Shown one piece after another: positions 1-64,000 of a stretch of 64,000 nucleotides of DNA (its first letter is position 1; each line of letters begins with the position of its first letter). Under the pieces are notes generated by a model, which worked only from the letters and a program-made list of their open reading frames with translations, did not search any database and was not told the origin of the DNA. Source of the DNA: Planctomycetota bacterium (lineage in GTDB: Bacteria > Planctomycetota > UBA1135); NCBI GenBank assembly GCA_045047305.1, contig JASFYO010000019.1, forward strand, positions 1 through 64,000, given 5' to 3'. A program made the translations under genes and the position numbers.

Positions 1-11
1 GGCGAGCTGTG

Positions 12-464
12 ATGATTCGGCCAAGGCCGGCGTTCCCCTCAAGCGCTGCTCAACAAAAGCGCACGGGGTTCTCAATGGTGGAGTTGATGTTGGTCATCGT
101 GGTGGCAGGCATTCTCATGACGATGGGCGTCCCCAAGTCGTCAACGACCTTAGCAAATGCTGAGGTAAATAAGGCAACCGCAGAAATGCAAAGCATTTGG
201 CTTTCTCAACGTCGCTACCGCATGGAGTACGGATCCTTCGCGCCATCGATGCGAGCATTAGTGCAAGAAGGATTTATGAGTGAAGTCTTGCTTAAGAAGC
301 GCGATCCTTTTCAATACAGGATTGAGGCGAAGTCACGCGGTCGCTTAAAAATTACTGCGACTCGTACACGAAACGGTTCGTGGCGTGGATCTTTCACTCT
401 GAATGAAATGGGGGAGATGAAGGGTGAACTTGCCAATTCCGAGGGTAAGAAAATTGAACCTTAA
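12..464 (+). CDS. Type II secretion pseudopilin / type IV pilin-like protein
   Basis: Class III prepilin motif G|FSMVELMLVIVVAGIL (Phe+1, Glu+5) followed by a hydrophobic helix; first visible gene of a tightly overlapping four-gene cluster. Confidence 0.85.
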   Translation: MIRPRPAFPSSAAQQKRTGFSMVELMLVIVVAGILMTMGVPKSSTTLANAEVNKATAEMQSIWLSQRRYRMEYGSFAPSMRALVQEGFMSEVLLKKRDPFQYRIEAKSRGRLKITATRTRNGSWRGSFTLNEMGEMKGELANSEGKKIEP

Positions 465-876
465 GCTTAAGTCTCTGCAAAGACAGCCAAGAGGTGGTTT
501 CACCATGGTTGAGCTACTTTGTGCAATTGTAGTTCTGAACTTACTTGTTGCCGGATTAGCCTCTATGTTTCGCGGCCAAAATCAAGTTGTGAATAGCTTG
601 GAAGAGTGGTGTGAGGGTGATCCAGTTCTCTATGTTTCGCCGGATTCAAATCCAATGTCCCGCACACTTGGTGTGCCGGCGACGCTTTCAAAAAAGGATA
701 GCGTGCGCGAAGTTCGGCGTTCCGTTGGTGCGGTTTACGCGGTAGAGGTTTTGGAGATGAAACGCCGTTTTTCGAAGAATCAAGCATCTGTCGTCTTCAG
801 TCAGGAGAAGAAAGAAGACAATGAGGGTAATGGTAAGGGCGACGGCGATGATGATGAAAACGAGGAAGATTCTTGA
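454..876 (+). CDS. Minor pseudopilin with prepilin cleavage motif and acidic tail
   Basis: G|FTMVELLCAIVVL motif; start TTG454 (GAGGG upstream) preferred over GTG424. Confidence 0.75.
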   Translation: MNLKLKSLQRQPRGGFTMVELLCAIVVLNLLVAGLASMFRGQNQVVNSLEEWCEGDPVLYVSPDSNPMSRTLGVPATLSKKDSVREVRRSVGAVYAVEVLEMKRRFSKNQASVVFSQEKKEDNEGNGKGDGDDDENEEDS

Positions 877-1364
877 AAAGTCCATCTCATCATTCCGGCC
901 ACACGTTAGTGGAGATGACGGTTGTGGTGACGATTCTTGCGATGGTGTTATCACTTGTTGCTCGCGCACAGAAACCGTTTTCGCAAGGCGTAATGACCTT
1001 GCAAGATCGAAACAGTACGACCACAGAACTTCACTTGGCGGTAGATTATCTGTCGATGGATCTTGGCGCGGCCAAGAGAGTACAGCGTGTCTCGGAAAGT
1101 GAAGTACTAATCCGGAGAGAGGATGGCGCAGCACGTCGCGCAGGGCTAGAGAAAGACAGCACTGATCCTGGCGTCCGCTATAGTTTCGACAACAGCAATT
1201 TGGTTCGAGAGGATCTTATTACCAAAGAGAAATTTGTAGTTGCGGTTGGCATGACCGGATTCTCTATCGCTCCGATAAGGCGCGGCGAGACCAAACTTGT
1301 CTTGGCCGATGGAATTGCAGAGGATGATCAGCATACGGTGACCTTAGTTTGGAGGCGCCCATGA
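873..1364 (+). CDS. Minor pseudopilin (GspJ/PilW-like)
   Basis: G|HTLVEMTVVVTILAMVL motif; 4-nt overlaps with both neighbours. Confidence 0.75.
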   Translation: MKSPSHHSGHTLVEMTVVVTILAMVLSLVARAQKPFSQGVMTLQDRNSTTTELHLAVDYLSMDLGAAKRVQRVSESEVLIRREDGAARRAGLEKDSTDPGVRYSFDNSNLVREDLITKEKFVVAVGMTGFSIAPIRRGETKLVLADGIAEDDQHTVTLVWRRP

Positions 1365-1759
1365 TTCTTTTTGCAACCAAACGGGCTCGTTCCGGGGATA
1401 AGTCACGGTATGGGAATGCCATGCTCCTAGTGATGATGATGAGCGTATTCTCGATGGGTATTTGGGCCGTGACTCTCCGCACGACCAGGAACGCTATCGA
1501 AACTGAAAGTTTTCATAATCAACGCACTGAGTTCGAGCACCGAATTGTGCGTGGTTTGGCCTTGGCGGGTGTACTCCTTGAGAAGGAGAAGCCCGATTCA
1601 CTTCCCTATGCTTTTTTATATACGGGCAAAGACGCGAACGGCAGTTTCTTCACACGAGTTGAGATTCGCAGCAAGGGCCATGAGCGCTTTTCCGTTACGG
1701 CGCGTCAAGCAACCGTATCAGAAGTCCGAAGTTTGCCCCGGAACCCTAAGAAATTCTGA
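1361..1759 (+). CDS. PilX/GspK-like minor pilin (no Glu+5)
   Basis: G|NAMLLVMMMSVF hydrophobic N-terminus; ATGA overlap with the upstream stop; GGAGG SD. Confidence 0.65.
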   Translation: MILFATKRARSGDKSRYGNAMLLVMMMSVFSMGIWAVTLRTTRNAIETESFHNQRTEFEHRIVRGLALAGVLLEKEKPDSLPYAFLYTGKDANGSFFTRVEIRSKGHERFSVTARQATVSEVRSLPRNPKKF

Positions 1760-1808
1760 CCTAAAGGTGTGGTAACATCGAGTTCTCCCATTTCGCTGTT
1801 ACTCACAA

Positions 1809-2654
1809 TTGGCTAACCCCACCTCAGCCTTCGCTTCCTTTTCTAGCGAACCTGCTCCAGCAGTCCACGCTGGGCCCATCCCTCGTTTTGATGAGACTTC
1901 GGGTAACTATCGGGTCAGGTTTGCAACTTCTGATGCAGATCTAGAGTCCATTGCGCGGCTTCGGTACCAAACATTTAATATTGAGATGAGGGAGGGCTTA
2001 GATGCTTCTCACGAAACCGGCTTAGATTTCGATCGATTTGACACTCAATGCCAGCACCTTTTAGTGGAATGCCGAGACGCGGCCAGAAATGGACCGGCTG
2101 TAGCGGTAGTTGGAACTTACCGGCTGCAAACGGCTGAATCCGCAGCAAAAGGGTGTGGCTTTTATAGTGCGGAGGAGTTCGACCTGAGCGGTTTACCAGC
2201 AGAGATGCTAGAAGATGCCGTCGAGCTGGGGCGGGCTTGTGTAGCTCCGGAGCACCGTAATCGGCGCACGCTTTTTCTGCTTTGGAAGGGTTTGGCCTCC
2301 TATGTCTTGTGGCATCGTAAGCGCTATTTCTTTGGCTGCAATTCACTGACTTCGGAGTCCCAATTGGAGGGGTGGCGCATGATGCGTTACCTGACAGAGC
2401 ACGGACACGTGCATCCGGAGTTCCTGTCAGACCCTTTGCCAGGATATGCATGCGATGCGCCGGCCCAAATGACCCCGGAAGACGAATTGACCTTAGATAT
2501 TCCACCACTGTTTGGAATCTATCTGCGCTATGGCGCTAAGGTATGCGGGCCGCCAGCTCATGATGCGCTGTTCCATACCGTGGATTTCCTTACGGTTGTA
2601 GACCTCGACGAGATGGACGAGCGAACCTTCCAAAACTTCGCGTCTAAGAAATGA
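1809..2654 (+). CDS. GNAT N-acyl amino acid synthase, OlsB-like (ornithine/aminolipid N-acyltransferase)
   Basis: RLRYQTF..E, D.DRFD..CQHLLV, VVGTYRL, FYSAEEFD, ELGRACV..EHR and IPPL..YLRYGA motifs typical of OlsB/Acetyltransf_5. Confidence 0.85.
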   Translation: MANPTSAFASFSSEPAPAVHAGPIPRFDETSGNYRVRFATSDADLESIARLRYQTFNIEMREGLDASHETGLDFDRFDTQCQHLLVECRDAARNGPAVAVVGTYRLQTAESAAKGCGFYSAEEFDLSGLPAEMLEDAVELGRACVAPEHRNRRTLFLLWKGLASYVLWHRKRYFFGCNSLTSESQLEGWRMMRYLTEHGHVHPEFLSDPLPGYACDAPAQMTPEDELTLDIPPLFGIYLRYGAKVCGPPAHDALFHTVDFLTVVDLDEMDERTFQNFASKK

Positions 2655-3466
2655 TTTCGCCACTTGGGCATAGCCGTGCCCTCACTCGTTCACTTTTGCT
2701 TGGTGCGAGCCTACTGATTCTCATTGTCAGCTGGTCTTTGCCTTTGTTTCTTGTGATTTTCAGCAAACGAGCAGCCTCGCATTTACGAGTACGCATTATG
2801 GGAATATGGGCACGCTTTGCTCTGTTCATTATGGGGATACGGGTCCGCTCCGAAGGCGACCCTCCGCAGGCGCCGTTTTTCTTAGTTTCTAACCACCTGA
2901 CTTATTTAGATATTCTGGTTCTTTGGAGTCGCATAGACACATACTTTCTCGCGAAGTCAGAGCTCGGAAGCTGGCCGCTTTTAGGGCCATTGATTCGTGC
3001 AGCAGGCACGATGTTCATTAACCGCAGTCGTCGCGCAGATGTTCTCCCCGCGATCGAACGGGTGAAAGGCCGTTTAGCCTTAGGCAACGGGGTCGTCTTT
3101 TTCCCGGAGGGCACAAGCTCTTCCGGCGGTCAGCTTCTAAATTTCAAATCGAGTTTATTTGAAGTGGCTTTGCATACAGGGTTGCCGGTTCATATTGCCT
3201 GCCTTCACTATGACTCACGCAGTGAAAAATACCCTACCGAAATAAACGTTTGTTGGTGGGGGGATATGGGTTTTGGCGGACATTTTTATCACTTGCTTGC
3301 GATGCCGAAGGTTCACGTCCGCGTTCGGTTCGCACCAGATCCGGTGGTTGCCGATGACCGTAAACAGCTTGCACGCGCTGCTCGTGAGAGCATGCAAAAC
3401 CTATTTGAGCCGATGCACAATTGGAGTCGGGTGAGTCCAAGCGAGGATGCAGGTATTCCGGCTTAG
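2651..3466 (+). CDS. Lysophospholipid acyltransferase, OlsA/PlsC-like
   Basis: NHLTYLD (HxxxxD) and FFPEGT motifs; coupled to the olsB-like gene by ATGA overlap. Confidence 0.9.
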   Translation: MISPLGHSRALTRSLLLGASLLILIVSWSLPLFLVIFSKRAASHLRVRIMGIWARFALFIMGIRVRSEGDPPQAPFFLVSNHLTYLDILVLWSRIDTYFLAKSELGSWPLLGPLIRAAGTMFINRSRRADVLPAIERVKGRLALGNGVVFFPEGTSSSGGQLLNFKSSLFEVALHTGLPVHIACLHYDSRSEKYPTEINVCWWGDMGFGGHFYHLLAMPKVHVRVRFAPDPVVADDRKQLARAARESMQNLFEPMHNWSRVSPSEDAGIPA

Positions 3467-3478
3467 CTGCCATCAATC

Positions 3479-6058
3479 ATGAAGCGTCGCCTGCTTGTTC
3501 TCTATTTGGTTTTGTTGGCCGCTTCTAACCTGTTCCGCTATTTTGGAATGGAACGCCCGGCGCTTGATTACGGAGAACAAAGCGCAACGCTTCAGGTTTA
3601 TGATCGGGGAGAAAGAGGAAAAGAGAAGGTGCGGATGGTTTATAGCCTGCACACTCCCGAGATTGGGCCTACCCTGGAGGATCTGCTTGATACCGAGGAG
3701 GTTGCAACCGTGGTGCTGATTCATGGCAGCCCAGGGAGCATTCAAGACTTCGATGATTTCGCCGCAAGGATGCCACCGCACCTACAAGTGTTGGTTCCTG
3801 ATTTGCCCGGCTTTGGAAGTTCTTGGGCGCGGCTCCCTGATTACAGTCCAGCGGCGCATGCGGATTACCTTGCCCAACTTTTGGAGCAACGTGGAATCTA
3901 TGGTGTACACCTTGTCGGGTTCAGCATGGGAAGTGCCGTGGCATTGGAGTTTGCGCACCGCTATCCACGCTATGTAAAGTCGATTACTTTTGCTGGCGGA
4001 GTTGGAGTTCAGGAGTTGGAACTGTTTGGAACCTATCCGCTTAATCATGCCGTCCATGCGGTGCAGCTTGGAGGCATCACTGCAGCTGAATGGCTGCTAC
4101 CTCATTTTGGCAAGCTAGACCGTTGGCCGCTCAACCGAGCCTATGCACGAAACTTTTTTGATTCGGACCAGCGGCCGTATCGTGATTGGCTGCTTGAACT
4201 CCAAGCACCTATGCTGATTTTGCATGGCGACGACGACTTTCTTGTACCGGTAGAAGCCGCCCGGGAGCATTATCGTTTGGTTCCTCAAAGCGAAATGGTG
4301 GTTTACGACGACAATCACTTTTTGCTTTGGACGCGTCCTGACGAAATTGCAAAGAAGGTAGGCGATTTCATCGATCGGGTGGAGGCCGGGCAAGCTATTT
4401 CCCGCGGTCAAGCAACGGCAGAGCGCATTGCAGCAGCCAATTTAGAATTCGACCCTTCGGTTGTCCCTCCCTTCACTGGGCCAGCTTTGTGGTTCGCATT
4501 GCTTCTTTTGGCGCTCGCGACTCTCATCTCAGAAGACCTCACCTGCATTGCAACTGGCTTGCTTGTGGCGCAGGGACGCATCGGGTTATTTCCAGGAAGC
4601 GCGGCGTGTTTTGTCGGAATCCTTCTGGGCGATGTCCTCCTATTCCTTGCCGGCCGTGCCTTTGGGCGCCGCGCTCTGCAGCGAATTCCATTACGTTGGA
4701 TGCTTACCCCTGCGACCGTCGAGCGTGCGTCTGCCTGGTTTCGCCGCAGTGGCGCATGGGTGATTTTTGTTTCTCGTTTTATGCCTGGCCTGCGCTTGCC
4801 TACATACTTTGCCGCCGGCGTTCTTAAGACCCGGTTTGTTTGGTTTTTGTTGTACTTCACGATTGCGGGAATCCTTTGGACTCCCACATTGGTATGGATT
4901 TCAAGCCGTCTAGGCGTAGGCGCAGAAGTGCTGCTTGCCCGTTTTCAGGAACACGCAACATGGATTCTGATTGGCTTAGCCCTTTTCGCCTTAGTGATGA
5001 TCAAGCTAATTGTTCCGTTGTCCAGCTTCCGTGGTCGTCGCGGTCTGTTCGGGGCCTTCCGACGTCTACGCCATTGGGAATATTGGCCGCGTTGGCGGTT
5101 ATACCTTCCAGTTCTTCCAGCCATTCTTGGAGCAGCATGGAGGCGCCGCAGCTTTCGTATTGTGACTGCGGTTAACCCCGCGATGGAAGGTGGTGGATTG
5201 GTCGGTGAGTCCAAGTCCAAAAGTTTTCTCGCAATGCAGGGTACGAGTATTCCGCCGTTCCTTAGCTTGGAAGAAGGTAGTGGAGAGACCCGTTATGCAA
5301 GCGTTGCTGCGTGGATGCAAACGTGCGGCGTGGCATTCCCAATCATCTTGAAACCGGACTGCGGTGAACGCGGAGACGGCGTACGCAAAGTACAAAGTAA
5401 AGAGGAGGTTCTCCTCTGGTGCAAGGACTTCCCACGAGCAGGATTGGCGCAAGCTTTCGTTTCTGGATTAGAGTTCGGGGTTTCTTGCGCCCGCTTTGCC
5501 GGGGAATCCCGCATGCGCGTGGTTTCGATTGGGGCGAAAATTCCACCAACAGTTCTTGGCGACGGCATAAGCAATTTGGAGCGTTTAGTTTTGTTACACC
5601 CACGGCATGTGGCCCAGGCCGACGCCATTTTGGGCGCGAATGCTCAGCGCCTTTACGCTATTCCTGAAGTCGGCGAAGTGGTGGAACTGAGCCCTTTAGG
5701 CACACATTCTCGCGGAGCCCAGTTTTTGGACCGCAACGACTTATATAGCCAAGAGCTTGAAGTCGTCATCCAAGGTCTCTGCAGTCGTATGCCGGATTTT
5801 CACTTAGGGCGATTCGACATTCGCGTTCCAAGCATAGAGGACTTTGTTGCCGGCAAAAACCTGAGTGTATTAGAGCTTAATGGGCTTACAGGAGAGCCGG
5901 CGCATATTTATGATTCCAAGTATTCCGTTCATGATGCACGTAGCGCGCTGAGACAGCATTGGCGCGATGCATTTTCGATTGCGGCAGCCAACGTCAAGGC
6001 TGGGTCATCCATGAGTAGTTACCGCGAATTGTGGAATCTGTGGCGCCAAAGCCGGTAG
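3479..6058 (+). CDS. Fusion protein: alpha/beta hydrolase + DedA/VTT membrane domain + ATP-grasp ligase
   Basis: HGSPG, GFSMG nucleophile, GDDD and NH triad residues; SEDLTC...SRFMPGLR DedA motifs; HWEYWP...LKPD.GERG.GV...RFDIR...LELNG ATP-grasp motifs. Confidence 0.85.
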   Translation: MKRRLLVLYLVLLAASNLFRYFGMERPALDYGEQSATLQVYDRGERGKEKVRMVYSLHTPEIGPTLEDLLDTEEVATVVLIHGSPGSIQDFDDFAARMPPHLQVLVPDLPGFGSSWARLPDYSPAAHADYLAQLLEQRGIYGVHLVGFSMGSAVALEFAHRYPRYVKSITFAGGVGVQELELFGTYPLNHAVHAVQLGGITAAEWLLPHFGKLDRWPLNRAYARNFFDSDQRPYRDWLLELQAPMLILHGDDDFLVPVEAAREHYRLVPQSEMVVYDDNHFLLWTRPDEIAKKVGDFIDRVEAGQAISRGQATAERIAAANLEFDPSVVPPFTGPALWFALLLLALATLISEDLTCIATGLLVAQGRIGLFPGSAACFVGILLGDVLLFLAGRAFGRRALQRIPLRWMLTPATVERASAWFRRSGAWVIFVSRFMPGLRLPTYFAAGVLKTRFVWFLLYFTIAGILWTPTLVWISSRLGVGAEVLLARFQEHATWILIGLALFALVMIKLIVPLSSFRGRRGLFGAFRRLRHWEYWPRWRLYLPVLPAILGAAWRRRSFRIVTAVNPAMEGGGLVGESKSKSFLAMQGTSIPPFLSLEEGSGETRYASVAAWMQTCGVAFPIILKPDCGERGDGVRKVQSKEEVLLWCKDFPRAGLAQAFVSGLEFGVSCARFAGESRMRVVSIGAKIPPTVLGDGISNLERLVLLHPRHVAQADAILGANAQRLYAIPEVGEVVELSPLGTHSRGAQFLDRNDLYSQELEVVIQGLCSRMPDFHLGRFDIRVPSIEDFVAGKNLSVLELNGLTGEPAHIYDSKYSVHDARSALRQHWRDAFSIAAANVKAGSSMSSYRELWNLWRQSR

Positions 6059-6078
6059 CCCGACGCTATTCTTTGCGT

Positions 6079-6423
6079 ATGACCGTTACCGTTTGGTTTA
6101 ATCCAGCATGCTCAAAATGTCGCGCAGTAAAGGCTCTGTTAGAAGACCGCGGCATCGAAGCTAACTACCGGCTTTATCTAGAGCAGGCGCCAAGCGTGGA
6201 GGAAATAGAAGATCTTCTTTCCAAGCTTGGAGATCCAGAAGCACGACAGCTTTTACGCATGAAAGATGCGGTTTTTGCTGAGCTAAACTTGGCAGAGGCT
6301 ACACCGGCATCCCGGATCGAGGCAAGCTGTGCGACCCCTTCGTTGCTGAACCGCCCGATTGTGGTTTGTGGTGAGCGCGCCATTGTTGCGCGTCCGCCAG
6401 AGTTGGCCTTGGAAGTTTTATGA
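6079..6423 (+). CDS. arsC: Arsenate reductase (ArsC/Spx family)
   Basis: NPACSKCR, LLRMKD, PSLLNRPIV and ARPPE motifs; start set at ATG6079. Confidence 0.85.
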   Translation: MTVTVWFNPACSKCRAVKALLEDRGIEANYRLYLEQAPSVEEIEDLLSKLGDPEARQLLRMKDAVFAELNLAEATPASRIEASCATPSLLNRPIVVCGERAIVARPPELALEVL

Positions 6424-7178
6424 GTCAATCGCGCTTCATCACCATTCCAACTAGCCATTACTGTGAAAAGGCGCGTTGGGCAATGGACTATGTCGGCTTT
6501 GCTTATGAAGAGGAAATGCACATGCCAGTTTTTCACATGCGCATTGCCAAAAAAGCAGGTGGCAAACCGACAGTGCCGGTGTTGGTAACTGGAGATGGCG
6601 TGTTTAATGATTCCACCGATATTCTTCAGTTTTTGGACCGGACTACGGAAGACCACAAACTTTACCCCGAAGATCCGAACTTGCGCAAAGAAGTGGAAGA
6701 CTTCGAGGAACTTTGCGACGAAGTTGTAGGCAAGCATTCAAGGCGGGTTATTTATTCTTACCTACTGCAGCAAAAGGAATCCTTTTTCCAAATGTTTCCC
6801 GAACAATGCCCACCCCACGAAGTTCGATGGTTGCGTTTTGGGTTTCCAGTTTTTCGCATTTTGGTACGCCGGGCCTACAACATTAACCCACAATCGGTTG
6901 CGCGTTCGGTGCAAAAAGTGAAGGATGTTTTCGCGCTGGTCGAAGCTCGACTTGCCCAGGGCGGAGACTATCTTTTTGGTGACACCATCAGCGCGGCGGA
7001 TATTGCTTTTGCCTGCACAGCAGTTCCTATTGTGGTTCCAGATGACTACTTTGTGAAGCTACCGAGTCTCGAGGATTTCCCTGCAGAAGGCCGAGCGCTC
7101 ATCGAAGAATTCCGCGAATCGCCGGCGGGGTTGTATGCACGGAAACTCTTCCGCGAAGACCGCCCGCGTTGCAACTAA
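6420..7178 (+). CDS. Glutathione S-transferase family protein
   Basis: SHYCEKARWAMD, TVPVL, DSTDI N-terminal motifs; YLFGDTISAADIA C-terminal motif. Confidence 0.85.
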   Translation: MSQSRFITIPTSHYCEKARWAMDYVGFAYEEEMHMPVFHMRIAKKAGGKPTVPVLVTGDGVFNDSTDILQFLDRTTEDHKLYPEDPNLRKEVEDFEELCDEVVGKHSRRVIYSYLLQQKESFFQMFPEQCPPHEVRWLRFGFPVFRILVRRAYNINPQSVARSVQKVKDVFALVEARLAQGGDYLFGDTISAADIAFACTAVPIVVPDDYFVKLPSLEDFPAEGRALIEEFRESPAGLYARKLFREDRPRCN

Positions 7179-7452
7179 GATGTTGAATCTAGTCCGTCTT
7201 CTGAACTAGCCTTCAGAGTTAGACTCAGGGGGCGAAGTATTCAACCCTTGGAGAATACCATTGGTTTACTAGGATTGAGCGCGGCGGTCGAAGGTTATGC
7301 TCAATATTTAACGCGTCAGCATGCGGCAAAGTTGGGGGCTAAAAAAGGGTGGCCTTGGTTATGTACGACAGTCGCAGTGCAGAGACCTTGCATCCCTTTC
7401 TCAACAACCTCAATCAACTGGCTGCAAAGCAGTCCGAAAAACAAATCGAGCC

Positions 7453-8673
7453 TTAAAGGCTAACCCGGTCAGGGCCTTTCAAGTCGAACTTTCGGCGTCG
7501 TACAATAAAGTGGTCGCCATGAATACGGCGCTTGCGAAAGCCGAGCAAGTGGAAGATTTCCACCGTGGCCCAGCGAGCAACTTTAAGGTTGACGCGGATA
7601 GCGCCAGGCTCGTCCTTAACTTTTGTAACGCCCGGCATCCAGTGCACAATACGGTCCAAGCGGAGGCGTCGCATCCAGCGCGATAGTTTGAGCCATGCGG
7701 GCGCTACATCGAGTGCGAGGAAGAAACCGTCGTCGCCCTTGCCTTGGTACAGGGGAAGGAGGATGCGAGACCGGTAGAAGGTTTTGATTTCACCTTGCAA
7801 GAGATCTTCAGCAACTACTTCACCTTTACTCACGCGGCGAAAGTTGCGATAGCCAGGCCGCATGCGGAAGCCATCTTCCGCGGTAATGGCATGGCGATAA
7901 CGAATTCCGAGCCACTGCGGTAAGCCACCACGGCTTTTTTCAAGCACTTCAGTAGCGTGACGTGTTTCCGCAATGGTTTCATCGCTTAGGCAGCCTGCGC
8001 CAACTAATGCGCGCCAAACTGCGGCTTCGTGAAAGTCGATAGCGGCTTCGGAATGGTGCTCGCCACCTTCAAATCCAATGGTGATAAATCCAAGGTTGTT
8101 GAGGTACTCGAGGAGGGCTCCTTCTAATTGTTCTTCGAGTCCAAGGATGACCGGCACGGGAAAGCTGTGCGCAAAGCGGCGGTTCCGAATCGTGTCGCCA
8201 ATGCAGGCAAAGGGTTCACCCTCGGCCGACGAAGTGTGAAGGTCTAAAAAGTAAACTTCTCCGCGATGCGAGCCGACTACGTTGCGCATCGTGTCGAGCA
8301 ATTCTCGTTGTTCAAGAGTTTCTGCGCAGCCATCTTCGAGTGCGTTGATCTGGGCCATACGGTCAGGTGACCATGCACGATTCAAATCACGATCGAGGTA
8401 ACGAGTTTTCGCTTCCAGTGCGCGAAGGTTGCCGGCTAAACCCACGATGGTGCCACGCATGTGCGGTTGCTTCTTGCGCAATGTCTCGAATACGCGCTCG
8501 AGGGCATGCACTCCAGCGGGTTCATTGCCGTGAATCCCTCCAAGGCATAACACCAGGGGTCCATCCTCCTGCCCGTCGTAACGGCCAAGAACTCTTGGGT
8601 GGCGGTTCATCGCCGTAGCAGTCGAGATTCCAGAATCCACATTCCTATCCAAGGACCATGACGACCCTCTCAT
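7453..8673 (-). CDS. Succinylglutamate desuccinylase/aspartoacylase family (M14-like Zn peptidase)
   Basis: GIHGNE, RYLDRDLNR, LDLHT and FEGGEH motifs; start may be 8610. Confidence 0.85.
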   Translation of the reverse strand: MRGSSWSLDRNVDSGISTATAMNRHPRVLGRYDGQEDGPLVLCLGGIHGNEPAGVHALERVFETLRKKQPHMRGTIVGLAGNLRALEAKTRYLDRDLNRAWSPDRMAQINALEDGCAETLEQRELLDTMRNVVGSHRGEVYFLDLHTSSAEGEPFACIGDTIRNRRFAHSFPVPVILGLEEQLEGALLEYLNNLGFITIGFEGGEHHSEAAIDFHEAAVWRALVGAGCLSDETIAETRHATEVLEKSRGGLPQWLGIRYRHAITAEDGFRMRPGYRNFRRVSKGEVVAEDLLQGEIKTFYRSRILLPLYQGKGDDGFFLALDVAPAWLKLSRWMRRLRLDRIVHWMPGVTKVKDEPGAIRVNLKVARWATVEIFHLLGFRKRRIHGDHFIVRRRKFDLKGPDRVSL

Positions 8674-8690
8674 TCATCGCCCAAATCAAA

Positions 8691-10604
8691 TTATTCCTTG
8701 AGCTTGCTTTCGAGCAAACGGGCGGCGATTCCCATGAGGATGTCTTCCGTGACCATGCCAACCAAGCGGTTGTTGGTGTCCACCACGGGCAGACAGGATA
8801 TCTTCTCGCGGCGCATCAATGCGATAGCGCTGAGCGTACGAGTGTCCGGAGTGACCCGGATTGGCTCTTTATCCATAACATCGGCCACGGGAACCTGAGT
8901 ATCCATTTCACTGCGGCTGAAGGCGAAGCGCATGAGCACCCGGTGAGTCAACAAGCCTATAAGATTGTGGTCGTCGTCCTCCACCGGGATGTGGCGCAGA
9001 TGCCACCAATCCATCATGTTCGCAGCAAGGTCCACTAACTCTGTTTCACGCACAGTAAAAAGATCTGTGCTCATCAGCGAAGAGATTCGCTCGTATTGGT
9101 CACGCCACGAAACGGAGGTCTCGCACACCTCGGCAAGCGGCCATTCATGCAGTGGCAATCCAGTCTCTTGGTTTTTGATAGTCGAGTTCACCAAGGCGGT
9201 TAGGGTTTCCTTAACGGTTGCGGTTTTGCGCATTTTAGATGCCGACATCAGCTGCCAGCGCGCACCCGTCCGCTCTGCCACCACCCGTTCGCGCACCACG
9301 TTGATGTAACGATCGATGTCTTCGTTATCTAAGTTCACGCTTTCTAGGCCGCGCCGTGCGATTGGGATGAGGATTGCGAGAATCAAATCATGGGTAGGGT
9401 AGGTGCGACCGTCGATCCAAGTGAGCTGCGCATCCAATCCCAAGCGCGCGGCGGCAAGGAGATTATTTTTGCAATCGTCAAAGTCCATCAATTCGCGTGG
9501 ATCACCGATTTCATTGGCAACTCCCTTCATCAGGCCGAGCCAGAAAGCGGAATTTGCGATTTCGTCGAGCACGGATGGACCGGCCGGAAGTAACCGGTTT
9601 TCAATGCGCAGGTGAGGCTTGCCATCGGAGATTCCATAACACGCACGGTTCCACCGATAAACGGTGCCGGTGTGCATGCGCAGGGCATCGAGTTTCGGCG
9701 CACGACCCGCAGCAAGGGCCTCGAATGGATCCTCGTATTCTTCGGCTCCAATTAAAGTGCGGAAGCGGGCGATGTCCTCCCGGTAAAGTTCAATCACCGA
9801 TTCCTTAACCCATGAAGCTCCAAAACTGACTCGGGGTTGCATATCGCGGTGCGCAACCTCAGTGCGCCGAGTGTCGACCGATTGCTGGAATAGAGCCAAT
9901 CGGGTTTCACGCCATAAACGCTTACTAAAAAGTAAGGGTGAGTTCACTGCGCAAGACATCACTGGTGCGGCGACGAGCTGTGCAATGTTGTAGTGCATCG
10001 GAAACTCGTCGGCAGGGATTTGCAAATGCACTTGATAGGAAGTGTTGCAAGCTTCCAACATGATGGTGTCGTGCGTGAGTCGCAGATCATCAATGCCTTT
10101 AATCCGCAGGCGAAAGGGTCCACCGCGCAATTTTGCCAATGCATCGTTGAGCGCAAAGTAACGCGGATTGGCAGTCATGTTATCGAGGGTCATGTCCTCG
10201 ATTTCAAGCGTCGGCAAAATACCGGTTAGTACGATGTCTCCTCCAGCGGCGCGCGCAGCTTCTCGCGCTTTCTGCACTAACTCATTGTTCTGCTTTTCTA
10301 GTCGACGCAAGCAGTCGCCTTGAAAATCTAATGGATCAAGATTGCACTCAAGATTGAACTGCGCAAGCTCCGGCGTGAAGTGAGGGTCGTCGAGGGCTTC
10401 CAATAAGCGTGCGCCTAGGTTTGCAGGGCGCATGCCTCGGTCGACCAAAAACATTTCTTGTTCGGCGCCAATGCGTTGACGGTCGGTCTCTAGGACTCCG
10501 TCCTTTACCATTTGTTCCAAAGCCTGAAGATCGCGCAACAGGGCTTTGGTGAAGTGGCGCAACTGGTTTTCGTCGCGGTAAGAAGTGACGTTGAATTCAC
10601 CCAT
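8691..10604 (-). CDS. Glutamate--cysteine ligase family (GCS2) carboxylate-amine ligase with C-terminal CBS pair
   Basis: IGAEQEMFLV, ELAQFNLECN, EACNTSYQVHLQ, NSPLL, HLRIENR; tandem CBS repeats in the last ~130 aa. Confidence 0.85.
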   Translation of the reverse strand: MGEFNVTSYRDENQLRHFTKALLRDLQALEQMVKDGVLETDRQRIGAEQEMFLVDRGMRPANLGARLLEALDDPHFTPELAQFNLECNLDPLDFQGDCLRRLEKQNNELVQKAREAARAAGGDIVLTGILPTLEIEDMTLDNMTANPRYFALNDALAKLRGGPFRLRIKGIDDLRLTHDTIMLEACNTSYQVHLQIPADEFPMHYNIAQLVAAPVMSCAVNSPLLFSKRLWRETRLALFQQSVDTRRTEVAHRDMQPRVSFGASWVKESVIELYREDIARFRTLIGAEEYEDPFEALAAGRAPKLDALRMHTGTVYRWNRACYGISDGKPHLRIENRLLPAGPSVLDEIANSAFWLGLMKGVANEIGDPRELMDFDDCKNNLLAAARLGLDAQLTWIDGRTYPTHDLILAILIPIARRGLESVNLDNEDIDRYINVVRERVVAERTGARWQLMSASKMRKTATVKETLTALVNSTIKNQETGLPLHEWPLAEVCETSVSWRDQYERISSLMSTDLFTVRETELVDLAANMMDWWHLRHIPVEDDDHNLIGLLTHRVLMRFAFSRSEMDTQVPVADVMDKEPIRVTPDTRTLSAIALMRREKISCLPVVDTNNRLVGMVTEDILMGIAARLLESKLKE

Positions 10605-10684
10605 TGCTTTCTATCCTAGCGCGAGGGAGGCGACAGAGGAAAGAATCAGGTGGAACAAGTTGTGGGAATCCATATACTGTGTAT

Positions 10685-11122
10685 GTGGCAAAGAAGATAC
10701 CTGATAGTCCTTCCCGTTCCGCTTATCTCAACATCGTGATCGCATGGGATCAGCTTCACGGTGACTTTGGAAAGTTATTTCGCGAGAACGGCCTCACTCC
10801 AACTGTATTTAACGCCATGCGGATTTTGGTGCAGGGCCCCAAAGAAGGAATGCGGATTGGAGAAGTTGGGGCTGGGTTGATTCAGCGCGTGCCAGACATC
10901 ACTCGCTTATTGGACCGCATGGAGCGGGATGGCTTTGTGTCGCGCATTCGTAATAAAGATGATCGTCGCGCAGTGACGGTACGGCTCACCCCCGAAGGGC
11001 GTCGTAAGTGTGAAAGTATGTACGCTTCGGTGACCAAGATGCACGCTTCTCAGTTGCAGCACATGACGGACCGCGAACTTTCTACTTTGGCGAAGTTGCT
11101 GGAGAAAGCGGCAGAGCGCTAG
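10685..11122 (+). CDS. MarR family transcriptional regulator
   Basis: GLTPTVFNAMRIL...PDITRLLDRMERDGFVSR..DRRAVTVRLTPEG; start GTG10685. Confidence 0.9.
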   Translation: MAKKIPDSPSRSAYLNIVIAWDQLHGDFGKLFRENGLTPTVFNAMRILVQGPKEGMRIGEVGAGLIQRVPDITRLLDRMERDGFVSRIRNKDDRRAVTVRLTPEGRRKCESMYASVTKMHASQLQHMTDRELSTLAKLLEKAAER

Positions 11123-11649
11123 GCCGTCGAGTCGTTTTGCTTTTTGCGTTTTCGGCGGCGCATGGAGCCTGGAAGCCACCATAAGTAAACGCCGCTTAGC
11201 CAGAGGAAGAGGACCACGATCCCAGCAGGCAAGAAGAGCCAGAGTTTGGCTTGCGCGTGGAACCACGAACCATCGTGAAGGCTTTCGATGAGGTCGGAGC
11301 GGCGCGAAGCGATTTGGAGGAGGTCGCCGCTGGAGCTGTCCACCTGAATCTCCATGCCGTTTGCGCATTGCACTTTGATCACGCCGCGAGACGGGCGTAC
11401 ATCCAGGCGCTCGACATCTTCCCAGCCGTCGACCTCGGCTTCAGGAACCGCGCTCAGTACGGCCAGAATCTGCTCAAACTCAATGCTTGGAACCGTGCCT
11501 ATGCCACTTTGTGTAGAAGGCTGGATCCAAGACCATTCCTTTTTCATCTGCAGTAACAGGCCGCTCACGATGACGACGAGGAATGGAAGGGCCACCACGA
11601 TTGCGCCAATGCGGTGCCAGCGCCGGGCAAGTCGAGGGAGAGCAGCCAT
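11119..11649 (-). CDS. PepSY-associated TM helix domain protein
   Basis: RRWHR...SGLLL, IESLHDGSW and LWLSGVYLW motifs. Confidence 0.8.
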   Translation of the reverse strand: MAALPRLARRWHRIGAIVVALPFLVVIVSGLLLQMKKEWSWIQPSTQSGIGTVPSIEFEQILAVLSAVPEAEVDGWEDVERLDVRPSRGVIKVQCANGMEIQVDSSSGDLLQIASRRSDLIESLHDGSWFHAQAKLWLFLPAGIVVLFLWLSGVYLWWLPGSMRRRKRKKQNDSTA

Positions 11650-11837
11650 GATGCGGAATGAGGCTAACCGCACCAACTCTGCGTGTCGATTCCAACCAAG
11701 GACGTCATCGGAGCGTCCTACCCTGGCTCAAAAGCAAAATCGAGAGAATCCCTACCCCGAAGGCAAGAAGCGCCGGTAAGGTCGCATAGGAACGTTAATC
11801 CCCCGATTGGCACCCCTAGTTCTCCAACGCTTTCTTT

Positions 11838-12464
11838 ATGAGTAAGCCCCCCGTAATCCCACCCCCCGAAACCCTCGGTTCGCGCCTTCAAGAAGAGTGG
11901 AGCGCGACTTTCAAGGCCTATCAAACTTACCTAAATGTTCCTGCGCGGCAAAGATTTGAGCACTTAGGAGCCCTTTTTGAGCATCTTTGTCCATGGATTG
12001 AGCGCGCGATTGCCGGCGTGACTATGCGCCATTTTATTCTTCTGCCCACGGAGATGGCGGTCGCAAGGTTGTTTGCAAAAACGTGTAGGCGGGAAAATTT
12101 GCCTCAATCCCACGTGATTTACCAAATTTGGGTGGAATCTTCCATCCTGCGCGATGTGGCGGATCCTGGGGATGAATTAGGGGCAACGAATGGCGCTGCC
12201 GGTGAGCCGGGAGCACGTCTTCAGCAGCGTTTTAATCGCCTTCCTTATGCGGACCGCGCTCTGCTTTACCTCTATATGGTTGAGCGCTGTAGCGTCCGTG
12301 AGGTGTCTGGCTACACCGGCATCCCTCAGGCCTATGCAATGGAGAATTTGGGCCGTATCTGGGAGCAAGTTCAAGGCGGATTGTCAGAACAGGACTTCCC
12401 CACTGGATGGAAGGCGCCTCTTTTGGGGGCTGACGGGTTGGTGCGCGAGGAGCGAAGTGACTAG
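11838..12464 (+). CDS. Degenerate ECF sigma-like protein (recognisable region 4, eroded region 2)
   Basis: FNRLPYADRALLYLYMVERCSVREVSGYTGIP matches the sigma70 region 4 pattern; the DAED motif is absent. Confidence 0.6.
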   Translation: MSKPPVIPPPETLGSRLQEEWSATFKAYQTYLNVPARQRFEHLGALFEHLCPWIERAIAGVTMRHFILLPTEMAVARLFAKTCRRENLPQSHVIYQIWVESSILRDVADPGDELGATNGAAGEPGARLQQRFNRLPYADRALLYLYMVERCSVREVSGYTGIPQAYAMENLGRIWEQVQGGLSEQDFPTGWKAPLLGADGLVREERSD

Positions 12465-12744
12465 ATTTTTTCAGAATAACACCGTTCTGAGCAGGTTTTT
12501 TCGAGTAAATTTAAGCCTACAGACATGGCAGAGAAATGCCCTCTCCAAGTCCCATAAACAACATGATTCAGTTGTGAGGAGTCGATACCAACAGCTTTTC
12601 CACAGGATTTCCACTAAAGACATCCTTGGCGCAGGAATTATAGTGCGCGAGCAGTCCTTTGTTCCGTTCTCAAGCCTGCGCAAATACTTGAAACTTAAGC
12701 CGTTACCGTCGTTCCCAGTTAATATAGCCATTAACTGAAGACCC

Positions 12745-13698
12745 ATGACCTTCGCCCCCCTAAAGACCGAACAACTCGAAAGCTTCGCCGAAAGGCTTCA
12801 GGCTTTCGCGGAGGAAATCGGTCATGAACGGCTCCTTGAATTCAGTCAGCGTCTCGGTGCCCTAAACACCCGGGAACGCGATCGCCTCTCTACCGAGTTA
12901 ATGGGTTGCTATGCCACCCAGGAATCGAACGAAGCTTTCGCCCTACTTTACGAACTGAATCAGGAAGGTGTGCTGCGTTTGATTTATCATCACTTGCGCC
13001 GCAGCTTCTTTGCCGTTGATGCACACGACATCCTCCAAGAAGTATTCTTCAATATCTATCGATACCCGAAGAACTTCGATTCCACCAAGCCGTCAGCTTT
13101 CCGCAATTGGACTCACTCCATTGTGCGAAACACGACCTTGAAGCACAGTCGAAAGGCGCAACGCAACCATGTGTTGTCTTTGACTGGTCCGGAACGCGAT
13201 GGCGATTCGGACATGCCTAACCTCGAGCCCGAAGACGTAGACGGGCGTACTCCTTTGCAGGAGACCCAAGCGCGGGAAACCAATGAAGAGCTCGTTGGTG
13301 CCTGGATGCTTTACCTTCACTTCTATCAAGAGGCGTATCGCTGCTTAACTCCTCGTGAGAAGCGCGCGCTTTACTTGGTGGAGGTCGACGGCCTTCCTTA
13401 CAAGGATGCTGCGGCAAAGTTGGAGGTGCGGGTTGAGAACTTAAAGATGCGCATCTTCCGTGCACGTCGTAAGATTTTCACCATTATGAAACGCAAGTTC
13501 GCTGCTGGCGAATCTGCGCATGATCTTGAATCCGTACGCAATAGTCGTGCGCAACGCGCCGACGCCGGCCGGGCAAATGTGGCAGATGCTCGCATGCATG
13601 CCCCGGTTCCGGCAGTCGAGAACTCGGCGCCAAAGAAAAACACGCGCTTCACTAGTTTGAAGCCGAAAGCAGAAGTTGAGTTGGAGGGCGGGGCATGA
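12745..13698 (+). CDS. ECF RNA polymerase sigma factor with N- and C-terminal extensions
   Basis: DAHDILQEVF, FRNWTHSIVRN (region 2); LTPREKRAL.L...GLPYKDAA..L......KMRIFRARRK (region 4). Confidence 0.9.
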   Translation: MTFAPLKTEQLESFAERLQAFAEEIGHERLLEFSQRLGALNTRERDRLSTELMGCYATQESNEAFALLYELNQEGVLRLIYHHLRRSFFAVDAHDILQEVFFNIYRYPKNFDSTKPSAFRNWTHSIVRNTTLKHSRKAQRNHVLSLTGPERDGDSDMPNLEPEDVDGRTPLQETQARETNEELVGAWMLYLHFYQEAYRCLTPREKRALYLVEVDGLPYKDAAAKLEVRVENLKMRIFRARRKIFTIMKRKFAAGESAHDLESVRNSRAQRADAGRANVADARMHAPVPAVENSAPKKNTRFTSLKPKAEVELEGGA

Positions 13699-14729
13699 GC
13701 TTCCATCATCCGGATTCCGATCACGGTGCTTACGCAGGCTTCCACGATGCTATCCGCAACGTGCATGCTTCGCCGCGCTTGATTTGTGCCGGATTCCAGC
13801 GTGAGCTTAGTGCTTTGCTGGATGGACAGGTGCCGGAGCGTCATGCGCGTCGCACCATGGCTCACCTTGAAGCTTGTACTGATTGTGGGGAATTTTTCCA
13901 TGCGATTCGTTTGCAAGCTCTTGCTCACCGAGACCTCGCTGTTCCTGGATCGCTGTCGCGCCGTTTGCGTCGGCTTCCTGGTAAGGATTTATTCCGCGGC
14001 CTAACTGATTCAGAAATCGTGCGCCGTTTGGCGACCACGCTTTATGAGTTGGGAAAAGCTTATGCGCTGGCTGGCACCGATGGCGAGTACCTCATGCGGA
14101 TTGCGGAAGAGCCGGTAGAAATTGATTCCTTTGAAAATGGGGAAGCCGCCGAGGCCGCAAAGATTGCGCAAGAAAGTGGCGCATGCGATTCTCGTTTCGC
14201 ACACCTTGTGGGCGAAACCGAATGTCATCTTGAGAAAGCCAGAGGTTTCCTTGAAGAGGCACTTAGCTTGAAGCCTAGATTCGCGGAAGCGCGCATCTAT
14301 CTAGGTTTTGTCTATCAGGCAGAAAAGAAACCAGACCAGGCTGAGGCCGAATTCTTGGAAGTTTTTCTGAATACGGATCGCTTGCTAAATCGTGCACATG
14401 CTGCGATTCAGCTAGGGATGATTCACGATCGCACGAAAAATCATTTGCGCGCGATTCGTTACTACCGATGGGTCGTATCTAGCGGCCTTTTGGAGCATCA
14501 GCCGGAATTCGCTTTCGTGCTGTACAACATTGCTGTCGAGCATCTTTCGCTTGATCAACCTAGAAAAGCCCTGCCGCTTTTGGGCTTAATCCGAAATGAG
14601 TATGGCGATTTATGGCCCATGGTCGTGGAGTGGCTTCTCGGTTCTCCGGAACTACTTGAAGCTCTCCAGGCAGACCAGGCTTGTCGTAATCATTTGGAAC
14701 AACTCGAACCGGCGTTTTTCGCCGCTTAA
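13695..14729 (+). CDS. Zinc-binding anti-sigma (zf-HC2) protein with TPR repeats, no TM helix
   Basis: LSALLDG...HLEACTDC (HxxxCxxC); TPR-like helices such as PRFAEARIYLGFVY; ATGA overlap with the ECF gene. Confidence 0.8.
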   Translation: MSFHHPDSDHGAYAGFHDAIRNVHASPRLICAGFQRELSALLDGQVPERHARRTMAHLEACTDCGEFFHAIRLQALAHRDLAVPGSLSRRLRRLPGKDLFRGLTDSEIVRRLATTLYELGKAYALAGTDGEYLMRIAEEPVEIDSFENGEAAEAAKIAQESGACDSRFAHLVGETECHLEKARGFLEEALSLKPRFAEARIYLGFVYQAEKKPDQAEAEFLEVFLNTDRLLNRAHAAIQLGMIHDRTKNHLRAIRYYRWVVSSGLLEHQPEFAFVLYNIAVEHLSLDQPRKALPLLGLIRNEYGDLWPMVVEWLLGSPELLEALQADQACRNHLEQLEPAFFAA

Positions 14730-15391
14730 TGAATACCATGAATTACAGGACTAACATCTTCCAGAATCAAAAGCCAGGTCGTCTGACTATGCTTCTGGGT
14801 GCATTGTCCATTCTGGCTATTTGCACCATGATGAGTGCACAACAGCCTGGAGATGATGGCACTAACACTGGCGACCATGGAGACAATCCGGTTGTCGGCA
14901 GCTTGCCGATTGAGGTCGACACAGAACTTGACCTGATGTTTGGCGAAGACACGCGAGTCGGAAGCGTTCACGCCACGGCTCCAATGCTTGCTTTGATTGG
15001 CGGTACTGACCTTGAGGAGTCCATCCTCGATGCATCGGGTTCTCCAAACGGCCGTGTCAATTCCGATTCACGGTTTACTATTCTTGGCCTGCGCAACAGC
15101 GGCACCATAGTTTTGGACCGGGACGATTTCCGCAACGAGAAGATAATTCTTTCTCAGTGGTTCTCTGGAGAATATTTCGGAGGGCGCTTGACCATGGCCT
15201 CGAATGTAGGCACTTTTAGTTCATCTATTGAGGGAGAAGCGAAGGTCATGCCGATGAAGTTTTTGGCAACTTCACTCGCTCCGTTTGTGGATGCCTTGAT
15301 TACTGCGGAAGGCGCAGGCATCATGAGTCCAACGACTACCATTCATGTTGTCATTGTTGGTGAAGTCGTAACCTTGACCTACCTGCCTTAA
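14729..15391 (+). CDS. Hypothetical exported protein
   Basis: Signal-peptide-like N-terminus; TAATG coupling to the anti-sigma gene. Confidence 0.6.
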   Translation: MNTMNYRTNIFQNQKPGRLTMLLGALSILAICTMMSAQQPGDDGTNTGDHGDNPVVGSLPIEVDTELDLMFGEDTRVGSVHATAPMLALIGGTDLEESILDASGSPNGRVNSDSRFTILGLRNSGTIVLDRDDFRNEKIILSQWFSGEYFGGRLTMASNVGTFSSSIEGEAKVMPMKFLATSLAPFVDALITAEGAGIMSPTTTIHVVIVGEVVTLTYLP

Positions 15392-15395
15392 ACTC

Positions 15396-16415
15396 ATGGA
15401 TCCGAAAATTGTGGTTCCACAGGGGGACCTCGGGGGCATTGCTCCCGAGGTCCTTCTTAATTCATTGGCCAGCGAAAAGCTGCGCTCCTCCTGCCACCCG
15501 GTAATCCTCGGGCACATTGGTGCTTTACGTACGATTGCGAAGAATCTTGGCATCGACATCGCGCTTGAGCCCGTCGCCACCGCCAAGGAGGGATTTGCTG
15601 TTTCGACAAGTGACGCGGTTCCGGTTCTGGAGCTGGAGAATGCTGTACCGAACGATCCTCCCGGTCGCCCTGCTGCAAGTTTTGGCATGGCCAGCGTGGA
15701 GGCAGTCTTGCGAGCGGCAAGCTTATGCCTCGAAGGTTCCGCCGACGCCATGGTGACTCCGCCAATCCATAAGGAGAGCGTGCACCTCGCAGGCTTCCCC
15801 TTTGAAGGTCAAACGCAAATGATTGGAGAGGCGTGTCGTTCTCGGCGCTATGGCATGCTTGCTTGCGCAGGCAACCTACAGGTGTTGGTCGCCACTAGGC
15901 ACATGTCCTTGCGTGACGCCCTTGAGCGCCTTGATCCACAGTTCGTTGCGAAGCAAATTCGTATCGCACATGAAGCGGCTAGAGAAACGCTCGGTATTGC
16001 ATCTCCTAGGGTTGTTCTTGCTGGCTTGAATCCTCACGCAAGTGAAGGCGGGGCCTTTGGCGATGAAGAGAGTAAAATTTTAGAACCTGCAATTGCGATG
16101 GCGCGACAAGAGTGGGGGTTTGAGACCGCCGGTCCGGCAGTCCCCGATGTCGTTTTTGCAGAAGGCGTACGCGGCGATTGGGATGTTGTGGTCGCGCTTT
16201 ATCACGATCAGGCATTTTTGCCGCTCAAAATGCTACCTAGAGAGTCTTCCTATACGGTTTTTGTTGGGGGCCCGGTTCTGCGCACTAGCCCTATGCATGG
16301 CGCGGCTTATGACATCGCCCGCTCGGGAACGGCCGATTTCCGACCTTTCTCCTTTGCGCTGGAGCAGGCAATTGTGCTTGCAGGGCGTCGAATTGCAGCA
16401 GCTCCTGTAGTTTAG
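15396..16415 (+). CDS. pdxA: 4-hydroxythreonine-4-phosphate dehydrogenase family (PdxA-like)
   Basis: GDLGGIAPE, VTPPIHKE, GLNPHASEGG.FG.EE, YHDQ and RTSP.HG.AYDIA motifs. Confidence 0.8.
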   Translation: MDPKIVVPQGDLGGIAPEVLLNSLASEKLRSSCHPVILGHIGALRTIAKNLGIDIALEPVATAKEGFAVSTSDAVPVLELENAVPNDPPGRPAASFGMASVEAVLRAASLCLEGSADAMVTPPIHKESVHLAGFPFEGQTQMIGEACRSRRYGMLACAGNLQVLVATRHMSLRDALERLDPQFVAKQIRIAHEAARETLGIASPRVVLAGLNPHASEGGAFGDEESKILEPAIAMARQEWGFETAGPAVPDVVFAEGVRGDWDVVVALYHDQAFLPLKMLPRESSYTVFVGGPVLRTSPMHGAAYDIARSGTADFRPFSFALEQAIVLAGRRIAAAPVV

Positions 16416-16613
16416 GCCTCGCATATTTTTTATTCCGGTTGCTTGGAGTAACCGATAAGAAACCTATGTCTACACAGGTTGTCAGTGGCTTCGTTTGTTA
16501 TGCGAGCGGGGTAACTCCCTTGGACTTAGTTTTCAATTCCGTTTTTCTTTACGGAAATCACCCAACGTAATTCAATGAATCCCCACATTCATAGACTATT
16601 TATGGAAGTCGCA

Positions 16614-18230
16614 ATGAGCGCCTTTCTCAGCATTTCCTTTAGCGCAGTTTTAGCTGCACAATCTGGGCCGCTCCAACCCCCGCCTGAGCCAGTTCAGAAC
16701 ATCGTCACACCAGAAAAGGCTGTTCTGGGAAAAATGCTGTTCTGGGAGGAGCAGCTTTCAACGGACAAGAGTATGGCTTGCGGTACTTGTCATTTGCCGG
16801 AAAAAGGATTTACCGATAACCGTCATGGGCAAACACTCGGCAACGATGGAGCAGACGGTGGTTTTGACGATATTTTTTCCTCACCAGGTGTCGTCCGAAT
16901 GAATGCTAACAGCGAATATGTTCCGCATGAGGAGTTTGGTATGCATCCTCAGTTAACGCCACGTCGCGCGAATGACATCACTGGTTCCCTCTATCAGTCA
17001 GAGATCTTCTGGGATGGTCGGGCAGGAGAGGAGTTCCTTGATCCGCAGACGGGCGCGGTCCTGATTCCTTTTGGCGGGGCCCTGGAAACGCAAGCATTGG
17101 TCCCGATTCAATCTGAGGTTGAGATGAGTCACCTCGGCCGAGACTGGCCAGAAATTGTTGCGCAGATTGCAGAGGCAACTCCCATGCGGCTTGCTTCGAA
17201 CTTACCTGCCGACATCGTTGCAGCTTTGGCTATCGACCCAACCTACCCCGATCTCTTCGAGGCAGCGTTCGGGGACCCCGCAGTCACTCCAGCACGCATC
17301 GCTTTTGCCCTGGCAACTTATGAGCGCACGTTGGTTCCGAATCAGACACCTTGGGATGATTATGTGAGTGGCAATCTGACTGCACTCACTCCAGAACAAG
17401 AAGATGGATGGATTCAGTTTCAAGGTATCGCAGGTTGCATTGATTGCCACACGGCTCCAGTGTTTAGTGATGGAGCATTTCATAACAATGGGATCCGTCA
17501 TTGGCGTGCCGACAAGGGGCGTTTTGCAATCACTGGAAACCAAAATGAACTCGCTGCATTCAAAACACCGAGTTTACGCAACGCTGGTTTGCGCGATCGT
17601 TTTTTCCATGGCGGAACCGTGGTATCCCTGGACCAAGTAGGCGTGGTCTACTTGAATGGCGGTGGGCTATTCCGTGGAAACCTAGATCCATTATTGCGCA
17701 ACTTAAATGGCGTTTCTGGAATCGACATGGACAATATCATGGACTTTGTAGCGAATGGCTTGACGGATCCTCGGGTGGCGAATCAAACTTTTCCCTTTGA
17801 CCGCCCAACGCTTTGGAGTGAAGCGCATGTCTTTGGTGACAATCGCTTCGGGGTTGAAACGGCCTCGGCAGGTTCGGTGGCTCCAGTAATTATCGCGCCA
17901 CAACCCATTTGGACCGGCGCGACATCCGTGCGTATTGCCTTGGCTCGTGCCAAGGGCGGGGGACTTGCGCATTTCGGCCTTGCCCGGAACCGTGGTAACG
18001 GCTTCATTCTCGGGTCACCGTCGAACCTTGCACTTCCCTTAGTGATGGAGCTTACAAATAAACTTCCAGGGGTTGGCGACGACGACGGCGAGTGGTGTGT
18101 GAAGTTAGATTTCCCCAACAACCCAAGCTTGATAGGCAAGGTCTTCCATGCTCAGTTTTGGATTGAAGACCCCAGAAATCCAGGAACGCCCCCCGCGGTT
18201 ACGAAGGGCGTTAGTGTGGAAATCCAGTAA
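16614..18230 (+). CDS. Di-heme cytochrome c peroxidase / MauG family with C-terminal extension
   Basis: CGTCH and CIDCH, LGKMLF, FWDGRA, FKTPSLRN; signal peptide; start could be 16575. Confidence 0.85.
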   Translation: MSAFLSISFSAVLAAQSGPLQPPPEPVQNIVTPEKAVLGKMLFWEEQLSTDKSMACGTCHLPEKGFTDNRHGQTLGNDGADGGFDDIFSSPGVVRMNANSEYVPHEEFGMHPQLTPRRANDITGSLYQSEIFWDGRAGEEFLDPQTGAVLIPFGGALETQALVPIQSEVEMSHLGRDWPEIVAQIAEATPMRLASNLPADIVAALAIDPTYPDLFEAAFGDPAVTPARIAFALATYERTLVPNQTPWDDYVSGNLTALTPEQEDGWIQFQGIAGCIDCHTAPVFSDGAFHNNGIRHWRADKGRFAITGNQNELAAFKTPSLRNAGLRDRFFHGGTVVSLDQVGVVYLNGGGLFRGNLDPLLRNLNGVSGIDMDNIMDFVANGLTDPRVANQTFPFDRPTLWSEAHVFGDNRFGVETASAGSVAPVIIAPQPIWTGATSVRIALARAKGGGLAHFGLARNRGNGFILGSPSNLALPLVMELTNKLPGVGDDDGEWCVKLDFPNNPSLIGKVFHAQFWIEDPRNPGTPPAVTKGVSVEIQ

Positions 18231-18242
18231 ACCGCTAAGGCT

Positions 18243-19652
18243 TTACATGCGGTTTAAGTAGCGCTCCACCTCCCAAGGGTGAACCATCGCAATGTATTCT
18301 TGCCATTCGGTGCGCTTTGCGTGAACGAACTGGGTGAACGCGTGCTCGCCCAGAGCATTCCTTAACACTGGATCTTTCTCAAGCAGGTCGACGGCCTCGC
18401 CTAGGTTTGCAGGCAAGCTCTTAATTTTGAGGCGTGCACGCTCGCGTTGGCTCATGGTGTAAACATTACCGGTAACGGGTTTAGGTGGTTCGGTTTTGTT
18501 TTTCACGCCATCGAGGCCCGCCGCCAGCATGACAGCAAATGCCAAGTATGGATTGCAGCTTGGATCCGGCATGCGAAGTTCGCAACGCGTTCCAATTCCA
18601 CGACGTGCCGGCACCCGGACCAACGGTGAACGGTTGCGCATCGACCAAGCGAGGTGGGTCGGTGCTTCATAGCCAGGCACTAAACGCTTGTAGCTGTTGA
18701 CGGTTGGATTGGTCACAGCGCATAGAGCGCGACCGTGTTCAAGCAAGCCACCAACGTAGTGCCGCATAAGGTCGGAAACACCCTCGTCGTCGGCCCCTTC
18801 TTCAAAGAAGACGTTCTTGCCATTTTCAAACAGAGACATGTGAACATGCATGCCCGAACCGTTCTCGCCGAAAATTGGTTTTGGCATGAAGGTGGCGTGC
18901 AATCCCATGTCGCGTGCAATCTTGCGCACTACGAAGCGAAAAACCGAAAGGCGATCAGCTGTGGCAAGTGCACTGCCGTATTTGAAGTCGATCTCGTGTT
19001 GGCCAGCCGCAACTTCGTGGTGGGCAGCTTCAATTTCAAAGCCAAGTTGCTCGAGTGCAATCGTGATTTCACGACGACACTTTTCACCGAGGTCCGTTGG
19101 CGCGAGGTCAAAGTAACCAGCGGAGTCGTGGGTGATGGTCGTTGCACTGCCATCCGCGGCGCGTTGGAACAAAAAGAACTCAGCCTCAGGGCCGGCGTTC
19201 ATTTCATAACCCATTTCTGCAGCTTCAGCGCAAACCTTCTTCAAAATGCCGCGGGGGCAGCCGTCGAATGGAACGCCTTCTGGGAGGAAGATGTCGCAGA
19301 TGATGTGAGCAACAAGGCCGTGCGAGCTATGCGCCATGCTTTCACTCGGCCACGGATCTACGCGGTAAGTTGCGTAGTCTGGGCTCAGCAGCATGTCGGA
19401 TTCTTCAATCCGGGTGAAGCCTTCGATGGAGGAACCATCAAACATGATTTCGCCGTCGAGAGCTTTCTCGAACTGGCTGGCTGGGACCTCCACGTTTTTG
19501 TTGGTACCTGCAATATCGGTGAACTGCAGGCGCAAGAAACGCACGTTGTACTTCTTCATGTGCGCGAGGATGTCTGCGCGGCCCATCTTGTCAGAGATAG
19601 CGAAGCAAGCCTCACGAGTGTGGTCGAGGTTTTCCATTGTCTGAGTAGTCAT
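18243..19652 (-). CDS. glnA: Glutamine synthetase type I
   Basis: FDGSSIEGF, ESDM, HHEVAAGQHEI, FMPKP...NGSGMHVHMS, NSYKRLVPGYEAP, NPYLA. Confidence 0.97.
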   Translation of the reverse strand: MTTQTMENLDHTREACFAISDKMGRADILAHMKKYNVRFLRLQFTDIAGTNKNVEVPASQFEKALDGEIMFDGSSIEGFTRIEESDMLLSPDYATYRVDPWPSESMAHSSHGLVAHIICDIFLPEGVPFDGCPRGILKKVCAEAAEMGYEMNAGPEAEFFLFQRAADGSATTITHDSAGYFDLAPTDLGEKCRREITIALEQLGFEIEAAHHEVAAGQHEIDFKYGSALATADRLSVFRFVVRKIARDMGLHATFMPKPIFGENGSGMHVHMSLFENGKNVFFEEGADDEGVSDLMRHYVGGLLEHGRALCAVTNPTVNSYKRLVPGYEAPTHLAWSMRNRSPLVRVPARRGIGTRCELRMPDPSCNPYLAFAVMLAAGLDGVKNKTEPPKPVTGNVYTMSQRERARLKIKSLPANLGEAVDLLEKDPVLRNALGEHAFTQFVHAKRTEWQEYIAMVHPWEVERYLNRM

Positions 19653-19711
19653 GTCTTGAATCTATTTGGGGAGAGAAGGACGGCGAAAGCGTGGGTAGGA
19701 TACCCCCATAT

Positions 19712-19818
19712 CGCAAAATGATGCTTAAAAATTGCATATTTTGCAATTTAACGGAATCATTTTCGGCGTAGAATGCAAGAAATGTGCATTTTTAGCGCAT
19801 AGTTCTGCAAAAAATGCG
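19712..19818. promoter_or_regulatory. Array of GCA-N5/7-TGC inverted repeats upstream of glnA (candidate regulator sites)
   Basis: AAATTGCA-N5-TGCAATTT (19729-19749), AATGCA-N7-TGCATT (19772-19790) and weaker copies, in an AT-rich divergent intergenic region. Confidence 0.55.
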
Positions 19819-19877
19819 TTATGGCACAATTATGGTTTAACCCTTAGCATCTCAAGGTCCCCCTGGGCCATTTCCCC

Positions 19878-22800
19878 TTGCTGAAGCCGCGCACAACCTT
19901 CCTTCTTTCGTTCCTTGCCGCCCCTTTGTCGTTGCTAGCGCAGGAGCCGGAAACCTATCAGGCCCCAGAGGAGCCTCTCCCGGCGACCATACAGCCGGCG
20001 AGTGGGGAAGCGGCGGCGGCGATTTCTGGCTTTCGAGTTCCAGACGGCACCACCATCCAGTTAGTTGCAGCAGAGCCACTGCTGGCGAATCCAGTGGCGA
20101 TCGAGGTCGACGCTCAGGGCCGGGTTTACGTTGCAGAAACCTTTCGTCAAGAAACGGAAGGAGTTGCAGATAATCGTACCTTCCCAGAATGGCTACAGGA
20201 CGACCTGCGTTTGCAAACCGTGGAAGAGCGCGCGGAAATGATGCTGCGACATCATCCGGAGTTTGCCACGGAATGGACCGACCATGATGAGCGCATACAG
20301 TTGCTCGAAGACCTTGATCATGATGGCTTGTTTGAGAGTTCGAAACTGTTCGCGCATGGTTTTCACGATCTGCTCGACGGAACCGGCGCGGGGCTACTGG
20401 TGCGTGGTAAGGATGTTTACTACACCTGCATTCCTAAGCTTTGGAAACTAACCGATGCCGATAGTGATGGCGTTGCAGACAGCGGTACCGCATTGCACCA
20501 TGGTTTTGGAGTGCGTGTTGCTTTTCGCGGGCACGATATGCACGGTTTGGTTTTGGGCCCCATGCGCAAGCTTTACTTTAGTATCGGAGACCGCGGCTAT
20601 CACGTGCAAACTAGTGAGGGGGTTTGGTTGTCGGAGCCCGGTCGTGGCGCTGTGTTCCGCTGTGATTTAGATGGAAGCAACTTGGAAGTTTTTGCCACCG
20701 GTTTACGAAACCCACAGGAGCTCGCCTTTGATGATTTTGGCAACCTTTTTACCGTCGACAACAACTGCGATGCTGGAGATGGGGCGCGCTTAGTGCATGT
20801 TTTAGAGCAGGGAGATTGCGGTTGGCGTATGAACTTCCAATACCTTCCTGATCGGGGTCCATGGATGAGTGAAGAGTGGTGGAAGCCCGCGACGGAAGTG
20901 CCAGCACATCCGGCATTCCTAAACGCACCGGTTGCTAATATTTCCAGCGGACCTTCGGGGCTAGCGGCCTATCCTGGCGTGGGCCTTGGTCCTGGAATGG
21001 AAGGGAGCTTTTTCCTCTGTGATTTCCTTGGTGGATCCAGCTATAGCGGTATCCGGCGCTTTACCGTGAAGCGAGAAGGTGCAAGCTTTCTGTTGGATGA
21101 GGAAGAGGAGTATTGGTGGGGCGTCTTAGCTACCGACGTCTGCTTTGAGCCGGATGGTTCGATGCTCATCAGCGATTGGGTCCAGGGTTGGATTGGCGAA
21201 GGCTATGGCCGCCTTTATCGTGCGCGCGATTCCAATGCAGATACAGACCTCATGAAGGCCACAGCAGATTTGTTAGGCGAAGGTTTTACTCAAAGGGAGA
21301 CAACCTTTTTGCTTTCCCTTTTGGGACACCCCGACCGTCGGGTTCGTCTGGAGGCACAGTGGGAGCTTGCCGATCGAAATGCTGTAGAAGGATTTACAGC
21401 AATGCTCGCTAATCAAGATGCGCCCTTGCTTGCGCGCATTCATGCTTTGTGGGGCATAGGGATGTTGGAGGAGCCAAGTCAGGAAGCGATTGCTGCTGTA
21501 AACCTTCTTTTGCAAAATGCGAATATTGAATTGCGTACGCAAGCTCTTAAGACCCTCCGCGCACAAGGTCTCCAAGCTCCGGGCGAAGACCTTCAGCGCT
21601 GTTTGGGCGATGCATCTATGCAGGTGCGTTTGGAAGCAGTTCTTCTTTCGGGTGGGAATCCAGAAGCAATCTTTGCGGCGATTCAGGGAGAGGGCATGCA
21701 GGATCGCGCCTTGGTTCAGGCGGCTGCGTGGTCACTCGCTCAAGGCGATATGATCTTCGCTACATTCCCGCAAGGATGGAAAGAGCAACCGGCAATGCGC
21801 AGGCTTGTGGTTTTGGCGCTGCGACATCGCAAGGACTTTTCACGCCTGGAGGAGTTTTTGTTGGATGCGGATTCTTCGATCGCGAATGAAGCAGCGTGCG
21901 CCATTTATGACTTGGGTGGTGTTTCGTCAAAGTTAGCCGCTCGCTTTGTGGACGCTGCCTCGCTCCCTATTCCCATGGCCCGACGCGCGGCCGCAATGTG
22001 CAACCGCATTGGTGGCGCGAAAGAAGCGCGATTGCTTTACGCATTCATTACTGCGCAACTGGGGGAAGCTTGGCTGCTGCAGGAGGTTGAGCAGTATGTG
22101 CGCGACTGGGACCGGCCGCATGAATTCGATGTGGTGCTGAATGAGAGCCAAAGTTTTGGACCTCGAGTTGCAGACTGGTTTGTCGGAAAAGATTTACCCT
22201 TCTCTACGGCCAGGGAAATGGATGCGGTAGAACGCGGAAGAAAAGTCTTTAGTGGTAACGCCGTGGCAGGCTGTATTAAGTGCCATTCTTTGCGTGGGGT
22301 TACGCCGCAAGGCTACCGAAGCCTTGCGGGTCCGGATCTTTCGCTGATTGGCTTGATGCAGAATGAAGGGGAATTACGTGAGTCCATTCTGAACCCAACG
22401 GCGAGCATTGCCTCAGGGTTTGAAACCCTAGGTGATAATGGAGAGGTCTTGCCCCTATCCACCATGCCACCAAACTTTTCACAAGTGCTGAGTGAAGAAG
22501 AGGTAGATGATTTGGTCATATTTCTCGCGCAACAAAAGCAAGAGCGAAAGATTTTGGTACACGTTGATTCACAGGGCTATGAGCATGCTGTTGCTAAGGC
22601 GAACGAATCAGGACTCTCTTTAGTGGAGCGCAGTTGGAAACGATGGGCCGAATCGGACATTCGTTTTTCGGTCATTATCGATCGAGGCTACACAAGGTTT
22701 ACAGATTCCGGCTTATCGGATTTCGACGCTGTGTTTTTCTATACATCAGGAGAGCTGCCGATGGATGAATCGCAGAAGGAAGCCTTGCTGAAGTTCGTGC

Positions 22801-24014
22801 GCGGCGGGGGTGCATTTGTTGGTGCGCATTGTGCAAGCGACACCTTTTATGAGTGGCCGGAGTACGGGTCGATGCTCGGTGGCGTTTTCGACGGCCATCC
22901 GTGGCACCAGAGAGTAAAAGTCACGGTAGAGGATCCAACCCACCCTGCCATGCGTTCACTTAAATCAGGTTTTGCCCTGACCGACGAGATTTATCAATTC
23001 CGTGCTCCTTACGACCGGTCGAAATGTCATGTGCTGCTTTCGCTAAACAACGCCTCGGTGGAACTAGATGCGGAGTTCGTACACCGTGAAGACATGGACT
23101 TTGCACTGGCTTGGCAGCGTACTGAAGGGGAAGGTGGTGTGTTCTACACTGCACTCGGCCATCGCTTAGAAGTGTGGCAGTCGGAATGGTTCCGGGATTT
23201 ACTGGTGGAAGGAACGTTAGTTGTTTGCGATGGTCCCATGACGCCCACCGAGGTTGGGGCCGGGGCTATACCTACACCAAACCCAGCGGCCCCGGTTGAA
23301 GCTGAACCAGAGGCTGAAGAAAACGCTTCCGCCTTCCTGCACGAGTTCGCCCCAGGTATCGGGCTTAACTTTATGCCCATTCGCGCCGAAGACGGAAGCA
23401 CTTTCTGGATGTCAACCACCGAAGTTCCGTGGGAGCTTTACGACCTTTTCTTTCTGCGCGAAGACGAGCAAGTGGAAATCGACGGCATCACCGGGCCGAG
23501 CCGCTCGGTATTCCCGGTCACGCGTGGCTACGGTCACGATGGGATTCCTGCTTTGGGAATGACGCTGCATGCGGCACAAGAATTTGGACGCTGGGCTTCA
23601 CAGTCGTCGACGCGTCGTTTTCGCTTACCGACAGAGGCGGAGTGGCGAACCGCGGCAGGCCGCACCCCAGGAAAATTGGAGTACCCGTCATTGGCTTGGT
23701 TTTCCGGCAATGCCGATGACACTCCACACCAGGTTGCGCAAAAAGAACCCAATGAGTTTGGCCTTTTTGATATGTTCGGAAACGTCGCTGAGTGGGTGCA
23801 AGGCGGCGAGAAGAATGGCGTTGCGTTGGGAGGAAGTTTCCTTTCCGAGTTGGACGTGCTTGGCCCCGCCGCGCGAGAGGTTTACACACTTTCTTGGCAA
23901 CAGCGCGACCCGCAATTCCCGAAAAGCAGTTGGTGGATGTCGGACGGAGGCTTCGTTGGCTTTCGCCTTGTTACCCTGGATGGACCGCTTCCCCTAACCA
24001 CAACTAAAGAATGA
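19878..24014 (+). CDS. PVC-type membrane-bound dehydrogenase/HEAT/cytochrome c protein fused to ThuA-like and SUMF1/FGE-like domains
   Basis: AAEPLLANPVA, GLRNPQELAFDD, HEAT-like repeats, CIKCH..GPDLS, FVGAHCASDTFYEWPEY, FYTALGH, RLPTEAEW, PNEFGLFDMFGNVAEW, GFRL. Confidence 0.85.
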   Translation: MLKPRTTFLLSFLAAPLSLLAQEPETYQAPEEPLPATIQPASGEAAAAISGFRVPDGTTIQLVAAEPLLANPVAIEVDAQGRVYVAETFRQETEGVADNRTFPEWLQDDLRLQTVEERAEMMLRHHPEFATEWTDHDERIQLLEDLDHDGLFESSKLFAHGFHDLLDGTGAGLLVRGKDVYYTCIPKLWKLTDADSDGVADSGTALHHGFGVRVAFRGHDMHGLVLGPMRKLYFSIGDRGYHVQTSEGVWLSEPGRGAVFRCDLDGSNLEVFATGLRNPQELAFDDFGNLFTVDNNCDAGDGARLVHVLEQGDCGWRMNFQYLPDRGPWMSEEWWKPATEVPAHPAFLNAPVANISSGPSGLAAYPGVGLGPGMEGSFFLCDFLGGSSYSGIRRFTVKREGASFLLDEEEEYWWGVLATDVCFEPDGSMLISDWVQGWIGEGYGRLYRARDSNADTDLMKATADLLGEGFTQRETTFLLSLLGHPDRRVRLEAQWELADRNAVEGFTAMLANQDAPLLARIHALWGIGMLEEPSQEAIAAVNLLLQNANIELRTQALKTLRAQGLQAPGEDLQRCLGDASMQVRLEAVLLSGGNPEAIFAAIQGEGMQDRALVQAAAWSLAQGDMIFATFPQGWKEQPAMRRLVVLALRHRKDFSRLEEFLLDADSSIANEAACAIYDLGGVSSKLAARFVDAASLPIPMARRAAAMCNRIGGAKEARLLYAFITAQLGEAWLLQEVEQYVRDWDRPHEFDVVLNESQSFGPRVADWFVGKDLPFSTAREMDAVERGRKVFSGNAVAGCIKCHSLRGVTPQGYRSLAGPDLSLIGLMQNEGELRESILNPTASIASGFETLGDNGEVLPLSTMPPNFSQVLSEEEVDDLVIFLAQQKQERKILVHVDSQGYEHAVAKANESGLSLVERSWKRWAESDIRFSVIIDRGYTRFTDSGLSDFDAVFFYTSGELPMDESQKEALLKFVRGGGAFVGAHCASDTFYEWPEYGSMLGGVFDGHPWHQRVKVTVEDPTHPAMRSLKSGFALTDEIYQFRAPYDRSKCHVLLSLNNASVELDAEFVHREDMDFALAWQRTEGEGGVFYTALGHRLEVWQSEWFRDLLVEGTLVVCDGPMTPTEVGAGAIPTPNPAAPVEAEPEAEENASAFLHEFAPGIGLNFMPIRAEDGSTFWMSTTEVPWELYDLFFLREDEQVEIDGITGPSRSVFPVTRGYGHDGIPALGMTLHAAQEFGRWASQSSTRRFRLPTEAEWRTAAGRTPGKLEYPSLAWFSGNADDTPHQVAQKEPNEFGLFDMFGNVAEWVQGGEKNGVALGGSFLSELDVLGPAAREVYTLSWQQRDPQFPKSSWWMSDGGFVGFRLVTLDGPLPLTTTKE

Positions 24015-25282
24015 CCCGCAAACTTCCTCGACGTGAATTTCTAAAAACAACAGGCGCCGGCGTCATTGCGCTGCCCTTACTTGGAGCGAATGCCTATGCC
24101 GGTGGATCTGCAACCCTACGTGTAGGACTCGTCGGCTGTGGTGGCCGCGGGACTGGAGCCGCCATTCAAGCCATAAACGCAGACCCAGGAGTGGTGCTGT
24201 GGTCCATGGGAGATTTGTTTGCTGACCGTCTAAAGTCGAGTCACGTCGGCCTCACCGAGAATTTTAAAGACCGCATAGACGTCCCCAATGTGCGCCAACA
24301 CGTTGGATTTGAAGCCTACAAGCGTGTGATCGAAGAAGTCGATGTCGTGTTGTTTGCTACGCCGCCAGTTTTCCGCCCCATGCATTTGGCGGCAGCGGTG
24401 GAAGCAGGGCGTCATGTCTTTTGCGAGAAGCCAGTTGCGGTAGATGCACCTGGCGTACGTTCAGTTTTAAAGACGGCGAAACTTGCAGCGGAGAAGGGAA
24501 TCTCCCTGGCATCGGGTTTTTGCTGGCGTGCAGCATTTGGACACCGCAGTTTGTATAACCGTGTCTTGAAGGAGAATGCGATTGGGGATGTGCGGCATGT
24601 TTACGCGACTTATCTTGCCGGCGGTGTTTGGTACAAGGAGCGCCAAGAGAAATGGACAGATCTCGAATATCAGCTACGCAATTGGTATTACTACAGCAAC
24701 TTTTCGGGTGACCATATCGTCGAGCAGGCAATCCATTCGGTGGATAAGTTGTTGTGGGCCAAAGGCGATGAAATACCAGTGAGTGCTCTTGCAATGGGCG
24801 GACGTCAGGTGCGGACTGCCGAGAAGTATGGCAACATTTATGATCACTTTGGCGTGGTCTATGAATGGGCCGACGGCACCCAAGGCCATCTTGTGACTCG
24901 CCAGCAAAACGGTTGCCACTCTGAAAACTTAGATCGCATCGTTGGCTCCGACGGCATTGCCAGCATCGATGGTTGGGCCAACCGCTTTGTGGTGGAGGGT
25001 GCACGTCCTTGGAAATATGAAGGCCCCAACAACGACATGTACCAAACCGAACACGATGAGTTGTTTGCGAGCATTCGTTCCGGGGCTCCGATAAACCAAG
25101 GCGTGTCCATGGCGCAAAGTACCATGGCTGCAATCCTCGGGCGGATGTCGGCCTACACCGGTCAACGCATTACTTGGCAACAAGCGATGGAGTCCAAGCA
25201 AGACCTCACGCCGAAATCGTGGGAGTTTGGAAGTGGAATCGATGTGGTGCAGGCGACTCCCGGCAAGACGAAGTTTATCTAG
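24011..25282 (+). CDS. Gfo/Idh/MocA family oxidoreductase with Tat signal
   Basis: PRREFLK twin-arginine motif; VGCGGRGTGA, HVFCEKP, EQAIHSVD. Confidence 0.9.
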   Translation: MTRKLPRREFLKTTGAGVIALPLLGANAYAGGSATLRVGLVGCGGRGTGAAIQAINADPGVVLWSMGDLFADRLKSSHVGLTENFKDRIDVPNVRQHVGFEAYKRVIEEVDVVLFATPPVFRPMHLAAAVEAGRHVFCEKPVAVDAPGVRSVLKTAKLAAEKGISLASGFCWRAAFGHRSLYNRVLKENAIGDVRHVYATYLAGGVWYKERQEKWTDLEYQLRNWYYYSNFSGDHIVEQAIHSVDKLLWAKGDEIPVSALAMGGRQVRTAEKYGNIYDHFGVVYEWADGTQGHLVTRQQNGCHSENLDRIVGSDGIASIDGWANRFVVEGARPWKYEGPNNDMYQTEHDELFASIRSGAPINQGVSMAQSTMAAILGRMSAYTGQRITWQQAMESKQDLTPKSWEFGSGIDVVQATPGKTKFI

Positions 25283-25298
25283 CGGGGAGGGGACTTGC

Positions 25299-27026
25299 TC
25301 AGTCCTTAATCTCTACCCACTTAGTGGAACGTGGGTCGAAGTAAGGGTCTTCCTCGAAACTGATAGCGCTGTCATTGCTGGCATAGCCGAGCGCCTCAAG
25401 GTCGGCATTGCGCTCAGCGCTTAGTTTTACTTGAACATCTGGAATATGGGACCGCTCTACCATCAAGCCAAGAGCCATGAGTTGGTCCCACATCTGGTTG
25501 CGCAGTTCCACCTTGTCGGCAGCAAGGTTTTTCTGCTCTGCGGGGTCGGCAATTAAATCGTAAAGCCAATAGCGGTTGGCGGTGGCCTCGAACCAAGGGT
25601 CGGTGACAACCAGTTTGCTTGCTGGCAAACGCAAAGAGCGTAAAGGTCCGGTGGGGCCAGAAAGCGCACTGCCCATAGAATCCGTTTCAGAGAATGCTGG
25701 GCGCGAACCAAGATCGTCTTCATTGCGGAAGAAGGATAGAAGATTCTCTCCTTGCAACGCTTGTGCTTGCTTTGGCCACTCCAAACCAGCAACCGAAAGC
25801 AAGGTCGGGAGCACATCTAGGTGACGGACTTGCTCATCGTGAATCCCAGCTTGGAATCCGAGGCGTTCTCCAAGTGCAGGGCTCCACGCAAATTGGAGAG
25901 GTACTCGCAGCAATTCCTCATTCAAAGTATGTGCATGGCCCAAATCACCATGCTCCAAGAATTCTTCGCCATGGTCGGAACAGATGACTACTAAGAGGTT
26001 GTCGTTTGACGCAAGCTGCTTTGCAACAAAGTCGCCTACTTGATCATCGAGATACCGAATCTCCTCTGCATAGGAAAGGCGCAAACTTTCGACGTCTTGT
26101 TCAGAAAACCCGGTACCTTCGGTTGAGCGGAACATGCGTTCCGCATCTCCATCTAAGAGGGTTGTGATGCCAGTGTGATTAAACAAGCCGGCATAGGCGG
26201 ACGGCGGCTCGTATGGATAGTGTGCATCATTGAGGTGCAAGTAAAGAAAAGAAGCTTGGTCGCCCCCTTTTTGCAGCCAAGCGTCGCCCGCTTCCAAGAA
26301 AGGTGCTGCGGAACTGGAAGTGTCCACGGTAAAGGATTGAAAGCCTTGCGCGAAACCAAAAACTGGGGTGATGTTTGGGTTCGAGCTAAACGCTGCGGTG
26401 CGATAACCTGCGGCTAAAAAAGCCTCGGCCAGGGTGCGTTTTTCGGCGGGAAGAACGGAACGACGCGCACTGGCACCATGAAAGCCCGGAACCTGCCCCG
26501 TAATCAGAGTTCCAATCGATGGTTTGGTCCAAGGCGCCTGCGTAATGGCTTGAGTGAAAGCGGCGCCTTTACGCGCTATAGCATCGAGTTTCGGAGTGGT
26601 GTTGAGCTCCGATCCTCCCCAACCGACATAATCAAGGCGCACTGTGTCGAGCAAGATGAAAAGCACATCTGGTTTTTCGTTGGTGTTTGGACGTTGCGTT
26701 GCCACAATGATTTTTGGTAGCAGGGCAAAAGCAACCAAAACCACCACAACTAGCGGTTTTGCAAAGAAGTCGACTAAGGGTGCGGTGGGGTTCGGCGACG
26801 AGTCGATAGAATTGGAACGCATAGCGACCAGCACCAGCCCGAGCGCCAACCCGGCGGCGAGCAAAAGGCGTCGGCCGCCCAAATCGGAAGCCCACGTGAG
26901 CCAAAACAACAATCCATCGCCTGCTTCGGACCAGCCCCCGGCTGAGGACATGGAGAATGCGCGCCAGCAGGCCGGCAAGGCCGAGGCTAGTGCAACCGCG
27001 GAAACCAGGAAGAGCAGTCGTCTCAT
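25299..27026 (-). CDS. Membrane-anchored sulfatase-like hydrolase/transferase (alkaline phosphatase superfamily)
   Basis: N-terminal TM helices; ILLDTVRLD, APWTKPS, DAHYPY, SDHGEEF.EHG, LYDL..DP.E..NL; start ATG27026. Confidence 0.85.
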   Translation of the reverse strand: MRRLLFLVSAVALASALPACWRAFSMSSAGGWSEAGDGLLFWLTWASDLGGRRLLLAAGLALGLVLVAMRSNSIDSSPNPTAPLVDFFAKPLVVVVLVAFALLPKIIVATQRPNTNEKPDVLFILLDTVRLDYVGWGGSELNTTPKLDAIARKGAAFTQAITQAPWTKPSIGTLITGQVPGFHGASARRSVLPAEKRTLAEAFLAAGYRTAAFSSNPNITPVFGFAQGFQSFTVDTSSSAAPFLEAGDAWLQKGGDQASFLYLHLNDAHYPYEPPSAYAGLFNHTGITTLLDGDAERMFRSTEGTGFSEQDVESLRLSYAEEIRYLDDQVGDFVAKQLASNDNLLVVICSDHGEEFLEHGDLGHAHTLNEELLRVPLQFAWSPALGERLGFQAGIHDEQVRHLDVLPTLLSVAGLEWPKQAQALQGENLLSFFRNEDDLGSRPAFSETDSMGSALSGPTGPLRSLRLPASKLVVTDPWFEATANRYWLYDLIADPAEQKNLAADKVELRNQMWDQLMALGLMVERSHIPDVQVKLSAERNADLEALGYASNDSAISFEEDPYFDPRSTKWVEIKD

Positions 27027-27078
27027 GGATGTGCGTGAGTATATCCCCGACTTCAAGTATCCGAAGGAAACTGCCACG

Positions 27079-28170
27079 GTGGAATATGTGCAGGCTACCC
27101 GCGAAGACGGTGCTGCGATTAATGATTTGTACAATCGAGCCTTTGACCAAAAGCGTAGTTTTGAGAACTACCTTTGGAAGTACTGGAAAAACCCGGCGGG
27201 CCCCCCGTTTGGGATATTGGCCCGCGAAAAGGAGACTGGCAAGTATCTCTCCACTTCGACTGGCGTGCGTAAACAGGTTTGGGTGGAGGGAAGAGAGGTT
27301 CCTGGAATCCTGACTTGCGAAACGAGCTCCGATCCGGATGCGCGCGGCGGAGGACGTTTATTCAAAAGCGTGATGCAAGGTTTTGGCGTTGCGGTGAACG
27401 ATGAGCAGGGAATCGTTTGGAGCTATGGCGGACAGTCCAGCGATGATGCCATCAAGATTGGAAAGCGTTGGTTTGGTTTCCAGATTGTGGTGGAGTTGGT
27501 TTGCTGGGAAATCGTGTTGGGTCAGAAGTTGGCTTATCAAAGTCGTTTTGGCGACACGATTGGCGGCATCATTGGTGCTGTCGCAGACCCTCTTTTCCGC
27601 GCTCGATGGAAGACTCCTGCAACTGGCTTGAACTTTAAGCAGATCACTCGGTTCGATTCTGATTACGACGCCCTGTGGGAGCGCTTTCGCGATCGGTACT
27701 CCGTAGTTTTTTGGCGCGATGCAGCGACCTTAAATTGGCGCTACATGGATAATCCGTTTTGGAGTCATCGTGTGGTGGAAGCCCGTCGCAACGGGGAGCT
27801 GGTCGGTTACGTCGTTTGGCGTGAATGGAGCGATCAAGGCAATCGCATTGCCACCATCCTCGACATGTGGCACGGCGGTGATCAAACCACCGTAATGGGA
27901 TTACTCGATGAAGCCCGACGTTTAGCCGCCCAATCCGGATGCGCTTTCTTGCGCTTCTCGATTAAGGAAAACGGAGTTGAGGAAAAGGCGTTTGAGGAGT
28001 TCCGCAACGGCCGACGTAGTCCTTACGAACGCGTCGACAAAATCATCTGCACCCCGATGCCAGGGTCCACTCCCTATGAACAAAGCGAGGATGCTTATGC
28101 AACCTTGGCTGCAGTGATGGATGGCAGCAACTGGTTTTACTGCCAAGGCGATTGCGATTACCGCGACTGA
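27079..28170 (+). CDS. Tandem GNAT-fold N-acyltransferase
   Basis: YVQATRED..I..LYN.AF, WKYWKNP, DPDARGGG.LF, RDAATLNWRY..NP; GTG27079 with AAGGA SD preferred as start. Confidence 0.7.
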   Translation: MEYVQATREDGAAINDLYNRAFDQKRSFENYLWKYWKNPAGPPFGILAREKETGKYLSTSTGVRKQVWVEGREVPGILTCETSSDPDARGGGRLFKSVMQGFGVAVNDEQGIVWSYGGQSSDDAIKIGKRWFGFQIVVELVCWEIVLGQKLAYQSRFGDTIGGIIGAVADPLFRARWKTPATGLNFKQITRFDSDYDALWERFRDRYSVVFWRDAATLNWRYMDNPFWSHRVVEARRNGELVGYVVWREWSDQGNRIATILDMWHGGDQTTVMGLLDEARRLAAQSGCAFLRFSIKENGVEEKAFEEFRNGRRSPYERVDKIICTPMPGSTPYEQSEDAYATLAAVMDGSNWFYCQGDCDYRD

Positions 28171-29972
28171 GTTCGGTCAGGGAGTTGGTAAACACGAACC
28201 CAACTTCCGTCGGTGAGCGCTAGACGTTTGCCATCGGGAGAGAGCGCTGTTGCAGTGGAGTTGGGGAGGCCCAAGGGTGCGCCGATAGGTTCGAGTGTTG
28301 CCGCATCGAGAAGTTGAAAAGATGACTTGCTCCAGGAATGCGCGAGGAGAGTGGATTCGTCTAGGTGTCGGATAAAGGAGTAGTCACCTTCCCATCGGCA
28401 AACTTCTTTTCCAGTGGAGAGGTCTACCGCATGGATGGATGCAGGCTCTTCATCAAAATAACTACCACTGGTCTGGCAATAGACCAAGCGACTTCCCGAG
28501 GGGTTGATGCTTAAAGTGCGGATAGGGTCTCGAAGCTTGGGCACGAAAGATCGAACACTAGAACCCCCGTTAGGTGAGAACATATTTAGGGCCCCGCTTC
28601 CTCCGTGCTGGCCAAAGATGCTTGCCATGGCCAAGCTTTGGCTATCAGCGGTCCAGGCGAAATCCATCGCACGCCCTAAGAGGGGGATCTGATGAGAGGA
28701 TCCGTCGGAAAGGTTTACTAGGCTTAGGCCTTGCGACCAATCATCACCCCCAATCGCCAAGTACTGTTGGTTTGGGGAAAGCGAAATCTCGGGATTGCTG
28801 GATATGTCGTCCACCTTGAATGGAATGGTTCGCAGTGCTTCGCCGCTGACGCCATCGCGAAAAACAACCGCGCCTTTCTCTAAGCAAACGATCTCTCTGC
28901 CCTTGGCGCCACTAGTGCAGGAGCGAAAACCCTGCAAGGTTGTTCCCTTCAGGGTGTTTAAATCAAAAAATAAACTGTCCTTGCCTGAAGCAAGCAGGCT
29001 GTTCCCATCGGCACTAAACGCAAGATGCTTGGGCTCCGAAGGATGCAAGGAGAGCTCTCGGATTTTCTTATCGCCCTTCCACAATTGAATGTGGCCGGAA
29101 GAAGCTCCCACCGCAAGAAGGTCTGTATCGGTGGCAAAAGAAATCGATGGAGCCGAGGATCCGGTGTTGAGAGTTTGTAATAAAGTTCCCTCAAAGTTGT
29201 AGAAGTAGACTTCGTGGAATCCACCACTGATGGCAAAGCCGGTGCCATCGGGCATGAGCTCACAGGCATAGACCGATTTATGAGTGGGGAATGATTTCTC
29301 ACCAACTTGCACGAGCCCTGTGCCTTGAATGCTGAAAATGTTTCCATTGACTTCGCCCACACGGTAAACGGATTTCACCCCAGGCAAAGTATTGGGGTGC
29401 TTATATTGCAGGTCCAACTCCCCCGTATCTAGGCTGAATTGGCTCACGCCACTGGCATTGTCACCAACGATAAGCTTCTTCCTGTCGGTCGAAAAGCAAA
29501 CGCTCTTTGCGGGATAGGGTACTGGCGGAAACGTTTGTACTTCGGTCCAGCTCCGCGTTTCTACTACGCGCATGACCTTATTCGCATACTGATAAGCGAA
29601 TAAGGTACCAGCGTTATTCCAGGCAGCGCACGACCGAAAAGAAGCTAGCGTAGAAAAAACTAAATTTCCTTGGAGGTCATAAATGACAAGATTTTCTCCG
29701 ACGGTGACTACTTGAGTACCATCCGGCGAAAAACGGGTAGCTCCAAGCCAATAATCATCGACTTGGCGCGTCCAAAGAATCTGATCATTTGCTAAATCAT
29801 AAAGAATGAGGTCCCCCTCATTGCCAGTGGAGGCCAGCAAGGTTCCAGCGCCATTGAGGGCCAGAGATTGGCCGGAACCGCCACCGACCTGGAACTCAGC
29901 GATTAATTCCGGTGACTCTTGTTGGCCGGAAATGAGTTGGGTAGAAAAAAGAATGGCAGCGCATACCAGCAT
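28158..29972 (-). CDS. Exported WD40/YVTN-like beta-propeller protein
   Basis: Repeated FSPDG/FSADG/LSPNQ/WTADS blade motifs; signal-peptide-like N-terminus. Confidence 0.8.
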   Translation of the reverse strand: MLVCAAILFSTQLISGQQESPELIAEFQVGGGSGQSLALNGAGTLLASTGNEGDLILYDLANDQILWTRQVDDYWLGATRFSPDGTQVVTVGENLVIYDLQGNLVFSTLASFRSCAAWNNAGTLFAYQYANKVMRVVETRSWTEVQTFPPVPYPAKSVCFSTDRKKLIVGDNASGVSQFSLDTGELDLQYKHPNTLPGVKSVYRVGEVNGNIFSIQGTGLVQVGEKSFPTHKSVYACELMPDGTGFAISGGFHEVYFYNFEGTLLQTLNTGSSAPSISFATDTDLLAVGASSGHIQLWKGDKKIRELSLHPSEPKHLAFSADGNSLLASGKDSLFFDLNTLKGTTLQGFRSCTSGAKGREIVCLEKGAVVFRDGVSGEALRTIPFKVDDISSNPEISLSPNQQYLAIGGDDWSQGLSLVNLSDGSSHQIPLLGRAMDFAWTADSQSLAMASIFGQHGGSGALNMFSPNGGSSVRSFVPKLRDPIRTLSINPSGSRLVYCQTSGSYFDEEPASIHAVDLSTGKEVCRWEGDYSFIRHLDESTLLAHSWSKSSFQLLDAATLEPIGAPLGLPNSTATALSPDGKRLALTDGSWVRVYQLPDRTQSR

Positions 29973-29988
29973 GCTCTCATGATAGAGG

Positions 29989-30020
29989 AAAACGTCGCGC
30001 AGGAGTTCCTGCGCGACGTT
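29989..30020 (-). terminator. Intrinsic terminator after clpB
   Basis: Perfect inverted repeat AACGTCGCGCAGGA-gt-TCCTGCGCGACGTT followed by a short T run on the minus strand. Confidence 0.7.
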
Positions 30021-30046
30021 GCTCTATGCAATTCCATGGGCGCGGA

Positions 30047-32605
30047 TCACTGAGTGGAGCTGTGTACCTCAGCGCCGACAGTCGTCGACTCCAAAGTGAG
30101 CTTTCCATCAGAGACTCCCACACGCAACCCATGGCATTCTTCGAGCTCACCCCTTAAGAGTTTTTCTGAAAGCGGATTCAGAATTTTCTTTTGGATAAGC
30201 CTACGCAGCGGACGTGCGCCAAAGTCAGGGTCATACCCGCGCTCGGCAAGCCAAGTCCGCGCATCTTCACTAACCACTAGCTCCATTTGAGTGTTTTGCA
30301 TCAAACGTGCTGCAAGTTCCGTTACTTGTAAATCAACAATCTTGGCTAGCGCTTCTTTGGACAAGCTGTCAAAGACCAACACTTCATCAATGCGGTTTAC
30401 AAACTCCGGGCGGAAGTGAGCTCTCAAATCTTGCATGTTGCGCAAGTTTGAAGTCATTACGAGCAAGGTGTTGCGGAAATCCACGGTGCGCCCTTTGCTG
30501 TCGGTGAGACGACCATCGTCAAGCACCTGGAGCAAAGTGTTGAACACATCGGGGTGCGCCTTCTCCACCTCGTCCAGCAGCACTACGGCATAAGGATGAC
30601 GCCTTACTAACTCGGTTAGTTGACCGCCTTCATCATGGCCGATGTATCCCGGAGGTGCACCAATCAAACGTGCGACGGTGTGCTTCTCCTGATACTCGGA
30701 CATGTCCAAGCGAACCATTGCTTGTGCATCGCCGAACAACTCCGTTGCAATCGCTTTGCACAATTCCGTTTTGCCGACACCAGTTGGTCCAAGGAAAATG
30801 AAACTGCCCAAAGGACGACTTTCATCCTGCAGTCCAGCACGAGCGCGCCGCACCGTTTCCGCAACTGCAGTGACAGCCTGATCCTGTCCAATGACGTGCT
30901 CTTGCAGCAAGGACTCAAGCTTTAACAAGCGTTGCCTTTCCGTTTCAATCATGCGGTCGACCGGAATTCCAGTCCAAGCTGCCACAACTTCTGCGACTTC
31001 ACTTGGGCCGACCTCTTCGCGCAAAATCGGTTGATCACCCTGCAGTTCGCGTAACTTCACGGCGGCCTTGTCAGCAGCGGCTTCCAGGTCAGGGATTTCG
31101 CCAAACTGAATGCGTCCGACTTGCTCTAAGTTGCCTTCGCGTTCTAACTGTTCTGCACGAATGCGCAGCTCTTCGATTTCGGCCATGGCATCTTTCATCA
31201 AGTCCACTTGTTGCTTCTCGTTTTGCCAACGAGCCCGCAATGCTTGTGCACTCTCTTCCACCTCAGCCTTGTCTTCCTCCAAGACCTTGATCTTTATTTT
31301 TGCATCGGCGCCTCCTTCAGCCTCAAGTCCCGCTTGTTCAATCTGAATCCTGCGTAGACGGCGTTCTAAAACATCCAATTCTGCCGGCATGGAATCCAGT
31401 TCTAAACGCAAACGACTCATGGCTTCATCCATCGCATCAATTGCTTTATCGGGTAACTGACGATCTGCGATATAGCGATACGAAAGGTTCGCTGCGGCTA
31501 CCAAGGCAGCATCGGTAATTTTTACGCCGTGGTGCACTTCATAGCGTTCTTGCAAGCCACGCAAAATCGCAATGGTGTCGGCGACATCAGGCTCTTTCAC
31601 CTTTACCGGCTGAAAGCGGCGTTCTAGTGCAGCATCCTTTTCAATGTGTTTGCGGTATTCCTCGTAAGTCGTGGCGCCAATACACCTCAATTCTCCGCGG
31701 GCCAGCGCCGGCTTCAACAAGTTAGCAGCATCAACTGCGCCTTCCGCAGCGCCGGCACCAACCATGGTGTGTAGCTCATCGATGAACAAGATGATTCCGC
31801 CGTCGGCATCCTGCACTTCTTTTAGTACGGCCTTCAACCGCTCTTCAAACTCACCGCGATACTTGGCGCCGGCTAATAAGGAACCCAAATCGAGTGACAT
31901 TAAGCGCTTGTTTTCGAGCCCAGTAGGCACATCGCCAGAAATAATACGTTGTGCTAATCCTTCCACTACGGCAGTTTTGCCCACACCGGGTTCACCCACG
32001 AGAACCGGGTTGTTTTTCGTTCGGCGAGAGAGAATCTGCATCACTCGACGCACCTCTTCATCTCGCCCAATGACTGGATCGAGCTTGCCATCTCGTGCTA
32101 GTTGGGTGAGATCCTGCGCATACTTGCCAAGCGCATCGTCGGAAGCCTCCGGGTGGTCATCGGTGACTTTGCGATCGCCACGAATGCCTTCAAGGGCTGA
32201 ACGTATTGCAGCTGGATTGGCTCCACAATCTTGCAGTTCCTTTGCGAGAGGGGAGTCGGCGGAGACTAAAGCAAGCAGCAGGTGTTCGGTGGATAAGAAA
32301 TCGTCGCCCTGGGCTTGGCGGCATGCGTCCGCGGCCTGGAGCAAAAAGCCAAACTCCTTGGAGGCCATAAGCTCTCCAGGTTGGACCTTGGGCAGCTTTG
32401 CCAGCGCTTGGTTGGCTAAGGCTTCAGCTAAAAGTGGGCTTAGCTCCGTCTTGGACAATAGGGCAGGAACAAGCCCTTTCTCTTGTTTAAGCAGGGCCAG
32501 CAAGAGGTGGGCCGGCATCATCTCTCGGTGGGAGAGATCACGGGTGAAGCGCTCTGCAGCCTGCAGGGCTTCCTGAGTTTTTTGGGTGAGTGCTTGTGGA
32601 TTCAT
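30047..32605 (-). CDS. clpB: ATP-dependent chaperone ClpB
   Basis: Two AAA+ modules ([16 protein letters not shown]), coiled-coil middle domain, GARPLRR; start MNPQALTQK. Confidence 0.95.
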
Positions 32606-32647
32606 GTCATTTTGGCTGGGAGGGCTACTCCGCAACGTCCGATAACG

Positions 32648-32690
32648 TGCAACGTCCGTGCCACGGCAAAACCGCCAATATGGCAGTCCC
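32648..32690 (-). promoter_or_regulatory. Sigma-54 (-24/-12) promoter of clpB with upstream palindromic operator
   Basis: Minus strand reads GGGACTGCCATATTGGCGGTTTTGCCG-TGGCACGGACGTTGCA; perfect TGGCACG-N4-TTGCW match. Confidence 0.8.
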
Positions 32691-32709
32691 GGTTGCGTAA
32701 ACTTCTCTG

Positions 32710-33234
32710 ATGCCCGAAATCAGCCTCCTCCTCCTTGGATTTCTCAGCTTTATTGTCGCTGGGGCGGGCCTCCTGCTGATTCCATTCAGCCTTCCAGGTA
32801 ACTGGATCATTGCCTGCGCTGGGCTCTTCGGCCCCACGCTTGGTTTGGGCTGGACTCCCCTGTGGATTCTCCTTGCCGCTGCGGGAGTTGCGGAGCTTTT
32901 GGAGCTGCTCCTCGCCACCAAGACCGCAAAGAAAGCCGGTGCCGGCAAATCTGGTCAATGGGGGGCTTTCTTTGGGGGCATCACGGGGGCTATCTTTGCC
33001 ACTCCCTTCATCCCCATTCCGATTTTGGGCACCTTAATCGGCGCAGCGGCAGGGGCATTTCTTGGCGCCATTCTGTTTGAGATCATGTTTGCCAACCGAG
33101 AAAGCCAAGAGCTTATGAGCATTGGCTTTGGGGCGTTTTTGGGAGTCCTTTTAGGGAAAGGGGCCAAAATGGCCTTAGGAGCTTTTCAAATGGGCTATTG
33201 GGGCTTTGCCGTTTATCAAGGAATTTGGGCATAG
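32710..33234 (+). CDS. DUF456 family membrane protein
   Basis: [36 protein letters not shown] pattern. Confidence 0.8.
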
Positions 33235-33340
33235 TCCAATCACCGGCAAACTGTTTGCGGATTCGGGCGTAGGTTGAGGGCCACGCTAACCCTGTGGAGC
33301 GGTACAATCCGCACTCATTTCCCTCCCCGGAAACAGACAC

Positions 33341-34162
33341 ATGTTCAAGAAAACCATTCTTTTCGCTTCGGTCACGGCTGCCTTGATGGGGCCAATCTCC
33401 GCCCAAGAAGGCGAGGCCCAAGCCACCGAAACCGTACCAGTCTCCAATCCTGCACTTGATGCAATTTTGGAGCATGTCCCAGCCATCTTCGACAACGCCT
33501 GGAAGTCTACCTTCCATATTTCCGTTACCGAAGGTGAGAAGCAAAATGCCGACGTCACCGTTGGTTTGAAGTTCCAAGACAAGACTCACTTCGCTGTCAA
33601 TCTCGACCTCACGGTGGAAGATGACTTTGAAGGCGAGAAGCAGATGAACTTCACCATTCTTGCTGACGGTACTTTCCTTTACGTCGACTCGCCAAGCATG
33701 GCTGAGGTCTCTGGCGGCATGGCCAACGGCCCGGTCAAAGTCGAGATCGCTGTCTTGGAGAAAATGATCGGCTCTCAAATGGGCGGCATGACTGGCGGTG
33801 GCGAAATGGACAAGGACGCGATCAAGAAATTGGTCGGTGGCGCGCTTGAAAAATTCACCTTTAAGGAAGAGGGATCTGGCGAAGGCTTGCGTCGCTTTAC
33901 CCTTGCCGGCGACGGCCTCAATGGCTTCGTTGCATTCGAAAAAGAGCACTGGTTTCTTTCCTCCCTGGAAATGAACTTTGCGGAAGGCGAAGAGTCTGGC
34001 AAAGCGGTTGTCAACGCAAGCGATATCGCTCTTGTTGAGGCTTTCCCAGAAGGTACTTTCACTTTCGCAGTCGCAGAAGGTCAGACCGTCATGGACTTGA
34101 CCCCAATGATGCAGATGTCGATGCCTCAGGAAGAGGTTGCCGACGACGACCTCGAGTTCTAA
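33341..34162 (+). CDS. Exported LolA/LppX-fold protein
   Basis: Signal peptide; ADGTFLYVDSP and FPEGTFTFAVAEGQTVMD resemble LolA-family motifs; codon bias of a highly expressed gene. Confidence 0.6.
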   Translation: MFKKTILFASVTAALMGPISAQEGEAQATETVPVSNPALDAILEHVPAIFDNAWKSTFHISVTEGEKQNADVTVGLKFQDKTHFAVNLDLTVEDDFEGEKQMNFTILADGTFLYVDSPSMAEVSGGMANGPVKVEIAVLEKMIGSQMGGMTGGGEMDKDAIKKLVGGALEKFTFKEEGSGEGLRRFTLAGDGLNGFVAFEKEHWFLSSLEMNFAEGEESGKAVVNASDIALVEAFPEGTFTFAVAEGQTVMDLTPMMQMSMPQEEVADDDLEF

Positions 34163-34184
34163 GGAACCCCTGGACTTCACTTCC

Positions 34185-34219
34185 GGCGGGTACCTCGATT
34201 GGGGGTGCCCGCCCTTTTT
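34185..34219 (+). terminator. Intrinsic terminator
   Basis: 12-bp stem GGCGGGTACCTC/GGGGTGCCCGCC (2 G-U) followed by CTTTTT. Confidence 0.8.
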
Positions 34220-34243
34220 AATGTACCGAAGATTTTCCTCGGA

Positions 34244-35260
34244 ATGAAATACCTCATCATCTGCCTTCTTTCATTGGGTGCTTGCACAGCACCACAAGCG
34301 AATACCAAGCAAGCCTCGACCGGGTTTTTTGGTGGAAGCGTTAAGGCTCCGGTAATCCCGGATAACTATCAGCAGTGGCTTGACGGTTTACCCTCGCAAG
34401 AAAACGAGGCAAGCAAACCGTTCCAGGCGGACTTCGCCGGCAAAATGGTGTTGGATATACCGCAAGAAGGCGTGCAGGTGGAAGTTCAAATCAGTGGCTC
34501 GGTTGAATACGCAGATCTGCGCCATTTCCGCGAAATCGTTGAGTTCCATGTAGATCTCGGTGATCTACCTGGCAAAATGCCGATGGGCCCCTTCCGGGTG
34601 AGTTTGCATATGAATGCAGATGGCGAGTCTTTACACGTCAGTCCTAATTTTCATCAAGACTGGCTCTATGCCATGATTCAGGGCGCCAACATGGGCTTTG
34701 AGAAAATGGTATTCACCTTAGACCTCGATACCCTGGAGGAAATGCTCGCAGTCTATTGGGAGTATTTCGACAATGCCGACATTGATTTGGCGGGTTTACT
34801 CCCTGAAGGAATGAGCACGGAAGAGTTCTTTTCTCGAGGCATTAACCCCGCCGCTTGGGCAAGACTGTATTTACTGACGGCCGATATTTCTAACTTCCGC
34901 GTGGACTCCGGTGAGGTCCATGTCACTGCAAAGCTAAAAGATGAATGGATGAATGGGATGATGATGGCGGATCCCAACGCGCGGGCGATGATGGAAGACA
35001 TGTCCTATGAGATATGCTTTGATCGGTATTCAGGAATTCCAACCAGCATGGGGTTGTCGTTGAAAGCGGACGGCTTTTCGATGAACGGGTCCATCGAGTT
35101 CCTTGATTTCATGGTAGGCGATGGTCTTTTCCCATCGGATCACTTTCAGCATGAAAGCACCCAAGGTCGTACTTTGTTTCCAGTTGACACGTTCATGCAG
35201 ATGGGGCTTGGCGCCATGCAAGGGCAAATGGAAGAAGACGACGAAGACATTCCGTTTTAA
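34244..35260 (+). CDS. Lipoprotein, probable LolA/LppX-like fold
   Basis: MKYLIICLLSLGAC lipobox; ADGESLHVSP and FDRYSGIP motifs; acidic-Phe tail. Confidence 0.55.
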   Translation: MKYLIICLLSLGACTAPQANTKQASTGFFGGSVKAPVIPDNYQQWLDGLPSQENEASKPFQADFAGKMVLDIPQEGVQVEVQISGSVEYADLRHFREIVEFHVDLGDLPGKMPMGPFRVSLHMNADGESLHVSPNFHQDWLYAMIQGANMGFEKMVFTLDLDTLEEMLAVYWEYFDNADIDLAGLLPEGMSTEEFFSRGINPAAWARLYLLTADISNFRVDSGEVHVTAKLKDEWMNGMMMADPNARAMMEDMSYEICFDRYSGIPTSMGLSLKADGFSMNGSIEFLDFMVGDGLFPSDHFQHESTQGRTLFPVDTFMQMGLGAMQGQMEEDDEDIPF

Positions 35261-35272
35261 CCCCGCAATAAC

Positions 35273-36292
35273 ATGATCATTTTTTCTACGATTGTCCTGG
35301 CATCCCCATTTCTGATTCAGGAGCCAGGTCTTGATATTCCTTTTACCCTAAGTGGAGAAGAAGCCAAAGCGGCTTTTCTGGAATGGACTAGCGGGCTTCC
35401 TTCCGATATGGAGTACCCCGCGCAAATGTCTATTGAGATGAGCATGGGGATGGAGGTGCCAGATGGTTTAGACCACAGCGTTCAAATCGACCTGCGCATG
35501 AACTCTTTGTCCGATAGCCCAGAGTCCTTACGCACATGGGGAGAATTTTCTTTGCAGGGAGATATCGGTGGCAGCTTGGATTGGACATTTGATTTTCAAG
35601 TGGGTACCGATGAAAATGGATTACGTATTTTGATAGATGACCGTGGCTCCCTTATGGATGCTTTCGGTATTCATACGCCCAAGGCGATGCAGTTGTCTGC
35701 CGACCGCTTAGGAAAGGTATCAGAGTTGTATTTGCAGCTTTTTGAATCCATGCCGACTGTTTACGGAGAGGAAATGCTTCAGATGTTTCGCTCCATTGAA
35801 GGCCCGGGAGCCCTCATGCATCCTTCTCTGTGGTCGCGTTATTTGATCCAAACGGAGGGATGGAAGATTGATGGCTGGGGAACGGAAGATGGGCTCGCAC
35901 ACATTCGCCTTGCTTTAGATCCAGCGGCAATGACGAAAGCGATGCAAGCGCAAGGCCTGGAGATGGACTCCTCCATTTTTGAAGGCACCTTCACTGATAT
36001 TGTGGTTTCCTTGGAAGGAGGGGAAATTCTGCTCTGGGAGATGGAAATGGAAATGCCCATAAACCTTGGAGCAGGAGAAAACAGTGGAGAAATGGCTTTA
36101 CGCATGGAGATGAAATCGGTTCCAGTTTCAGTCAACGCTCCGCTCATCCTTTTGCCGTTCGAGGGCACCATGGACCTGAATCCCCATTTCGATACTTACT
36201 TTCCGATGATGGAAAGCATCATGCTGATGGCCGTCGAACAAGCCAAATCGGCGCAAGGCGAAATTGAATCAGAAGACGACTTCGACTTCTAA
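35273..36292 (+). CDS. Exported hypothetical protein, paralogue of the preceding lipoprotein
   Basis: Hydrophobic N-terminus; HPSLWSRYLI vs NPAAWARLYL in the neighbour; acidic-Phe tail. Confidence 0.55.
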   Translation: MIIFSTIVLASPFLIQEPGLDIPFTLSGEEAKAAFLEWTSGLPSDMEYPAQMSIEMSMGMEVPDGLDHSVQIDLRMNSLSDSPESLRTWGEFSLQGDIGGSLDWTFDFQVGTDENGLRILIDDRGSLMDAFGIHTPKAMQLSADRLGKVSELYLQLFESMPTVYGEEMLQMFRSIEGPGALMHPSLWSRYLIQTEGWKIDGWGTEDGLAHIRLALDPAAMTKAMQAQGLEMDSSIFEGTFTDIVVSLEGGEILLWEMEMEMPINLGAGENSGEMALRMEMKSVPVSVNAPLILLPFEGTMDLNPHFDTYFPMMESIMLMAVEQAKSAQGEIESEDDFDF

Positions 36293-37401
36293 GCTTTAGC
36301 GTTTGCGCAAATAGCGGGCTCCACGGCAGCCCACACTTTTTCTGCGACCGCGCGCCAAGTGAATCGGCTGGAGCGTGCACGTCCGAGAGCAGAGAGCTCT
36401 TGGCGTAGCGGCCCATCTTCTACGAGGCGGAAGAGCTGTTTGGCAATCGATTTGTCGTCGGCGGGGTCGCAGTACAAAACAGCATCTCCACAAACCTCTG
36501 GGAGCGAGGTCGTGTTACTGCTGATGACAGGGCACCCAAGCAACATGGCCTCTCCAGGAGGCAGGCCCCAGCCTTCGTAAAAGGATGGATAAATGAAGCC
36601 CAAAGCGTTTTCATAAAGCGCACGTAACTCCTCGTCGGTGACGCGCCCGACATGAAGGGCATTTTCTGGGAGCGAGTCAATGCCGTCTTCCCCCTCGAAA
36701 ACTCGTGGGTTGGTGCCGCCTGCAATGACAAGTGGCACGCGTACGTCGGCAAGCTTCATCGCGCGTAGGATGGCGGCGAAGTTTTTGTTCGGGTTCAAAC
36801 TGCTAACGGCAAGCAAGAAACCGTCGTGCGACAGGTCATGACGTTGCAAAATTCCTTCATCTGGGGCGATGCGTAATACGTGCTCATGACCAGCGCCCGT
36901 GACCGTGATTTGGTCGAGCGGGATTCCAAAATACTTGTGGATCTCTTGCGCTGTACTCTCTGAGAGCGCGAACAAAACTTTGGCATTGTGAGAGGCTCGT
37001 GGAAGGATCCACTGATACACGCGATTGAACATCGCGGTATGTGTTTCTGGACGCGCAATCGGTTGCAAATCTTGAATCTGCACCGACATATTGCGATGCT
37101 TCGCCGGCGCCGTGTTCTTCAGGTTCATCAAGAACCCTTTGGCCGCGAAAGGCAGTACGAACTGTTCCCACAGATGAGAGTTCAGCGGACCTTTCACTTT
37201 CAAAGATAGATGCCGATACTCTGGCAAGTCTTGTGGCTGCTTCGGCGACAGCAACTGAAAGCGAAACTTGCTGCCATCGATGCTGCCATCTTCCACCATG
37301 GCATCGAATTCGCGCAGAACTTCCCGACCCCAGCGCTGCAGACCAGTGAGCGGTTCGGTCAGGAACCGCGCATTGATAAAGACTGGGATTGGATGCGCCA
37401 C
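36289..37401 (-). CDS. Glycosyltransferase family 4
   Basis: INARFL..P.TG.QR, PNKN, YPSFYEGWGLPPGEAM..G.PVI.S...SLPEV; start GTG37401. Confidence 0.9.
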   Translation of the reverse strand: MAHPIPVFINARFLTEPLTGLQRWGREVLREFDAMVEDGSIDGSKFRFQLLSPKQPQDLPEYRHLSLKVKGPLNSHLWEQFVLPFAAKGFLMNLKNTAPAKHRNMSVQIQDLQPIARPETHTAMFNRVYQWILPRASHNAKVLFALSESTAQEIHKYFGIPLDQITVTGAGHEHVLRIAPDEGILQRHDLSHDGFLLAVSSLNPNKNFAAILRAMKLADVRVPLVIAGGTNPRVFEGEDGIDSLPENALHVGRVTDEELRALYENALGFIYPSFYEGWGLPPGEAMLLGCPVISSNTTSLPEVCGDAVLYCDPADDKSIAKQLFRLVEDGPLRQELSALGRARSSRFTWRAVAEKVWAAVEPAICANAKA

Positions 37402-37409
37402 GAAAGAGT

Positions 37410-38144
37410 TTATGCCACGTCTGGCGGCGCTGCAGCAAGAATACGGTCCTGCATTTCGCGTACAGCCTGATCGAGGCCTGAATAAATCGAACGGCAAATG
37501 ATGGAGTAGCCAATGTTCAGCTCCTCGATCCAAGGTAGCTGTGCAATCGGCAACACATTGTCGTAATCCAGCCCATGTCCCGCATTGACGCGCAGTCCAA
37601 GTTCATGCGCATAGTTCGCTGCAGTTTCTAATCGCTTCAACTCGTTTTCTCGGTTCTGACCGCGAGCGTTGGCGTAAGTCCCCGTGTGCAGCTCGACATA
37701 ATCGGCACCGGCACGGGCTGCGCTTTCCAGGGCGTCGGGGTTGGGGTCGATAAACAAGCTGACCTCAATTCCGGCATCGTGCAGCTGCGCCATCTCTTCG
37801 CCGAGGCTTTGTTCATACTGCGCAACATCAAGCCCACCTTCTGTCGTGAGCTCTTCGCGCTGCTCGGGAACCACGCAAATCTGCTGCGGCTTCAGCTCCA
37901 GCGCAAAGTGGAGCATGTCCTCGGTCCAAGCCATTTCCAAATTAAGGAGGGTCTTCACCGTCTCTTTCAGAATACGCACGTCGCGTTCTTGGATATGGCG
38001 GCGGTCCTCGCGCAGATGCACGGTGATACCGTTGGCGCCAGCAAGTTCACAGATGCCGGCGGCAATGACGGGATCCGGTTCTTGAGAGAGACGGGCTTGT
38101 CGCAGAGTGGCGACATGATCGATGTTCACGTGGAGTCGTGGCAT
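37410..38144 (-). CDS. pdxJ: Pyridoxine 5'-phosphate synthase
   Basis: [43 protein letters not shown]. Confidence 0.97.
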
Positions 38145-38152
38145 GGCGCGCG

Positions 38153-38159
38153 TATTCTA
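38153..38159. promoter_or_regulatory. Overlapping bidirectional -10 elements for pdxJ and rsmD
   Basis: TATTCT (+, 38153-38158) and TAGAAT (-, 38159-38154), each 9 nt from its ATG. Confidence 0.6.
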
Positions 38160-38167
38160 GCCCTTCC

Positions 38168-38743
38168 ATGCTGCGTATCACTGCCGGAGAGTTTCGCGGC
38201 CGTCGGCTTAAGGTGCCGAAGGTCGAAGCGACCCGCCCCCTCGTCGAGCGGGCGCGGGAGGGACTGTTCAATCACTTGCAGGAGCTGGTGGACGATGCCG
38301 TGGTCTGGGACATCTACGCGGGAAGCGGGATTTTGGGCTTAGAGGCACTTTCGCGTGGAGCCGGAACCGTCTTAGCGGTGGAGTACAGCCGTGATGCCAT
38401 CCTCCAAATCGAAGAAAACGCAGCCTTGCTTGGAGTTAAGGATCGTCATCGTTGCCTGCGGGGGGATGTCTATCGCCTTCCCGGCATGAAAGGCCTGGGC
38501 CCAGCCCCAGATTTGGTGTTTTTTGACCCTCCTTATGACGATTTCCGCAAAGGGGGCACGCGGCGCACCAAAGTGTGGCAGTTATTTCTCGACTTAGCTG
38601 CGATGACCGCGCCTGGTGGTTGCGTCGTCGCGCACACACCACGCGGTATCCTGGTAGAACGTGAGTTGGGGTCGCTTCCAGGTTTGGAGCGCCGCGACTA
38701 CAGCAACACTTCTCTCTACTGGTGGCATAAGCCCCAAGCATGA
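38168..38743 (+). CDS. rsmD: 16S rRNA m2G966 methyltransferase RsmD family
   Basis: MLRITAGEFRGRRL, TRP, REGLFN, DIYAGSG.LGLEALSRGA, DPPY. Confidence 0.9.
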   Translation: MLRITAGEFRGRRLKVPKVEATRPLVERAREGLFNHLQELVDDAVVWDIYAGSGILGLEALSRGAGTVLAVEYSRDAILQIEENAALLGVKDRHRCLRGDVYRLPGMKGLGPAPDLVFFDPPYDDFRKGGTRRTKVWQLFLDLAAMTAPGGCVVAHTPRGILVERELGSLPGLERRDYSNTSLYWWHKPQA

Positions 38744-39888
38744 AGCGCGGCATACAGGCACAACTTTGGAACGGACGCAGCTTTGCGCCGGGTTGGCTGA
38801 CGTGGAAGTCTGGCTGCTTTGAGGAAGTTTCCTTTCAAGCGCCGTCATCGAAGCAGAAAGCGCTTCTTCACGACCTTGGCCAAAGCTGCGTCCTACCCGG
38901 ATTTGTTGACACTCTCTTGCACGGTTATGCCGGAGTGGATTGTGGCGACGGATCCGTCAAAGACTTACAACGTATGTCCCGCGCTTTGGCCGCTACCGGC
39001 GTGACTTCAGCGTTGGCTGGGTTCTATCCCATCGACTCCTCAAAGCTTCGTAGCGCCGCAAAACGCTGGGGCAAGTGGAGGCAAGATCGCGGTACCGCGC
39101 GTACTCGCTTCACTGGCTGGCATCTCGAGGGTCCTTTTCTCTCGCCAAAATTGCGTGGCGCCTTGCCGCGCAAGGACTTGCTGAAGCCAAGCGTTGCTCA
39201 TGCACAAAAGTTAATTCAGGCTTGCGGCGGATGGCTGCGCGTTTGCACCTTGGCCCCCGAGATGAAGAGCATTCACGAGGCGGTGGGGGTGTTTCACGCA
39301 GCCAGGGTGCTGCCTTCGATTGGGCACACGGCGGCAACTTATGCCGATTGCGAGGCCCTCGCTTCCACGGGTGATTGCGCCATCACCCACATGGGGAACC
39401 GACTTCCGCCCTTGTCGGCGCGCGAGCCAGGGCCGATCGGTTTTGCCATGGCGGGCAAGGCTTCTTGGGTTGGCGTGATACCAGATTTGGAGCACGTCGC
39501 GGGAGAGACTTTGCGTTTGTGGGCAAAAACTGCGGCCATGAAAAACACGCTGATGGCAACCTCGGACAATCTGTCCTTTGCAGGATTACCCGCCGAAAGT
39601 TTTAGTGCGGGCGGAAAAAAACTTCATCGGCGCGGGGCTGTAGCTGTCGATGCAAAGGATCATCTCGCAGGCACCTTGGATGCTTTGCCCGAACAACTAT
39701 TGCATGCGCACCGTTGTGGTTTTCTCAGTTTGCCCGACGTCGTCCGTATCGGATGCCGGAATCCGGGCAGCCTCATCGGCGATTGTGGCAATCTTGCGGT
39801 TGGGGAGAGGGCTGATTTTGTCATCTTGGAAGATGACCAAACGATTGGCCCTGTGTGGATTGGTGGGCGCCGAGTGGTGGGGGCTTGA
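38740..39888 (+). CDS. nagA: N-acetylglucosamine-6-phosphate deacetylase-like amidohydrolase
   Basis: PGFVD...HG, HLEGPF, TLAPE, GHT, TH..N, D..HV, NP, G.L..G.RADFV. Confidence 0.75.
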   Translation: MKRGIQAQLWNGRSFAPGWLTWKSGCFEEVSFQAPSSKQKALLHDLGQSCVLPGFVDTLLHGYAGVDCGDGSVKDLQRMSRALAATGVTSALAGFYPIDSSKLRSAAKRWGKWRQDRGTARTRFTGWHLEGPFLSPKLRGALPRKDLLKPSVAHAQKLIQACGGWLRVCTLAPEMKSIHEAVGVFHAARVLPSIGHTAATYADCEALASTGDCAITHMGNRLPPLSAREPGPIGFAMAGKASWVGVIPDLEHVAGETLRLWAKTAAMKNTLMATSDNLSFAGLPAESFSAGGKKLHRRGAVAVDAKDHLAGTLDALPEQLLHAHRCGFLSLPDVVRIGCRNPGSLIGDCGNLAVGERADFVILEDDQTIGPVWIGGRRVVGA

Positions 39889-40364
39889 TGGCCAAGGAGC
39901 ATCCACTTGACCGCGAGCGAGGCAACATTGCAGCGCTGTTGCGTGATTGGCCCCCGGGCCAGATCGAGAGTGTGATTACACAGCAGCTCTATCTTTGGGG
40001 TGCTGAAAATCTTTCCGACAAGCTTCAATGGTGTTGGAATCCAAGGCTGCGCACCACCATTGGACGCGCCTTTTTAGAGGAAGGGAAGCTGGAGTTGAAT
40101 CCACTGCTCTTAGGTCGCCACCCCGAAGAAATGCGCGGAGTGGTGATCCATGAGTTAGCTCATTTAGTGGTGACGGCGCGTTATGGATTGCGCGTAGCCC
40201 CACATGGAGCGGAGTGGAAAAACCTCATGCGCTTGGCAGGAGAATCGACTAGTGCGACACATAGTTTGAATGTGGAAGGCTTACGCGCCCCTCGCCGGCG
40301 TAGAGCTAGAAGGCGGACCGTTCGGATTGCCGGGATTTCTTGGCTTCGGCCGCGAAAAAAATGA
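39888..40364 (+). CDS. SprT-like zinc metalloprotease
   Basis: WNPRLRTTIGRA, HELAH, PHGAEWK. Confidence 0.85.
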   Translation: MAKEHPLDRERGNIAALLRDWPPGQIESVITQQLYLWGAENLSDKLQWCWNPRLRTTIGRAFLEEGKLELNPLLLGRHPEEMRGVVIHELAHLVVTARYGLRVAPHGAEWKNLMRLAGESTSATHSLNVEGLRAPRRRRARRRTVRIAGISWLRPRKK

Positions 40365-40411
40365 AGGGGAGCCGGAGAGCGCGGCAACAGATGGGCATGG
40401 GAGAGAAGTCC

Positions 40412-43303
40412 ATGTCTATCGAACTTGAGGAAGTGTCTGGCCAGCTGGATTGGCTACAAGCTTTGGCAGTCTCGATAGTGGCGGATCAGCAGGCCGCGGA
40501 AGACTTGGTTCAGCATGCTTTACAGGCGGCGACTTCCAAAATGGATTGGCAGCCAGGACGGCTGAAGCCATGGTTGGTGGGAACGGTTCGCAATATGGCG
40601 CGTCAATATTTCCGCACCGAATCGCGCCGCCGGCAGCGGGAGCAGCGAGTGGTTGCGGCGGCCGAAGATCGGGCAAGGGTTGTGCGCGGCGGGTCGTCGA
40701 CAGCGCTCCCGGAAGAGTTGGCCGAGCAGGTGGAGAGCCAGAAGTTACTTTCTTCTGCGGTTTTAGATTTGCAGGAGCCTTATCGAGAAACCATTTTACT
40801 CTTTTACTATGGCAACCAAACGCAACAGCAAATTGCTGATGCACAAAATGTCAGTGTGCGTACGGTAGAAACTCGTTTGCGGCGTGCGCGGAAAAGCATA
40901 CGCGGTCGTTTGGTGAGCCAATATGGAAAGGAGAGTTGGGCTTTCGCACTACTCCCGCTGCTGAAGCGCCTTCCGCCTCCGCAAATGCTACCTCCAATTT
41001 CTGTGGCAGGACCAGGAAGCTTGGGTGGAGGGTGGTGGGCTATAGCGGGCCTCACTTTGGCGGTTGGGGGATGGAGTTGGCTTGCCCAAGGTGCAGAGCC
41101 GTTGTCGCATCAACCACTTGTGAATCTCACCGAGTCCGCCCCGGCCCACGAGATAGGGGCCAAATCGGACGTTTCGCGTAGCCTGCTTGTGGCGGAGAAC
41201 GATGAAGGCGAAACCGCTGGCAAGGCGGACCTTTTGGATTCCCAAGAGTTTGTTTTCGAAGAAAGGGGAACGGGCGTTGGTCTAGGCGGGCTTCGCTTAC
41301 GTTTACTGTTCCTGCGCCCGGCGAATAGCGAACAGAGACTGCATGTGGAAGATCCGCAATTCTTTCAGCCGAAGGACCGGATTTGGTGGAAGCTTGGCGA
41401 GGCGGTGCAAGTGAGCGATGCCGATGGCCGAGTGCGCTTTGAACTACCCGCCGCAGCAACCCACCTGATGCTAGATCTGAATGTCCATAGTCCAACTCAC
41501 AGCCTTGCTGGCTACAGTCAGCAATTCAAAGCTTTCCCCCACGTCAAGATTGCTGGCTATCCACTGCCATTGGAAATGGTGCGCCGCACGGGTGTGGCTA
41601 GTGGGTATGTTTTGGATCAAGGAGACAACCCCCTGGCCGATGTCCTGGTCGATGTTTTTTTTGATGCGCCACAGAAGTTGAGTGCGAACCCCGTAATAAC
41701 TATCCCTACCGAGGCGGACGGAAGTTTTCGTATTCCCAATATCGCATGTGATCAGGGTGGCTTTCGATTACGGCCACGCGGGATCGGTTATGCATCTTTG
41801 CGCTCCTTGCGCATGCAAAGATACGCTGGATTTGGGGTGGATTACCCTGGAATCAGTTTGCTGTTAGTTGATGGCAGCCAAAGCACACAAGTGGAAGTGA
41901 AGAATGAAGAAGGTCTTCCTTTACCTGGAGTGAGGGTGGAGGCCACGATGCCAAAACTTAGGGAGGCGGATTTAAGTTTTGAATTTGGCACCTATTTGAA
42001 TGGTTGGTCGGCCTCGGGTGTTACCAACGAAAATGGTATAGCGTTGCTTCAGGGAATCCCCACGGGTGAGATTCTGTGGTCCGCGCATCACCCGAACTAC
42101 CTCCCCACATCCCAGTTGGAATCGATGGCACATGCGAGCCTTGGCTTAACTCTGCATCCAGGGCACACGGAACATTTTGAGGTGCGCAATGCTTTGGGCC
42201 CGGTGCAAGGCGCGGTGATTGGTATGTACTCCAAATCAACGCGTCGTACTGCAGTGACCGATGCGGAAGGTAAGGCCACATTGCTTGGGCTTCCGACCGA
42301 TGAGCTCATGCATTCGACGGTATCCCACCCAGACTTTGCGCTGTGGCAACAATCCAGCACCGCATTTCTGGCTGGGGAGCACGTCACCACCGTATCGATG
42401 CAAGCCGGGCACTCCATTTCTGGAAAAGTGGAATGGAATGCGCAGGCTCCGGGACTTCAAGGAGAACGCCCGCGCGTGTTCATTCGCCCGCTATCCGCAA
42501 GCCCACTCATCGCTTTTCCCGTGTCTGCAAACCAACGACCCGATAGCGGATGGTGGCAAGTGGTGGGGCTCGATGAAACGACGGTGGATGAAGACGGAAG
42601 CTTCTCTTTTGTCGGCCTCCCTGACACGGAAGTGGAATTGTGGTTCGGCCTACGTCGGCGCCCTCTGGGATTCGCTCAAGCGCACAGTGGCGATTCCGAT
42701 GTCCTGCTTTCTTTTGCAAGCGGCATGGCGGATAAGGCCAGCATCGATGTACATGTCTTCGATGAACTGAGCGGGCGACCAGTTACCACTCACTACCTGT
42801 TCTGGACTAACCTCGATGGTGATCAGCCCATCACTTTGCCCGCTGTAATCGTGAATGATGCCGACGGCCGCTACCGTCATTTCGGGCTGGAACCGGGTCT
42901 TTGGACCCTCACCGCCTGGGCGCCGCAAGGGTTTACCACTCGGCGCTTGAACCCACGACGCATTGGCCCCGGCCCTCAAGCCATAGAGATCCCACTTGCC
43001 GCAGCTCGGAGTTTGCGTTTGCGCTTCGTCGATTCCTTCGGCTGGCCACTTGAAGGTGTGGAAGTCTCAGCGCTTGCGCAGGATGGAGGGGTGCTATTAC
43101 AAGGCGGATTGCTTGGCGGCGGCTTTCGAACCTGGTCCAGCACCAATGCCCAAGGCCAAGTGGCGATGAGTCATATTCCCAAGACGCAGCCCTATGACTT
43201 GAGTTGCAAGTATCAAGGCCGGAATTACCGTTTCGCTATGCCCGGAGCCCAGGTGGAGGGGGCTTTGCACGAGTTGATTTTGCCCATTTCCAAAGACGAC
43301 TGA
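40412..43303 (+). CDS. ECF sigma factor fused via a TM helix to carboxypeptidase-regulatory-like (Ig-like) repeats
   Basis: AEDLVQ, WLVGTVRN, L.EPYRETILL.Y......QIA......TVETRLRRAR; TM segment; repeated G.V.D..G.PL..V.V and TDADG motifs; start could be 40361. Confidence 0.85.
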   Translation: MSIELEEVSGQLDWLQALAVSIVADQQAAEDLVQHALQAATSKMDWQPGRLKPWLVGTVRNMARQYFRTESRRRQREQRVVAAAEDRARVVRGGSSTALPEELAEQVESQKLLSSAVLDLQEPYRETILLFYYGNQTQQQIADAQNVSVRTVETRLRRARKSIRGRLVSQYGKESWAFALLPLLKRLPPPQMLPPISVAGPGSLGGGWWAIAGLTLAVGGWSWLAQGAEPLSHQPLVNLTESAPAHEIGAKSDVSRSLLVAENDEGETAGKADLLDSQEFVFEERGTGVGLGGLRLRLLFLRPANSEQRLHVEDPQFFQPKDRIWWKLGEAVQVSDADGRVRFELPAAATHLMLDLNVHSPTHSLAGYSQQFKAFPHVKIAGYPLPLEMVRRTGVASGYVLDQGDNPLADVLVDVFFDAPQKLSANPVITIPTEADGSFRIPNIACDQGGFRLRPRGIGYASLRSLRMQRYAGFGVDYPGISLLLVDGSQSTQVEVKNEEGLPLPGVRVEATMPKLREADLSFEFGTYLNGWSASGVTNENGIALLQGIPTGEILWSAHHPNYLPTSQLESMAHASLGLTLHPGHTEHFEVRNALGPVQGAVIGMYSKSTRRTAVTDAEGKATLLGLPTDELMHSTVSHPDFALWQQSSTAFLAGEHVTTVSMQAGHSISGKVEWNAQAPGLQGERPRVFIRPLSASPLIAFPVSANQRPDSGWWQVVGLDETTVDEDGSFSFVGLPDTEVELWFGLRRRPLGFAQAHSGDSDVLLSFASGMADKASIDVHVFDELSGRPVTTHYLFWTNLDGDQPITLPAVIVNDADGRYRHFGLEPGLWTLTAWAPQGFTTRRLNPRRIGPGPQAIEIPLAAARSLRLRFVDSFGWPLEGVEVSALAQDGGVLLQGGLLGGGFRTWSSTNAQGQVAMSHIPKTQPYDLSCKYQGRNYRFAMPGAQVEGALHELILPISKDD

Positions 43304-43356
43304 ATCGCAACCATCTAAGAGCGCAGGATTTCCATTGGGTGGTAAGATACGGGGCT

Positions 43357-44340
43357 ATGGTAGTCAACCATTCGCCCTTGGAACCGCTCTTTTTCCACCG
43401 CATCTTGAAAGAAAAGGTGTGGGGAGGGAATAGCTTGTCCAAAACCCTCGGCTTAGACCTTCCCTTTGAAGGTCCACTGGGCGAGACCTGGGAGTTAAGC
43501 GACTATCCTGGTGAAGAAACGACGGTGCGCGGCGGAGCTCAAGATGGCATTAGTCTGCGCGCCCTGATGGAGCAAGATGCAGCGGCCTTGCTCGGTCGGT
43601 CTCGCCCTTCGGCAGATGGCCGCTTTCCTTTGTTGGTGAAATTTATCGACGCCGGCGACGACCTCAGCGTACAAATCCACCCTGCCGACGGGCCGCAGTC
43701 TCCAACTGGAGTCGGCAAGACCGAAGCTTGGTACATCTTGGATCAGGAGCCGGGATCGGGAGTGATTTGTGGGCTAAAGCCTGGCACCCCAAGGGAAATT
43801 TTTGAGGCTGAAGCCGGCGATAAACGGGTACGTGATCACCTGGCCGAAATCGAGGTCAAGCGTGGCGATTGCGTTTTCGTGCCTTCTGGTCAAACCCATG
43901 CGATTCGCGCTGGCGTGGTTTTATGCGAAGTCCAGCAAACCTCAGATGTTACCTATCGCATGTACGATTGGGATCGGCTTGGCTTGGATGGTCAACCGCG
44001 TGACATTCATTTGCAGCAAGCTTTAGAAGTCGTGGATTACGATTTAGGTCCTGCAATACCAACGCACGCCGAGTTTGAAGACCAATCCGGTTTGCAAAAG
44101 CAGGATTTGGCAAGCTGCGATTATTTTAAGTTGAGCGCCTTGCAGGTAGGCGCTGAAGGTGGAGTGTTGGAAACCAACGGTTTCGCACATACCTTGGCCG
44201 TGGTTGGTGGAAGCGGGAGCTTGGATTCCCGCACTCTGAATTACGGGGATACCGTTTTGGTACCCGGTAGTTTGGGGCAAGTTCGTTTAGTTGGGAGCGG
44301 TGCCGCTCCTCTTGAGATTTTGATGGGAGTAGCGCTGTAA
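43357..44340 (+). CDS. manA: Type I phosphomannose isomerase (cupin)
   Basis: KVWGG, GETWELS, FPLLVKFIDA..DLSVQIHP, GKTEAWYI, HAI, EVQQTSD.TYR.YD. Confidence 0.85.
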   Translation: MVVNHSPLEPLFFHRILKEKVWGGNSLSKTLGLDLPFEGPLGETWELSDYPGEETTVRGGAQDGISLRALMEQDAAALLGRSRPSADGRFPLLVKFIDAGDDLSVQIHPADGPQSPTGVGKTEAWYILDQEPGSGVICGLKPGTPREIFEAEAGDKRVRDHLAEIEVKRGDCVFVPSGQTHAIRAGVVLCEVQQTSDVTYRMYDWDRLGLDGQPRDIHLQQALEVVDYDLGPAIPTHAEFEDQSGLQKQDLASCDYFKLSALQVGAEGGVLETNGFAHTLAVVGGSGSLDSRTLNYGDTVLVPGSLGQVRLVGSGAAPLEILMGVAL

Positions 44341-45413
44341 TGGCACGTCGGAAAGCTAGAAAGAAAAAGAACATCGCAGGTAGCGGCCGGGGAAAACCAA
44401 AAATTTCCAAGCGCGCAAAACGTGTCGCGCATGGATTTGTTGCAGCAAGCAAATCGGCGGACACTTCGGTGGCGTCGGAACGCGGCGGCATTGATGAGGT
44501 CTCGGAAAAGGGCGTGCGCCTCAATCGATGGCTGGCGGAGCAAGGCGTGGATTCTCGTCGCAAATGCGATGAAAAGATTTTCGCCGGCGAAGTGATGGTG
44601 AATGGGAGTATCGTCGATGCCCCTGGTTACCGTGTGCAGCCAGAAGATGAGGTCTCGGTGAATGGCGCGCGAATTAAAATCAGCCGTCGCCTTTACTACC
44701 TCTTTTACAAGCCGCGTGGTGTCTTGTGCACCAATGATCCGCGTGAGACTCGTACCCGTTTGTGCGACTTAGTCGATTCCATGGTTCCAAGCCGTGTGTA
44801 TCCAATTGGGCGATTAGACGAAGATTCCGAAGGTTTAATCCTGTTGACCAACGATGGCGATTTTTCCAACCTGATTGCGCACCCGAGTTTTGGTGTGCAA
44901 AAAACATATGTCTGTCAAGTTAACTCAGCAGTTGCAGGCGAGGATTTGGAGCGGCTCAAGGGTGGCGCTTGGGTGGATGGCGTCAAGGTGATTCCTAAAA
45001 GCGTGAAGATTATCCGCAAGCTGCCGAAGAGCACCATGATGGAGATTAGTATTCGCGAAGGTCGCAACCGCGAGATTCGCCGCTTGTTGGCGCGATTTGG
45101 GTTTGGTGTTCAGCGTTTGAAACGAGTGCGTATCGGATCGTTGAGTGTCAAAGGAGTGAAGAAAGGAATGTTGCGCCCACTGTCACGCATCGAGCGCGAT
45201 GCTTTGGTGGAGGACGCTCGTCGTGAAAATGAAGACGACACCTTGCTTCCAGATCCTAAGTACGCACCAAAGCGTCCGAACAAAGCACCGAAGATGGCGC
45301 AACATGGCGGGCCAGAGCGTTTCAGCAAAAATGTGAAAGGTAGCTTTAAGCGGATGCCAAAGAGGTCATCGAAGAAAGATGGACCAAAGAAGGGAGGGGC
45401 TCCTTTTGCTTAA
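44340..45413 (+). CDS. rRNA pseudouridine synthase (RluB/RsuA family, S4 domain)
   Basis: RLNRWLA..G..SRR, KPRG, GRLDEDSEGLILLTNDG, EGRNREIRR. Confidence 0.9.
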   Translation: MARRKARKKKNIAGSGRGKPKISKRAKRVAHGFVAASKSADTSVASERGGIDEVSEKGVRLNRWLAEQGVDSRRKCDEKIFAGEVMVNGSIVDAPGYRVQPEDEVSVNGARIKISRRLYYLFYKPRGVLCTNDPRETRTRLCDLVDSMVPSRVYPIGRLDEDSEGLILLTNDGDFSNLIAHPSFGVQKTYVCQVNSAVAGEDLERLKGGAWVDGVKVIPKSVKIIRKLPKSTMMEISIREGRNREIRRLLARFGFGVQRLKRVRIGSLSVKGVKKGMLRPLSRIERDALVEDARRENEDDTLLPDPKYAPKRPNKAPKMAQHGGPERFSKNVKGSFKRMPKRSSKKDGPKKGGAPFA

Positions 45414-46803
45414 GTTCGAATGCACTCTGCGGGACCCAGTGCATGGCGACATCCCATTGACTCGGGAAGAGATGGGAATCCTAGACACCAAAGAGATGCA
45501 GCGTTTGCGCAACGTGCGTCAATTGGGTGCCGCTTATTTGATTTACCCTGGTGCGCAGCATGCGCGCTTTGAGCATTCCGTTGGCACCGCACATCTTGCA
45601 ACTAAGATGGCGGCTTCGATTAACCAGGTGCGCGACCAACAAAACGATGGTCGTCTCGATGGTTTTGACGACCACGGCTTACGCATTATTCGTCTCGCTG
45701 CACTCGTTCACGATGCAACCCATCTACCTTTTGGTCATAACATTGAAGATCAAACTGGATTGTTGCCACGCCACGATACGCCGAGTCGTTTCGAGAACAT
45801 GTTCTCCGACTCCACCGAGCTTGGCCGTGCCTTACGTGACACCGGCGCACGCGACGATGTGTTGTCCATTCTCGCGCCGGAGCTGATTGCAGAAAATCGT
45901 CGCGTTCCAGAATTCTGGGGTGGCTTAGTGAGTGGCACCATCGATGCCGACATGCTGGATTACCTTGCTCGCGACGCCATGTTTACTGGCTTGAAGATCG
46001 AGTACGACCCGCGCATCTTCAATGTCTTCCGCGTCGATCGCCGTAGCCAACAACTTTTCGTTGATCTTGGTCGTCAGGGATATCTAAAGGAGGCGGTGCT
46101 GAGCGAGATTATTCGCTGTCTCGAAGCGCGCTATTACTTCTCGGAACGGGTTTACTACCATCACGCCAAAATCGCAGCCGGATCCTTGGTTGCCAAGGCG
46201 GTAGAGATTGTGTTGCTGGAGAAGGCCGTCACCTTCGAGCAGCTGCAAGAATCTACAGATGCCGGTCTTTTTGGCCTGCTGGAACGCGCAGAAATTGCAG
46301 ATCCCGCCCGTCGGGCTCAACTCGATATGTATTTATCAGCCCTTTCACGTCGGGTTTTGCCCAAGCGAGCTGCGGTCTACCCGGTTTATGCCAATCAGGA
46401 GATTCAACAGAGTCTCATCGACCGCTTTTTTGGCTCTGGTTCTGCTGAGCATCGCCGCGCCACCGAGCGCAAAATGTCAGAGGCTTTGGAGAAGAAGGCC
46501 GGGCGCAAGATCCCTGTGATGCTGTACTGTCCGGCTGGTCACATGCAGCTGAAACAAGCAAAAATGCTTGTGCATTGGCCGGGAGCTCAAGGTTTGGCTC
46601 CGCTTGCCGATTATGCGGATGAGGTTCCACGTTTGCGCGACCTGGAACAGAGCTATACGCGGGGGTGGAAATTCTATGTTCATGTACTTAGTAACGACCC
46701 CGAAGAATTGTTGGCAGCGCAACAAGTGTGTGCCGATTTCTTCCCCGAGGCGACTAATGTTTTGGCCCCTCCGAAGGGCGCGACCAGCCGTCATTTTCTG
46801 TAA
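45406..46803 (+). CDS. HD-domain phosphohydrolase (SAMHD1/dNTPase-like)
   Basis: RDPVHG, QRLR...QLG...YPGA.H.RFEHS.G, HD, DAD.LDY..RD, VYYHH; TTG45406 with GGAGG SD. Confidence 0.85.
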   Translation: MLKFECTLRDPVHGDIPLTREEMGILDTKEMQRLRNVRQLGAAYLIYPGAQHARFEHSVGTAHLATKMAASINQVRDQQNDGRLDGFDDHGLRIIRLAALVHDATHLPFGHNIEDQTGLLPRHDTPSRFENMFSDSTELGRALRDTGARDDVLSILAPELIAENRRVPEFWGGLVSGTIDADMLDYLARDAMFTGLKIEYDPRIFNVFRVDRRSQQLFVDLGRQGYLKEAVLSEIIRCLEARYYFSERVYYHHAKIAAGSLVAKAVEIVLLEKAVTFEQLQESTDAGLFGLLERAEIADPARRAQLDMYLSALSRRVLPKRAAVYPVYANQEIQQSLIDRFFGSGSAEHRRATERKMSEALEKKAGRKIPVMLYCPAGHMQLKQAKMLVHWPGAQGLAPLADYADEVPRLRDLEQSYTRGWKFYVHVLSNDPEELLAAQQVCADFFPEATNVLAPPKGATSRHFL

Positions 46804-46877
46804 CGGTTCCTTGAATCCCACCTACAATGAAGGACACCTCATTGGTCCTGTCCTGGCCAATCCCGTCCCCTGAGGAA

Positions 46878-47699
46878 ATGATTCGAACCCTAATCCTTGC
46901 CCTCGGCTCCATACTTATGTTTGGTGCCGTCCAAGCCTCTCCGGATTTCCTCCGAGACCGTGGCACACTGTCCTTGTCTGCCGCCGAAAGCGTTGTTTTC
47001 CTTGGCATCGCAGGGGATTATTCGGAAGTAAACGCCGACGACCTCGCCATCCGCCTCTCAGGCGAATTGGATTTGGTATTCGTTGGTGATTCCATTCGCG
47101 CGATGGCCGATCGTTCACGCCGCGTTTGGGCCGTGCGCACGGGTGAGCCGAAAAAGGTTGTAAAGAAGTTGAAGAAGCCGCTGAAAAAGCTCGGTTTCAA
47201 AGTGACAAAGTTGCAAGTCACTGTGGTGCAACCACTAAGGAACGATGCCAGGGCCATGCGCAGCGCCTCCCGGGTTATTGAAGGCGACAAAAAGGTATGG
47301 ACCGTATGGGCCGACCGCCGTTCTCCAGGGGTTTGGATCTTTCACGAGTCAAAGCTGAGCGGCAAGAAGATTGAAGGTATGTTTCGCAAAACGGATGCCA
47401 AGGTGGCTTTCTACCACCAGGAATTTGAGTTTTCGACCAACCAAGGTGCCGACCTCCCGGCACTCACTGCGGCAGCCGAGGAAAATCTCGATTCGCTGAA
47501 GGTGTGCGTACGTGAGGACCACCTAGTCCTGGACCTATTCCTGCGCGATATCGATTCCATGCTTTTGCTGGAAAACGAAAAGCACACCAAGCAGTTTCTG
47601 TGCCCCGATATTGTGAATCCATTTTTGGGAACCAGTGCTGTGGCTAGCCTCGATTGGGCGGTCACGCTTGAGAACACCGGCTTTCCCTTCGTGAACTAA
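46878..47699 (+). CDS. Exported hypothetical protein
   Basis: GAGGA SD; signal peptide ending AVQA. Confidence 0.65.
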   Translation: MIRTLILALGSILMFGAVQASPDFLRDRGTLSLSAAESVVFLGIAGDYSEVNADDLAIRLSGELDLVFVGDSIRAMADRSRRVWAVRTGEPKKVVKKLKKPLKKLGFKVTKLQVTVVQPLRNDARAMRSASRVIEGDKKVWTVWADRRSPGVWIFHESKLSGKKIEGMFRKTDAKVAFYHQEFEFSTNQGADLPALTAAAEENLDSLKVCVREDHLVLDLFLRDIDSMLLLENEKHTKQFLCPDIVNPFLGTSAVASLDWAVTLENTGFPFVN

Positions 47700-47752
47700 T
47701 TGCGGCGTCTCTGTGTTCCGAAAATTAGGGGCAACTTTCAATTTGGTTTTTG

Positions 47753-47886
47753 AAAAAGTGCACTAACCCGGAGAGGTTAGGTGGGTAAATAGAGGCGTGG
47801 AAACTATCGCGACACCATCCTTCGCCTCCGCAACACCAGGGCCTTTGCCTGGATCGTTGCCAGTCTTTCGATTTGAGCCTTCACCC
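47753..47886 (-). ncRNA. Candidate structured ncRNA (multibranch fold plus terminator-like hairpin)
   Basis: Closing stem GGGUGAA/UUUACCC, internal stems GCAAC..CCAGG/CCUGG..GUUGC and GAGGCG/CGCCUC, then a CUAACC/GGUUAG hairpin and U5; family not recognised. Confidence 0.35.
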
Positions 47887-47916
47887 TGTAGATTAAAACA
47901 GATTTCCCTTTTATAT

Positions 47917-49125
47917 TTAGGCTAATCCAGCCAATCGCGCAGCAATGCGGCTTAAGGATTCACGCAGGATATCTTCCGAGGTAGCAAAGGATATGCGGAA
48001 ACTATTCGGTGCTCCAAATGCACTTCCGCCAATGCAGGCAACGCGATCCGCTTCGAGCAGAAGTTCTGCGAAGTCATCTCCAGATTGGATGGTCCTTCCA
48101 CTTTCCGCATCGGTTTTGCCAAGGATTTTTTGGATCCCGATAAAGGCGTAGAAAGCCCCTTCTGGCCGTGGGCAGTCCACTTGCGGCATATCTTGGATGG
48201 CGGTGAACACTAAGTCGCAGCGCCGCTCGAATTCTTTTCGCATGGTTTCGCGGTCAGTATCAGCGTTTTCAATTGCCGCAAGTGAGGCAAGTTGTGCGAT
48301 GGCATTGGGGGAACCCGCAAGTTGGCTTTGTACTGTTGCGATGCGATCTACCAAATCTGTGGGGCCGGCAAGAAAACCCATACGCCAGCCAGTCATGGCA
48401 TAGGCTTTACTCATGCCGCCAATCCACACGCTGGTCTCGCGCAAGGATGGAACTAAAGCAAGTGGTGATCGGTGCTTGGCGTCGCCATAGGTGAGGCCGC
48501 AGTAAATTTCATCGGAAATGACTCGCACTCCGTGTTCAGCGGCCCATTCTCCTATCGCGCTTAGGGTGGCCTCGGGATAAACCACACCGGTAGGATTGCT
48601 CGGCGAGTTCAACAGGATGGCCGCAGTCTTTTGGGTGCGAGCCTTTTCCAAATCCGCCACCTCGGGTAAATGGCCAGGACCGCAAGGGACCATGATGGGC
48701 ACTCCCTGCACCAGCTTCACCATCTCTGGATAGGAGGTCCAGCACGGCGTGGGTAGCAAAACCTCGTTGCCAGCTTCTACCATCACCATCAAGGCTTGCG
48801 CGATGGCAATCTTGGCCCCATTGGTCACCACGATTTGTTGCGCAGAGTATTCCAGGCCGTGTTCGCGTTTTAGTTGGCTCGCGACAGCCTCGCGCAGGCT
48901 CAGAAGCCCAGCCGCAGGGGTGTAGCGACCTTGGCCGTCGCGAATGGCTCGGATGCCAGCCTCTTCAGCGCAAGCGGGAGGCGTGAAGTCCGGCTCTCCT
49001 GCAGTGAGGTCGAGGATTTCAATGCCTTTGCCGACCAATTGCTTGACTCGGGCAAACATAACCAAGGTGGCAGAAGGCTCAAGAGAGGCTGCGCGTTGGG
49101 CAAATGGATGGGGTAAGGAGGACAT
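47917..49125 (-). CDS. PLP-dependent aminotransferase class I (aspartate aminotransferase-like)
   Basis: AGEPDF, NSPSNPTG, SDEIY, SKAYAMTGWRMG, GAFY. Confidence 0.92.
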   Translation of the reverse strand: MSSLPHPFAQRAASLEPSATLVMFARVKQLVGKGIEILDLTAGEPDFTPPACAEEAGIRAIRDGQGRYTPAAGLLSLREAVASQLKREHGLEYSAQQIVVTNGAKIAIAQALMVMVEAGNEVLLPTPCWTSYPEMVKLVQGVPIMVPCGPGHLPEVADLEKARTQKTAAILLNSPSNPTGVVYPEATLSAIGEWAAEHGVRVISDEIYCGLTYGDAKHRSPLALVPSLRETSVWIGGMSKAYAMTGWRMGFLAGPTDLVDRIATVQSQLAGSPNAIAQLASLAAIENADTDRETMRKEFERRCDLVFTAIQDMPQVDCPRPEGAFYAFIGIQKILGKTDAESGRTIQSGDDFAELLLEADRVACIGGSAFGAPNSFRISFATSEDILRESLSRIAARLAGLA

Positions 49126-49197
49126 CGGGCAAGGTTCAAGGTTGACGCCGGGGCGTGGGGACGGAATTCTACTCTCCGAGCGTCTCAAAGAACTGCC

Positions 49198-51252
49198 ATG
49201 CCTGAAATCGGAATCTTAGATCGGCTGCGCGAATTCGTCCGCAGCCGACGTTTCATGTGGATCATCACCATCGTTTTTGCGGTGGTGCTATTCCTCTATA
49301 TGCTTTTTGTCACCCTGATCTTCAATCCATTTGAAGCCAAGCTTGGCGACACAGCGACCATTGTGCCGGCGCAGGTGGATTATTTCATTCGCTGGGGCAA
49401 AGCTGGCGAGCAGTTTGCTGAATTCCCAGAACCGAAGGCTTGGTCCTATGTAGAAGACAGCCCGAGTTACAAGGAGGCGATGTCTTCTGGCGCCATGCGC
49501 GAACTTGGAGCGAGTACCGGTGTGACTGGAATGTTGGCGGAGCTCGGCAACATCTCTCAGTATCTTCCGATTGGCCTTTCGCTTAAGGAGGATTTTCTAG
49601 GCGAGGTGGTGATTGCAGGCAAAGGCGAAATGCACTTTGATAGTCGCTTCGAAGGCATGGTGATGCTGCGCGGTTCAAGCAAAGTCAAAATGGGCGTGGC
49701 CATGCTTGGTTTTGGTTTTGTACGCGAGAAACTTCCTGAGGGCGTGCAAGTTGAGGAATTGGACGACGGCATCTATAAGATTCCACAGTTCGAACCATTC
49801 GGCTTTCAAGATGCGTACCTCGGTCGGGTGCAGGACATCATTATTCTCTCGAGCCGCTTGGAAATGATTGGGGAGGCGCGTGACTTAAACTTGCGTTCTG
49901 GTCAAGATTCTTTGGCGCAAGCGTCGAATTTTCGTGATAATGTGACCGCCTTCCTGGGTCCCGACGAACACCCCATCGAAACTTTTTTCCGTTGGGATAA
50001 AATTGGCCCGCAGGTTGGGCGCTGGCCTGATCCAAATAGCCAGAGCCTGGGCTCGCGTTTTATTGGCCGATTGTTCCATACTGGTCTTCTGCGTTACCTC
50101 TCGGGCTACATGGAGTTGGGGCAGAAAATGGAACTGCGCATGTCCGGCGACTTGGACTTGAGTGCTGCCGATTCTTTCACTTCGTCTTGGCTTGAAGGTG
50201 CAGGAGTTGGTGCGCAGCGGATGAAAGACTTTGCCTCGATGACTCCAGCAAACAGTTTTTCATTTACCGCGATTGGCGGAGATCCAGGCAAGGTTTTGTT
50301 GGAAGCCTATGACCTAACAGCGAGTGACTTGCGCCGTTCCATCGATGAGGCGGTGGCGCAGAGTGGGCAGTACCAAGGTATGACCCATTTGCTGCGCGAG
50401 ATTGGTGGAATTTATAAGCCGGGTATCGCGGTGATCATGAGCGAATACATTCCTCCGAAGAAATCGCAAGCGGGTGAAGAAGATAATGCGCCAGCGCACG
50501 ATAACACCCCAGTCCCATTTTTTGCTGTCATGGGAAAAGTGCGCGACATGGATGCATACCATCGGGTATTCGATTACCTAAAGCAGAACTGGACCGAATT
50601 TACCGGGCGTCGAGAGGATCCAATTCAGACAGTGCGTTTTAACAGTGGAGCAACCGCCACTAGTTTTGTTTCACGCGTGGTGCCGGGTACTGGAGAAATC
50701 GTTTTACTCTACATTCCAACTCTGGAAACGCTGATTCTCACCAACTCCGCAGACTTTGCTCAAACCATGAATGACACGGCATTCGTGGAGAGACGTAGTG
50801 CAGAAGCTAAGCGTCGGCAATTGTTACACCAAAAGGGTTTCGTTACAGCATTGGCAGGCAGCAGCAATGGTGCACATTTGTTTATGTGGGTCGACCCAGG
50901 GCAAGCGCGCAAATGGTTGGAGTTGAATGCGATTGCGTCTGCGGAAGAATCCTTCCGTCAAGAGAAGGAGGCAGCCTGGAGGACCCTGCGTCCGCAAGAG
51001 GAAAAACGCCTGCGCGAGAAAATGTTCGATGGTCGCACCGACCTGAACGGAGTGGAGGAAGGCCAGTTGCTTGATGCGGTCGATGAAGCGTTGCTAAGCG
51101 CTGACACTGGATCGGGCCAGCGGGTGCCGGTCATCGCTGAGGCAAACCGTCACGCATGGCAGCCGTTTCAAGTGATGGACTGGTTCTCCTTTGGCCTCCG
51201 CGTAAGCCGACGCCATGTCGAGGTCGTCGTTCAGGCGGAACTCGGCGGTTAG
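49198..51252 (+). CDS. Hypothetical membrane-anchored periplasmic protein
   Basis: 684-aa ORF with a single N-terminal TM helix. Confidence 0.7.
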   Translation: MPEIGILDRLREFVRSRRFMWIITIVFAVVLFLYMLFVTLIFNPFEAKLGDTATIVPAQVDYFIRWGKAGEQFAEFPEPKAWSYVEDSPSYKEAMSSGAMRELGASTGVTGMLAELGNISQYLPIGLSLKEDFLGEVVIAGKGEMHFDSRFEGMVMLRGSSKVKMGVAMLGFGFVREKLPEGVQVEELDDGIYKIPQFEPFGFQDAYLGRVQDIIILSSRLEMIGEARDLNLRSGQDSLAQASNFRDNVTAFLGPDEHPIETFFRWDKIGPQVGRWPDPNSQSLGSRFIGRLFHTGLLRYLSGYMELGQKMELRMSGDLDLSAADSFTSSWLEGAGVGAQRMKDFASMTPANSFSFTAIGGDPGKVLLEAYDLTASDLRRSIDEAVAQSGQYQGMTHLLREIGGIYKPGIAVIMSEYIPPKKSQAGEEDNAPAHDNTPVPFFAVMGKVRDMDAYHRVFDYLKQNWTEFTGRREDPIQTVRFNSGATATSFVSRVVPGTGEIVLLYIPTLETLILTNSADFAQTMNDTAFVERRSAEAKRRQLLHQKGFVTALAGSSNGAHLFMWVDPGQARKWLELNAIASAEESFRQEKEAAWRTLRPQEEKRLREKMFDGRTDLNGVEEGQLLDAVDEALLSADTGSGQRVPVIAEANRHAWQPFQVMDWFSFGLRVSRRHVEVVVQAELGG

Positions 51253-51331
51253 ATTTCTGCTTGTGTGCATTTTTGTCGAGCTAGGGCTGTACAGGAACGA
51301 GGGGAGGGCTAGAATTTCCCCTCGCAACCCA

Positions 51332-51420
51332 GCCGGGGTGGCGGAATTGGCAGACGCGCATGGTTGAGGGCCATGTTGGGTTAATACCCAGTGCAGGTTC
51401 GACTCCTGTTCCCGGCACCA
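51332..51420 (+). tRNA. tRNA-Leu(GAG)
   Basis: GCCGGGG/TCCCGGC acceptor stem, GGAATTGGCAGAC D-arm, CATGG-TTGAGGG-CCATG anticodon arm, long variable arm, GTTCGA T-loop, encoded CCA. Confidence 0.97.
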
Positions 51421-51424
51421 AATC

Positions 51425-51455
51425 ACGAGTCACCTTCGGGTGGCTCGTTTTTTTT
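51425..51455 (+). terminator. Intrinsic terminator after the tRNA
   Basis: ACGAGTCACC-TTCG-GGTGGCTCGT followed by T7. Confidence 0.9.
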
Positions 51456-51515
51456 GGCACCCGGCTGCCCCCTCGGCCCGGGAGTAATTTTCAAGCCCTG
51501 CTAAAATCCAGAACC

Positions 51516-52391
51516 ATGCCTAGCCCAAAACTTAGCGTCCAAACCACCACCCTTTGGGAATACCCTTCGCAGCATTATGGCGATGGGGAGCAAGGGAGTC
51601 AGGATTATCGTGGCGCAACGCCGTCCTACATCATCTGGAATCTGCTGCAGCGCTACACCAAAAAGAATGATTTGGTGGTCGATCCTTTCTGCGGCAGTGG
51701 CACCACACTTGATGTTGCCGCCGACATGAAGCGCAAAGGGTTGGGCTACGATTTGCAGCCGCATCATGAACGCGTGATTCGAGCCGATGCGCGCGACTTG
51801 CCGCTGGAAAACAACAAAGCGGACTTCGTGTTTATGGACCCGCCTTATGGCGACAACTTGACTTACTCTGGATTGCCTGAGTGTATCGGTGAAATTCCGG
51901 CAACCGATCCACGTTACTTTGAAGCCTTTGAGCAAGTGTTCTCAGAGGTGGACCGCATTTTGCGTCCCGGGCGTTATATGGCAGTTTACGTTTCGGATAT
52001 TTGGAAGAGCAGCGCCTTTGTTCCACTTGGGAGCATTCTTTCTGAAATGCTTGCGCAGCGATTTTTGCCGGTGGATCACATTGCGGTGGTTCGCGGAAAT
52101 AAGGATTTAGAGAAAGGGAATTACCACAAGTCAGCCGAGGAGGAAAAGTTCTTCCTGCGCGGCTTCAATCACTTGTTGATTTTCAAGAAACCGGAAGCCG
52201 GGGAAGTGCGCCGCGCCAGAGTGGAAGGCAAAGTCCGTCAGCGCAAAGAGTCCCGCGAAATGGGTGACCCGAAGCGTGAAGATGGACGCGGCGGCGGATC
52301 ACGCCAAGGTGGCGGAGGAAATCGAGGACGTCGTTCAGGCGGTGGCGGAAGTCGTGGCAGTGGCGGTGGTCCTTGGAAGGGCGGCCGCTAA
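51516..52391 (+). CDS. SAM-dependent amino-methyltransferase (N6/N4 DNA MTase or Trm11-like) with Gly/Arg-rich tail
   Basis: DPFCGSGTT (motif I) followed by DPPY (motif IV); start ATG51516. Confidence 0.8.
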   Translation: MPSPKLSVQTTTLWEYPSQHYGDGEQGSQDYRGATPSYIIWNLLQRYTKKNDLVVDPFCGSGTTLDVAADMKRKGLGYDLQPHHERVIRADARDLPLENNKADFVFMDPPYGDNLTYSGLPECIGEIPATDPRYFEAFEQVFSEVDRILRPGRYMAVYVSDIWKSSAFVPLGSILSEMLAQRFLPVDHIAVVRGNKDLEKGNYHKSAEEEKFFLRGFNHLLIFKKPEAGEVRRARVEGKVRQRKESREMGDPKREDGRGGGSRQGGGGNRGRRSGGGGSRGSGGGPWKGGR

Positions 52392-52406
52392 ATGTAGACC
52401 GTTCGA

Positions 52407-53378
52407 CTAATGCTTTACACGTAATCGTGTGAGCAGAGGCAAGTGATCGGAGCCGATTCCAGATTGCGGCTTGCAAAAAACGATGCCGACTTCTTGCGTA
52501 ACCAAAACATGGTCAATAGGGACTCCCAATGGTGGGAAGAAGGTTGGCCAAGTTGGTTTCCATCCGTGCAGCGCGGATCGTAGCGATGCCGTTTTACAAG
52601 TTTGCTTGAAGATATGCGACCAGGGTGTCGTGTTAAGGTCGCCGAGCAAAACAGCAGGGCCGGTCTTCGCTGTGAGATAATCTGCAATCGCATGGAGTTG
52701 GGCATCTCGTTTGGCGACAAAATGTTTGCGCATCGGGGGCATCGGATGGGTCGCGATTAGGAGTAACGGCTTCTCCGTTCTCGTGGTAGCCAAAATTGAA
52801 GGGTGACCGGTCTCGGCAAAATCGCGCTCCTCAAAATCCATAGGGACCCGACTCCAAATCAGGATGCCAAAATATCCCTGATCCGCGAAGGTCATTTGAT
52901 AGGGGTACTCCGCCTTGAGGTGGCTCAACGCTTGGACCCATTTTGCATTGATCTCGATGAGTGAGAATACATCGGGCTTTTGCTCTTCAATCATCGCAAC
53001 CAGGCTTTCCATATCTTGGTTGGTGAGATGGACGTTCGCGCTGAGAATCGTGAGATCACATTCTTCAGGGGCTACCGTTAAAGTGTCTGCAAAGAGGAAG
53101 CTCAGGCTGAGAGCTTGGGCGGTGACGGTAGATGCGAGTGCAATTGCAAGCACGCGCTCTCGTTGCCACAGGAGAAGCAGTACTCCGGCGAGGCTAACAA
53201 TAAATATCTGCGGTCGGAAGTGAGTCGTAAGCTCTAACCACCAAGGCAACCCTGGGAAAAAGGTGAGACTCGAAAGTGCAATCAGTGCAACTGCTGAGAC
53301 TCGTTTGAGCCGCCGACGGTTTAGAAGAGATTGTTTGATGCCAAAGAATAGCTTAAGCCAAGGCGTCGTCCGCAACAT
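52407..53378 (-). CDS. Endonuclease/exonuclease/phosphatase family membrane protein
   Basis: N-terminal TMs; [30 protein letters not shown]; start uncertain. Confidence 0.85.
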
Positions 53379-54909
53379 GATAGTGCGGATCTTCCAACAC
53401 ATTAATCTCGATCAAGCTACCGGCTTTGCCCAGTAGGTCTTTGCAGTCAGGGCTTAGGTGGCGCAGGTGCAGCTTTTTGCCAGCCTTGATGTAGCGTTCG
53501 GCAAGAGAATCAATCGCTTCTATTGCAGAGTGATCGGAAACGCGAGCGTGCTCGAATTCAACAATGATGTCCTCCGGATCGCCTTTTGGATCAAAGAGTT
53601 CGCTGAAACTTTTGGTCGACCCAAAGAATAGCGGGCCACGAATGGAGTACACCTTAGAGCCACCTTTTTCGATGTGGGTGACTGCGTGAATTATTTTGGC
53701 ATGCTTCCAGGCAAACACCAAAGCTGACACCATCACTCCGACGAAAACTGCCATGGCTAGGTCGGTCACCACGGTTACCCCGGAAACTAAAATGATAACG
53801 AAGGCGTCGGACATGGGGATTTTGGTCATCACGCGCAGGCTCGACCAGGCAAAGGTTCCAATCACCACCATGAACATGACGCCGACTAATGCAGCGACCG
53901 GGACCACTTCAATCAAGGGTGACGCAATCAACACGAAGGCAAGCAACACCACTGCGGCGGTGATTCCGGAAACGCGCCCACGTCCGCCGGAGTTAATGTT
54001 GATCATGCTTTGACCAATCATCGCGCAGCCACCCATGCCGCCGAACAAACCACACGTTACGTTCGCTACTCCTTGTGCCACACATTCTTTGTTGCCGCGG
54101 CCACGAGTCTCGGTGAGTTCATCGACCAGGGTTAAGGTAAGCAAAGACTCAATCAGGCCGACGGCCGCCAGAATGATGGAGTAGGGCAAGATGATCCACA
54201 GCGTTTCCATGTTGAATGGAACCGCAGGGATGGAGAAGGATGGCAAGGTGCCGGCAAGGGTCGCCCCTTCATCGCCAGTCATGGAACGCAGATAATCCAC
54301 AATCGATGGCGAGTCTAAGCCGAGGCCCATGACCACTAAAGTAATCCCGACAATCGCAACTAGAGAAGATGGCACTGCTTTGGTGAACTTCGGCAAGAAG
54401 TGAATGATGGCCATGGTGGCGGCGACCAAGCCGAGCATGGTGAACATTTGCGAACCCGCCATCCATTGCATTTCACCACTTGCACCAAGCGTTTTGAACT
54501 GACCTAATTGCGCAAGGAAAATCACGATCGCCAATCCGTTGACGAAACCCAACATAACTGGGTGCGGAACCATGCGAATGAATTTTCCTAAGCGGAAAAC
54601 ACCAGCCGCTCCTTGAATGAGTCCCATGAGGAGTACGGCAGCAAACATGTACTCCACTCCATGTTCGGCAACCAAGGCCACAAGCACCACGGCGATGGCG
54701 CCAGTTGCTCCAGAGATCATGCCTGGGCGGCCACCCAAGACTGCGGTGATCAAGCCAACCATGAAGGCGGCATGTAGGCCCACAATCGGGTCGACGCCAG
54801 CCACAAACGCAAATGCCACTGCTTCTGGGACCAATGCCAAAGCCACGGTGAGGCCTGACAGTATGTCGTTTTTAAGGTTGAAGCGTGGGCTTGGATTGAG
54901 TTCAAACAT
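53353..54909 (-). CDS. SulP/SLC26 inorganic anion transporter with STAS domain
   Basis: [50 protein letters not shown]. Confidence 0.93.
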
Positions 54910-55067
54910 GGTGTCGGAGTGCCCCAATCAAGGATTTGGGCGCAACACCTTAGCTGTTAAATCGATAGGGTCAATCACAATCCGAATTCCTTCACCGGGT
55001 GGCGCAATGGGCCATGCTTAGGGCTAGTATGGGCATCACTCCAAGTGGAGCCCCCAAAGCGATTAAG

Positions 55068-55643
55068 ATGATTCCAGCCGAAGAAGCCTTGCAGAAATTG
55101 ATCGACGGCAACCGTCGGTTTGTTGCCGGAAAAACGTATTGCGAGCCCTGGGAAGTTCAGGCTCATCGCGCGGCCTTGGTCGAAGGGCAAAAGCCCTTTG
55201 CCGTTATTTTGGGTTGTTCAGATTCCCGCGCCCCAACCGAGGTTATCTTTGACCAAGGATTAGGTGCGCTTTTTGTCGTGCGCATTGCTGGAAATATCGC
55301 GGCGCCATCTCAAATAGGAAGCATTGAGTATGCCGTTGATTTTTTGGGTGCGCGGCTGGTGGTGGTCATGGGCCACACCTCTTGCGGTGCGGTCGCGGCC
55401 GCGATTGCCCAAATGAAAGAGGGCCTGGAGATTGAATCTCCGAATCTGCGCAGCGTGGTGGATGAAATCCGGCCGGTTGTGGATGCAGATTCTCCAGCCG
55501 ATGCAGTGCGCGCAAATGTGCGCCATAGCGTGAAGGTATTGAAAACCGAATCGACCATCCTTCATACAAGGATGAAAGATGGCCAGTTAAAAATCGTTGG
55601 CGCGGAATACTGCTTGGAAAGTGGCGCGGTGAGTTTTCTGTAG
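55068..55643 (+). CDS. Beta-class carbonic anhydrase
   Basis: L.DGNRRF, GQKP, GCSDSR, RIAGN, GHTSCGAV; start could be 55029. Confidence 0.92.
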   Translation: MIPAEEALQKLIDGNRRFVAGKTYCEPWEVQAHRAALVEGQKPFAVILGCSDSRAPTEVIFDQGLGALFVVRIAGNIAAPSQIGSIEYAVDFLGARLVVVMGHTSCGAVAAAIAQMKEGLEIESPNLRSVVDEIRPVVDADSPADAVRANVRHSVKVLKTESTILHTRMKDGQLKIVGAEYCLESGAVSFL

Positions 55644-55652
55644 GGGGGGGGC

Positions 55653-56276
55653 TTACTCTGCAGCCTTTAGCTGACGGATTTCGTCTGCAGCCGCAGAAAA
55701 TCCAGCGGCTTGAGCTTTTTCGTACCACTCGAGGGCAAGAGCGGAGTTTTGTTCGACATCGATTCCGTAGCGGTAGGCAACGCCAATATCGAAGGGCGCC
55801 TGGGCATGGCCATCGGCGGCGGCTTTTGCCAGCAGGGCAAGGCCTGCTGGAACGTCGATTGCGAAGCCTCTACTGCCGTGAAACTTGCATTTACCAACAA
55901 AGTAAACGGCCTCGGTGTAGTTTGCATCCACCGCTTTTTGCATCCACTCTTTGCCAGAGTCATCTTTTTCCGACATGAGCCGCTGGCCTAATAAAAAGCT
56001 TGCTTGCGCATTACCGCTTTCGGCTACGTCCACGAGGTCCTGCGAATTGGGGGAATACAAGGCGGTCATGGCAGCATCGCTTTCATTCACAGTCTCCTTG
56101 GCCTTTCCAGCTTTTTCGCGCACAAGGTTTTCCAAATCCGCCATTGCGTCTTCATCGCCCAGGCTGGCAGCATGAACTAATTCCTGAGTGGTAGGCATTT
56201 CTTCCTTTTCGCCGCAAGCGGTAAGGGCAAGTGCTGCGGGGAATAATATTAGGAAGGGAATGCGCGGGAAAGACAT
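55653..56276 (-). CDS. Sel1-repeat lipoprotein
   Basis: LALTAC lipobox; Sel1 repeats such as YRYGIDVEQN...ALEWYEKAQAAG. Confidence 0.8.
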   Translation of the reverse strand: MSFPRIPFLILFPAALALTACGEKEEMPTTQELVHAASLGDEDAMADLENLVREKAGKAKETVNESDAAMTALYSPNSQDLVDVAESGNAQASFLLGQRLMSEKDDSGKEWMQKAVDANYTEAVYFVGKCKFHGSRGFAIDVPAGLALLAKAAADGHAQAPFDIGVAYRYGIDVEQNSALALEWYEKAQAAGFSAAADEIRQLKAAE

Positions 56277-56306
56277 GGAAGAAGGATAGGGGCGTGAACC
56301 TGTTGA

Positions 56307-56348
56307 TAAAAGGAAAGAGCCCGCATGAACGAACATGCGGGCTCTTTC
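56307..56348 (-). terminator. Intrinsic terminator after groEL
   Basis: 15-bp perfect stem GAAAGAGCCCGCATG/CATGCGGGCTCTTTC followed by CTTTT on the minus strand. Confidence 0.85.
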
Positions 56349-56368
56349 GAGTGAAGATGGTGCAGGCT

Positions 56369-58021
56369 CTAGAAGCCGCCCATGCCACCCATTCCGCCCA
56401 TACCACCCATTGGGTCGCCGCCACCGGCAGGCATAGCAGGAGCAGCTTCTTTCACTTCGGAGACGATGGCCTCGGTGGTGAGTAGCAAGGTGCTGACGGA
56501 AGAAGCATTCTGCAAAGTAGTGCGCACGACCTTCGTTGGGTCAATGATGCCCATCTTGATCATGTCGACGTACTCGCCAGTCGCTGCGTTGTAACCCTGT
56601 GCAAAGCCCTTTGCGTTACGCACTTTGTCGACCACGATGCTGGCATCGACGCCAGCGTTAGAGGCGATTTGGCGAATAGGAGCTTCCAGTGCACGGCTGA
56701 TGATTTCCGCACCAGATTTTTGGTCTCCGGACAAGTCCAGCTTGGCAATGATGGCTTGCGCACGAAGCAGGGAAGTTCCACCGCCTGGCAGCACGCCTTC
56801 TTCAGCGGCTGCGCGGACGGAAGCGAGTGCGTCATCAACGCGGTCCTTCTTCTCCTTCATTTCCGCTTCGGTTGCAGCGCCAACGTTGAGTACAGCAACG
56901 CCACCGGCCAACTTGGCCAAGCGTTCCATGAGCTTCTCCTTATCGTAATCGCTGGAAGTGCGATCAATTTCTGCACGGATGAAATCCATGCGCTCTTTGA
57001 TTGCAGACTTCTTGCCAGCACCTTCGACGATGGTGGTTGCGTCTTTCGTGATGACCACGCGCTTGGCTTGGCCAAGTTGCTCGATGGTTGCGGTGTCCAA
57101 TTTCAGACCAAGGTCTTCCATCAGTGCAACGCCGCCAGTCAACACAGCGATGTCTTCCATCATGGCCTTGCGGCGATCGCCGAAGCCAGGTGCTTTTACG
57201 GCAGCACACTTAAAGATGCCACGTAGTTTGTTGACCACCAAAGTTGCGAGCGCTTCGCCCTCGACATCTTCTGCAAGAATCAACAAAGGCTTGCCGGACT
57301 TAGCTACGGCCTCCAGTACAGGAAGCATGTCGCGTACGCTGGAAATCTTCTTCTCGAAGATGAGGATATAAGGGTCCTCCAGCTCGACTTCCATCTTCTC
57401 CATGTTGGTGGAGAAGTGCGGGGACAGGTAGCCCTTATCGAACTGCATGCCTTCAACCCACTCAATCTCGGTTTCGAGTGAGCGACCTTCTTCGACGGTG
57501 ATGACGCCATCTTTGCCAACCTTCTCAAAAGCTTCGGCGAGCTTAGCGCCAATCTCTTTGTCGTTGTTGGAAGCGATGGTCGCAACCTGCATGATTTCCT
57601 CAGTGGTCTTGACCTTGGTTGACTTCTTCTTCAAGAAATCCACGACGGCTTCCACTGCAGCTTCCATGCCGCGCTTTAGCTCAATTGGGTTCGCGCCTGC
57701 AGCAACGTTGCGTAGGCCTTCTTCGTAGATGGCTTCGGCGAGCACGGTTGCAGAAGTGGTGCCGTCACCAGCGATGTCGCTGGTCTTGGCGGAAACCTGA
57801 CGCACCAGTTGTGCACCAATGTTTTCATATGCGTCTTCGAGTTCAATCTCGCGTGCAACCGTGACACCATCCTTGGTGACAATCGGTGTGCCGAAAGATT
57901 TCTCAATGATCACGTTGCGGCCGCGTGGGCCGAGAGTGACTTTGACTGCTGCAGCGAGCTTCTGCACGCCAGCGCGGATGCCCTCGCGAGCTTCCTGATC
58001 GAATGCGATTTTCTTAGCCAT
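56369..58021 (-). CDS. groEL: Chaperonin GroEL
   Basis: [35 protein letters not shown] tail. Confidence 0.98.
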
Positions 58022-58031
58022 GATTTAAGCC

Positions 58032-58340
58032 CTAACCAATGATGCCGAGGATGTCGTTTTCCGACATGATGAGGTATTCCACACCTTCCCACTCGACTTC
58101 GGTGCCGGCATAGGAGGTGAATAGCACCCGGCTGCCGTTTTTCACGGCAAAGTCGGTGCGGGTGCCGTCGTCCAGCAAGCGACCTTCACCTAAAGCGATG
58201 ACGGTGCCTTCAGCTGGCTTCTCCTTTGCGGAGTCAGGTAGCACAATGCCACCGGCGGAGATGTCAGCAGCGGCGAGGCGCTGGACGAGAACTTTGTCGC
58301 CCAAAGGGCGGATTGCGACTTTCTTGGCGGTCTTGGCCAT
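58032..58340 (-). CDS. groES: Co-chaperonin GroES
   Basis: IRPLGDKVLV, GGIVLPDSAKEKP, YAGTEV. Confidence 0.97.
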   Translation of the reverse strand: MAKTAKKVAIRPLGDKVLVQRLAAADISAGGIVLPDSAKEKPAEGTVIALGEGRLLDDGTRTDFAVKNGSRVLFTSYAGTEVEWEGVEYLIMSENDILGIIG

Positions 58341-58369
58341 GGTTGATTCAGGTTTCTCGTAGCGCCGGA

Positions 58370-58801
58370 TTACCAAGGCTCACCGCTGTTTGGCGGTTGA
58401 CTCTCGGGCTCGTCCTGGGCAGGACGGTGATGCACTGGCGACTGGGAAAAGATGCGTTGGACGGTGATGCGCAGCAACTCCGCCGGGATGGGTTTCTTTA
58501 GCATGGTGATGACGCCCAACTCCATCGCAGCGAGTTCAATCTCACGTGAGGGGTTGCCGGTCATCAAAATGCTGGGAACAAGCTGCCCAGCTTGTCGAAC
58601 CTGCCCAATGACCTCCAAGCCGGTGAGGCCTGGCATGTGCATATCGAGCAGGGAGAGGTCATAACGAGTCTTCAGCAGTTGGCGCAGAGCATCTGCACCG
58701 GTGGAAGCCATCTCAATGCGAACGTCCAGGCCCTGCAATAGGGCCACGACAGCGCGAAGCTGGTCGTCTTGGTCGTCGGCTACGAGAATTCTGTAAGTCA
58801 T
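58370..58801 (-). CDS. Single-domain response regulator (receiver only)
   Basis: ILVADD, LLDMHMPG, MTG and KP receiver motifs; no output domain. Confidence 0.88.
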   Translation of the reverse strand: MTYRILVADDQDDQLRAVVALLQGLDVRIEMASTGADALRQLLKTRYDLSLLDMHMPGLTGLEVIGQVRQAGQLVPSILMTGNPSREIELAAMELGVITMLKKPIPAELLRITVQRIFSQSPVHHRPAQDEPESQPPNSGEPW

Positions 58802-58822
58802 GAGGTTCCCTCGCCTATGAAG

Positions 58823-58865
58823 AGCAATCCTCGTGCCATCCGCGGCCTGCCGTATCGGCAGTCCC
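58823..58865 (-). promoter_or_regulatory. Sigma-54 promoter of the receiver-groES-groEL operon with upstream palindromic operator
   Basis: Minus strand reads GGGACTGCCGATACGGCAGGCCGCGGA-TGGCACGAGGATTGCT. Confidence 0.8.
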
Positions 58866-58881
58866 TCTCGGCCGCCCCGCG

Positions 58882-59184
58882 CTAGCTGCCGGAAATGCCG
58901 AGGTCTTCCTCTTCGTCCTCGCCCTCATCGCCGAAATCCATACCGCCTTCGACCCACTCGTTTTCCTCGAGCCATTCACTTTTGTCGAGCGCTTGAGTAC
59001 GACCTTCCTCAAGGATGGCTTCATCCTCCCAGTGGTCGACGGCGTGCTTCAGAACTTCTTGATCGAGATTGCCAGCGCAGAGCAAACATTTGGCTCCACC
59101 TTCCAAGGCCTCAACGGCGTCACTGTAAGTAATGACTTCGTAGGAACAAAGCGGGCAACGGACGACGTTTTTGGCAGTACTCAT
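58882..59184 (-). CDS. Small Zn-finger-like (CxxC...CxxC) protein with acidic tail
   Basis: CPLC and CLLC; D/E-rich C-terminus; in line with the operon. Confidence 0.6.
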   Translation of the reverse strand: MSTAKNVVRCPLCSYEVITYSDAVEALEGGAKCLLCAGNLDQEVLKHAVDHWEDEAILEEGRTQALDKSEWLEENEWVEGGMDFGDEGEDEEEDLGISGS

Positions 59185-59193
59185 GAAGCATTC

Positions 59194-59757
59194 CTATCTA
59201 GGCGCCGACTCTCGTCCAGTCTCGCGCCAGCGCAAATAATGTAACAGCGGCAGCTGCAATAATGCGTGGGGGACTTCTCCATCTTCGAGCAGCGCAGCTA
59301 AATCGTGGAAGGCAATGAGCTCGACATCGATGACTTCATCCTGGTCCAAATCTCGTGCGACGTCGAGCTTGGCATTGCGGATGAGATAGGAAAAGCAATG
59401 GTTGTTGTGGGTGGCAGGATTCGGCTCTACCGTGCAAATCAATTGCGGAGCGTCGCCGCGATAACCGGTTTCTTCGGCAAGCTCTCGCACTACCGCAGCC
59501 ACGGGTTTTTCATCCGGCTCGATGATGCCGCCAGGAATTTCTAAGCGCACTGCGCCAACGCCCGGCCGATGTTGTCGGATGAAAACGATTTGATCGTCTT
59601 CGGTGACTGCAATCACATTGACCCAATCCGAAGCTTCAATCACAAAGAAGGAACGCTCTCCATCCTTATCCGGGTGGGTGTAAAAATCTTCGCGTACGGA
59701 AAAAAGGCGATAGTTCCCGCGCGCTTTCGATTGATGCTTGTGCCAGCGTTTAACCAT
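59194..59757 (-). CDS. NUDIX hydrolase (ADP-ribose pyrophosphatase-like)
   Basis: EIPGGIIEPDE....AVVRELAEETG Nudix box; start ATG59757 overlaps the upstream stop. Confidence 0.9.
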   Translation of the reverse strand: MVKRWHKHQSKARGNYRLFSVREDFYTHPDKDGERSFFVIEASDWVNVIAVTEDDQIVFIRQHRPGVGAVRLEIPGGIIEPDEKPVAAVVRELAEETGYRGDAPQLICTVEPNPATHNNHCFSYLIRNAKLDVARDLDQDEVIDVELIAFHDLAALLEDGEVPHALLQLPLLHYLRWRETGRESAPR

Positions 59758-60397
59758 GACCGGGAGGGATTCTTCCGCAATGGCCGCCACCAACGGCTTC
59801 CTTTGCCACTTCTAAGATTGCGGGAACTGCTCCCGATGCAAACAAAGAGTAAAGCGCACCTGCAAGATAATCAGCGGCCATGCGCTCAGGTTCCTCTTCC
59901 TCGAAGAAACGAGTGGCGGCAGCCGATGCACCGAATAGCAATACGGAAGTGGGTTCATCTTCTTGCCAAAAACGATCCCATTCACAGAAGCGTGAGTCAG
60001 CGCGTCGGGCGGCAAGGCGGTGCCAGTTACCGGCGCGTAAATGGTTGGCAAGATCTACCGAGTTCGCTTCGACCCGCACTTCCCAAATTGGGTCGTGTCC
60101 GAGTTCGCCCCAACTCATGCCGAGGAAGATTTGCATAAGGCCTTGGCGGTCGGACCAGCGGAATCCAAAGTCAAGCATGCCCTCTCCAGGAGTGTTGGAG
60201 ATTAAGCTCAGGGGGGCGTCGTCGGGGAGGCGGTAAACCGCAAAGGCGCGGTCCAATACGCGTCGGACACGGCGCAAAAAATCAGGAACGCGCATGATCG
60301 CCGCAAGATCTTCGAGCACGATGGCGTCTGCACCCAGCGGATTTGCTGAAGTGGAACGCTGTGGCGCGGAAGCTTTCTGTGGGGACGGTTCAATCAT
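59750..60397 (-). CDS. Hypothetical protein
   Basis: 215-aa ORF coupled to the NUDIX gene; TACACT -10 box upstream. Confidence 0.65.
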   Translation of the reverse strand: MIEPSPQKASAPQRSTSANPLGADAIVLEDLAAIMRVPDFLRRVRRVLDRAFAVYRLPDDAPLSLISNTPGEGMLDFGFRWSDRQGLMQIFLGMSWGELGHDPIWEVRVEANSVDLANHLRAGNWHRLAARRADSRFCEWDRFWQEDEPTSVLLFGASAAATRFFEEEEPERMAADYLAGALYSLFASGAVPAILEVAKEAVGGGHCGRIPPGHG

Positions 60398-60428
60398 GTC
60401 CCGGCCAGTGTAGGCGATAATTGCGAAC

Positions 60429-60776
60429 CTAGTTGTTCATCAAGTGCAGCGCGAAACTGGTTTCCTCTAAACCAGCTTCGAGGCTTCCAAGCATGACTTG
60501 CACCGCTTCCTGTCCGCGACCAAGTTCATGCAGGGCAAGAACGAGTTCGGCCACGGTGACCGGATCGGATGGTTCATGCTGCCAAGAACGCTTGAGGTAA
60601 GCTATGGAACCCTCTAAATCGCCTACAGAACGCAAGACTTTGCCCAATTCACGTGATACTTCTGGGGCTTCCGGGTCTGCGCGGAAGGCCTCTAGGAGGA
60701 AATCGGCAGCAGCGACAAAGCGCCCTTCTTCGTGACATTGATGGGCGTGCCGGAGCAATTCTGTGGAGGTGGGCAT
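60429..60776 (-). CDS. TPR-repeat protein
   Basis: TPR helices (P.APEVSRELGKVL...GD.EGSI.YL). Confidence 0.7.
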   Translation of the reverse strand: MPTSTELLRHAHQCHEEGRFVAAADFLLEAFRADPEAPEVSRELGKVLRSVGDLEGSIAYLKRSWQHEPSDPVTVAELVLALHELGRGQEAVQVMLGSLEAGLEETSFALHLMNN

Positions 60777-60856
60777 TGGACTGTGAAGGCGTCTTGGATG
60801 ACGGAACAGGCCTTTATCGACTGCATGGGAGTGCCCTCTTTAGCAGGAAAAAAGCA

Positions 60857-62965
60857 TTATTCCGTCGGTTTTTCTGCCGGAAGCCACCGTTTTACCGCTG
60901 CGGTGAGTTTTTCCACCGTAATTGGCTTGGCAAGATAGTCATCCATGCCGGCGGCGAAGCACTTGTCAGAATCTCCTTCCATGGCATTTGCGGTCATCGC
61001 CATGATGGGGACATGTCTTTCACCATCACTCTCTGCTTTACGGATGGTTGCGGTTGCCTCGTAGCCGTCCATGACGGGCATTTGGCAGTCCATGAGCACC
61101 AAGTCATAGTGACCACGGGCGACGGCCTTCACCGCTTCTGCACCGTTTGAGGCGATGTCAATCTCGCAGCCGAAACGTTGTAGCATTTTGACGGCAACCT
61201 TTTGGTTGACCAGATTATCTTCTGCAAGCAAAATGCGGGAACGCGAGAAGTTGAGTTTCTCTGCCAGAGAATGCTGAGTGACAAGCTCATTCAGCTCTCC
61301 GTAATTGGAGAGTCCCATTACCGTACCAATGCATTGTTCCAGCAAGGTGGCGCGCAGTGGCTTGGCAAGGTAGCCGGAAACTTTAATGTTTCTAGCCTCG
61401 GAAGCTTCTGCTCGATCGCCGAGTGAAGTTAGCAAAATGGTTGGTAAGTCGGAGATGCGATCATCTTCGCGGATTTTACGTGCAAGCTCCAAACCGTTCA
61501 TTGAGTTTGGCATATAGGCATCAAGCAGAGCAAGTTGAAATGGATCGTCGCCAGCCTTGGCGGCGAGCATGGCATCAAATGCGGTTTGTGCGTCTTCGAA
61601 CAATACGGGCTGAAGCCCCCAGTTCTGAAGCAAGGATTTGAGTAGCGTTCGGTTGGTGAGGTTGTCATCTACACAAGCAACGCGCATGCCTTTGAGTTCG
61701 ACAAGTGGAATTTCTTTCATCGGTTCAGAAACATTGCCAACTCCAAGTCGTACCGTGAACCAAAAAGTACTTCCTTTACCTTTCTCAGAATTCACGCCGA
61801 TTTCTCCACCCATCATTTCGGTGAGTTGCTTGGAAATGGCCAAGCCTAATCCAGTGCCACCAAATTCACGGGTGGTGGATTCATTGGCTTGCGTAAATGC
61901 TTGAAATAGACGCGATGCTTCTTCTGGAGTTAAGCCTACACCAGTATCGGTAATCTCAAAACGCAGCACGGTTTCGTCATCCGTGCGCGCCAAAGATTTA
62001 ATCTGCACCACAACTTCACCTTCCCGCGTAAACTTAATTGCATTGCCCACTAAGTTGGTAAGGATTTGACGCAATCTTCCCGGGTCACCTGCGACCTCAT
62101 TGGTGACGTCGTGATCCATGAGCAAGGTAAGTTCCAGATTGCCCAGGTGCGCTTTTTCCGCAAGGATGGCCAAAACGGATTCTGCCATGGAACGCAAATC
62201 GAAATCAATCGTTTCCAAATGCAGTTTCCCACTCTCGATTTTTGAGAAGTCGAGGATATCGTTAATGACAACTAACAAGGCTTCTGCAGAGTCTTGAATC
62301 GTATCTAAGAAACTGTGCTGTTCTCGATCGAGACTTGTTTCGTTGAGTAATCCTGCCATACCGATAACGCCATTCATTGGAGTTCGAATCTCATGACTCA
62401 TGGCGGCGAGGAAAGCGCTTTTGGCGGCAGTGGCCTTGACCAGTGCCTCATTCGCAAAATGAAGCTCATCGTTCTTTAAAGCGATTTGACCTTGGCTTTC
62501 GCGCAAGGCGTCATACGCCGCATCTCGCTGTAGGCGCATGCGGTAGGCACTAGCATGGTGGCGAATTCGCGCGACGAGCTCGTGAGCATCAGGCAGCTTT
62601 ACTAAGTAGTCGTCTGCTCCGGCAGTAAAGGCATCGGCCTTGTCTGCGCCATCGTCTTTGGAAGACAATACGATGATCGGAATGTTTTCAGTCGCAGAGT
62701 TTCCAGAGAAGAAACGAATCATGGCCATTCCATCTACGTCCGGCATGACGAGGTCTTGCAGGATGACGGTGGGCTGGATTTTTTCCACTTCACGCATCGC
62801 TTCGACTGGGTCGGAGCAGTGATGAAGAATAATGTCGGATTCCTGTGCCAGCATGCTGCGGATTGCCGCGCCGACTAAAATCTGGTCGTCGATGAGCAAA
62901 ACAAGAATCTCTTGATTCTCTCGCTGCTTGACCTGAGGAAAGACCTTTGTTTTAGGTTTGTCCAT
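60857..62965 (-). CDS. Soluble hybrid histidine kinase: WspR-like REC - HisKA - HATPase - REC - REC
   Basis: N-terminal receiver ([24 protein letters not shown]); [11 protein letters not shown]-box; N/G boxes; two C-terminal receivers. Confidence 0.92.
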
Positions 62966-63997
62966 TTAATTTGACTCCATTGATGCATGTGATTTCTTAG
63001 CTTTTGTGGAAAAAGCTGAGCAAATTTCTTCACGGGATAACACTTGAGCGGCAGCTTGAATAGCGACGGCCGCCTTCGGCATACCGTAAACAGCTGAAGA
63101 CGCTTGGTCTTGAGCGATGGTGTTGTGTCCGGCTTCTCTTAGCGCAAGCAGTCCTTTCGCTCCGTCCCTTCCCATGCCGGTAAGCAAGACTCCTGTCGCC
63201 GCGCCCGTCCAGTGTCGTGCAACGCTATTGAAAAACTCATCTACCGACGGCCGATAGGGGAGGTTGACGGGTTCAGCGCAGTACTGAAAACTTCCATGGC
63301 GGGAAATCACAAGGTGGTCGGAGGTCATGGCAAGGTAAACCACGCCGTGCTTGGGGCGCTCTCCAGCAACGGCAGCACGCACTGGAAGTGGTGAGTCTTG
63401 CCCGAGCCATTCGACGAGACCCGGTAGGAAGAGTGAATCTAAGTGTTGGGTAATCACTACAGCAAAGTCGGGATCAGGATCGATGGATTTCAAGATGCTT
63501 TGTAGTACGCCAGGCCCCCCGGTTGAGGCCCCTATGCAGACTAAGCTTTGCGCAAAGTTACTTCTTTTGAGATTCCGACTTGAATCATCTGGAATCATGC
63601 TGCCGTGAAGCATTTGCTCGATGGAATCAATTTTATTAAGCAAAATGGAGCCCAACCTGCATGATCCCAGTGCACTTTGACTTGGTGTTTGCACGGCATC
63701 AATCGCGCCAGCCGCAAGTGCTTCGTAAACTAATTTAGCGTTTCCTACTAGAGTACTAGTTACCAATAAAATAGGAAGCGAAGAGTTTTGCATGATTTCC
63801 TTGGTGGTCTCCACCCCGTTTTTCCCGGGCATCACTAAGTCCATCAAGATCAAATCGGCGGTAGGGCGAGTGGCCATTACACACGCTTGCTCGCCATCTT
63901 CCGCGACCCAAGCGATGCTGTGTCGGTTGGAATTCTGGATGATGCGGCGCAACGCTTCGCGCGCAATAGGGGAGTCATTTACGATGGCGATTCTCAT
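62966..63997 (-). CDS. cheB: Chemotaxis methylesterase CheB, WspF-like
   Basis: MRIAIVND receiver; GASTGGP, QH, YRPSVD, LLTGMGRDGA.GL, QD..S..VYGMP. Confidence 0.93.
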   Translation of the reverse strand: MRIAIVNDSPIAREALRRIIQNSNRHSIAWVAEDGEQACVMATRPTADLILMDLVMPGKNGVETTKEIMQNSSLPILLVTSTLVGNAKLVYEALAAGAIDAVQTPSQSALGSCRLGSILLNKIDSIEQMLHGSMIPDDSSRNLKRSNFAQSLVCIGASTGGPGVLQSILKSIDPDPDFAVVITQHLDSLFLPGLVEWLGQDSPLPVRAAVAGERPKHGVVYLAMTSDHLVISRHGSFQYCAEPVNLPYRPSVDEFFNSVARHWTGAATGVLLTGMGRDGAKGLLALREAGHNTIAQDQASSAVYGMPKAAVAIQAAAQVLSREEICSAFSTKAKKSHASMESN

Positions 63998-64000
63998 GTA

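Follow-up and report, generated by a model that had tools for sequence, protein, structure and literature searches.

How is a chaperone operon switched on when the only conserved element upstream of it lies eight base pairs from a sigma-54 promoter? This question is raised by the window studied here, a stretch of 64,000 nucleotides from a planctomycete genome (2.83 Mb assembled, 88% complete). Two 43-mers, one upstream of clpB and the other upstream of an operon for a stand-alone receiver domain, GroES and GroEL, had been singled out in an initial annotation as palindromes joined to sigma-54 promoters, and both are present on the minus strand where it had placed them (Table 1). Sigma-54 requires an ATP-driven activator, and sigma-54 activators are defined as acting at a distance through a DNA loop. 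We consider it rather probable that an NtrC-family activator, most likely the one linked to dnaK, binds the palindrome and switches on four chaperone operons loop-free, from a single promoter-adjacent site.

Table 1. Features of the window and of two further contigs (C21, C66) of the same genome.
Feature	Position	Strand	Remark
clpB	30047..32605	-	probable ATG 32605; ORF list opens at TTG 32635
weak second palindrome match over clpB start codon	32604..32618	-	12.0 bits
clpB sigma-54 -24/-12 promoter	32648..32663	-	predicted transcription start near 32637
clpB palindrome core CTGCC-N5-GGCGG, predicted activator site	32672..32686	-	sequence; 18.7 bits with a matrix trained on the window sites and related sites
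-10-like hexamer TAAACT of DUF456 gene (32710-33234)	32698..32703	+	6 nt before ATG
groEL	56369..58021	-	Pfam
groES	58032..58376	-	as listed ORF; true start probably ~20 codons later
stand-alone receiver-domain protein, first gene of operon	58370..58801	-	Pfam
sigma-54 -24/-12 promoter of receiver-groES-groEL	58823..58838	-	predicted start near 58812
palindrome core CTGCC-N5-GGCAG, predicted activator site of receiver-groES-groEL	58847..58861	-	sequence
receiver-AAA+-HTH activator directly before dnaK	C21:47220-48662		NtrC-family; HTH_8 at residues 436-475
histidine kinase directly before dnaK region	C21:48655-49383		sensor-less
dnaK promoter composite	C21		gap 8; outside window
groEL-groES-groEL-dnaJ promoter composite	C66		gap 39; outside window

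Both window promoters carry TGGCAC-N5-TTGC at exact spacing shortly before a gene, as expected of sigma-54 promoters. The perfect form TGGCACG-N4-TTGCW has only these two matches in the whole genome, where base composition predicts 0.74 (0.017 per 64 kb), and Pfam identifies the downstream products as ClpB and as receiver domain, GroES and GroEL. The two composites had been called identical; they are alike, but the GGGA flank is not kept in relatives, in which a position table shows the conserved part to be the 15-bp core CTGCC-N5-GGCAG alone. With the start sites placed by the -24/-12 convention at both promoters, the clpB core spans about -49 to -35 with its centre at -42, and one site centred near -42 is the only conserved upstream element at promoters where palindrome and -24 box are separated by a gap of 8 bp. 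The weak second match over the clpB start codon is seen in 3 of 28 clpB loci. One metatranscriptome contig, from a relative and about 89% alike, runs across receiver-groES-groEL and has its end near 58794, not far from the predicted start, though a single contig of this kind cannot by itself show a transcription start.

The regulon proved larger than first reported. The palindrome, CTGYCA-N3-TGRCAG, together with a sigma-54 promoter, stands before four operons (clpB, receiver-groES-groEL, dnaK and groEL-groES-groEL-dnaJ) and at no other intergenic place in the genome. Of the 64 palindromes returned by a matrix scan, five have a sigma-54 site downstream: one, a weak match, inside a gene, and four intergenic, with gaps of 8 at dnaK, clpB and receiver-groES-groEL and of 39 at groEL-groES-groEL-dnaJ. 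The genome has 439 sigma-54-like sites if one mismatch is allowed. Three of them (those of groES, clpB and dnaK) have the palindrome at equal spacing with 1-2 mismatches, and the remaining sites all have at least 6 mismatches. The proposal of a sigma-54-type chaperone regulon with a common palindrome is thus upheld by four out of four intergenic composites and by rpoN, whose presence had been put forward as a check and which was found in the genome. As for further chaperone targets, dnaK carries the composite and lon does not; clpP/clpX and ftsH are likewise present with no composite site. Hsp20 was not found in the genome, htpG and grpE were not retrieved with crude patterns, and contig C66 stops just after dnaJ. 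The rpoN gene itself (C14:689-4440) lies beside efp, near an agmatinase-like gene and another NtrC-family regulator; apart from rpoN and the regulator, these names were given by eye. What appears to be an ordinary second sigma-54 circuit is found at C44:6417-6510, where the gene for NorR (over its NCBIfam cut-off) is divergent from a sigma-54 promoter that precedes a cytochrome c-type gene.

None of the classic heat-shock operators was found in this genome, in agreement with the initial annotation. CIRCE had no match at up to 3 mismatches, and HspR/HAIR and CtsR, which were searched as operators, had none at 1 mismatch. The hrcA gene is found in 0 of 41 related genomes (79-96% complete), and nothing exceeds the cut-off for rpoH in the studied genome, 88% complete (best 156 bits vs 323). 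The HrcA/CIRCE, sigma-32, HspR/HAIR and CtsR systems are alike in their target genes, whereas hrcA, rpoH and the operators were not found here. In Myxococcus xanthus, MXAN_4468, an orphan response regulator encoded directly before groEL2 and comparable to the window receiver by gene position, is described in the accessible text as a negative regulator acting via HrcA (PMC9040617), which was not found here.

Sigma-54 control of chaperones, which had been offered as unrecognised, is already published (PMC12316311, PMC9723704). In Flavobacterium psychrophilum the accessible text assigns mapped sigma-54 promoters (motif SM4) to groESL, dnaK, grpE-dnaJ, htpG, lon and clpB, and no activator or upstream palindrome is named in those parts of the paper and its supplements (PMC9723704). 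Likewise, GroEL, GroES, DnaK, DnaJ, GrpE and Clp-type genes are enriched behind predicted sigma-54 promoters in Planctomycetota and Bacteroidota, according to the portion consulted of a study that predicts promoters only and whose main text, to that extent, gives no upstream palindrome or UAS (PMC12316311). We found no published description of the palindrome, its activator or a promoter-adjacent site, nor of the spacing ladder and linker relation described below, in a literature search that left most subscription papers outside; the accessible parts of PMC6211767, PMC3162934, PMC545781, PMC7366714 and PMC2754498 give no account of the motif.

The composite is conserved in relatives, as had been anticipated: 38 of 49 family genomes have its 8-bp form, and none has the reversed pattern. 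When 185,579 genomes were scanned for exact matches, 55 loci came up. Of these, 46 precede a chaperone operon (that of dnaK, clpB or receiver-groES, or a grpE-like gene with dnaJ behind it), one is truncated by a contig end, and the eight elsewhere were treated as chance. Two records with Myxococcota titles (L120, L127) carry the family's dnaK and receiver-groES loci and match one of its genomes (G055), and the title is probably a mislabel. As a phylum-wide motif the fixed 8-bp composite was rejected, matching only 7 of 351 planctomycete genomes (3 in the family and 4 not at chaperone genes).

Nor is the 8-bp spacer fixed within the family, contrary to the initial annotation; it is one rung of a ladder. 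Promoters were picked by gene and not by motif, and loci lacking the receiver gene or a sigma-54 site were dropped (2 of 23 receiver-groES, 1 of 21 second-groEL and 1 of 29 clpB). A site lies within 200 bp in 19/21 receiver-groES, 20/20 second-groEL and 28/28 clpB promoters, compared with 1/144 in coding controls and 1.4-4.5% in shuffles. Because these very sites went into the motif consensus, such hit rates are partly circular, but the distribution of gaps is not. The gaps, measured up to the -24 box, fall into clusters at 8-9, 17-19, 28-30, 38-42, 48-52, 59-61, 69-72, 81-85 and 109 bp, stepping by helical turns (8, 18, 29, 39, 50, 60, 71, 82). For 41 genus-by-operon gaps the periodicity at 10.5 bp (R=0.64) was reached in 0 of 2000 permutations, and for the 22 distinct gap values in 6 of 2000; the dnaK promoters of the family, most of which had been collected through the motif, were not part of this test. 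Most gaps (55 of 69 promoters) are of 52 bp or less and 13 are of 59-109 bp. Two sites occur in just 1 of the 69, and both window promoters have a gap of 8, so that neither the tandem sites of a classical enhancer nor its distance (about 80-150 bp upstream, with looping) is the rule here. Natural spacings that differ by whole helical turns are also known for the LuxO/qrr enhancers, although only between about 80 and 120 bp in the part of the source available (PMC4740811).

The sister families of the order tell what kind of site this is. The motif is present in their dnaK (24/26), second-groEL (10/11) and receiver-groES (5/5) promoters, after 3 of 14 second-groEL and 2 of 7 receiver-groES loci had been dropped, but there it forms tandem pairs 48-152 bp upstream. 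At least two sites, mostly 33 or 40-43 bp apart, occur in 30 of 42 promoters (18/26 for dnaK and 9/11 for groEL), and the nearest site is at least 60 bp away in 36 of 42; these gaps have no significant helical period (679 and 1156 of 2000). In other planctomycete families across the phylum, 15 of 26 dnaK loci have a sigma-54 site directly upstream and all 15 carry the motif at gaps of 69-140; one of them has a further, weak match at gap 3. Activator enhancers are known to take the form of paired inverted repeats at a distance, in the accessible text of two reviews (PMC7175178, PMC7057263). Since a repressor could not act from distal tandem positions, the most fitting reading of the motif is an activator site that, in the studied family, has come to lie beside the promoter. 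Of the two roles originally proposed for the binding factor, repressor or non-looping activator, the second thus fits and the first fits badly; the palindrome is most likely an activator site and not a repressor operator.

With an adjacent site at three of the four operons in the genome, the activator would likely work without the usual DNA loop. In this it would differ from NtrC/glnAp2, ZraR, AtoC and LuxO/qrr, which are alike in the -24/-12 promoter, the inverted-repeat site and a receiver-AAA+-Fis-HTH activator with its kinase; NtrC-type sites, as far as the consulted parts of the sources go, lie 100-150 bp upstream, are usually paired and need a loop (PMC7057263, PMC9770992, PMC7175178), as opposed to a single site 8 bp from the -24 box. 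A hidden distal partner for the 8-bp promoters was looked for and none was found: a second site of at least 10 bits within 400 nt upstream is seen in 0 of 42 promoters with gaps up to 9 (1.3 expected). The whole family has a mild excess of weak second matches (9/91 vs 2.8). Among promoters with gaps of at least 45, a loose IHF-like match is seen in 18 of the 38 from sister families and in 9 of the 19 from the family, as against 4 and 0 in the coding controls. Loss of IHF/HU was rejected as a cause; the family keeps 1-2 members as against 2-4 in two sister genomes, in counts that do not distinguish IHF from HU.

The position at -42 also invites the opposite reading, in which the adjacent site is inhibitory or modulatory: the regulator at -42, or its unphosphorylated form, would hinder polymerase, and activation would come from solution. 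In the accessible part of one study, NtrC is reported to require a distance of 70 bp or more from the start site (PMC7408454), so a site at -42 lies outside the tested range and below the reported limit. In addition, partial access to the sources indicates that a sigma-54 promoter can be repressed by proteins sitting between it and its enhancer (PMC4740811) and that the enhancer-independent activators FlgR and CtcC exist (table in PMC7175178). The genome does encode an activator that could serve from solution, a sigma-54 AAA+ protein with neither receiver nor DNA-binding domain (C15:53779-54720 of the studied genome G000, L004:1309-2250), encoded behind a gene that, judged by eye, resembles a CDP-alcohol phosphatidyltransferase. 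We nevertheless hold an inhibitory site to be unlikely. Where a single site lies at a gap of 59-109, it could not block polymerase, and both the distal tandem pairs of the sister families and the way in which linker length tracks site position (see below) speak against it. FlgR and CtcC, which belong to group 5 and activate in the absence of a distant enhancer, have no DNA-binding domain in the table cited, while the candidate considered here has one together with a conserved site (PMC7175178, in part).

Which protein would be this activator? The genome encodes six sigma-54 activators, one of them the protein devoid of a DNA-binding domain. The regulator adjoining dnaK has the features of a group 1 bEBP: a receiver, a sigma-54 AAA+ domain, a Fis-type HTH and a neighbouring kinase. 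An H-box of this kinase was found in 18 of 27 loci, in none of which a membrane-spanning stretch precedes it; in 11 of them an ATG lies just 19-25 codons upstream. The candidate reads GSFTGA instead of GAFTGA, and GAFTGA, GSFTGA and GAYTGA all occur among Bacteroidota relatives. Its best NCBIfam match is NtrC, at 428.7 vs a cut-off of 558.6, and it falls below the cut-off of 25 of the 25 families listed. The recognition helix ERTLYR is common to the family, the sister families, other planctomycetes, Gemmatimonadota and Bacteroidota, and the best match to it in planctomycetes is the gene adjoining dnaK. In a tree of 53 AAA domains, 38 proteins of the ERTLYR type split from 15 other activators with a support of 90, in a quick search in which this key branch was not starred.

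The assignment of this activator, made by gene position and co-occurrence among the six, leaves room for a different dimeric factor, one that is not an AAA+ protein or not linked to dnaK, which would bind the palindrome and help or recruit the activator. The link between candidate and site is indeed not direct, many other regulators are encoded besides the six activators, and a centre at -42 resembles the class II activator sites of sigma-70 promoters. On the other hand, one and the same recognition helix accompanies the motif in three phyla with its best match adjoining dnaK, HrcA is found in 0 of 41 genomes, and activator enhancers typically have such distal tandem sites in the consulted part of one review (PMC7175178). 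A separate binding factor therefore seems to us quite unlikely.

If the dnaK-linked activator does bind the palindrome, the length of its linker may explain how it dispenses with the loop. Measured from WPGN to ERTLYR, the linker has 91-168 residues in the family (21 of 23 loci measurable), 79-84 in the sister families (16/16), 142-186 in Gemmatimonadota and 154-209 in Bacteroidota. For the one other planctomycete found to have an 8-bp site (L098, G563), whose activator lies outside the family on the AAA tree, a long linker was predicted beforehand and one of 114 residues was found, and three planctomycete genomes with distal sites have linkers of 79, 80 and 90 residues (a fourth was not recovered). 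Loop-free activation is thus suggested by the longer linkers between ATPase and DNA-binding domain in lineages with adjacent sites, a contrast that amounts to about four independent lineages. The relation is not strict: Gemmatimonadota genomes with long linkers also use distal sites (5 of 15 clpB sites at 95-113), and an unrelated sister-family activator has a linker nearly as long as that of the studied genome (92 vs 97, from another anchor). A single-sequence AlphaFold model of the candidate was poor (mean pLDDT 42, linker 391-436 as coil, helix-turn-helix about 80) and was not counted as evidence.

We propose the following mechanism as the simplest. Upon folding stress, the sensor-less kinase would phosphorylate the activator. 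A dimer of DNA-binding domains would hold the site at about -42, or whole turns farther upstream on the same face of the DNA, and the lengthened, flexible, proline-rich linker would let the AAA+ ring reach sigma-54 at -12. The linker would in this way replace the loop that sister lineages may form from distant tandem sites. More speculatively, the stand-alone receiver of the groESL operon could drain phosphate from the system and so provide negative feedback.

Similar arrangements are found in other phyla. In Gemmatimonadota the 8-bp pattern occurs in 10 of 151 genomes (4 for the reversed control), and 8 of its 11 sites precede chaperone genes, two of them Hsp20-like by eye. Among clpB loci of this phylum, chosen by gene, 17 of 28 have a sigma-54 site, and 15 of the 17 have the palindrome (control 1/17), ten at a gap of 7-8 and five farther out. 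In two Gemmatimonadota groES promoters (L147, L150) a CIRCE-like inverted repeat shares sequence with the -24/-12 box, upstream of which the palindrome follows at 8 bp, an arrangement that suggests dual control by activator and HrcA. In Bacteroidota, 11 of 30 dnaK loci have a sigma-54 site; seven of these promoters have a palindrome site of at least 8 bits, four at a gap of 11-12, and the other four have no site of 8 bits. At the mapped, expressed promoters of groES, grpE and htpG in F. psychrophilum, one half of the palindrome is matched 11-12 nt ahead of the -24 box, and lon and dnaK, the other two of the five genes viewed, show no clear half-site; the sequences begin at -50, so that the palindrome is cut (PMC9723704 supplement 3). 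Activators of the ERTLYR group in Bacteroidota have no receiver domain. Whether one ancient activator family (helix ERTLYRK) serves as chaperone master switch in Planctomycetota, Gemmatimonadota and Bacteroidota, and whether looping was lost independently in at least 3-4 lineages as the enhancer collapsed to a single adjacent site and the linker grew, is a proposal on which we are evenly divided.

Finally, the palindrome might owe its existence to something else altogether: an RNA hairpin acting as terminator, a by-product of the DUF456 promoter, or chance. The clpB and dnaK copies can pair fully if G-U wobble is allowed, four T follow the clpB copy, and the dnaK copy follows a stop codon. Across 124 distinct cores, however, the non-Watson-Crick pairs (27 G-U, 25 A-C and 55 other) show no strand bias, which speaks strongly against an RNA hairpin; moreover, it is the sequence that is conserved and not pairing alone, and the site lies upstream of the predicted start. 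Regarding the divergent gene, the hexamer TAAACT is present as the initial annotation had stated, although the relevance of a link between the palindrome and a DUF456 -35 region is unsupported. Of 29 loci, 17 have DUF456 in divergent orientation to clpB, and at 8 of 28 clpB loci a similar hexamer precedes a start codon by 5-9 nt; TAAACT probably marks a leaderless sigma-70 promoter outside the regulon. In one of these eight loci the distance between hexamer and palindrome shifts by about 30 bp, yet the palindrome keeps its 8 bp to the -24 box. The palindrome goes with the -24 box and not with the hexamer, so a by-product of the DUF456 promoter is unlikely, and we regard these three origins, taken together, as highly improbable.

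How enhancer-bound activators engage the promoter complex is still open according to the consulted parts of two reviews (PMC7057263, PMC7175178). A natural site and a -24/-12 box inside 40 bp could allow a full-length activator to be captured with polymerase on one short fragment, and the natural ladder of gaps provides ready-made tests. For the control of chaperones in phyla where neither HrcA nor sigma-32 was found, a candidate regulator, a kinase and a binding site can now be put forward, and these are open to study in cultured planctomycetes, Gemmatimonas or non-pathogenic flavobacteria. If true, the wider proposal of one ancient activator family that repeatedly lost looping would define a natural non-looping class of sigma-54 activation that follows a simple sequence rule, namely the same helical face and a long enough linker.

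Two further genes near the groESL operon deserve mention. A protein of 100 residues with two CxxC pairs, an acidic tail and no Pfam or NCBIfam match is encoded just upstream of the receiver-groES promoter (58882-59184, minus strand) and is conserved in most family genomes. Some 2 kb upstream of the operon (60857-64000, minus strand) lies a hybrid histidine kinase with several receiver domains, together with a CheB-like gene.
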